A DNA stretch of 27,960 nt from a bacterium (GTDB taxonomy: Bacteria > Patescibacteriota > Patescibacteriia > Patescibacteriales > JAKAJF01), in contig JAKAJF010000001.1 in assembly GCA_021813875.1 (NCBI GenBank), positions 1 to 27,960 of the forward strand, read 5' to 3'. The translations under genes and the position numbers were made by a program. Numbering within the stretch: the first letter of the stretch is position 1; each line of letters opens with the position of its first letter. Positions 1 through 27,960 of the stretch are shown here, in pieces. Under the pieces are notes generated by a model. The model worked only from the letters and a program-made list of their open reading frames with translations, did no database searches and was not told the DNA's origin.

Positions 1-1
1 C

Positions 2-1507
<1,506 letters not shown>

Positions 1508-1537
1508 ATAATCCTTATCGGAAACATTTTTAAATTT

Positions 1538-2110
1538 ATGATCAACAAAAAATTCATCGTTGAATTGAAGAAGAATTATCAGAAGCACGAAGGCGAACGC
1601 CGCCAGATCATCAGCCTGGCCAACGTCGTCCTTCATGATTCGAAACGGGTCATCTTTTCCTTGCACCGGGATGATTTCAAAAAGGCGGAAGAGTCCTTGA
1701 AGGACATCGAGAAGATCTTGATCGGCCTGGAAAAGAAATTCGGGAGCGCGCGGCTGGCCGAGGAAGGGGCCTATAAGGCCGGAATCGAAGAGTACATCGA
1801 GGCCAAGATGTTCTATCAAGTCATGAGCGGCGGCAAGATCGACAAGATCAGGATCCTCAAGCTCGAAACCGACAGTTATCTCGGAGGTTTGAGCGACCTG
1901 GCCGGAGAAATGGTCCGCCGGGCCATCAATCAGGCGGCCGCCGGCGATTTCTCCGAAGTGGAAAAGGCCAAGAAAATCGTCAACGAAGTGATGGCTGAAC
2001 TGGTGGAGTTCGACATGACCGGCTATTTACGGACCAAATACGACCAGGCCAAGAACCATTTGCGGAAGATGGAGCAAGTAGCTTATGAAGTTAAGCTCAG
2101 AGGTAAATAA
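1538..2110 (+). CDS. Translin/TRAX (C3PO)-family protein
   Basis: All-helical 190 aa protein with EEYIEA and YLGGLSDLAGEMVRRAIN, matching the translin/TRAX signatures. Confidence 0.85.
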   Translation: MINKKFIVELKKNYQKHEGERRQIISLANVVLHDSKRVIFSLHRDDFKKAEESLKDIEKILIGLEKKFGSARLAEEGAYKAGIEEYIEAKMFYQVMSGGKIDKIRILKLETDSYLGGLSDLAGEMVRRAINQAAAGDFSEVEKAKKIVNEVMAELVEFDMTGYLRTKYDQAKNHLRKMEQVAYEVKLRGK

Positions 2111-3184
2111 ATGTTTTCGGGCAAGATCAGACTATTTATCAGTTTCCTTTTAATCCTGCTTTTAATATCGGCAGGATTTTTTTTCGCCGGGAGATTCAAA
2201 ATTAAGACTCCGGTCGGAAAGGGAGGGGCGGCGCCTCAAATTGAAATTAAAAGCGTCGGAGAAGCGAAGTCAAAAATTTTTAAAGCTCTATTTTTAGGAG
2301 ATTTGATGTTGGATCGGCATGTAGGAGAGAAAATCAAAAAATATGGATCAGATTATTCTTTTAAAAAATTGGATATAAATTTTTTAAAGAATTTTGAACT
2401 GGTAAGCTCCAACTTGGAAGGAGCCGTCACCGACGACGGCGCGCATTACAGCCCTGTCTATACTTATGACTTCGCCTTTTCCCCGGAAAAGATGGATAAT
2501 TTGAAAAAATACGGGTTCTCTTTTTTTAATCTGGCCAACAATCATATTTCCGATCAAGGAGAAAGGGGAGTAGAAGAGACTAGGAAAAATTTGGACCATC
2601 TTGATTTTTCCTTCTCCGGCTGCCCCGACGGCCAGGTCGGCGGTTGTTCGGGAACGGTCGTCCGGGCCGGCGATTATAAAGTCGGCATGATCGGCTTAAG
2701 CATGGTCTATAAGGATTTTTCTTTAAAAAAAGCGATTAAAGAAATTAAAAAATTCAAGGATTCAACCGATCTGGTCATCGTCAACATCCATTGGGGCACG
2801 GAGTATCGGCATCAATTTTCTAAGCATCAGCAGGAAGTCGCCCATCAGTTGGTCGAAGCCGGCGCCGACGCCATCATCGGCCATCACCCGCACGTGGTCG
2901 AGGGCATGGAGATCTATCAAGGCAAACCGATCTTTTATTCGTTGGGAAATTTCATCTTTGACCAATATTTTTCGGAAGATACCCAGGAAGGCTTGGCCAT
3001 AGGAATCGTTTTTCAAGACAAGAAGCCGGAAATTTATTTTTATCCTCTTAAATCTAAAAACAGCCAACCAGAGTTGATGGCTGGATCTAATAAAATAAAT
3101 TTTTTAAAAAAATTTTTAAGCTGGTCTGAGGTTGATGATTATGGAAAGCAGATTTTGGCGGGAGAAATGATTATGGAAAAATAA
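2111..3184 (+). CDS. capA: CapA-family metallophosphatase-like protein with N-terminal membrane anchor
   Basis: GDLML, NLEG, LANNHISD, IHWGTEY, GHHPHV and YSLGNFIFDQ motifs; hydrophobic N-terminus. Confidence 0.87.
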   Translation: MFSGKIRLFISFLLILLLISAGFFFAGRFKIKTPVGKGGAAPQIEIKSVGEAKSKIFKALFLGDLMLDRHVGEKIKKYGSDYSFKKLDINFLKNFELVSSNLEGAVTDDGAHYSPVYTYDFAFSPEKMDNLKKYGFSFFNLANNHISDQGERGVEETRKNLDHLDFSFSGCPDGQVGGCSGTVVRAGDYKVGMIGLSMVYKDFSLKKAIKEIKKFKDSTDLVIVNIHWGTEYRHQFSKHQQEVAHQLVEAGADAIIGHHPHVVEGMEIYQGKPIFYSLGNFIFDQYFSEDTQEGLAIGIVFQDKKPEIYFYPLKSKNSQPELMAGSNKINFLKKFLSWSEVDDYGKQILAGEMIMEK

Positions 3185-3186
3185 AA

Positions 3187-3214
3187 AAAGCGCCATTATT
3201 TTACACGGCGCTTT
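3187..3214. terminator. Probable bidirectional intrinsic terminator
   Basis: aaagcgcc-N12-ggcgcttt inverted repeat between capA and a convergent small ORF. Confidence 0.6.
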
Positions 3215-3247
3215 ATGATTTTGAAAGAACGGGCAGAGTTCGCCGGT

Positions 3248-3376
3248 TTAGTAAAACCAGGCGGAGAGGAAAAGGTAAAAAAATAGAGGGAATAATATGA
3301 TAGTCGCCACCTGTTTTCCTGTCCAGTCGTTCTCGCCTTTTGACTCCACTTTTCGGCCATACCAATAGGATGTCAT
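3248..3376 (-). CDS. 42-aa small membrane protein (not in the ORF track)
   Basis: Manual translation: MTSYWYGRKVESKGENDWTGKQVATIILFPLFFYLFLSAWFY*. SD-like CAGGAAGGTG lies 4 nt before the ATG. It has a C-terminal hydrophobic helix, fills an otherwise empty gap and ends before the shared terminator. Confidence 0.6.
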   Translation of the reverse strand: MTSYWYGRKVESKGENDWTGKQVATIILFPLFFYLFLSAWFY

Positions 3377-3439
3377 TATTCACCTTCCTGTTTTCAGTTT
3401 ATTAAAGAGAGAGATATTATTATAATTATATAATTAATT

Positions 3440-3928
3440 ATGAAAATTGCAATTATTTCCGACATTCATGATAATTTGGCCAATCTTAAAAAGGCCCTGG
3501 ATTGGTGCCGAGGAAGCAGCATCAGCCGCTTGATCTGCTGCGGCGATCTGACCAATAGCGACAGCCTCGCCTTTCTCGCGGGCAATTTCCCGGGTCAGAT
3601 CTATCTGGTCGAAGGCAACGTCGAGCTTTATGAAGAGAAAGAAATTCCCTCCTATAAAAATATAATTTTCTTAGGCAAGAGCGGCATCATCAATCTCGAC
3701 AAAAAAGTCATCGGCGTCTGTCATGAACCCCGGATGGTCGAAGAATTGAAGAAGAAGAGCCAGTATGATATCATTTTCTTCGGGCATACCCACAAGCCTT
3801 GGATCGACCAGAAAGGCGTCAGGACGGTCAACCCGGGAACTCTGGGCGGGGTCTTCCAGAAAGCTACCTTCGCCGTCTGGGACAGTCAGAGCGATGAATT
3901 GGAATTAAAAATTTTAGAGATACTTTGA
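3440..3928 (+). CDS. YfcE/MJ0936-family metallophosphoesterase
   Basis: SDIHDN, CGDL, GNVE, CHEP, FGHTH and NPG calcineurin-like motifs. Confidence 0.9.
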   Translation: MKIAIISDIHDNLANLKKALDWCRGSSISRLICCGDLTNSDSLAFLAGNFPGQIYLVEGNVELYEEKEIPSYKNIIFLGKSGIINLDKKVIGVCHEPRMVEELKKKSQYDIIFFGHTHKPWIDQKGVRTVNPGTLGGVFQKATFAVWDSQSDELELKILEIL

Positions 3929-3930
3929 TT

Positions 3931-4707
3931 ATGAAGAAAATAAAGACCGTGGCCGTCGAAGCGGCCAGGAAAGCGGGCAAAGTTTTATTGAAAGAGTTTA
4001 AAAATTTTGATCGGGACAAGGTCAAGTTCAAGCATAAGCATGAGATCGTCACCCGGGCGGATCTGAAAGCGGAGAAGATCCTCCTTCGAGAGGTCCGCCT
4101 GAATTTCCCCGACCACAGGATCATTTCCGAAGAAAAGGGAGAGATCGCTAACTCTTCCGATTATTTATGGGTGATCGATCCGCTCGACGGAACGACCAAT
4201 TTCTCCATGCACAATCCTCTCTGGTCGATCTCTCTGGGGGTAGCCTATAAAGATAAGCTGGTCTTGGGGTTGATCTATATCCCGTACTTGGAGGAGATGT
4301 TTCTGGCCGAGAAGGGCGGCGGCGCTTTCTTGAACGGCAAAAGAATCAAGGTTTCCAAGATCGAGGGCGGCAAGGCCATCAATACTTTCTGCCACGGCCG
4401 CCGGAACGAGCATATCGAGAAAGCACTTTCTTATTATTCCCGGCAGAAGCTCCGGGGCTTCGACTGCCGCCAGTTGGGCAGCGCGGCCGCGGAATTGGCT
4501 TTCGTGGCCTGCGGCCGGACGGAATCGATCACCATCCCCGGCGCCAATCCTTGGGACGTAGCCGCCGGCGCGCTCTTGGTCAGGGAGGCGGCCGGACGGG
4601 TGACGGATTTTTCCGGCAAGCCCTGGGGACTTGGAAGCGACAGCATCTTGGCCAGTAACGGCCGGATCCACGCCGAGCTTCTGAAGGTCATCAAACAGAG
4701 CAGATAA
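3931..4707 (+). CDS. suhB: Inositol monophosphatase family protein
   Basis: VTRAD, SEE, WVIDPLDGTTNF, GSAA and PWDVAAG motifs. The ATG at 3931 is preferred over the TTG at 3925. Confidence 0.92.
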   Translation: MKKIKTVAVEAARKAGKVLLKEFKNFDRDKVKFKHKHEIVTRADLKAEKILLREVRLNFPDHRIISEEKGEIANSSDYLWVIDPLDGTTNFSMHNPLWSISLGVAYKDKLVLGLIYIPYLEEMFLAEKGGGAFLNGKRIKVSKIEGGKAINTFCHGRRNEHIEKALSYYSRQKLRGFDCRQLGSAAAELAFVACGRTESITIPGANPWDVAAGALLVREAAGRVTDFSGKPWGLGSDSILASNGRIHAELLKVIKQSR

Positions 4708-4723
4708 GAAAATTGTCTTAAGA

Positions 4724-4770
4724 CTTCATATGAAAAAGCCGCCCCATTGGGGCGGCTTTTTCATATGAAG
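4724..4770. terminator. Bidirectional intrinsic terminator
   Basis: Perfect 22-bp inverted repeat cttcatatgaaaaagccgcccc-att-ggggcggctttttcatatgaag between convergent suhB and uvrA. Confidence 0.9.
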
Positions 4771-4773
4771 AAA

Positions 4774-7629
4774 TTATTTTATCAATTTGGCGAGGTATTG
4801 GCCGGTATAACTTTTTTTGACCTTGGCCACTTCTCGGGGCGTGCCCTGGGCGATGATCTCTCCGCCCTGGTCGCCGCCCTCGGGTCCGAGGTCGATGATC
4901 CAATCGACGGCTTTGATGACATCCAGGTTATGTTCGATGATCAGGACGGTATTGCCCTTGTCGACCAGCTGGTTCAAGACGCTCAAGAGCCGTTTGATAT
5001 CTTCAAAGTGGAGGCCCGTCGTCGGCTCGTCCAAGATATAGAGGGTCTTGCCGGTCGCCCGCCTCGAGAGTTCGGTAGCCAATTTGATCCTCTGGGCTTC
5101 GCCGCCGGAGAGGGTAGTGGCCGACTGGCCGAGCCTGACGTAGCCCAGGCCGACTTCATGCAAGGTCCGGAGCTTCTGATAGATAGTCGGGATGTTTTTA
5201 AAAAAAGATAAGGCCTCTTCGATGGTCATCTCGAGGACGTCGGAGATAGTTTTGCCCTTATAAAAGATTTCCAAAGCTTCTTTATTGTAGCGCTTGCCAT
5301 GGCAGACATCACATTCGACATAGACGTCCGGCAGGAACTGCATCTCGATCTTGACCATGCCGTCGCCGGCGCAGGCTTCGCAGCGGCCGCCGGGGACGTT
5401 GAAAGAGAAGCGTCCGGCCTTGTAGCCCTTGATCTTGGCTTCCGGCAAAGAGGCGAACAGGTCGCGGATGGGCGTGAAGGCGCCGGTGTAAGTGGCCGGG
5501 TTGGAGCGGGGGGTGCGGCCGATGGGCGACTGGTCGATGTTGATGACTTTGTCGATATGCTCCAAGCCCTCGATCTTTTCGTGTTTGCCCGGAGCCTCCT
5601 TGGCCCGGTAGAACCTTTGGTTCAAAGCCTTGGCCAGGATGTCGGTCATCAAGGTGGATTTGCCGGATCCGGAGACGCCGGTGATGGCGATGAATTTCCC
5701 CAAGGGAAATTCGGCCGTGACATTCTTCAAATTATGTTCGCTCGCGCCCACGACTTTCAATTTTTTGCCGCTGCCGGCCCGGTATTTCATGGGCACGGGG
5801 ATGGTCTTTTTGCCGGAGAGGTACTGGCCGGTCAGGGACTTGAGGTTCTTCTTGACCTGTAGAGGCGTGCCCTCGGCCACGACCTGGCCGCCCTTTTCGC
5901 CGGCGCCGGGACCGATATCGAGGAGCCAGTCGGCCGCCAGCATGGTGGTTTCATCATGTTCGACCACGATGACAGTGTTGCCCAGGTCGCGTAATTTTTT
6001 CAAAGTCTCGATCAATTTATCGTTATCCCGCTGATGGAGACCGATGGAGGGTTCGTCCAAGATATAAAGGACGCCCATCAACGACGAGCCGATCTGGGTG
6101 GCCAGGCGGATCCTCTGGGCTTCGCCGCCGGAAAGGGTGTTGGCGGCCCGGTCCAGAGTCAGATAGTCGAGGCCGACGTTGGAGAGGAAGATAAGGCGGG
6201 TCCGGATCTCTTTCAGGATCTGGGCCGAAATCTTTTTTTCTTTCTGGGTGAGTTCCTTGGAAGCTTCAAGTTCGGCGAAAAATTTTTTCAATTCGCTCAC
6301 CGGCTTGCTGGAGATGTCATAGATGGAAAGCTCGGCGATTTTGACGGCCAGGATCTCCGGCTTGAGCCGTTTGCCGTGGCAGGTCGGGCAGATGAGAACG
6401 CGCATGTAGCCTTCGATCTCTTTGCGGACGTAATCGGATTCGGTCTCCCGGTAGCGCCTTTCCAGGTTGGGGATGACGCCCTCGAATTCGGTCGACAGTT
6501 CGCCGGAGAAGCGTTCGCTTTCGTAATCGACGCTGTAGCTCTTGCCGCCCGAGCCGTAGAGGACGATGTCTAATTGTTTCTTGGTCAAATCCTTCAGGGG
6601 GGTGTTGAGGTCGAAACCGTTGGCGACCGCCACGGTCCCGAGGATCCTCATCAGCCAGGCCTGGCCGGTGCCGCCGGCGTGCGACCAGGGCTTGATGGCT
6701 CCTTGAGCGATGGTCAGGTTGGTATTGAGGATCAGGGCCGGATCAATCTCCAATTTAGTCCCTAATCCCGAACAGTCCGGGCAGGCGCCGTGGGGGGAAT
6801 TGAAGGAAAAATTACGCGGCTCGAGCTCGGGCAGGCTGATGCCGCAGTCCGGGCAGGCGAAGCGCTGGGAGTAGGTGGTCTCTTTATGTTCAGCGGCGCC
6901 GGGGGCGGAGGCGACCATCACCAGGCCGTCGCCCAGGTCCAAGGCCTTTTCGATGGCCTCGGAAAGGCGGGAGAGGTCTTCCTTATCTTTGCTGACCTTC
7001 AAGCGATCGATGACGATCTCGACATTATGCTTCTTCTGCTTGTCGACCCGCATGTCGCGGGCTTCTTCCAGGGAAACGATCGCCCGGTCGAAGCGGATCC
7101 GTCCGAAGCCGGCCTTGGCGATGCCGTCCAGGATGTTCTTGTGTTCGCCCTTCTTATCCTTGACGATCGGCGCCAGGACCATGACGTCCTTATCGAGATA
7201 GCCCCTGAGGATCTGCTCGACGATCTCATCGAGGGAATATTGTTTGATCTTCTTGCCGCATCGCGGGCAATGAGGGACGCCGATCCTCGCGAACAGCAAG
7301 CGGAGATAATCATAGATCTCCGTGACCGTGCCTACGGTCGAACGTGGATTGTGGGAGGCGCTTTTCTGGTCGATGGAGATGGCCGGTGACAAGCCCTCGA
7401 TCAGGTCGACGTCCGGCTTGTCCATGAGGCCGACGAATTGGCGGGCGTAGGCGGACAAGGATTCGACGTAACGCCGCTGGCCTTCCGCATAGATGGTATC
7501 GAAAGCCAGCGAGGATTTGCCGGAGCCGGAAAGTCCGGTCAGGACCACCAGCTTGTCGCGCGGGATCTCGACGTCGATGTTCTTGAGGTTATGGACCCGG
7601 GCTCCCTTTATCTTGATAGAATTATTCAT
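4774..7629 (-). CDS. uvrA: Excinuclease ABC subunit A
   Basis: GARVHNLKN, two Walker A motifs ([18 protein letters not shown]), two LSGGEAQR signatures and Zn-finger Cys pairs. The start is probably MNNSIKIK at 7629. Confidence 0.98.
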
Positions 7630-7685
7630 AATAAAATAATGCCCGCTTGGAATCTTTAAGGGCAAGAGAATTTATAAACTAATTC

Positions 7686-7714
7686 ATTATATAGGAAATC
7701 CTCGCCATTGGCAA
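7686..7714 (-). promoter_or_regulatory. Sigma70-type promoter for uvrA
   Basis: Minus strand TTGCCA-N17-TATAAT. Confidence 0.7.
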
Positions 7715-7733
7715 GCCTGAGCAGCGATAATCC

Positions 7734-7762
7734 TTGAGATTTTTCACGAAAACCTGTATAAT
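7734..7762 (+). promoter_or_regulatory. Sigma70-type promoter for the dedA operon
   Basis: TTGAGA-N17-TATAAT with TG immediately upstream of the -10; divergent from the uvrA promoter. Confidence 0.7.
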
Positions 7763-7785
7763 TATCTTGCTAATCGTTCAAGATT

Positions 7786-8397
7786 ATGGCCATCTTTCCC
7801 AAATGGAACCAGCAAGTTTTCGTCAGTACTTTGGAAATTTACTCCTATTCTGGGATTTTTATCGCTTCCTTGTTCGCGGGTTACCTTCTTCCCTTCCCGG
7901 AGGAGATCCTTCTCGTCTTGATCGGTTATGTCTCCGCCCTCCGTTACGTCCAGGTCCTGGCCGCCTCTTTGGTGGCCCTGGTCGGCATCCTCATCGGCGA
8001 CAACATCCTCTATTGGCTGGGTCTTAAAGGCGCCAAACTGGTGGTCAGATTCGAAAAGCTGATCCGTCCGGAAAAATTGCAGGAATACAAGGATCATCTG
8101 GCCAGGTTTTCCGGCCGGACCATCTTCGCGGCCCGTTTCATCCCCACCGCCCGGGTGCTCGTCCCCCTCTTGGCCGGGACTCTCAGGATCCCTTGGAAGA
8201 GATTCTTCCTTTTTGACTTTTTGGCCGGCCTCATCGGCATCCCTTCCTTCGTGCTTCTCGGCTATCTTTATGAGAATCAGCTGGCGGTCCTGATCTCGAA
8301 AGTGGAAGCGGTCCGCCATACGGTCAGCCTGCTCTTCTTATTGGTTCTGGGATGGGGAATAACTTATTTTATAAGAAAAAATTTTTTACGAAAATGA
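7786..8397 (+). CDS. dedA: DedA/SNARE-associated (VTT domain) membrane protein
   Basis: PFPEEILL, GDNILYWLG and IFAARFIPTAR motifs; multiple TM helices. Confidence 0.9.
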   Translation: MAIFPKWNQQVFVSTLEIYSYSGIFIASLFAGYLLPFPEEILLVLIGYVSALRYVQVLAASLVALVGILIGDNILYWLGLKGAKLVVRFEKLIRPEKLQEYKDHLARFSGRTIFAARFIPTARVLVPLLAGTLRIPWKRFFLFDFLAGLIGIPSFVLLGYLYENQLAVLISKVEAVRHTVSLLFLLVLGWGITYFIRKNFLRK

Positions 8398-8876
8398 CAC
8401 AAGAAGGATATCGGAAAATCTTGCATGAAGCTTTCGACGTCGGGGTCATGCTCAAAGGTCTCGACGGCATCTTGGAAATCATAGGCGGCGTCCTGTTCGC
8501 CTTCGTCAATCCGATGCTCTTCGGCCAAGCGGTAGCCTGGCTGACCGCCCATGAATTGAGCGAGGACCCGCGCGACATCTTTTCCCATTACTTGACGCGG
8601 ATGGCCCATGATTTTTCGGCCTCCTCGCAGGCCTTCGGCTCCCTCTATCTTTTATCGCACGGGGTCATCAAGATCATCCTGGTCTATTCCTTGCTCAAGC
8701 GTCGCCTCTGGGCCTATCCGGCCGCCATCGTCTTCTTCGCCCTCTTCATCGCCTATCAGCTCTATCGCTATACATACAGCCATTCCATCTGGATGATCCT
8801 CCTCTCGATTCTTGATCTGGCCGTCATCGGCCTGACTTGGTGGGAGTATAGGCATCTAAAAAGAGACCCGTTTTGA
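8394..8876 (+). CDS. DUF2127-like membrane protein
   Basis: ATGA overlap with the dedA stop. LKGLDGILE, YLLSHGVIK and WAYP pattern; about 4 TM helices. Confidence 0.72.
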   Translation: MTQEGYRKILHEAFDVGVMLKGLDGILEIIGGVLFAFVNPMLFGQAVAWLTAHELSEDPRDIFSHYLTRMAHDFSASSQAFGSLYLLSHGVIKIILVYSLLKRRLWAYPAAIVFFALFIAYQLYRYTYSHSIWMILLSILDLAVIGLTWWEYRHLKRDPF

Positions 8877-8929
8877 TTGCATTTAATCTTTTTTATTGAT
8901 AAGCTAAGAAGAGAAATAATTAAGAAATA

Positions 8930-10039
8930 ATGGATAATTTAGTCATTTTTTTATTACTTCTGATAATTTTAGGCTTGGCGGCCGTCATCTCTTTGTTGTT
9001 CAAGAAGAAATCCGCCGCCGGCGACGCCGGCTTCCTTTCCGTCAAGGAAGAGCTGGTCAGGCTATCGGAGCAGAACCGCCAGCTCGGAGAGCAGAACCGG
9101 GAGTTGAGGCAAGCGGTCGATAGCAAGCTTTCCGAGACTCATCGCGCCAACCAGGAGCAGTTCCGGGAGACGTCCAAGATCATCCAGGGTATCACCGGCC
9201 AGTCGGCCAAGCTTATTTCCGAAGTTACGGAGAAGCTGACCAAATTAGACGAGACCAATAAACAAGTGGTCAATTTTTCAAGTCAGCTCCAGAATCTCCA
9301 GGATATCCTGAAGAACCCGAAACAGCGGGGCGTCCTGGGCGAATATTTCCTGGAAGAGACCTTGAAGAACGTCCTGCCGCCCAACTCCTACCAGATGCAA
9401 TTCCCCTTCAAGGACGGCTCCATCGTCGACGCGGTCGTCTTCGTCAAGGATAAGATCATCCCGGTCGATTCCAAGTTCAGCCTCGAGAATTACGAGAAGA
9501 TTCTGAATACGAGCGATCCGGACCTGAAAGAAAAATTAGAGAAGCAATTCAAGCAGGATCTGAAGAACCGTATCGACGAGACTTCCAAATACGTCAAGCC
9601 GGCCGAAAGGACCATGGATTTCGCCTTTATGTTCATCCCTTCGGAAGCCATCTATTATGACCTTTTGATCAATAAGGTCGGCGCCGTCCAGGTCAACACC
9701 CGGGACCTGATCGAATACGCCTTCAAGGAGAAGCGGGTCATCATCGTATCGCCGACCTCCTTCCTGGCCTACCTGCAGACGGTCCTCCAGGGCTTGCGGG
9801 CCCTGCAGATCGAGGAGCGCGCCCGGGAGATCATTGTCAATGTCCAGAAACTCAATAAGCATATCTTGAGCTATGACGAGTTCCTGAAGAAGCTGGGGGC
9901 AAGCATGTCCACCACCGTCAACCATTTCAACAACGCCTATAAAGAGTTCAAGAAGATCGACAAGGACGTCGTCAAGATAACAGGCAGCGAATCCAAGATC
10001 GAAGCGGCTATGCTCGATAAGCCGAGGCTCGAAGATTAG
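8930..10039 (+). CDS. rmuC: DNA recombination protein RmuC
   Basis: N-terminal TM helix and coiled coil, then PKQRGVLGE, IPVDSKF, DFAFMFIPSE and VSPTSFLAYL. Confidence 0.92.
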   Translation: MDNLVIFLLLLIILGLAAVISLLFKKKSAAGDAGFLSVKEELVRLSEQNRQLGEQNRELRQAVDSKLSETHRANQEQFRETSKIIQGITGQSAKLISEVTEKLTKLDETNKQVVNFSSQLQNLQDILKNPKQRGVLGEYFLEETLKNVLPPNSYQMQFPFKDGSIVDAVVFVKDKIIPVDSKFSLENYEKILNTSDPDLKEKLEKQFKQDLKNRIDETSKYVKPAERTMDFAFMFIPSEAIYYDLLINKVGAVQVNTRDLIEYAFKEKRVIIVSPTSFLAYLQTVLQGLRALQIEERAREIIVNVQKLNKHILSYDEFLKKLGASMSTTVNHFNNAYKEFKKIDKDVVKITGSESKIEAAMLDKPRLED

Positions 10040-10040
10040 T

Positions 10041-10958
10041 ATGGAAAACAAGGATCAAAACATTTTGGATGGGGCAATCGTTCGTACGGTTGCCTATTTT
10101 GATATCTTCGATTACCCGCTGACCGAAGTCGAGATCTACCGTTTCCTTTTCGGGCATACGGAAGATGGCTGCGCCCGTAAAATAAACCAGAGTCTGGCCA
10201 AGGGGCTGCCGGGGATCGAGGAGAAAAAAGGCTTTTATTTCCTTCCCGGTCGGGCGGAGATCGTCAATACCCGGGAAGAGCGCGCCGGTTGGTCGGAGCG
10301 GAAGTTCGCTCTCGCCCGCCGGGTAGCTTTCCTGTTCCGGCTCATCCCCTGGATAAGATTCGTCGGCGTCGCCAATATCATGGGCCAGAAGAACCTCCGG
10401 GAAGACGGGGATATCGATTTTTTCATCATCACCGAGGCTAAGAAGATCTGGCTGACCCGTTTCTTCGCCAACGTGATTACCCAGCTCCTGGGCCTCAGGC
10501 CCAAGCCCCAAGACGTCCGTGACAAGATCTGCCTGAGCTTCTTCGTGAGCGAAGACGCTCTAAACCTGGAAAAACTGATGCTTCCCGGCGATATCTATTT
10601 CATCTACTGGTTAGTCGGATTAGAACCCGTCTATCAGACCGGCGGGATCTACGGAAGATTGCTGGCCGCGAATCTCTGGATAAAAAAATATCTGCCCAAT
10701 TGGCATCCCCAGCTCCTTCCGGAAGACCAGAAGAAATCGCGGCTTTATCATGGGATCATCGATTTCTTCCTGGGCTCCTCCGAGGCCTTTTTCAAAAAGA
10801 TCCAATTAAGACTGATGCCGGAGGAAATAAGGAGGGAAGCTAATCGGAGTACCAATGTCATCATCAACGATGAAGTCCTCAAATTCCACACCAATGACCG
10901 CCGGCAGCTGTTTAAAGATAGATGGAATAAAAAGATTAAAGATGAAACAGCTCAATAA
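10041..10958 (+). CDS. Conserved hypothetical with a nucleotidyltransferase-like (Pol-beta superfamily) motif
   Basis: G-x-A...DGDIDFFII motif; AYFDIFDYPLT N-terminus; overlaps the next gene. Confidence 0.6.
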   Translation: MENKDQNILDGAIVRTVAYFDIFDYPLTEVEIYRFLFGHTEDGCARKINQSLAKGLPGIEEKKGFYFLPGRAEIVNTREERAGWSERKFALARRVAFLFRLIPWIRFVGVANIMGQKNLREDGDIDFFIITEAKKIWLTRFFANVITQLLGLRPKPQDVRDKICLSFFVSEDALNLEKLMLPGDIYFIYWLVGLEPVYQTGGIYGRLLAANLWIKKYLPNWHPQLLPEDQKKSRLYHGIIDFFLGSSEAFFKKIQLRLMPEEIRREANRSTNVIINDEVLKFHTNDRRQLFKDRWNKKIKDETAQ

Positions 10959-12270
10959 AGTGATCGAATACGGGCTCTACCTCCTGATCTTCTTGCTGCC
11001 TTGGCAGACCCGCTTGTTCCTGAAGATAAGCAGGCTCAAGGGCGGCTATTTTGAATACGGAAGCCTGAGTCTTTATCTCTCCGATATTGTTTTAGTCTTG
11101 ATCTTGATTCTGGCTCTAATAGCGAGGACGCAAGAAATCAAAAATCGATCCCGAACACTCGGGACAAAAATCGAAATTACCATCCAAAAAATTTCTTGGA
11201 TATTCGTCCTATTTTTAAATCTCGGGGCCCTTGTCTCTATCTTAGTGGCGCCGGACAGATCGGTGGCCGGTTACCGATATCTGATCTTATGTTTGGGGAT
11301 GGGCCTGTACTGGCTCTTGGCCTCGGCCCGGTTCGATAAGGCCAAGGCTTTTTTCAGCCTGGCCGCCGCCCTGGGCATCCAGGCCGCCCTGGGCATCTGG
11401 CAATTCCTCAAGCAAGCGAGTTTCGCTTCCAAATGGTTGGGCCTGGCCGTCCATCGTCCGGGCGAATTGGGCGCCTCGGTCGTCGAGACTTATCGGGGCG
11501 AGCGCTGGCTCCGGGCCTACGGAGGGCTCGACCATCCCAACGTCCTGGGCGGCAGCCTGGCGGTCGGACTCTTGGTCCTTATCTTTTTGCTCGTCCGCCG
11601 GCTCAAAGAGAAAGGTGGCGGTTGGGAAAAAGCCTCCCTGTTCCTCTTTTATTTCTTGTCTTTGGTCGCCCTGTTCTTCACGTTTTCACGGGGGGCCTGG
11701 CTCGGCCTGGCGGCCGGCGGCCTCATCATCCTGGCCGGCCTTTTCTTGAAAGGCGATGAGGAAGGCGAAAAGATTTTTTTGAAGATCCTTATCGCCTCGA
11801 GTTTAGTCGTGGCCCTATTGTTCTTCCGTTACCATGAATTGGTCCTGACCCGCTTCAACCATGATACCCGGCTGGAAGTCAGATCGAACCAGGAACGGCT
11901 CGAATCCTACCAGGTGGCCGCTCGCCTGATCAGCGGCCATCGGTTCGGAGGGGTGGGGATCGGCAATTATACGATCGCCCTTTCGAAACTCAAGCCCGCC
12001 CTCGAGGCTTGGGCCTACCAGCCGACCCATAACGTCTTTCTTTTGGTCTGGGCCGAGACCGGCCTCTTGGGGCTCGTAGGTTTCGCGGGGCTGTTCCTCT
12101 ATTCCTTCTGGGCCGCTCGCAGGCAGGTCTTCAGCCTGGCCATCTTGGCCGCCCTCCTGGCCATGTTCTCGGTCGATCACTGGTGGTGGAGCCTGCATTA
12201 TGGCATGCTGTTCCTGTGGCTGGTATTGGGAATGGTCCTTGCCTTGACGGAGGAAGAAAATACTTTTTGA
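10942..12270 (+). CDS. O-antigen ligase/Wzy_C-family polytopic membrane protein
   Basis: About 12 TM helices; RAYGGLDHPNVL, TFSRGAWL, GVGIGNY and PTHNVFL motifs. The ATG at 10942 is preferred over 10855. Confidence 0.8.
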   Translation: MKQLNKVIEYGLYLLIFLLPWQTRLFLKISRLKGGYFEYGSLSLYLSDIVLVLILILALIARTQEIKNRSRTLGTKIEITIQKISWIFVLFLNLGALVSILVAPDRSVAGYRYLILCLGMGLYWLLASARFDKAKAFFSLAAALGIQAALGIWQFLKQASFASKWLGLAVHRPGELGASVVETYRGERWLRAYGGLDHPNVLGGSLAVGLLVLIFLLVRRLKEKGGGWEKASLFLFYFLSLVALFFTFSRGAWLGLAAGGLIILAGLFLKGDEEGEKIFLKILIASSLVVALLFFRYHELVLTRFNHDTRLEVRSNQERLESYQVAARLISGHRFGGVGIGNYTIALSKLKPALEAWAYQPTHNVFLLVWAETGLLGLVGFAGLFLYSFWAARRQVFSLAILAALLAMFSVDHWWWSLHYGMLFLWLVLGMVLALTEEENTF

Positions 12271-12302
12271 TTCTCTATCAGCTGTTCACCTTGCGGGGAT
12301 GG

Positions 12303-12328
12303 GGCGGCAGGACAAACCGCCTTTTTTT
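12303..12328 (+). terminator. Intrinsic terminator
   Basis: ggcgg-N9-ccgcc followed by T7, just before an extended -10 (TGCTATAAT, 12343-12351) for the next gene. Confidence 0.55.
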
Positions 12329-12366
12329 ATTTGGAAATAATGCTATAATGGAACCACTGAAAATAT

Positions 12367-13635
12367 ATGAAAAAAACACAAGTATCTAAAACAAGATCGG
12401 GCCTAAGGATCCTTTCCGTCCCTATGAGCGGCACCAAGACCGCCACCATCCTGATTCTGGTCGCCACCGGCTCCAAATACGAGACCCGGGCCAATAACGG
12501 CATCTCCCATTTCCTCGAGCATATGTTCTTCAAGGGCACCGAGAAGCGTCCGACGCCCATGGAGATCTCGGGCGAATTGGACGGCTTGGGCGCCGAGTAT
12601 AACGCCTTCACGAGCAAGGAGTATACCGGCTATTGGATCAAGATCGATTCGAGCAAACTGCCGGCGGCCGTCGAAGTCTTGAGCGACCTCCTGCTTAATT
12701 CCAAGTTCGCCCAGGAAGAGATCGATCGTGAGCGAGGAGTGGTTTTAGAAGAGATCAATATGCGTCTCGACAATCCGATCATCTATATCGACGACCTCTT
12801 CGAAGTGCTGCTTTACGGCGACCAGCCGGCCGGCTGGGAGGTTATCGGCACCCGAGAAAACATCTTGAAATTCCAGCGCCAAGATTTTATCGATTATATC
12901 ACTTCCCAATACGGCTCGGAGAGGATGGTCGTCTGCCTGGCCGGCAAGTTCACCCCCAAGTCTTTGGAACTGGTCAAGAAGCAGTTCGGAGGGGTCAAGA
13001 AGGCCGCTTCCAGCAAGGCCGCCAAGACCCGGGAGGCTCAGAAAGTCCCGCAGGTGATGGCCCTCTATAAGGCCACCGACCAAGCCCATCTCTCCGTCGG
13101 GGTCAGGGGGATCCCCGAAGGCCATAAGGACGAGTTTCCGTTGCGGGTCCTGTCCGTGCTTCTGGGCGGGTCGATGAGCTCGAGGATGTTTATGGAGCTC
13201 CGGGAAAAGCGGGGCCTGGCTTATTACGTGCGTACCGAAGCTGAATTTTATGACGATAGCGGCTACTTGACCACCACCGCCGGCGTGCCCCTGGACAAGA
13301 TCAAGGACGCTTTGCGGATCATCATGACCGAATATCGGAAGCTCTTGCGAGAACCGATTAGGGCGGACGAGCTGAAGAAGGTGAAAGACCTGATCTGCGG
13401 CCGGGTCATCCTGCAGCTTGAAGCCTCGGACGATATCGCCAATTGGTATGCGCGACACCTGCTTTTAGAGAATAAGATTTTCAGTCCCGAAGATTTCCTG
13501 AAAAAGATCCGGGCGGTCAGAGCGGAGGACTTGAGCCGCATCGCCAAACAGATCCTGGTCGGGAAGAATTTGAATCTGGCCATCATCGGTCCTTACCAGG
13601 ATGGCGAAGAATTTAAAGAATTATTAAACTTTTGA
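12367..13635 (+). CDS. M16 (pitrilysin/insulinase) family zinc peptidase
   Basis: GSKYE, inverted zincin HFLEH, NAFTSKE, E-rich second ligand region and SSRMFMELREKRGLAY. Confidence 0.93.
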   Translation: MKKTQVSKTRSGLRILSVPMSGTKTATILILVATGSKYETRANNGISHFLEHMFFKGTEKRPTPMEISGELDGLGAEYNAFTSKEYTGYWIKIDSSKLPAAVEVLSDLLLNSKFAQEEIDRERGVVLEEINMRLDNPIIYIDDLFEVLLYGDQPAGWEVIGTRENILKFQRQDFIDYITSQYGSERMVVCLAGKFTPKSLELVKKQFGGVKKAASSKAAKTREAQKVPQVMALYKATDQAHLSVGVRGIPEGHKDEFPLRVLSVLLGGSMSSRMFMELREKRGLAYYVRTEAEFYDDSGYLTTTAGVPLDKIKDALRIIMTEYRKLLREPIRADELKKVKDLICGRVILQLEASDDIANWYARHLLLENKIFSPEDFLKKIRAVRAEDLSRIAKQILVGKNLNLAIIGPYQDGEEFKELLNF

Positions 13636-13636
13636 T

Positions 13637-14443
13637 ATGTTCGCTTTAAGACTCGATAAAGTCAGGCAGCTCGATCCTTTGCGGGAAGGAGAGAATCTAT
13701 TGTTCAAGAAATACGCCAAGACCCTGGAAGAATACCGGTTGAAGATGGAAGATTTCGAAGATGTCTACGGCCGGGAGACGATCGAGAAAGACCGAGCCTT
13801 CCTGGAGGCGCTCAAGGCCAAGGAAGATGCCAAGACCGACCGGGGCGTCTTGCTCGAGGGCATCTTGGCCGAGCACGCCGAGCTTTCCAACTGGTTCGGC
13901 CAGGATTCGAGCGTCATTCCTCTGTCCGAGTATGATGACCGCCTGGCTCACGGAGATCTGGTCCTAGAGATGGGCGAGGAAGAGAAGGTGAGAATCCTGA
14001 TGGACGTGACCAGCAGCGTGGCCCAAAATACTTTGGAGAAAAAGATCGATAGGAGCATCGACAGCATCAAGGCGGGCAGATTGAGCAAGATCAAATATTT
14101 CGAATCCGGCGATTTCAAGGGCAGGCTGGAATACGTGCCCCGGGTGGTCGTAGGGCTCAATCCGGAAACCTTGAGGGAATTCTGCGACGATGTCTTGCAG
14201 GACAAGAACAGGCAGGAGAAAAACCCTTTGCAGATGATGCTTCTGGACGAGATGCTCCACCAGCTGACCTTCATGTACGAAACCGCCAAGGAAGTCCGAG
14301 GCAAGGACGACCGGGCGGCCGAAGAAATAAAAAAAGCCCTGAAACTGATCCAGGACCTATCCATAAAAAAAGAGAGCCTTCGCGACCATGATTATGACCG
14401 GAAGGCTAATGCGGATTGGGCTTATAAGGCTCTGACCTCGTAA
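13637..14443 (+). CDS. Hypothetical protein, possible PD-(D/E)XK-like fold
   Basis: Codon usage matches neighbours. The pattern SEYDD...GDLVLE...MDVT suggests a degenerate nuclease core; not certain. Confidence 0.6.
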   Translation: MFALRLDKVRQLDPLREGENLLFKKYAKTLEEYRLKMEDFEDVYGRETIEKDRAFLEALKAKEDAKTDRGVLLEGILAEHAELSNWFGQDSSVIPLSEYDDRLAHGDLVLEMGEEEKVRILMDVTSSVAQNTLEKKIDRSIDSIKAGRLSKIKYFESGDFKGRLEYVPRVVVGLNPETLREFCDDVLQDKNRQEKNPLQMMLLDEMLHQLTFMYETAKEVRGKDDRAAEEIKKALKLIQDLSIKKESLRDHDYDRKANADWAYKALTS

Positions 14444-14570
14444 AAATTCTGGCGGCCCGGTGCGCTTCTTTTCTGGAGCCGGACCGGACCATGATGCGGG
14501 AAGCTCTGGCTTTGCCTACCTTATTTGTTAAAATTTTCTTAAAAAGACCGGAAAAACTTTGGTTTTTCAC
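14406..14570 (-). CDS. 54-aa basic small protein (not in the ORF track)
   Basis: GTG start immediately after AAGGAGGAGGA. Translation: MKNQSFSGLFKKILTNKVGKARASRIMVRSGSRKEAHRAARIFTRSEPYKPNPH*. It has its own promoter upstream. Confidence 0.5.
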   Translation of the reverse strand: MKNQSFSGLFKKILTNKVGKARASRIMVRSGSRKEAHRAARIFTRSEPYKPNPH

Positions 14571-14599
14571 TCCTCCTCCTTTATTTTAGTGAGACTTAT

Positions 14600-14628
14600 A
14601 TCTTAGCAAAAAAAGGGGATTTTGTCAA
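14600..14628 (-). promoter_or_regulatory. Sigma70-type promoter (minus strand)
   Basis: TTGACA-N17-TAAGAT with an extended TGn; points toward the SD and GTG at 14570. Confidence 0.7.
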
Positions 14629-14641
14629 GTCTAAAGGCTCT

Positions 14642-17600
14642 ATGGCCAATCTGATGGAAAATTTGAACCAGGAGCAATTGGAAGCAGTCCTCCATCGCGA
14701 AGGCCCGCTTTTGATCGTGGCCGGGGCCGGCACCGGCAAAACCACCGTCATCTCCCAGAAGATCGCCTACATGATCGAACAGGGCTGGGCCGGTACCGAA
14801 GAAATCCTGGCCCTCACCTTTACCGAGAAGGCCGCCGAAGAGATGGAGTCGCGTGTGGGCGAGCTCCTGCCGATCGGCTACTTCGATCTCTGGGTCTCGA
14901 CCTTCCACGGTTTCTGCGAGCGCATCTTGAAGGCCCACGGTCTCGACATCGGCCTGCCTGGCGACTTCAGGCTCTTGAACGAATTCGAACAATGGGTCCT
15001 GGTCAAGAAGAACCTGGACAGATTCAAGCTTGATTATTACCGACCGATGGGCAACCCGACCAAATTCATCCGGGCGCTCCTCCGGCATTTTTCCCGCCTC
15101 AAGGACGAAGACATCGGTCCGGAAGAATATCTGAAATACGCTGAAGAACTGAAGGCTGATCAGGACGCCATGCTCGGCGGCGCGAAAAAGGTCAAAAGTA
15201 AAAGATCAAAACTAAAAGAGGCGACCAATTCCCAATTAAATGAAGATGGCGAGATAGGAACGCAAGAAATAGCGAGGATCAATGAAGTGGCCGAAGCCTA
15301 TCATACCTATCAGCAGCTGCTTTTGGAAAATAACAGTCTGGATTTCGGCGACATCATCGGCTATACCTTGCGGCTCTTCAAGAAGCGGCCGGCCATTTTG
15401 AAAAAATACCGTGAGCAGTTTAAATACGTGCTGGTCGACGAATTTCAGGATACCAACTGGGCCCAGTACGAACTGGTAAAGATGCTCGCGGCCGGACGCG
15501 ACAACCTGGTGGTGGTCGGCGATGACGATCAGAGCATCTATAAATTCCGCGGCGCCTCGGTGGCCAACATCCTGCAATTCAAGAAGGATTTTCCCAGAGC
15601 CAAGCAGATCGTCCTGGTCAGGAACTACCGCAGCCGGCAGAATATTCTCGACCTGGCCTACGGATTCATCAAGCTCAACGATCCCAACCGCCTCGAATGG
15701 CAACTCGCGCAAGAAAACAAGAAAAGAAAAAAACAAGAAACCAGATTTGAAAGCCTGGATAAAAAGTTAATCGCCAAAGACCAGACAAAGGGGATCATCG
15801 AAGTAATTGAAGGCGAGGACCTGGAAGACGAGGTCAGAAAGGTCGTCGAAAAGATCGGCGAGCTGAAGAGCGGGGATAAGAAGGCCTCCTGGAGCGATTT
15901 CGCCATCCTGGTCCGGGCCAACGACGCGGCCAAGGAATTCTGCTCCTACCTCGACCTGGCCGGTCTGCCTTACCAATTCCTGGCTTCCCGCGGCCTTTAC
16001 GCCAAGCCGGTCATCATGGACCTGATCTCTTATCTGAAACTTTTGGACGATTACCATGAGAGCCGCGCCCTTTACCGCGTCCTCAACCTGCCCTTCTTCA
16101 AGTTCGCCTACGAGGAGCTGGTCAACTTCAACTATTGGGCGGGCAGGAAGAGCTGGTCGCTCTTCGAAGTCCTGAAGAATGCCTCCCTCTTCAATTTCCA
16201 AGAAGCGACCCGGGAAAAGATCGGGCGCGTCTTGGACCTGATCACCAAGCACGAAAGTTCGGTCAGGCACAAGAGCGTCTCCGAGGTGATCTTCGCCTTC
16301 CTGAACGATAGCGGCTACTTGAAATATCTCAACGGGCTCGAGGAGGCTAAAGAGCAGGAGATCTTGAATTATCTGAACCAATTCATGAAGCGGGCCAAGG
16401 CCTTCGAGGCCGGTTCTGATGATAAGAGCGTCAAGCAATTCTTGCGCGAACTAGAGATGGAGATGGATTCTGGCGAGGAGGGTTCGCTCGCTCCGGATCT
16501 CGAATCCGGTCCGGAAGCCATCAAAGTCATGACCGCTCATGGGTCCAAGGGCACGGAATATAAGCATGTCTTCATCGCCAACCTGGTCGACAAGCGCTTC
16601 CCGACCATCGAAAGGAAGGAGCAGATCGAGATCCCGAACGCCCTGGTCCGGGAGGCCCTGCCTGAGGGCGACGTGCATCTGGAAGAAGAGAGGCGCCTCT
16701 TTTACGTAGCCATGACTAGGGCCAAGGAAGGCTTGTATTTCTCCTGGGCCTCCGATTATGGAGGGGCGAGGAAGAAGAAACCCTCGCGTTTCCTGGAGGA
16801 ATGCGGCCTGGTTTCCGAAGGGAAAAAGGCCCTTAAGAAGGGAGAAAATATGCAGCTTTTCTCCAGACCCGTGGCCGTCGTGCCGGCCAAGATGAATTTC
16901 CAGCTGCCTTCTTACTTCTCCTATACCCAGCTGGCCGCCTTTTCTAACTGCCCTCATCAATACCGCTTCGCCCATGTCTTAAAGGTTCCTATCCGCGGCA
17001 AGAGCGTCTTTTCCTTCGGCAAGACCCTGCATTCCACCTTGCAGAAACTGTTCCAGCTGATCAATGAAAAAAACTCCTTGAAGCAGGCCGACCTGTTCGG
17101 CGGCGAGAAGGACCAGAAAGGGACCAAGGTCAGTTTTGCTGAGTTGGAGAAGTTTTATCAGGAGAGCTGGATCGATGATTGGTACGGATCCAAAGACGAG
17201 AAAGAAAAATCTTTCCAGAAAGGCAAAGAGATCCTCAAAGGTTTTTATGAAAAATATAAGGACGATTGGCCCGCCGCCCTTTTTCTTGAGAAGAGCTTTA
17301 ATATCAAAATCAGGAGCGGCCAGGAGATCTACACTGTGCGGGGAGCCATCGATAGGATCGATGACGTCGGCGGCAAGCTGAAGATCGTCGATTATAAGAC
17401 CGGCCGGCCGAAAGAGAAGCTGACCTTCGAGGAGAAGGAGCAGCTCCTGATCTACCAGATGGCCGTCCAAGAGCTCTTCCGGCAGGAAGTGGCCTCGCTC
17501 GCTTTCTACTATCTGGACGATAATTCCGAGATTGAATTCGTGGGTACGGAAGAGGAGCTCGGGAAAGTCAGGGACAAGATCGTCGACATCATCTCTCGGA

Positions 17601-17686
17601 TCAGGCGGGGCGAGTTCCCGGCCAAGCCCTCGCAGCTTTGCAAATACTGCGATTTCTATGATATCTGCGAGGCTCGACAAAATTAA
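14642..17686 (+). CDS. UvrD/PcrA-like SF1 helicase fused to a C-terminal Fe-S PD-(D/E)XK nuclease (AddA/AdnB-like)
   Basis: AGAGTGKT, LTFTEKAA, VDEFQD, VGDDDQSIY, RNYRS, TAHGSKGTE and EERRLFYVAMTRA; then FSNCP, GAIDRID, IVDYKTG and CKYCDFYDIC. Confidence 0.92.
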   Translation: MANLMENLNQEQLEAVLHREGPLLIVAGAGTGKTTVISQKIAYMIEQGWAGTEEILALTFTEKAAEEMESRVGELLPIGYFDLWVSTFHGFCERILKAHGLDIGLPGDFRLLNEFEQWVLVKKNLDRFKLDYYRPMGNPTKFIRALLRHFSRLKDEDIGPEEYLKYAEELKADQDAMLGGAKKVKSKRSKLKEATNSQLNEDGEIGTQEIARINEVAEAYHTYQQLLLENNSLDFGDIIGYTLRLFKKRPAILKKYREQFKYVLVDEFQDTNWAQYELVKMLAAGRDNLVVVGDDDQSIYKFRGASVANILQFKKDFPRAKQIVLVRNYRSRQNILDLAYGFIKLNDPNRLEWQLAQENKKRKKQETRFESLDKKLIAKDQTKGIIEVIEGEDLEDEVRKVVEKIGELKSGDKKASWSDFAILVRANDAAKEFCSYLDLAGLPYQFLASRGLYAKPVIMDLISYLKLLDDYHESRALYRVLNLPFFKFAYEELVNFNYWAGRKSWSLFEVLKNASLFNFQEATREKIGRVLDLITKHESSVRHKSVSEVIFAFLNDSGYLKYLNGLEEAKEQEILNYLNQFMKRAKAFEAGSDDKSVKQFLRELEMEMDSGEEGSLAPDLESGPEAIKVMTAHGSKGTEYKHVFIANLVDKRFPTIERKEQIEIPNALVREALPEGDVHLEEERRLFYVAMTRAKEGLYFSWASDYGGARKKKPSRFLEECGLVSEGKKALKKGENMQLFSRPVAVVPAKMNFQLPSYFSYTQLAAFSNCPHQYRFAHVLKVPIRGKSVFSFGKTLHSTLQKLFQLINEKNSLKQADLFGGEKDQKGTKVSFAELEKFYQESWIDDWYGSKDEKEKSFQKGKEILKGFYEKYKDDWPAALFLEKSFNIKIRSGQEIYTVRGAIDRIDDVGGKLKIVDYKTGRPKEKLTFEEKEQLLIYQMAVQELFRQEVASLAFYYLDDNSEIEFVGTEEELGKVRDKIVDIISRIRRGEFPAKPSQLCKYCDFYDICEARQN

Positions 17687-17737
17687 AAAAAGACCAGGCC
17701 GCTTCCAGTCTTCCCGAGGAATCGGCCTTTGTTTCTC

Positions 17738-17766
17738 TTGAAAAAAAGGGGACAAAATGGTAAGGT
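17738..17766 (+). promoter_or_regulatory. Possible promoter for the operon containing pheS/pheT
   Basis: TTGAAA-N17-TAAGGT with TG at the extended -10 position. Confidence 0.4.
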
Positions 17767-17820
17767 AAAGATTAGAAAGCCTTGATCATCAGGCTTTATT
17801 CTCAATCATTCAGGCGAACT

Positions 17821-18234
17821 ATGACCTTGCGCGCTTATCTATCGCTCATGACGGCGGCCACCTTGATCTGTTGGTTGGCTTTCGTTTTTATAATTTTCAT
17901 GGTCAATCCGGAGGTTACCAATTGGATCGGCTTCTTGCTATTCTACCTATCCTTGTTCATGGCCCTGGTCGGGACGGGGGCGGTGGCCGGCTTTCTGGTA
18001 AGATTCGTCGGTTTGAAACGTAAACTCGCCTTCCATTCGGTCAGGGAAGCTTTCCGCCAGTCCTTCCTTTTTTCCTTCCTGGTGGTGGCCGTCCTGATCC
18101 TCCTGTCCCAGAACCTCTTCGGCTGGCTCAACCTGCTCCTCTTAATCATCGGCTTGTCGGTCTTAGAGTTTTTCCTGGTCGGCTATTCGCGGCCGAATTA
18201 CGTGAGCCGCGTCCCTGACGGGGAGGAGAGATAG
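17821..18234 (+). CDS. Hypothetical 4-TM membrane protein
   Basis: ATG at 17821; four hydrophobic helices; FRQSFLFS segment. Confidence 0.75.
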   Translation: MTLRAYLSLMTAATLICWLAFVFIIFMVNPEVTNWIGFLLFYLSLFMALVGTGAVAGFLVRFVGLKRKLAFHSVREAFRQSFLFSFLVVAVLILLSQNLFGWLNLLLLIIGLSVLEFFLVGYSRPNYVSRVPDGEER

Positions 18235-18236
18235 CT

Positions 18237-18590
18237 ATGAGATTCGAAAGATTCGACGAGCACGAGCGGAGCATGGCCCATAAGGAAGGACCGCTGGACG
18301 AGATGTCTTTGGGCCTGATCAAAAGGCATCTTTACGAATTGACCCCTGAAGGAGGCAATTGCCATCAGATAAGCAACGCTTTGACGGTTTTATATAACGG
18401 TCTTGATTCTATCGAGACTTGCCTGAAGCTCAAAGGAGCTGATGAAGAAACGATCAGAAATTTTAATTACTGCGAAGCTAAAGATTTATTCCCGGATGAG
18501 TGCGAGATGATCGAAAGGAATTATGGCAAGTTTAAGAAGCGCATAGAAGATTTAAAGAAAAAAAATAATCAATTTAAAGATGAAAGATGA
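18237..18590 (+). CDS. Hypothetical protein
   Basis: 117 aa, tightly packed between neighbours and overlapping the pheS start; no recognisable motif. Confidence 0.6.
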   Translation: MRFERFDEHERSMAHKEGPLDEMSLGLIKRHLYELTPEGGNCHQISNALTVLYNGLDSIETCLKLKGADEETIRNFNYCEAKDLFPDECEMIERNYGKFKKRIEDLKKKNNQFKDER

Positions 18591-19608
18591 AATTTTAAAA
18601 TTGAAGGCGGAAACTTTGAAAGAGCTGGAGCGGACGAAAGATCCGGAAGCGTTGCGCGACCTGGAAATCAAAGTATTGGGACGCAAAGGCCGCCTGACCG
18701 AAATTTTGCGCGGGCTTTCGGGCTTGAGCGAGGAAGAGAAGAGGGATGTCGGCAAGCTGGCTAACGAAGTCAAACTCGAGCTCGCTGCCAAGCTCAAAGA
18801 AGCCAAGAATCATCTTCTGAAGTTCTCAAGAGCGGAAGGGGCGGTCGACGTGACCCTGCCGGGAGAGAAGCTTCTTCGCGGCCATATCCATCCCATCACC
18901 AAGGTCCAGAACGAGATCGAGGATTTCTTCAGCTCGCTCGGTTTCATGGTTCTGGACGGGCCGGAGCTCGAATCCGACTTCTTCAATTTCGAAGCCCTGA
19001 ACATTCCCCGCCACCATCCGGCCCGCGACATGCAGGATACTTTTTACATCGATCATAAGAACGGCGAAGGGGAATACGACCTGGTCATGAGGACGCACAC
19101 CTCGCCGGTCCAGGTCCGGGCCATGCGCAAGTATGGCGCGCCCCTGCGTTCGATCATGCCGGGCAAATGTTTCAGGAGCGAGGCGACCGACGTCCGTCAT
19201 GAGCATACCTTCTACCAGGTGGAAGGCTTAATGATCGACCAGAACATCAATCTGAGCCATCTGAAGGGCATCTTGGAAGCCTTGGCCAGGCATCTTTACG
19301 GCCCGGAAACCAAGGTCCGCTTGAGGCCGAAATTCTATCCCTTCGTCGAACCGGGCGTCAACGGCGAGGTCAGCTGTTTCGTCTGTCATGGTCAGGGCTG
19401 CCGGCTCTGCAAGTCGACCGGCTGGCTCGAGATCTTCGGCGCCGGGCTGGTGCATCCGAACGTCTTGCGCGCAGGCCGGATAGATCCGGAGAAATACCAG
19501 GGCTTCGCTTTCGGCTTCGGCCTGAACCGCCTGGTCATGCTCAAATACGGCATCGAAGATATCCGCCTCTTCAATAGCGGCGACCTGAGGTTTCTGGAAC
19601 AATTCTAA
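18580..19608 (+). CDS. pheS: Phenylalanine--tRNA ligase alpha subunit
   Basis: LGRKG, DVTLPG, HPARDMQDTFY, RTHTSPVQ, FYQVEGL, FYPFVEP and GFAFGFG motifs. Confidence 0.97.
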   Translation: MKDEILKLKAETLKELERTKDPEALRDLEIKVLGRKGRLTEILRGLSGLSEEEKRDVGKLANEVKLELAAKLKEAKNHLLKFSRAEGAVDVTLPGEKLLRGHIHPITKVQNEIEDFFSSLGFMVLDGPELESDFFNFEALNIPRHHPARDMQDTFYIDHKNGEGEYDLVMRTHTSPVQVRAMRKYGAPLRSIMPGKCFRSEATDVRHEHTFYQVEGLMIDQNINLSHLKGILEALARHLYGPETKVRLRPKFYPFVEPGVNGEVSCFVCHGQGCRLCKSTGWLEIFGAGLVHPNVLRAGRIDPEKYQGFAFGFGLNRLVMLKYGIEDIRLFNSGDLRFLEQF

Positions 19609-19612
19609 GCTT

Positions 19613-20035
19613 ATGAAAATAATGATCGGCGGCAGCATGACTTTTGCCGGGGAGATGAAGGCCGCCCGGGAAACTTTGGAAAGGTTGGGATACGAGGCCT
19701 ATGTCCCTTTGGATACCGAGCAGGTGAGCAAAGACGCGAGCAAGAAGACCGACATGGCCTTCTTGAAAGAACTGGGCGTCGGCCGGGGCGATGCGGAACT
19801 GGTGGCTCGGAGCGATGCTTTTCTAATCCTGAATTATGAGAAATATGGCATCAAGGGCTATATCGGCCCAGGGGCCTATCGCGACTTAAGCGTCGCTTGG
19901 TGGCTCAAGAAAAAGATCTTTTTCCTTTTTCCTTACGATGAGGATCAGAACCACCATAAATACGAGATGCTCGGCTTCGAGCCGATCATCTTGGAAGGAA
20001 AGCTTGAAAATATAAGAAATTTTTTAAATATATGA
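19613..20035 (+). CDS. Hypothetical protein, nucleoside 2-deoxyribosyltransferase-like Rossmannoid fold
   Basis: KIMIGGSM...SDAFLILN...GYIG...A...KKIF pattern. Confidence 0.55.
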   Translation: MKIMIGGSMTFAGEMKAARETLERLGYEAYVPLDTEQVSKDASKKTDMAFLKELGVGRGDAELVARSDAFLILNYEKYGIKGYIGPGAYRDLSVAWWLKKKIFFLFPYDEDQNHHKYEMLGFEPIILEGKLENIRNFLNI

Positions 20036-20778
20036 AAGTCGAGAGGAATAAGATAATAAAATTCGCGGAAGATTACCTGAAGGTCGGCCGGTTCCAGGAC
20101 TACTGCCTGAACGGCCTCCAGGTCGAAGGCGCGCCAGAAGTCAGCCGGATCGTCATCGGCGTCAGCCTCTCCGAAAAATTGATCAAGGAAGCTGTCAGGC
20201 GCAAGGCGGAAATGGTCCTGGTCCATCACGGCATCTTCTCAAGCTCGGTCGGTACCCCGCCCAAGTTCCGGGGCGCCTTGAAGAAAAGATTGAAGCTCCT
20301 GCTTGAGAACGACCTCAACCTGGCTGGCTTCCATCTGCCGCTCGACGCCCACCCGCTGATCGGTAACAACGCGAGCATCGCCAAGGCCCTCGGACTTGCC
20401 AGGACGGAGCCTTTTGATATCGGTTTCGTGGGCGAGCTCAAGAAGGAGATGACCTTGAAGGATTTCGCCGCCCTGGTCGGCAAGAAGTTAGAGGCCCGTC
20501 CGCTCCTGGTCGACGCCGGCAAGAGAGTCAAAAGGGTGGCCGTCATTTCCGGCGGCGCTTCGGCCTATTACGCCCAGGCCCGGGAAATGGGCGCTGACAC
20601 TTATCTGACCGGCGAGCTTCTGGAGTTCGTGGTCCGGGAGGCCGAGGAAGCCGGCATCAACATCGTCAACGCCGGCCATTATAATACGGAAAAGCTGGGC
20701 ATCAAGAATCTGGGAGGCCTGATCGCTAAAAAATTTAAACTTAAAGCGGAATTCGTCGATATTCCCTGCGAAGTATAA
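20032..20778 (+). CDS. Nif3/YbgI-like dinuclear metal centre protein
   Basis: DYCLNGLQVEG, LVHHG, HLPLDAHP, GNN, YLTGE and GHYNTE motifs. Confidence 0.93.
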   Translation: MKVERNKIIKFAEDYLKVGRFQDYCLNGLQVEGAPEVSRIVIGVSLSEKLIKEAVRRKAEMVLVHHGIFSSSVGTPPKFRGALKKRLKLLLENDLNLAGFHLPLDAHPLIGNNASIAKALGLARTEPFDIGFVGELKKEMTLKDFAALVGKKLEARPLLVDAGKRVKRVAVISGGASAYYAQAREMGADTYLTGELLEFVVREAEEAGINIVNAGHYNTEKLGIKNLGGLIAKKFKLKAEFVDIPCEV

Positions 20779-20780
20779 TT

Positions 20781-23222
20781 ATGAAATTATCTTACGATTG
20801 GCTAAAAGAATATATCAACCTCAAGAAATTGACCCCCGAAGAGATCGCCGGCGAGCTTTCCTTGCGCACGGTCGAGGTCGAGGGGCTCGGCAAGGAAGCC
20901 GAGAAGTTCGACCGGGTAGTGGTCGGGAAGATCCTCGAGGTCAGGAAGCACCCCAACGCCGACCGCCTGCAGCTCGCCAAGGTCGAGGTCGGCGGCGGCC
21001 TTAGACTGGACATCGTCTGCGGCGCTCCCAACATCGCTCCCGGCCAGCTCGTGCCCGTGGCTCTGGTCGGCGCCAAACTGCCCGACGGCCTCGAGATCAA
21101 GGAAGCGGAAGTCCGGGGCGAAAAATCCCAGGGCATGCTCTGCGCCCCTGACGAGTTGGGATTGGGAGACGACCATTCCGGCATCCTGATCCTAGGCAAG
21201 AAAGCCAAGATCGGCCAGCCGCTCGCCCAATACTTAAGATTGGAAGACGTCATCTTTGAAATCGATAATAAATCCCTTTCCAACCGCCCCGACCTTTGGG
21301 GGCATTACGGCATGGCTCGCGAGCTCTCGGCCATCTTCAATCTGAAATTGAAGCCGCTCGACAAAGTCGTGGCAAAGCCTTTGGCCGAACAGACGGCCAA
21401 GGCCGAAAAGGCCCTGGAGCTGGAGGCGGAGGTCAAAGAGACGACCCTCTGCCCGCGCTATATGGCCGTGGCCATGTCGGGCATCAGGGTCGATGAGTCT
21501 CCGGAGTGGCTTAGGAAAAGGCTCGTCGCGGCCGGCATGCGTCCGATCAACAATATCGTGGACGTCACTAATTTCGTCATGCTCGAGCTCGGCCAGCCCA
21601 TGCACGCCTTCGACGCCTCGAAGCTTAAGAATAAAGGTGAGCGATTCAAGATAATCATCCGTCGCGCCAAAGCCGGGGAGACCTTAGAATCGCTCGATGG
21701 CCAGACTAGGAAACTCTCGGAAGAGATGCTCGTGATCGCTGACGAGGACAAAGCTTTGGCCGTCGCGGGAGTTATGGGCGGAGCCGAAAGCGAGATCGGC
21801 GCCGAGACCTCGACCATCATCCTGGAAGCGGCCAACTTCAATCCGGTCTCGGTCAGGAAGACCAGCTCCCGTTTGGCCTTGAGGACTGAATCCTCGATGC
21901 GCTTCGAAAAATCCCTCGACCCGACCCTCTGCGAGCCGGCTCTGGCCCGCGCCGTCGAGCTTATCCGGGAGACGAACCCTCAGGCCAAGGTCGCCAGCCA
22001 GGCGGCCGACGAGAAGAATTTCCGGATCGATCAGGGGCCGGTGGAACTGGATCTCGATTGGATCGCCAAGAAGATCGGCGAGAAGCTGCCGACCCGGGAG
22101 ATCGTGAGGATCCTCGAGCACCTGGGCTTCGCGGCCGCGCACGTTGGCCATAAGTTGAGCGTCACCATCCCCACCTGGCGCGCCACCAAGGACGTGGCCA
22201 CCGGTGAAGACATCGTCGAAGAGATCGTCCGTATCTACGGCTACGACAGACTGGCCGCTCTGATGCCGGAAGTCAGGCTCGCTCCCCCGGAAGCCAACCT
22301 CGAGCGCGGACTTGAAAGAAGGGTCAAGGAGCTCCTCTCCGGAGCGCCGGCCCTGGCCGAGACCTATAACTATTCCTTCGTCGGCGAGGACCAGCTGAAG
22401 CACTTGAACATCGATCCGGCCTCTTATCTCCGGCTGGTCAATCCGATCGCTTCCAACCAGAACCTCTTGCGGCAGAACTTAACCCCCAATTTATTAAACA
22501 ATGTTAGGATCAATCAGGCCCGTTTCGACGCCTTCGGCCTGTTCGAGATCGGCAACATCTTCCTTCCCGTGCCCGGCGAGATCGAGAAGGGCATCGACCG
22601 GGAGACCCTGCCTTACCAGGAGAAGCATCTGGGCATCGTCCTGGCCGGCGATGCGGCTGACGAGCTCTTCGGAAAGGCCAAGGGCATCGTCGAATATTTG
22701 TCCGCCTCTCTTTACCTGCCGGCCGTCTTCAAGGAGGCGGAAGCCAAGCCTCTCTGGGCCGACGCCTCGCTCTGCGCGGCCGTCTTTTTGGGCGACCGCG
22801 AGCTCGGGCTGGTCGCCAAAGTCGACGGCCAGGCCGCCCGCCGCTTAGGCCTCAAGAAAGAAGCGGTGGCGGTCGAGTTGAGCTTCAAGACCCTCGTCCA
22901 GCTGGCCCGAGGGCTCGAGGCCAGATACGCGCCGGTTGAGAAGTATCCGTCGGCCGTCCGCGACCTGGCTTTTGTCATCGACGCGCGGATATTATATAAT
23001 GATATCAACCGGGAGATCTCCGGCTTTGATCCCCTGATCAAGAAAGTCGAGCTCTTCGACGTCTATGAGGGCGAGAAACTGGGCCGGGACAAGAGGAGCC
23101 TGGCCTTCCATATCACCTATCAGGGGGAGAAAACCCTGACTGCCGAAGAGGTCGACCAGGTCCAACAGAGATTGATCCGCGACCTCGAAGAAAAGTTCGG
23201 CGCCAAAGTGAGAGATTTTTAA
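20781..23222 (+). CDS. pheT: Phenylalanine--tRNA ligase beta subunit
   Basis: OB domain (HPNADRL, VCGAPN), NRPDL, NNIVDVTN, GQPMHAFD, PTWR.D, EEIVRIYGY and a C-terminal FDX-ACB domain (RDLAF). Confidence 0.97.
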   Translation: MKLSYDWLKEYINLKKLTPEEIAGELSLRTVEVEGLGKEAEKFDRVVVGKILEVRKHPNADRLQLAKVEVGGGLRLDIVCGAPNIAPGQLVPVALVGAKLPDGLEIKEAEVRGEKSQGMLCAPDELGLGDDHSGILILGKKAKIGQPLAQYLRLEDVIFEIDNKSLSNRPDLWGHYGMARELSAIFNLKLKPLDKVVAKPLAEQTAKAEKALELEAEVKETTLCPRYMAVAMSGIRVDESPEWLRKRLVAAGMRPINNIVDVTNFVMLELGQPMHAFDASKLKNKGERFKIIIRRAKAGETLESLDGQTRKLSEEMLVIADEDKALAVAGVMGGAESEIGAETSTIILEAANFNPVSVRKTSSRLALRTESSMRFEKSLDPTLCEPALARAVELIRETNPQAKVASQAADEKNFRIDQGPVELDLDWIAKKIGEKLPTREIVRILEHLGFAAAHVGHKLSVTIPTWRATKDVATGEDIVEEIVRIYGYDRLAALMPEVRLAPPEANLERGLERRVKELLSGAPALAETYNYSFVGEDQLKHLNIDPASYLRLVNPIASNQNLLRQNLTPNLLNNVRINQARFDAFGLFEIGNIFLPVPGEIEKGIDRETLPYQEKHLGIVLAGDAADELFGKAKGIVEYLSASLYLPAVFKEAEAKPLWADASLCAAVFLGDRELGLVAKVDGQAARRLGLKKEAVAVELSFKTLVQLARGLEARYAPVEKYPSAVRDLAFVIDARILYNDINREISGFDPLIKKVELFDVYEGEKLGRDKRSLAFHITYQGEKTLTAEEVDQVQQRLIRDLEEKFGAKVRDF

Positions 23223-23231
23223 TTTTAAAAT

Positions 23232-23528
23232 ATGACTCTTATCCAAAACAGCAAAGACATCCTTTACCTGGTCATCTCTTTCTGCGTCCTCTGGCTGACG
23301 ATTTTTTTCGCCTGGTTCATCTATTATCTGATCATGATCATGCGGGAGATGTTCAAGGCCACCCGGGAGATGCGCGAGCGCGTCCATAGGATCGACGAGG
23401 TCATGAAGGCCTTCAAAGAAAAGATCGAGCACAGCACCTCTTATCTGCTGCTGATCGGCGAAGGCATGAAGAAGCTGGTCGAACTGGCGAAGAGTTATAC
23501 CCAGGACGGCAAGAAGAAAAGAAAATAA
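23232..23528 (+). CDS. Hypothetical single-pass membrane protein with coiled coil
   Basis: N-terminal TM helix followed by an amphipathic helical tail. Confidence 0.7.
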   Translation: MTLIQNSKDILYLVISFCVLWLTIFFAWFIYYLIMIMREMFKATREMRERVHRIDEVMKAFKEKIEHSTSYLLLIGEGMKKLVELAKSYTQDGKKKRK

Positions 23529-23537
23529 GCCTATTTA

Positions 23538-23571
23538 AAAAGACAGTCCCGAGCATTCGGGACTGTCTTTT
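23538..23571. terminator. Bidirectional intrinsic terminator
   Basis: Perfect 15-bp stem aaaagacagtcccga-gcat-tcgggactgtctttt between convergent genes. Confidence 0.88.
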
Positions 23572-23592
23572 GTTTTTGAAGCTTCAAAAAGA

Positions 23593-23814
23593 TTAGACGG
23601 AAGCCGCCGGGCCTTTCTTGGAGCCGGTCGCCTTGACGATCAAGTAGAGGGCGGAGAGGCCAACCAGAATGTAGATGAGGCGGGAAAGGAAGGAGGAAGC
23701 ACCAAAAATGGCGGAGACTAAGTCGAAGTTGAAGGCGCCCACCAGGCCCCAATTGAGACCGCCGATAAGCAAGAGAATCATGGCGATCCAATCGATAGCA
23801 TTCATTTTTGGCAT
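23593..23814 (-). CDS. DUF378-family small membrane protein
   Basis: LLIGGLNWGLVG-FNFDLV...RLIYILVGLSALY signature; SD AAAGGGGTG. Confidence 0.88.
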   Translation of the reverse strand: MPKMNAIDWIAMILLLIGGLNWGLVGAFNFDLVSAIFGASSFLSRLIYILVGLSALYLIVKATGSKKGPAASV

Positions 23815-23889
23815 ATAATCACCCCCTTTCTATTTAAGGATGAGGTTATACTTATTCTAATTATAGCCAAATTTCAAAAATCGTTCAAA

Positions 23890-24360
23890 TTAATTCTTGT
23901 CCGCCAGTTCCCGGGCCAGATTTTCGATCTTTTGGGCGTCCGGCCCGATGATGACGAAATAATCATTGCCCTTGATGAAATTGATGGCAGTCCTTCCGTC
24001 CGCCAGGGAGCCTTCCTTGCCTTGGCCACCCGAGATTTCAAAGGCTTGGCTTGAGGAGGCGTAAGCGTAAAGAGACTGATCAGTTAGCGGGGAGGGGGAG
24101 GTATGTTTGCTGACCATGACGATGTCAGGCGCTTCCGATCGGGGATCATCAACCCAGTCCCCGACCTGGAAATAATAGGCCGGGCCGGAGAACCGTCCTG
24201 ACGGGGACATTTCCGGGGCAATGTTCGAAAAGCCGGCGGCCCTTAAGTCATCCGCCGTTACCGGAGCGCTATTTTCTTCGGCCGAGGCGTGTAACTTAAG
24301 GTAAATAAAGGAAGAAAAGAGAGCGAGGCTGAAAAGCAGGGCAAATTTTTTTAATTTCAT
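23890..24360 (-). CDS. Hypothetical exported protein
   Basis: Signal-peptide-like N-terminus (MKLKK, hydrophobic stretch, ASA). Confidence 0.7.
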   Translation of the reverse strand: MKLKKFALLFSLALFSSFIYLKLHASAEENSAPVTADDLRAAGFSNIAPEMSPSGRFSGPAYYFQVGDWVDDPRSEAPDIVMVSKHTSPSPLTDQSLYAYASSSQAFEISGGQGKEGSLADGRTAINFIKGNDYFVIIGPDAQKIENLARELADKN

Positions 24361-24401
24361 ATTTTTATAATTATATATCCATATGATATCATAATCCGGG
24401 C

Positions 24402-24568
24402 AAACAAAAAACGGGCTTCACCCGCTTTTGTTTTTGTTTTGGTTCGAAAAGAGCCATCGATGCTGAGAGTAAGGTATTTACTGTGTTTTTTGCGCAAAAT
24501 ACCGCGGAAAACTCAAAAAAAATATCAGCGCGCGAGACGCTAATCTTTTAAAAGTTTTTCCACAATAT
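24402..24568 (-). ncRNA. Candidate structured sRNA of about 165 nt, unknown family
   Basis: ORF-free; lies between a consensus promoter and a terminator (gcggg-tgaag-cccgt plus T-run). Stems: gtggaaaaac/gttttccgc, tagcg/cgctg, ggtattt/aaatacc. Confidence 0.4.
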
Positions 24569-24574
24569 TTAAAA

Positions 24575-24603
24575 ATTATAGCAAAATTCTAAAGAGAGGA
24601 CAA
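24575..24603 (-). promoter_or_regulatory. Sigma70-type promoter
   Basis: TTGTCC-N17-TATAAT with an extended TGn. Confidence 0.7.
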
Positions 24604-24605
24604 AT

Positions 24606-25262
24606 TTAAAGTTCTTCTTTTTGAGCAAGGAGGTTGTTGAAGGTTTCAAAAGCCTTGGAAGTATCCTGCTGGTCTATATAAAAGATAAGTTCGGAATAAG
24701 TGGAAGAAATTTCCCAGATGTTTATGCCTTGCAAGGATAGCTGTTGGATCAGAAAGTGAAACATCCCCGGAGTAGTCATATACTTGCCGCCGAATTGTAC
24801 GCCCAGGGCTGCCAATCCTTTATAGATGTATTTCGGTTTCGTCTTTATAAGAGAAGAGAGCTTCGGCAGGAAGGATTCGCTCAAAATCATGGAAACCTGA
24901 TCGGGGCGTTGATTGATGACGATATAGCTTTTTTCCTTCTGGCTCTGATTATATACCTCTACTAATTTTTTCTGGATATTTTCATCATTATAGAAAGTGA
25001 TCGTGCAAAGGTTGGAATTGACCATCAAATTATCGATCTTGAAACTTTCTTCCTCGGGAACCGGCTTTAGGAAATTATCCTGCAGACGCGACAAATTCAT
25101 AAGCACGGCCGACTTTGTCACCGGCTTTTTCGTCCGGATCTCTATCAATGGCTTTAATAGGTCGGCCAGCCGGGAGAGGTTAAAAAGTCTCCTTTTAAAG
25201 CCGAAAAGGAGCATCGGCTGCTTCTTGATGATATCTCTTAGGGAATCGGATATTTTAAGCAT
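24606..25262 (-). CDS. HTH/ACT-like amino-acid-binding protein (family often annotated as aspartate kinase-like)
   Basis: N-terminal helical NLSRLA...AVLMNLSRL region and a C-terminal ACT-like TPGMFHFLIQQLSLQGINIWEISSTYSE segment; no kinase domain. Confidence 0.6.
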   Translation of the reverse strand: MLKISDSLRDIIKKQPMLLFGFKRRLFNLSRLADLLKPLIEIRTKKPVTKSAVLMNLSRLQDNFLKPVPEEESFKIDNLMVNSNLCTITFYNDENIQKKLVEVYNQSQKEKSYIVINQRPDQVSMILSESFLPKLSSLIKTKPKYIYKGLAALGVQFGGKYMTTPGMFHFLIQQLSLQGINIWEISSTYSELIFYIDQQDTSKAFETFNNLLAQKEEL

Positions 25263-25393
25263 GTTATAAACATAACAAAAAGTTAATAATTTGTAAATTT
25301 CTTAAATAAATTTTACTAATATTAGCTACTGAGATAAATTAAAATTATAATCGAACTTTTGGAATAAAATTAAAAGGAAAGGAGGCGATAAAG

Positions 25394-25576
25394 ATGCCTG
25401 GAAGCAACGTCGGATTTAATTCTGGCTGGGATGGAGATGATTCTTATCCGTCCGGCGAGACGAGCGTCGAAGAGCCGAGGCTTTTCGACGTCATCGAGGC
25501 ACCGGTCAGGGCTGCGGCTAATTTAGTCAGCCATATTCTGCCGGCCGACGGGGATGATGGCCCCAGGGGCGGGTAA
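25394..25576 (+). CDS. 60-aa acidic small protein
   Basis: Strong SD (GAAAGGAGG), TATAAT at 25346-25351 and its own terminator; DGDD occurs twice; ends in RGG. Confidence 0.65.
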   Translation: MPGSNVGFNSGWDGDDSYPSGETSVEEPRLFDVIEAPVRAAANLVSHILPADGDDGPRGG

Positions 25577-25580
25577 ACGA

Positions 25581-25610
25581 AAGGACAGTTTAAAAAACTG
25601 TCCTTCTTTT
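25581..25610. terminator. Hairpin terminator (also the first hairpin of the tRNA-fragment array)
   Basis: Perfect 11-bp aaggacagttt-aaa-aaactgtcctt, followed by ctttt. Confidence 0.75.
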
Positions 25611-25615
25611 GTTCT

Positions 25616-25777
25616 TGCGGAGAGGCAGGGATTTCCGCGCTCGCTCGGCGGCCGAATTCCGCCTCGTTCACTTGTCCAGGGTCAGCGCGAACGTGCCCCC
25701 AGCACGTCCGCGATCGCTCGATAATTCGCCTCGGCTTCCGCCTCGGCTCATATCTCACTTCTGCTCGTTCGAATCCC
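25616..25777 (-). repeat. tRNA-Ser 3'-fragment unit 1 with structured insert
   Basis: Minus strand: GGGATTCGAACGAGCAGAAGTGAGA-[114 nt]-GCGGAAATCCCTGCCTCTCCGCA. The end equals T-stem 3' strand, acceptor 3' strand, G discriminator and CA, as in tRNA-Ser. No tRNA 5' half is present. Confidence 0.8.
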
Positions 25778-25789
25778 AGCACTCATTAT

Positions 25790-25829
25790 GCAAAATAAAA
25801 GCAGGCGTGAGGCCTGCTTTTATTTTTGA
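25790..25829. terminator. 40-nt hairpin spacer of the array
   Basis: Perfect 15-bp stem aaaataaaagcaggc/gcctgcttttatttt. Confidence 0.75.
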
Positions 25830-26002
25830 TGCGGAGAGGCAGGGATTTCCGCTTCACTTTCCCCCGCATCGAGTGCGGGGTCAGTTCGTTACCCTGTGCA
25901 GCGCCAAGCCCTGCGCCAGCTCGGGCTTGAGCGACGCTCGCCTGTGTTTCTCGCCGGCAGAAACGGCCCGAAACTTGTCTCGCTTCTGCCCGTTCGAATC
26001 CC
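25830..26002 (-). repeat. tRNA-Ser 3'-fragment unit 2 with structured insert
   Basis: Identical 23-nt tgcggagaggcagggatttccgc and a 25-nt tctcRcttctgcYcgttcgaatccc (2 mismatches to unit 1), with a different 125-nt interior. Confidence 0.8.
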
Positions 26003-26014
26003 TTTCCACTTTTC

Positions 26015-26054
26015 GCAAAATAAAATTCCCCCAAGAATGGGGGAATTTTATTCT
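26015..26054. terminator. 40-nt hairpin spacer of the array
   Basis: Perfect 15-bp stem aataaaattccccca/tgggggaattttatt; same gcaaaataaaa flank and length as the previous hairpin but a different GC core. Confidence 0.75.
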
Positions 26055-26082
26055 TGCGGAGAGTGGTCAACGGTATCCGAAC
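26055..26082 (-). other. att-like junction (third tRNA-Ser 3'-end core, 9 nt)
   Basis: The tgcggagag core recurs, then the sequence diverges and base composition turns AT-rich. Confidence 0.6.
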
Positions 26083-26585
26083 TGCTTAGTAGTCTTTATT
26101 GCTGTAACATTTTCTTTCAAGGCCAGTTCCGCGATAGAATCTACATGGCCATAACCACAAATCAGAAGAGTTGTCTTATCTCCCTTTTCTTTAATTTTAT
26201 TCAGCCAAAATTTCTCTCTTTTTATATCTGATTCTTTAGCGATTTTATTAATTTCGATTTCTTGTTCGGTTGTTAATGGAAAAGAAAAGCCTAAATTTCT
26301 TGCAATATCTTCTCGTTGTTGAAGCCCTAATTTATTTCTCTCATCAAATCCAGGGTCGCAAAGCAAATATTCTATTCTAAAAGTGGAAATAATTTTTCTT
26401 GCATGAGTATTATTTATCTCCCAGTGGCACAAAGCATCTTCACTAATTTCTTCGGCAACTAATTGAATTTTCTTCTCTTGAATGATTTTTTTTAGATAGC
26501 TTAAATACTTATCAACTTCAACCAGATCATTATCTTTATGTGGGAATTGAACTTTAAAATGAGCAACCCCTAAAATATATATCAT
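26067..26585 (-). CDS. Hypothetical protein, TraB/PrgY/GumN (Tiki/ChaN/EreA) superfamily-like
   Basis: ILGVAH, LVAEE, RE..W...I and LLICGYGHV correspond to the H, E, R and H core motifs. Confidence 0.6.
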   Translation of the reverse strand: MIYILGVAHFKVQFPHKDNDLVEVDKYLSYLKKIIQEKKIQLVAEEISEDALCHWEINNTHARKIISTFRIEYLLCDPGFDERNKLGLQQREDIARNLGFSFPLTTEQEIEINKIAKESDIKREKFWLNKIKEKGDKTTLLICGYGHVDSIAELALKENVTAIKTTKQFGYR

Positions 26586-27152
26586 TTATTTCTTATTTTG
26601 TGTTGCCCATCTATCAACTATCTTTTTCATCCATTCTAATAGCCCTACGTGGAGTCTGTTCAATATAGGCAAAAGTTCTCCTATTTGATTAGAAAATTCT
26701 TCACTACCGCACACCTCTTGTTCGGCCACAAATGCAACATATGCATCGAGTGGATCTATCTTAATTTTATAAAAATCCTCAAGTGAAGATAGAAATGTAT
26801 CTTCATCCTTAAGACGATCTCGTTCATAAAGATCATTAGTTAGTGCAAAAAAATTTTTTGCTCTTTCAGGCAAGAATGACAGGCTTTTAAGCAAAATATT
26901 TTCGCCAAAAAGCTGGCCTATTATTTGGCCCTCAGGAGTGAAACTAAGATAAAAAAGATGAGCTCCAATAAGACAATGTATAAGCTCTGACCTTGCTTCA
27001 TCGTTCTTCAAAATATCCGACCATCCTGTTTTAACCTCTGCCTGTAATTCACCCACTAGCTCCGCAGAACGAATGGCTGCCCATATAGGAAATTCACTAA
27101 GAAAAATATCCTCGTCCTTGTCGGTTGGTTTTGTTTTTGAAAACCACGTCAT
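26586..27152 (-). CDS. Hypothetical protein
   Basis: 188-aa AT-rich ORF whose stop directly abuts the next ATG. Confidence 0.7.
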   Translation of the reverse strand: MTWFSKTKPTDKDEDIFLSEFPIWAAIRSAELVGELQAEVKTGWSDILKNDEARSELIHCLIGAHLFYLSFTPEGQIIGQLFGENILLKSLSFLPERAKNFFALTNDLYERDRLKDEDTFLSSLEDFYKIKIDPLDAYVAFVAEQEVCGSEEFSNQIGELLPILNRLHVGLLEWMKKIVDRWATQNKK

Positions 27153-27220
27153 AAGTGTATTTTAAATTATAATTATAACGTATAATAAAATTAGCAAAAA
27201 ATCAAGATAAGTTACCCACT

Positions 27221-27249
27221 TTGACGCCCCTCCGCACTTTTGCTACACT
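27221..27249 (+). promoter_or_regulatory. Sigma70-type promoter
   Basis: TTGACG-N17-TACACT with an extended TGn. Confidence 0.7.
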
Positions 27250-27255
27250 AATAAT

Positions 27256-27360
27256 GTTTCCGTGAATAAAATATTACAAGCAGACGGAATCAGATCAACG
27301 AAGCTCGCGTCTAGGGATATTAACTATCGCGCCCTTAATTCAAGGGGGCGTTTTGTGTTT
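27256..27360 (+). ncRNA. Candidate sRNA or attenuator leader of about 105 nt
   Basis: ORF-free; 5' stem ttccgt/acggaa; ends in a cgcgccctt/aagggggcg hairpin plus ttttgtgtttt. Confidence 0.45.
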
Positions 27361-27500
27361 TATGGCCCTGTTGCCTTTTAAAAATTTTCAATTTGGGGGT
27401 AAATAATTGCGATTCTTTGGATTCCGATTGCGTAGAAAATACAACACTGCAAGAGAAATTCTATATGCTCGAACTGCACAAAGCACCTTTAAATACAAAA

Positions 27501-27562
27501 CAAAACGAGGCTTTGGCCTCGCTTTGTCGCGAACTGCGGTGGCGATGTCCGGAAGTTTGAAC
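27501..27562 (-). other. Fourth hairpin plus tRNA-end-like att junction
   Basis: Hairpin caaaacgaggc/gcctcgctttg, then tgcggtggcg. Minus strand G-TTCAAAC-N15-CCGCA has the same spacing as the junction at 26055. Confidence 0.45.
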
Positions 27563-27707
27563 CGGTATTCGCCTTAAAGGCCTTATCTTATGGCCGTATT
27601 GATAAAATTATACGCCGTTTGAGGTTATTTTACAAGGAAAATCCAGCCTCTTTTGAGGTTCCTGTCTTTGCTCAAAAGGTCTACTAATTGATATTTGCTT
27701 AATTTAG

Positions 27708-27926
27708 CTAAAATTGGTCACCTTTTGTGTCAGATTCCTCAATCAACTTACTTTCCTTGAGGTATCGGCTCACTGCATACCAAGCCGAGTTTATAAGCGG
27801 TATCAACAGTGTCCATCGTGGATCATGCTCTACATAAGCCAAAACGATCGGCAGGATTGATGAGACTCCGGAGTATAGGAAAACGATAGATAGGTGTTTT
27901 AATGCTTCTTTTTGTGGTGTTGTCAT
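27708..27926 (-). CDS. Small 2-TM protein, holin-like
   Basis: 72 aa, two hydrophobic helices and a charged C-terminal tail, at the island edge. Confidence 0.5.
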   Translation of the reverse strand: MTTPQKEALKHLSIVFLYSGVSSILPIVLAYVEHDPRWTLLIPLINSAWYAVSRYLKESKLIEESDTKGDQF

Positions 27927-27960
27927 AGGTTAATAAATTATTTTCTTTCAATAAAAAGTT

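Follow-up and report, generated by a model that had tools for sequence, protein, structure and literature searches.

What the tandem repeats at this locus are, and how the end of a tRNA-Ser gene came to be part of them, is the question we address here. The window, meaning the whole stretch of 27,960 nucleotides that was analyzed, had been read in an initial annotation as holding three copies of a gene-less module built on the tRNA T-loop. Direct checking of the sequence bore out every sequence feature described there, each at its position. The core repeat CTCTCCGCA is present three times, at 25616, 25830, and 26055 (periods of 214 and 225), but the full modules number two, and the copy at 26055 is a relic.

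Two modules at a former tRNA-Ser site

Both full modules lie on the minus strand, at 25616 to 25777 and 25830 to 26002, and a terminator follows each. The features are as follows.

25777 to 25753 and 26002 to 25978, minus strand: 5' block, GGGATTCGAACG[A/G]GCAGAAG[T/C]GAGA, read from the sequence.
25638 to 25616 and 25852 to 25830, minus strand: 3' block, GCGGAAATCCCTGCCTCTCCGCA, read from the sequence.
25576 to 25615, minus strand: terminator 1, a bidirectional hairpin and T-run (12-bp hairpin in the fold; terminator scan, 25581 to 25605).
25616 to 25634, minus strand: direct repeat (DR) 1, a copy of tRNA-Ser positions 58 to 76 (AAATCCCTGCCTCTCCGCA), identical to the 3' end of tRNA-Ser(CGA) of the relative G019.
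25635 to 25766, minus strand: core of module 1, subfamily B, with helices P1 to P4 and purine-rich joining strands (match to covariance model R1 at 25628 to 25777, 114.4 bits).
25767 to 25777, minus strand: arm 1, GGGATTCGAAC, the reverse complement of tRNA positions 53 to 63 (T-loop and start of the 3' T-stem strand).
25778 to 25829, minus strand: 52-nt linker with terminator 2 and a short spacer before arm 1 (perfect hairpin of ~15 bp in the fold, roughly 25793 to 25827).
25830 to 25848, minus strand: DR 2, the same tRNA-Ser 58 to 76 copy as DR 1, read from the sequence.
25849 to 25991, minus strand: core of module 2, subfamily A (R1 match at 25842 to 26002, 109.9 bits).
25992 to 26002, minus strand: arm 2, GGGATTCGAAC, read from the sequence.
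26003 to 26054, minus strand: 52-nt linker with terminator 3 and a spacer (hairpin core at 26027 to 26045; terminator scan, both strands).
26055 to 26082, minus strand: tRNA-Ser 3'-end relic, with CTCTCCGCA at 26055 to 26063 and a degenerate T-loop-like GTTCGGAT before it, overlapping the end of ORF 26067 to 26585.

Between the 5' and 3' blocks lie inserts of 114 nt and 125 nt, and each CCGCA is separated from the next GGGATTC by 52 nt of hairpin and spacer. The closing helix of both modules is GGGATT/AATCCC and reaches up to 12 bp in copies elsewhere. Terminator 1 closes module 1 and also a converging 60-aa ORF of the plus strand (25394 to 25576). At the other end, the 9-nt relic at 26055 to 26063 and its terminator directly follow the stop codon of ORF 26067 to 26585, with no full module there; G005 shows a like arrangement of ORF, CACTCTCCGCA, terminator, and module. 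AT-rich cargo of about 1.5 kb adjoins the array, between the former tRNA-Ser(CGA) site and wherever the tRNA is, and it gave no tblastx matches to other loci.

The cores of the two modules belong to different subfamilies. The closest copy to the core of module 1 lies behind tRNA-Trp on contig C7 of the same genome (78% identity), and the core of module 2 has relatives in the same genome, behind tRNA-Gly(GCC) and tRNA-Gly(TCC), and in G011, behind tRNA-Glu. The 3' block had been assigned to the end of a tRNA, and it equals that of tRNA-Ser(CGA) in G019. An intact tRNA-Ser gene to the right had also been predicted, and this is not borne out: ARAGORN found no tRNA within the window, and neither a tRNA-Ser gene nor an overlapping contig was found in the 77%-complete assembly. 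We conclude that the window holds two different subfamilies stacked at one former tRNA-Ser(CGA) site. An Rfam search of the window gave no family match (tmRNA, ribozymes, and RtT included), the ORFs overlapping the modules had no Pfam match, and no integrase was found in the window. The window modules score 114 and 110 bits with the family covariance model and fold more stably than shuffled sequences (z of -2.9 and -3.6), and therefore they are not chance.

A family behind tRNA and tmRNA genes

The initial annotation had proposed a gene-less family tied to tRNA genes, and a census supports it. When covariance model R1 was run over 151 genomes of the same order, 42 contained matches, with 1 to 14 copies each, a distribution that was patchy by family, and tandem arrays, some of them made of identical units. 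Among 94 fetched copies, 55 lie 44 to 69 nt (median, 57) downstream of the end of a tRNA or tmRNA gene on the same strand, and 11 more belong to arrays that follow a gene of this kind. The genes used cover at least 12 tRNA species plus tmRNA, and the same architecture is present in closed or near-closed genomes, G122, G131, and G147 among them. An exact-flank scan of metagenome contigs gave 0 matches. A degenerate core pattern searched in genome contigs gave mostly chance matches in GC-rich genomes, and R1 confirmed CPR-type records only. We conclude that the repeats belong to a family of noncoding modules of ~150 nt that stand behind tRNA and tmRNA genes in Moranbacteria-like Patescibacteria. 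Small palindromes occur alongside the modules.

The arm follows the local tRNA

How a module relates to its tRNA is seen at its two ends. The 5' arm is the reverse complement of positions 53 to 63 of the neighboring tRNA, sometimes running on to position 69, and the 3' end, the DR, repeats positions 58 to 76. The arm had been predicted to change with tRNA identity, and it does: the match is perfect at 11 of 11 positions in 45 of 55 copies and has one mismatch in the other 10, and ten T-loop variants are tracked. With shuffled tRNA partners the match averages 9.75 of 11, and the observed value was reached in 0 of 10,000 shuffles; because the compared genomes are related, this statistic, like those of the fold below, covers kin and overstates independence. 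The paralogous tRNA-Gly loci on contigs C4 and C79 have T-loops with TTCG and TCCG, respectively, and their arms differ to match.

The inner boundaries of both ends are sharp. The base after the arm pairs with tRNA position 52 in 1 of 54 copies, and the base before the DR equals tRNA position 57 in 3 of 33. The DR is perfect over positions 58 to 73 in 32 of 55 copies and decayed in the others, and mismatches affect 1.7% of sites in the arm and 13% in the DR. Moreover, in all 11 copies that have lost the DR, the arm is perfect. The fit of the arm to the local tRNA persists even when the DR decays.

The core folds on one strand

The core contains covarying helices, and the folding strand is the tRNA-sense strand. 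In an alignment fitted to the structure of the model, P1 and P2 are 94.5% paired, compared to 69% in shuffles and 25 to 41% for slid partners, and cells with two-sided changes number 404 versus 119, a value that 0 of 500 shuffles reached. The P3 hairpin forms in 81 distinct sequences. Of the two strands, the sense strand gives the more stable fold in 77 of 77 modules, stems contain 32 G.T pairs versus 8 A.C pairs, and GGAA loops of the GNRA type are present. We conclude that the modules share a four-helix core in which the tRNA-sense strand is under selection to fold.

The repeats might instead be scars of excised prophages or islands, left over as attL and attR, or they might be an assembly artifact or a chance repeat. 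An island classically leaves a tRNA 3' end in direct repeat as its scar, and the cargo beside the array would suit an island. A scar, an artifact, or chance, however, would not give a conserved, covarying core in 42 genomes, two different subfamilies among the modules of one window, or the same plan in G122, G131, and G147. The breadth of the family, the tracking of the tRNA by the arm, and the covariation of the helices contradict these explanations, and we give them hardly any credence.

Modules are gained, lost, and exchanged

Whether the modules stay in place can be judged by comparing sites. Close cores are found at different tRNA species and in different genera. Where cores are 92 to 95% identical, the identity starts exactly at the arm, and no common sequence lies upstream of the arm or downstream of the repeat; neither the proximal nor the distal terminator goes along with the core. 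Since such cores share nothing upstream, there is no visible sign that the unit brings a tRNA 3' end and terminator of its own. When modules whose cores are at least 85% identical were paired, 8 of 10 informative arm sites showed each arm agreeing with the tRNA beside it. G039 and G093 have an identical tRNA, terminator, and arm and different cores.

Copy number had been expected to vary, and it varies between congeners, with orthologous sites empty or filled. At tRNA-Lys, three congeners have 1, 3, and 5 copies. The tRNA-Ala(TGC) site of one genus is empty in 7 of 12 genomes and filled in 5 of 12 by three unrelated cores, all on the same plan. At the tmRNA site, G019 has two modules where G000 has a 49-nt gap. 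We conclude that modules have been gained, lost, tandemly multiplied, and exchanged between tRNA species and between genera, and that the travelling unit is the arm and core, with the DR and without the surrounding terminators. Presence and absence within a genus could reflect loss by deletion between repeats rather than gain, and matched arms beside similar cores could reflect gene conversion of cores between resident modules rather than retargeted insertion, for which the differing cores of G039 and G093 in identical surroundings are an example. That the two terminators, proximal and distal, are reverse complements of each other, as a product of hairpin replication, was considered and rejected by eye.

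Alternatively, the modules might be host small-RNA genes of the tRNA operon that are not mobile, with loss and duplication giving the patchiness. Escherichia coli offers precedents in RrA/B/F and in the RNA of the tRNA-linked repeats (TLR), or RtT RNA (Rfam RF00391; Egan and Landy 1978; Stenum et al. 2021, PMC8144298). The RNA would arise from read-through of the tRNA terminator, and the repeat and arm would provide a tRNA-like 3' end for processing. Covarying helices, GGAA loops, folding of the sense strand, and a terminator for each unit all agree with such a gene, and E. coli TLRs that lie between two terminators are made by read-through and processed (PMC8144298). Immobile genes, however, fit poorly with patchy occupancy even within a genus, with three unrelated cores at one site, with near-identical cores at different tRNAs and in different genera, with arrays of identical units, and with decay of the repeat. 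Moreover, no promoter-like (sigma-70-type) site was found in a scan of 25300 to 26300, and inspection of 86 upstream regions by eye revealed no fixed -10 box. A role as a CsrA sponge, like that of E. coli RrB, was rejected, as 5 genomes lacked a CsrA gene. We consider host small-RNA genes an unlikely explanation.

Search for a partner enzyme

Mobile modules that encode no protein would need an enzyme from elsewhere. No transposase, reverse transcriptase, IS110, TnpB, or small GIY-YIG gene consistently co-occurs with the modules. The DEDD recombinase of IS110 was found in 0 of 5 module-bearing genomes. A Y1 (HUH) transposase reached the family cutoff in 1 of 5 module-rich genomes, with a second, weak match below the cutoff, and was absent from G000, G131, and G143; a TnpB-type nuclease gave no match over the cutoff in G000, G093, G131, and G143. 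G143, which is 99% complete and has 14 copies, lacks genes for Y1 transposase, IS110, TnpB, reverse transcriptase, and small GIY-YIG proteins.

Perhaps, the modules are passengers of a homing nuclease, such that a small GIY-YIG enzyme cuts empty tRNA genes and repair copies in the DNA between the tRNA and a spare 3' end. Small GIY-YIG genes are abundant at tRNA ends in the genome of the window, G000, which has seven such ORFs. Three of them begin at the final bases of a tRNA (Tyr, Ala, and Met), and behind the ones at tRNA-Tyr and tRNA-Ala at least 31 nt of the 3' part of the tRNA is repeated. In G120, one small GIY-YIG ORF lies ~350 nt upstream of a module. G143, however, has a single GIY-YIG match for its 14 modules, and since that match sits in an open frame of 398 aa, the genome has no small GIY-YIG. 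The cassettes themselves contain neither arm nor core, and the arm would be left unexplained. Passage with a homing nuclease is thus very unlikely.

A second candidate is suggested by a Xer-like tyrosine recombinase of 320 to 330 aa, the only class of enzyme sought that is always present, in 5 of 5 module-rich genomes tested. The modules could be miniature integrative elements that recombine as folded single strands, as do the attP of CTX phage and the attC of integrons. The arm and repeat would fold into a partial copy of the T-arm duplex, and the recombinase, acting in trans, would exchange one pair of strands in the T-loop. Integration of the CTX type would leave exactly what is seen, namely, part of the target copied in inverted orientation ~135 nt from the junction and a DR that starts sharply at position 58, and the folding is specific to one strand. 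The recombinase itself is uninformative, however, because its class is near universal. Moreover, an element of the integrase type should bring its own tRNA 3' end and terminator, whereas cores that are 92 to 95% identical have nothing in common upstream of the arm. At least 12 tRNA species and tmRNA are used, and a fixed attP would break the tRNA at noncognate sites. Finally, GTTCGAA does not fit the integron core GTTRRRY. We regard fold-back integration as unlikely.

A model for the modules

We favor a mobile, noncoding, tRNA-linked module whose arm would base pair with the T-loop, and we see in it the equivalent, in CPR bacteria, of the E. coli tRNA-linked repeats (RtT RNA); this reading is somewhat more likely than not. 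Counting against it are the missing promoter-like site, the lack of an enzyme gene linked to the modules, and the absence of a tRNA gene from the window. A module would consist, in order, of the T-loop-antisense arm, the four-helix core, the DR of tRNA positions 58 to 76, and a terminator. The arm may base pair with the T-loop region, either of the tRNA gene or of a read-through transcript, and may bridge the 57|58 junction, at which the repeat starts, as a guide or splint. Such pairing would tie the module to tRNA genes and set its position. The active form would be the folded sense strand, either RNA made by read-through of the tRNA terminator or single-stranded DNA. No dedicated enzyme gene accompanies the modules, and movement might depend on a host activity in trans, either a Xer-like recombinase or recombination and repair.

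We speculate further that the arm is a programmable guide. A folded RNA or single strand without a protein would use ~11 to 17 nt of T-loop pairing to steer a host enzyme, which would insert the module, or keep it, at 57|58 of any tRNA or tmRNA gene, and the matched arm and repeat would be remade at each new site. The E. coli tRNA-linked repeats would then be decayed members of the same very old class. This extension is tentative, and the odds are against it. If the arm does set the site by pairing, the result would be a minimal, gene-less, retargetable insertion module that runs on host functions in genomes smaller than 1 Mb. Such a module would also offer a starting point for understanding the E. 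coli repeats, which have been without explanation since 1978 and one of which is present in standard cloning vectors as the spacer of rrnB T1-T2. Modules, GIY-YIG cassettes, and small palindromes together account for much of the unannotated GC-rich DNA beside tRNA genes in the genome bins of CPR bacteria, and for much of the contig breakage there.

Comparison with known systems

Several known systems resemble the modules in part. Elements that tyrosine integrases insert at tRNA genes, and the CIMEs, derivatives of such elements that have no genes, likewise are flanked by a repeat of the tRNA 3' end that starts in the T-loop, leave the tRNA intact, and can stack at one tRNA. The modules differ in having no integrase gene inside or nearby, in being a unit of only ~150 nt, in travelling without a replacement tRNA end, and in using many tRNA species with closely related cores. 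In integron attC and CTX-phage attP(+), imperfect inverted repeats likewise close a structured 100 to 150 nt, structure is conserved above sequence, and one strand folds. Modules, however, lack an integron integrase and a dif-like or GTTRRRY core, and their arms copy the target tRNA rather than a fixed site.

A target-complementary segment beside a conserved fold is also found in the bridge RNA of IS110, in IS200/IS605 guides and PATEs, in REP/RAYT, and in the exon-binding sites of group II introns, and some of these guide-bearing RNAs and DNAs are nonautonomous and multicopy. Their partner enzymes, however, are missing from module-rich genomes, and the modules have no homology to the Rfam models. 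Homing-endonuclease cassettes insert at the 3' end of a gene and duplicate that end. At Allomyces atp6, Paquin et al. reportedly described such a GIY-YIG cassette, bringing a spare gene end, in 1994. GIY-YIG cassettes with a spare gene end are present at three tRNA genes of the genome of the window. Phage T4 SegB, within a tRNA cluster, is an example of a free-standing cassette (PMC2330249). What sets the modules apart from these cassettes is the antisense arm and the lack of any encoded protein.

Of the known systems, the tRNA-linked repeat of E. coli comes closest, and the modules share its architecture. Thus, the suggestion that such a family had never been described was too strong. The two differ in that no sequence or profile homology is detectable: RF00391 did not match the window at the gathering score or at E values up to 10, and model R1 did not match the E. 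coli tyrT repeats. Moreover, the CPR arm spans the whole T-loop to G53 and tracks the variant of each tRNA, every CPR unit has its own strong terminator, and the CPR family extends over many tRNA species, tmRNA, and genera, with unrelated cores and with sites empty or filled. The likenesses nevertheless run through the entire plan. Both immediately follow a tRNA or rRNA gene and share its strand, and in both the terminal 18 to 19 nt reproduce exactly the 3' end of the gene upstream, from T-loop position 58. An outer helix is formed where the repeat pairs with an inverted copy of the 3' part of the tRNA; in the Rfam consensus of RtT it is GGGGAAGGAU/AUCCUUCCCC, with tRNA-Tyr 59 to 68 as the inverted stretch. 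At E. coli rrnB, the order is T1, repeat, and T2, and the repeat contains GGATTTGAAC, an antisense T-loop. At E. coli tyrT, DNA that resists exonuclease under stress has been reported (bioRxiv 10.1101/2024.07.17.603846). Within the outer helix lies a branched, purine-rich core, and both form tandem arrays, with units of 178 bp repeated 3.14 times at E. coli tyrT and of 208 to 225 bp in the CPR modules.

The array in the window

The modules at issue each consist of an arm (the reverse complement of tRNA positions 53-63), a core predicted to fold into helices P1 to P4, and a 3' repeat of tRNA positions 58-76. The window carries the following features.

25616-25777, minus strand: module 1, complete by sequence inspection
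25777-25767, minus strand: arm of module 1, GGGATTCGAAC
25634-25616, minus strand: terminus of the 3' block of module 1, ...AAATCCCTGCCTCTCCGCA
25830-26002, minus strand: module 2, complete
26055-26063, minus strand: relic "core", CTCTCCGCA and a terminator only, directly behind the stop codon that ends ORF 26067-26585

The initial annotation gave insert lengths of 114 and 125 nt with periods of 214 and 225, and the sequence bears these out; the annotation's third core is not a full module but the relic at 26055-26063, and the complete modules number two. A long perfect hairpin and a T-run follow each of the two, and the distance from ...CCGCA to the next arm is exactly 52 nt each time. Modules 1 and 2 are each more stably folded than shuffled sequences. 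Overall similarity between them is about 77%, falling well below that in mid-module, and they belong to two different subfamilies. The array stretch is 55-60% G+C and its flanks are AT rich. Mechanical ORFs spanning the array region had no Pfam match, and an Rfam search of the window returned no match, either at the gathering score or at E values up to 10. No tRNA gene was found across the window. The array is the mark of a former tRNA-Ser(CGA) end; the intact tRNA-Ser that had been predicted was sought on the contig and in the 77%-complete assembly and was not found.

The roughly 1.5 kb upstream of the array is AT rich (26064-27535; 30-40% G+C versus 51% for the genome) and contains two ORFs, which are 172 and 188 amino acids long. 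Neither ORF had a Pfam match, and the segment had no tblastx match among all fetched loci. Both of its edges are T-loop-like, ...CCGCA-plus-terminator junctions, which gives the segment the look of a cassette inserted into the tRNA-Ser site. Next to it, at 27535-27640 on the minus strand, a promoter-like TTGTAA-N17-TATAAT precedes some 60 nt of sequence that may form a tRNA-like minihelix, with an acceptor-like stem GGCGAT...ATCGCC and an arm CCGG-TTCAAACTT-CCGG, and that terminates in ACCGCA and a terminator. ARAGORN called no tRNA there.

A module family behind tRNA and tmRNA genes

The modules constitute a real, multicopy, noncoding family that is associated with tRNA and tmRNA genes and folds strand-specifically. 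When the window's own assembly and 40 relatives were searched at the DNA level, more copies turned up. Those in that assembly lie behind tRNA-Gly(GCC) (contig C4), tRNA-Gly(TCC) (C79), and tRNA-Trp (C7/C85); those in the relatives follow tmRNA or the tRNAs for Glu, Gln, Lys, Ser, Leu, and Trp. The search of CPR genomes for similar modules that the initial annotation proposed was productive: R1, a covariance model of the family, detected it, patchily by family and at 1 to 14 copies per genome, in 42 of 151 genomes from the order. Outside the order, only 3 of 150 genomes in a phylum-wide sample were positive. Tandem arrays occur, as in genome G093, with four perfect 208-bp units.

R1-confirmed records are titled Candidatus Moranbacteria, Kerfeldbacteria, Paceibacterota, or "Patescibacteria group," and some Gammaproteobacteria or Bdellovibrionales. 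True modules are present in loci L164, L165, L174, L179, L192, and L202 (titled Gammaproteobacteria) and in L146, L152, and L212 (titled Bdellovibrionales). L179 is a contig of a genome, G029, that is placed in the window's own order, and therefore those NCBI titles look like mislabeled CPR bins.

The arm matches the neighboring tRNA

How the arm relates to its neighbor was read from 94 copies fetched with their 5' ends and up to 300 nt of upstream sequence for tRNA detection. A tRNA or tmRNA on the same strand ended 44 to 69 nt upstream (median, 57) in 55 copies; 11 lay further down tandem arrays, and 28 had no tRNA in the sequence fetched, owing to contig ends, cargo, or undetected genes. 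Reverse-complemented, the arm matched tRNA positions 53-63 perfectly in 45 of the 55 and with one mismatch in the other 10. That arms change with tRNA identity, as had been suggested, is borne out: they track ten T-loop variants (e.g., GTCCGATTCCC, GTTCGAGTCCC, GTTCAAGTCCC, and GTCCAATTCCC, with GTTCAATTCCC for tmRNA), and the mean match of 10.82 out of 11, versus 9.75 with shuffled partners, was reached in 0 of 10,000 shuffles. The match often extends into tRNA-specific stem bases, up to 17 nt. The two tRNA-Gly loci of the window's genome are about 88% identical throughout and have T-loops TTCG and TCCG, and their arms differ to match, at a position outside the reach of the module's own 3' repeat.

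The inner edges are sharp. Just past the arm, the next base is able to pair with position 52 in 1 of 54 copies; just ahead of the repeat, the base is the same as position 57 in 3 of 33. The outer arm edge is ragged. Over positions 58-73 the repeat was perfect in 32 of 55 copies, carried one to four mismatches in 12, and was lost in 11, and all 11 of the last had a perfect arm. Mismatches per site were 13% for the repeat versus 1.7% for the arm. Because the repeat decays while the arm stays matched, the arm is under constraint, and its partner is probably the tRNA gene or transcript rather than the module's own repeat.

The core as a folded strand

P1 and P2 were paired at 94.5% over 90 distinct sequences, compared to 69% with shuffled partners and 25-41% with slid partners. 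Two-sided changes filled 404 cells versus 119 expected, a count reached in 0 of 500 shuffles. The alignment behind these pair counts was fitted to the model, which favors pairing, but the evidence from the slid controls and from pair types such as GGCAG/CTGCC, GTTGG/CCAAC, and GTCAG/CTGAC is clear all the same. Across 81 distinct sequences, P3 folds as a hairpin (mean minimum free energy, -15.8 versus -7.4 kcal/mol for shuffles), and the P4 loop is usually GGAA. In all 77 modules compared, the sense strand folded more stably than the antisense strand, and the stems hold 32 G.T pairs versus 8 A.C pairs. These results indicate that the core folds as one strand, the one with tRNA-sense polarity.

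Probable mobility or exchange

In a tree of 84 cores, genomes and tRNA species are intermixed. Cores a few percent apart occur downstream of tRNA-Gly, tRNA-Glu, and Glu relics across three genera of two families, and other close cores sit behind Ser, Gln, and Trp. For core pairs at least 85% identical behind different tRNAs, 8 of 10 informative arm positions fit the module's own tRNA. Near-identical copies are identical from the arm exactly to the repeat, with unrelated terminators and spacers on either side. An integrase acting by fold-back, the mechanism first proposed, is possible but fits poorly with a traveling unit that lacks a tRNA 3' end.

Occupancy and copy number vary among close relatives. 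Behind tRNA-Ala(TGC) in 12 genomes of one genus, there is only a terminator in 7, R1-type modules in 1, and, in 4, two other unrelated cores of the same arm-core-repeat plan (one of the 4 genomes has a remnant only). Copy number variation between relatives, which the initial annotation had raised, is seen at tRNA-Lys, with 1, 3, and 5 units in three congeners, and behind tmRNA there are two units in G019 versus a 49-nt gap in the window's genome. We conclude that modules probably move or are exchanged. Deletion from repeat to repeat can also empty a site, however. Genomes G039 and G093 are identical in tRNA, terminator, spacer, and arm but differ in core, so some of the pattern could reflect gene conversion in which resident modules exchange cores.

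Loci L124 (1578-1810), L128, and L129 have two unrelated GC-rich cores of this plan about 100 to 300 nt downstream of tRNA-Ala(TGC), in the order antisense T-arm, core, tRNA 3'-end repeat, and terminator; one of the two has shifted inner edges, with the arm from position 54 and the repeat from position 56. A 20-nt perfect palindrome, CCTGCCTGCCGGCAGGCAGG, is inserted at differing places in otherwise near-identical modules (inside modules in L046 and L053, and at the end of the G093 array in L096), as a very small mobile hairpin would be. A palindromic terminator-like repeat of about 35 to 65 nt, found between tRNA-Arg and tRNA-Met of G093 (L027, 2021-2087), has dozens of matches on both strands across all four genomes of the genus.

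Enzymes sought

Among five module-rich genomes, a Y1 transposase reached the family cutoff in one, with one weak match below it; TnpB exceeded the cutoff in one, reverse transcriptase was found in three, and IS110 was found in none. G143, with 14 copies and 99% completeness, lacked all four and had two tyrosine recombinases and one GIY-YIG match in a 398-amino-acid open frame. Xer-like recombinases of 320 to 330 amino acids were present in all four near-complete genomes, as expected of any bacterium, and the window's genome (77% complete) had a tyrosine recombinase only as a partial match in a 255-amino-acid open frame. CsrA was absent from the genomes searched. Thus, no enzyme of the families searched appears to accompany the modules in module-rich genomes.

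The 775-kb assembly of the window has seven small GIY-YIG ORFs of about 80 to 110 amino acids, three of which begin at the final bases of tRNA-Tyr, tRNA-Ala, and tRNA-Met (C7, 2400-2900; C57, 1700-2180; C52, 1040-1560). At tRNA-Tyr and tRNA-Ala, a second copy of the tRNA 3' part, at least 31 nt, follows. These resemble cassettes of the homing type that supply or duplicate the end of a gene. In G120 (L025, 700-1400), upstream of an intact tRNA-Glu and its module, a GIY-YIG ORF lies between repeated copies of the tRNA-Glu 5' half, each with a 30-nt insert in the anticodon loop.

The target-matched arm is constrained, and occupancy and copy number vary between close relatives. We lean towards a nonautonomous element of the tRNA-linked-repeat kind, one that moves or recombines. 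The arm would pair with the T-loop region and would therefore fix the module to tRNA genes, the active form would be the folded sense strand, and the engine would be a host function. The main rival is a purely host small-RNA role, which is compatible with mobility.

Resemblance to the E. coli tRNA-linked repeats

The closest known counterparts of the modules are the tRNA-linked repeats of E. coli, of which 22 have been described at ten loci. [quoted passage not shown] A preprint describes an exonuclease-resistant DNA signal in the tyrT/rttR region that is raised under stress and unexplained (10.1101/2024.07.17.603846), which we take as a lead only. Homology to the modules was not detectable in either direction (the Rfam RtT model against the window, and R1 against the E. 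coli repeats).

The tyrT repeat starts at T-loop position 58, exactly as in the modules, and its unit holds GGGGAAGGAT, the reverse complement of tRNA-Tyr 59-68. In the RtT model (RF00391), this antisense/repeat pair is the outer helix around a branched core. The rrnB repeat of E. coli K-12 (L251, 205-315) lies between T1 and T2 and has an antisense T-loop, GGATTTGAAC, that pairs with a nearby CAAATCC; the terminal 18 nt of the spacer are the last 18 nt of 5S rRNA. This T1-T2 spacer is present in many cloning vectors. Because the tyrT, RF00391, and rrnB features agree, the modules and the E. coli repeats share an architecture: a stable-RNA gene, a terminator, an inverted arm, a branched purine-rich core, a repeat from position 58, and a terminator, with tandem arrays in both.

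Follow-up and report, generated by a model that had tools for sequence, protein, structure and literature searches.

Two tandem GC-rich units, with AT-rich genes on either side, are found in the genome of a member of the Patescibacteria, and the question they raise is what kind of element they represent. The window, i.e. the whole stretch of 27,960 nucleotides that was analysed, corresponds to contig C35 in a genome of 775 kb that is 77% complete (G000); the rest of this contig is unremarkable chromosomal DNA that encodes PheT, UvrA and an AddA-like helicase. The tandem lies within 25581-26064 with a period of 214/225 bp; units U1 (25616-25777) and U2 (25830-26002) are two diverged members of one family, belonging to two subtypes, which have a common architecture and an alignment identity of only ~60-75%. 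The sequencing runs matching this stretch are four DNA runs of one mine-drainage study, with no RNA-seq run among them. The best explanation, to which a probability of about 0.55 is assigned, is that U1 and U2 are copies of a non-autonomous, protein-less Patescibacteria cassette that is armed with guides and targets the T-loop of tRNA genes.

Along the plus strand, each unit shows in succession TGCGGAGAGGCAGGGATT, TCCGC, a GC-rich stretch of ~130 bases and TCTCRCTTCTGCYCGTTCGAATCCC, and it is completed by a spacer with a bidirectional terminator hairpin. All the motifs listed by an initial annotation of this DNA are present at their places: gttc...cagcgc, gcga(t)cgctcg and tctcRcttctgc followed by cgttcgaatccc are common to the two, and the hairpin is acgtgc/gcacgt in U1 (25691-25696/25702-25707) and aagccc/gggctt in U2 (25906-25911/25923-25928), which additionally contains gtttct/agaaac and ccccgca/tgcgggg pairs. 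A CRISPR array is ruled out by the period of 214/225 nt, by a "repeat" that consists of a tRNA 3' end plus the element ends, and by "spacers" that are homologous folded cores.

In the tRNA-sense direction, i.e. along the minus strand, the array begins with a nine-nucleotide remnant of a proximal 3'-end copy (26056-26064, CTCTCCGCA on the minus strand), where the third copy of TGCGGAGAG is found at 26056; the remnant abuts the stop codon of the minus-strand ORF 26067-26585. A spacer with a bidirectional terminator hairpin (26003-26055, hairpin 26019-26052) lies between this remnant and U2, and leads to the 5' antisense arm of this unit (25992-26002, minus strand, GGGATTCGAAC). The folded core of U2 (25848-25991, minus strand; 135 bits to model R2) includes helix P2 (25986-25991 with 25896-25901), P3 (25906-25928), the P5 hairpin (25864-25881) and a P4/P6 arm that takes in gtttct/agaaac. 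The U2 3' arm (25830-25847, minus strand) is a copy of a tRNA-Ser-type 3' end, the same as in U1, and 3' of it on the tRNA strand is found the inter-unit spacer (25778-25829) with another bidirectional terminator hairpin (25792-25826).

U1 has the same 5' antisense arm, GGGATTCGAAC, at 25767-25777 (minus strand), complementary to tRNA positions 53-63, that is to the T-loop and the 3' strand of the T-stem. Its folded core (25634-25766, minus strand; 117.6 bits to R2) starts, in minus-strand order, with a linker and P2, in which 25761-25766 pair with 25680-25685 but for two mismatches; an arm bearing CGAG/CGAG tandem G.A loops comes next, and then the hairpins P3 (25691-25707) and P5, up to a ...GCGGA junction. 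The U1 3' arm (25616-25633), which reads AATCCCTGCCTCTCCGCA on the minus strand, is a direct copy of a tRNA-Ser-type 3' end, from A58 to G73 plus CA; its first 6-7 nt pair with the 5' arm forming helix P1, and an identical arm is present at a locus of another genome (L123). A distal bidirectional terminator-like hairpin (25581-25605) follows U1 on the tRNA-sense strand. The same hairpin also terminates a small plus-strand ORF (25394-25576).

No tRNA could be found in the window by ARAGORN and the tRNA-Ser itself is absent from the contig; thus, the local array is deduced from its arms alone, and the read-through tRNA transcript invoked by the initial annotation is not demonstrable here. Comparison of the window with metagenome contigs, which are short only, revealed loose ends at 25607, 25756 and 27535/6, alternative flanks at 25607 and 27535/6, extra depth over U1 deriving from other copies, and no joints.

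Searches with profile and covariance models (R1, R2) revealed six copies in G000; elsewhere in this genome they are located behind tRNA-Gly(GCC) on contig C4, tRNA-Gly(TCC) on C79 and tRNA-Trp at the C85/C7 contig break, and a distant relative is found behind tRNA-Ser(GGA). Model R1 identified copies in 14 of 61 related ~1-Mb genomes, and an exact core 21-mer is present in 41 loci of public Patescibacteria MAGs, labelled as Moranbacteria, Magasanikbacteria, Kerfeldbacteria, Falkowbacteria, Komeilibacteria, Doudnabacteria and "Patescibacteria group", where model R2 confirms 51 elements. This subtype occurs in only 3/150 genomes of an even sample of the phylum. One 800-kb genome (G152) carries 10 near-identical copies at six or more loci, including an element with exactly the arm of the window, AATCCCTGCCTCTCCGCCA, and again without an adjacent tRNA. 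In total, 66 further copies were gathered from Patescibacteria MAGs, with no longer, ORF-bearing relative among them; a degenerate 21-mer matched viral contigs 19 times by chance, and model R2 confirmed no copy among these matches. A family of ~170-base, protein-less folded elements located behind tRNA genes is widespread in the tiny-genome Patescibacteria/CPR; it is apparently undescribed until now, and full-text literature searching found no description of such elements.

The relation to tRNA genes is precise. In 42 of the 66 elements a tRNA ends no more than 130 nt upstream on the same strand, and nine types are represented (Glu 13, Gly 11, Gln 6, Ser 4, Lys 2, Leu 2, Arg 2, Trp 1, Tyr 1). 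The 5' arm is a perfect complement of nucleotides 53-61 of its own tRNA in 42/42 copies, with a run from G53 of 9-19 nt; complementarity then falls off (38/42 at nt 62, 29/42 at nt 63, 25/42 at nt 64 and ~45% at nt 65-69), and in five copies it still extends to nt 69-71. The mean contiguous match is 11.3 nt with the own tRNA and 6.7 nt with other tRNAs. The five arm bases complementary to 53-57 have no partner within the element, yet they track rare T-loops, namely TCCG three times and TCCA once. Thus, the arm complementary to the tRNA T-loop that had been proposed from the sequence of the window does exist, and it is found in every tRNA-linked copy. The 3' arm starts exactly at A58 in all the 38 cases in which it was found (38/42) and extends to the discriminator in 30/42; if CCA is encoded in the gene, the copy is followed by it too. 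On the element side, the sequence up to the junction is ...GRGGCGRA or ...GCGAG.

This matching also changes the view of the end motifs, which the initial annotation considered as fixed: they vary with the neighbouring tRNA. Indeed, what looks like a plus-strand "5' motif" in the G000 copies reads as the 3' end of the neighbouring tRNA in reverse complement, and the T-loop heptamer matches the T-loop of the own tRNA down to single-base variants (TTCGATT versus TCCGATT); the T-loop-like heptamer seen on the plus strand is the complement of the 5' antisense arm of the element. A long quasi-palindrome extends from G53 to the antisense arm and takes in the trailer and the terminator; its self-complement identity is 0.75 versus 0.51 for shuffled sequences, and young copies form one near-perfect hairpin of 84-87 nt from it. 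Compact variants, which lack P5, start 10-12 nt past the tRNA and have no upstream terminator, so that their co-transcription with the tRNA is obligatory.

A multi-helix structure maintained by selection on the fold is common to the family. In a plain MAFFT alignment of 26 members (A7), not fitted to the model and with 43 pairs projected by hand, 84.9% of cells are paired, versus 34-44% after sliding the partners; the covariation score was reached by 0/500 shuffles, and both-side changes are seen in 29/43 pairs. In 50 further sequences (A8), which were aligned to the model and hence lean towards it, 92.6% of cells are paired and 34/43 pairs have both-side changes. These values bear out the original suggestion of a covarying structured family, as opposed to random spacers. 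The best helix is the long-range P2, Watson-Crick in 150/156 cells, with variants such as GGGCAG/CTGCCC, GGTTGG/CCAACC, GGTCAG/CTGACC, CGGTAG/CTACCG and AGACAG/CTGTCT. In the consensus structure the 5' antisense arm pairs with the first part of the 3' sense arm as P1, and this helix closes a junction that encloses the P2 domain, consisting of a rod with up to three GA/GA loops and hairpin P3, and the GGAA-capped hairpin P5. The Rfam 15 covariance models, which include group I/II introns, ribozymes, HEARO/omega RNAs and tRNA-like RNAs, gave 0 matches in the window at gathering thresholds on both strands, and at E<=10 only terminator look-alikes; at 15 other loci only tRNA and tmRNA were matched, and no ribozyme or intron family, so the comparison with known RNA and intron families that had been recommended assigns neither the window nor these loci to any of them. 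A peptide-coding function was also considered and rejected, the ORFs over the elements being artefacts of nucleotide conservation.

The fold had originally been described on the plus strand; however, the folded strand is the minus strand of the window, i.e. the tRNA-sense strand. The latter is more stable in 26/26 members, by a mean of 6.7 kcal/mol, and non-Watson-Crick helix cells favour G.U over A.C (46:28 and 52:27) and G.A over T.C. Tandem G.A pairs, with GA opposite GA in 26/26 and 24/26 members and flanked by C-G, are formed on the tRNA strand only. Accordingly, CGAG occurs 4.33 times per element versus 0.32 for CTCG, and the recurrent "CTCG" noticed on the plus strand corresponds on the other strand to the self-pairing CGAG/CGAG with its tandem G.A pairs; the C-GGAA-G loop (CGGAAG) is found in 36/66 elements and its complement CTTCCG in 0/66. 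Stability, motif counts and G.U/G.A bias thus rule out a plus-strand fold.

The elements are polymorphic for presence and absence, and they have been re-targeted between tRNA species. The tmRNA-tRNALeu-tRNAGly locus runs straight into infC in three genomes of the same family, with no insert, and carries two stacked inserts in G000; tandem arrays are common, in the window as in other genomes. On the core tree, tRNA identity needs 34 changes (minimum 9; shuffled mean 38), and near-identical cores are found behind different tRNAs of one genome, as for Glu/Gly in G014, Gly/Glu in a Magasanikbacteria MAG and U1/Trp in G000. Two G005 copies have the proximal terminator in common, and the G014 copies only arm and core; for the arrays of G152, recombination between cores is a sufficient explanation. 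Distal copies retain CCA or the ancestral acceptor sequence where the live gene differs, and thus record the 3' end as it was when the insertion took place. Excised forms, circle junctions and precise close-range empty/occupied pairs were not seen; in particular, the comparison of G051 with G014 recovered no close-range empty site, since the flank has diverged.

Insertion at this position is reminiscent of larger elements. In the classification published by Williams in 2002, islands and prophages with tyrosine integrases reportedly integrate in the T-loop sublocation of tRNA and tmRNA genes. The cassettes resemble them in the crossover in the T-loop, the regenerated tRNA 3' end, the displaced 3' end that becomes a distal direct repeat, and tandem accretion; they differ in their size of 170-220 bp, in the absence of an integrase or any other gene, in the conserved folded core and in the extra antisense copy of nt 53-64. 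Thus, the direct repeats typical of this class are found, and the integrase is not. The units could be inert scars, attL/attR duplications left as decayed remnants of integrase islands or phages at a T-loop attB, similar to CIMEs. Such an origin would agree with the tRNA 3' direct repeats flanking the inserts and with tandem stacking beside gene-carrying cassettes, as in the window (26055-27562) and at L026 in another genome, where a gene-carrying cassette likewise lies between tRNA-Ser and the folded element. However, a common fold is kept by compensatory changes across candidate phyla, the antisense arm is precisely matched, 10 near-identical copies occupy six or more loci, and no element-specific integrase is present in the genomes tested. 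Covariation excludes inert att scars as such, and a decayed-island origin is regarded as highly improbable.

A linked protein is also missing. The element contains no ORF, and clustering of neighbouring ORFs revealed no recurrent neighbouring protein, the clusters being spurious frames over the element or housekeeping synteny such as TsaD. TnpB was found in 1/61 genomes and does not track the element; IS110 (PF01548) in 4/61, 0 of these element-bearing; the Y1 transposase (Y1_Tnp) in 33/61, being missing from 7/14 element-bearing genomes and from G152; RT (RVT_1) in 27/61, missing from 9/14 element-bearing genomes and G152 and never adjacent; Nop (PF01798) in 0/61. This distribution rules out TnpB, IS110, Y1 transposase, RT and Nop/Tas as partners. 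G000, G005, G014, G036, G057 and G152 have one Phage_integrase match each; in G005, G014, G036, G057 and G152 a single Xer-like tyrosine recombinase is encoded, and near-complete genomes with 2-10 copies contain one such gene and none of the other enzymes sought. Several known classes are rejected on the same grounds: an IS200/IS605-derived PATE or a TnpB omega/reRNA by the Y1/TnpB distribution; an IS110/IS1111 bridge RNA by the absence of the DEDD transposase from element-bearing genomes; a retron, DGR or other RT-associated ncRNA, since RT is missing from most element-bearing genomes and never adjacent; and a TIGR-Tas array by the lack of Nop in the 61 genomes and by units of 160-225 nt versus repeats of 36 nt.

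Nevertheless, a resemblance to guide-bearing systems exists. As in the ends of IS608/IS200-605 with their DNA guide tetranucleotides, in IS110 bridge RNA and in the dual-spacer guides of TIGR-Tas, short target-complementary segments, one per target strand, set the site; conversely, the cognate proteins of these systems do not track the cassette, its arms overlap by 7 nt and pair together, and no likeness in sequence or structure is detected by Rfam. In CPR, the dual guides of TIGR-Tas, a different system, pair with opposite strands (PMC12045711).

The 12-nt 5' arm could also be an internal guide, as the IGS of group I introns (P1/P10), in an intron- or ribozyme-like or RNA-guided element. It would pair with five nucleotides before the junction (G53-G57) and seven after it (A58-64), and the core would catalyse, or guide a host enzyme to, a strand transfer at 57/58 on tRNA DNA or RNA, leading to self-insertion or to exchange of the tRNA 3' end. 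Contiguous complementarity across the junction in 42/42 copies, a 53-57 complement that follows rare T-loops, a conserved core with multiway junction and conserved joiners, the lack of a protein partner even in the genome with 10 copies, and the CPR precedent of opposite-strand dual guides are all consistent with this proposal. However, no Rfam ribozyme or intron model is similar, a junction G.U and an omega-G are absent, and the antisense arm may equally well be the outer part of a long DNA palindrome with the terminator at its centre; the proposal is judged unlikely. A group I intron proper is rejected by the lack of an Rfam match, the G57-C pair at the junction, a last element nucleotide that is mostly A and a ~130-nt core, too small for this class. 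Likewise, the upstream gene is intact without splicing, which rules out a tRNA intron needed for function.

The elements may instead be genes for a functional structured ncRNA tied to its tRNA and transcribed in tRNA sense, either directly, if no terminator lies in between, or by read-through of the terminator. In such an RNA P1 would mimic the 3' strand of the acceptor/T-arm, or the arms would pair with the tRNA, with a possible role in tRNA processing, protection/decoy or regulation, and the genes would have spread by duplication with tRNA loci. Strong purifying selection on structure across candidate phyla, GGAA tetraloops, CGAG/CGAG tandem G.A pairs, conserved joiners, a purine-rich strand, terminators 3' of the 3' arm, compact variants necessarily co-transcribed with the tRNA and the lack of a mobility enzyme all point in this direction. 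However, the distribution is patchy, with 14/61 genomes in the order and, for this subtype, 3/150 across the phylum; copies range from 1 to 10, stack in tandem and have variable tRNA partners within one core clade, and a parasite fits these features better than a housekeeping RNA. Moreover, orthologous sites in sister genomes are empty, and a strong terminator shields most copies from the tRNA promoter, with no promoter-like site before U1 or U2 on either strand in a scan of 25300-26300. An ncRNA gene of this type is a tentative but serious alternative.

As for the guide-armed cassette, its layout on the tRNA-sense strand is tRNA, trailer, terminator hairpin, antisense arm (complementary to nt 53-61/64, and up to nt 71 in young copies), ~130-nt core, sense copy from A58 and next terminator. 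The cassette would insert between nucleotides 57 and 58, giving the gene a replacement 3' end, and the displaced original 3' end would become the distal arm; repeated events would stack cassettes in tandem, the gene-carrying cassette of the window being probably the nearer to the missing tRNA-Ser. We infer that the cassette moves as a unit and that its fold mediates the insertion, through an acting enzyme, if any. The tRNA-sense fold, as ssDNA or RNA, may be the recognised or reactive structure, and the two arms may act as guides aligning the element with both sides of 57/58, by analogy with CTX attP(+)/attC or with the IS608 guides. Two insertion models can be proposed: the element may carry the proximal 3' end together with the terminator, or fold-back and template switching at the terminator may have produced the arms as copies of the target. 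The cassette reading does not account for the resetting of both arms to a new tRNA when the core moves. In addition, GNRA-type loops and conserved unpaired joiners are characteristic of functional RNAs, and it is not obvious why a purely DNA-level parasite should have them.

The closest parallels are found among folded recombination sites. According to Val and co-workers in 2005 and to the integron literature, CTX attP(+), an XerCD-dependent IMEX, and the integron attC reportedly act as folded single-strand recombination sites. The cassettes have in common with them the conservation of structure over sequence, the use of one specific strand, a hairpin of inverted segments that mimics the duplex target, tandem stacking and the lack of an own recombinase. 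A one-strand exchange of the CTX attP(+) type would leave, in order, target-left plus element copy, a loop, an inverted full copy, the body, and element-left plus target-right, exactly the arrangement seen here. Differently from these sites, the target is the tRNA T-loop and not dif or attI, to which the T-loop bears no likeness in the case of dif; IntI is absent, a single Xer-like recombinase is present, the arms are re-specified for each tRNA, and neither attC nor attP(+) has anything comparable to the large conserved core with its tandem G.A pairs and GNRA loops. The elements show a strand-specific fold and stacking of cassettes, and their genomes no second tyrosine recombinase. MITEs, REP/BIME, Correia and RPE elements are likewise small, gene-less, multi-copy and highly structured, with inverted terminal segments; conversely, the "terminal repeats" of the cassettes are copies of the target that vary from copy to copy, targeting is strictly to one phosphodiester of tRNA genes, and internal helices covary. 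A MITE, with its constant terminal inverted repeats, short target-site duplication and related autonomous IS, is rejected: the arms differ according to the tRNA, 16-19 nt of tRNA are duplicated from a fixed nucleotide onwards, and no parent IS was found.

A more far-reaching possibility is a new class of mobile element devoid of its own protein, in which a folded RNA or ssDNA would recognise, with two exchangeable guide arms, either side of the 57/58 phosphodiester in the T-loop and insert there by its own catalysis or by universal host machinery alone, such as the single Xer recombinase or template switching during replication at the palindrome of the terminator; we consider this rather unlikely. 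Close to this reading would be an RNA specific for the tRNA, acting in the exchange or repair of its 3' end. If mobile, the cassettes would be among the smallest site-specific elements known, with targeting written in two short, replaceable arms, a principle that is useful elsewhere, as in bridge RNAs, TIGR and omega RNAs. If they are RNAs, they would represent a large new structured RNA class tied to CPR tRNA biology. The cassettes thrive in the most reduced bacterial genomes, nearly devoid of recombination machinery; they explain recurrent assembly breaks and GC-rich islands beside tRNA genes in CPR MAGs, and leave fossil copies of older tRNA 3' ends.

Besides the folded element, the protein-less cassette of about 170 bases found downstream of Patescibacteria tRNA genes, a second, protein-coding kind of insertion is present at tRNA ends. 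In the genome to which the window belongs (G000), small GIY-YIG (UPF0213-like) ORFs lie directly after tRNA-Tyr (locus L041 on contig C7, approximately 2500-2878) and after tRNA-Ala(TGC) (contig C57, approximately 1790-2162), starting in both cases immediately 3' of the tRNA end; downstream of the ORF, a GC hairpin precedes a second copy, 26-30 nt long, of the T-arm and 3' end of the tRNA. A further type of small insert, AT-richer and distinct from the folded element, was observed at loci L011/L005, L031 and L036 and at tRNA-Ala(GGC) on C57; at L011/L005 (contig C4 of G000) it forms the second insert behind tRNA-Gly(GCC). Its terminus is a GGGGC-TTCC-GCCCC hairpin fused to a 22-nt tRNA copy, which begins at G53/T54, whereas the copy in the folded element begins at A58.

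Position 55 of tRNA is almost universally occupied by U or pseudouridine; in several tRNAs of these genomes (L025, L041, L023 and others) the T-loop reads TCCGATT or TCCAATT, with C at this position.

In G152, an 800-kb genome with ten copies of the folded element, two tRNA-Gly genes (loci L121 and L120) carry arrays of the element. The distal copy at tRNA-Gly(GCC) retains TTACCCGC, and the live tRNA carries the compensatory pair GCGGCTA/TAGCCGC; the tandem pair at tRNA-Gly(TCC) contains a GCC-type middle arm that bears the terminator of the GCC locus. These features indicate exchange between the arrays. In G000, the end of contig C85 (12115-12252) overlaps the start of C7 (1-185) inside the element copy behind tRNA-Trp; the assembly break between these contigs fell within the repeat.

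BLAST detected an element core with 80% identity in genome G051 (contig C4, 38089-38248), which was negative in the filtered covariance-model search; therefore, the prevalence obtained with covariance models (14 of 61 related genomes and 3 of 150 across the phylum) represents a lower bound.

The 3' end of the window contains a low-GC ORF cassette of 1.5 kb (26055-27562), analogous to the one that is placed between tRNA-Ser and the folded element at L026. Its two minus-strand ORFs (26067-26585 and 26586-27152) gave no Pfam match, and the cassette is delimited by pseudo tRNA 3' ends that terminate in CCGCA; precisely at 27535/6, contigs assembled from other metagenome samples part from the window. 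The final 3.7 kb of the contig (24300-27960) has a G+C content of about 35-40%, compared with about 50-60% elsewhere on the contig, and consists of hypothetical genes and the cassette array; owing to these features, the region looks like an accretion island at tRNA-Ser beyond the contig end.
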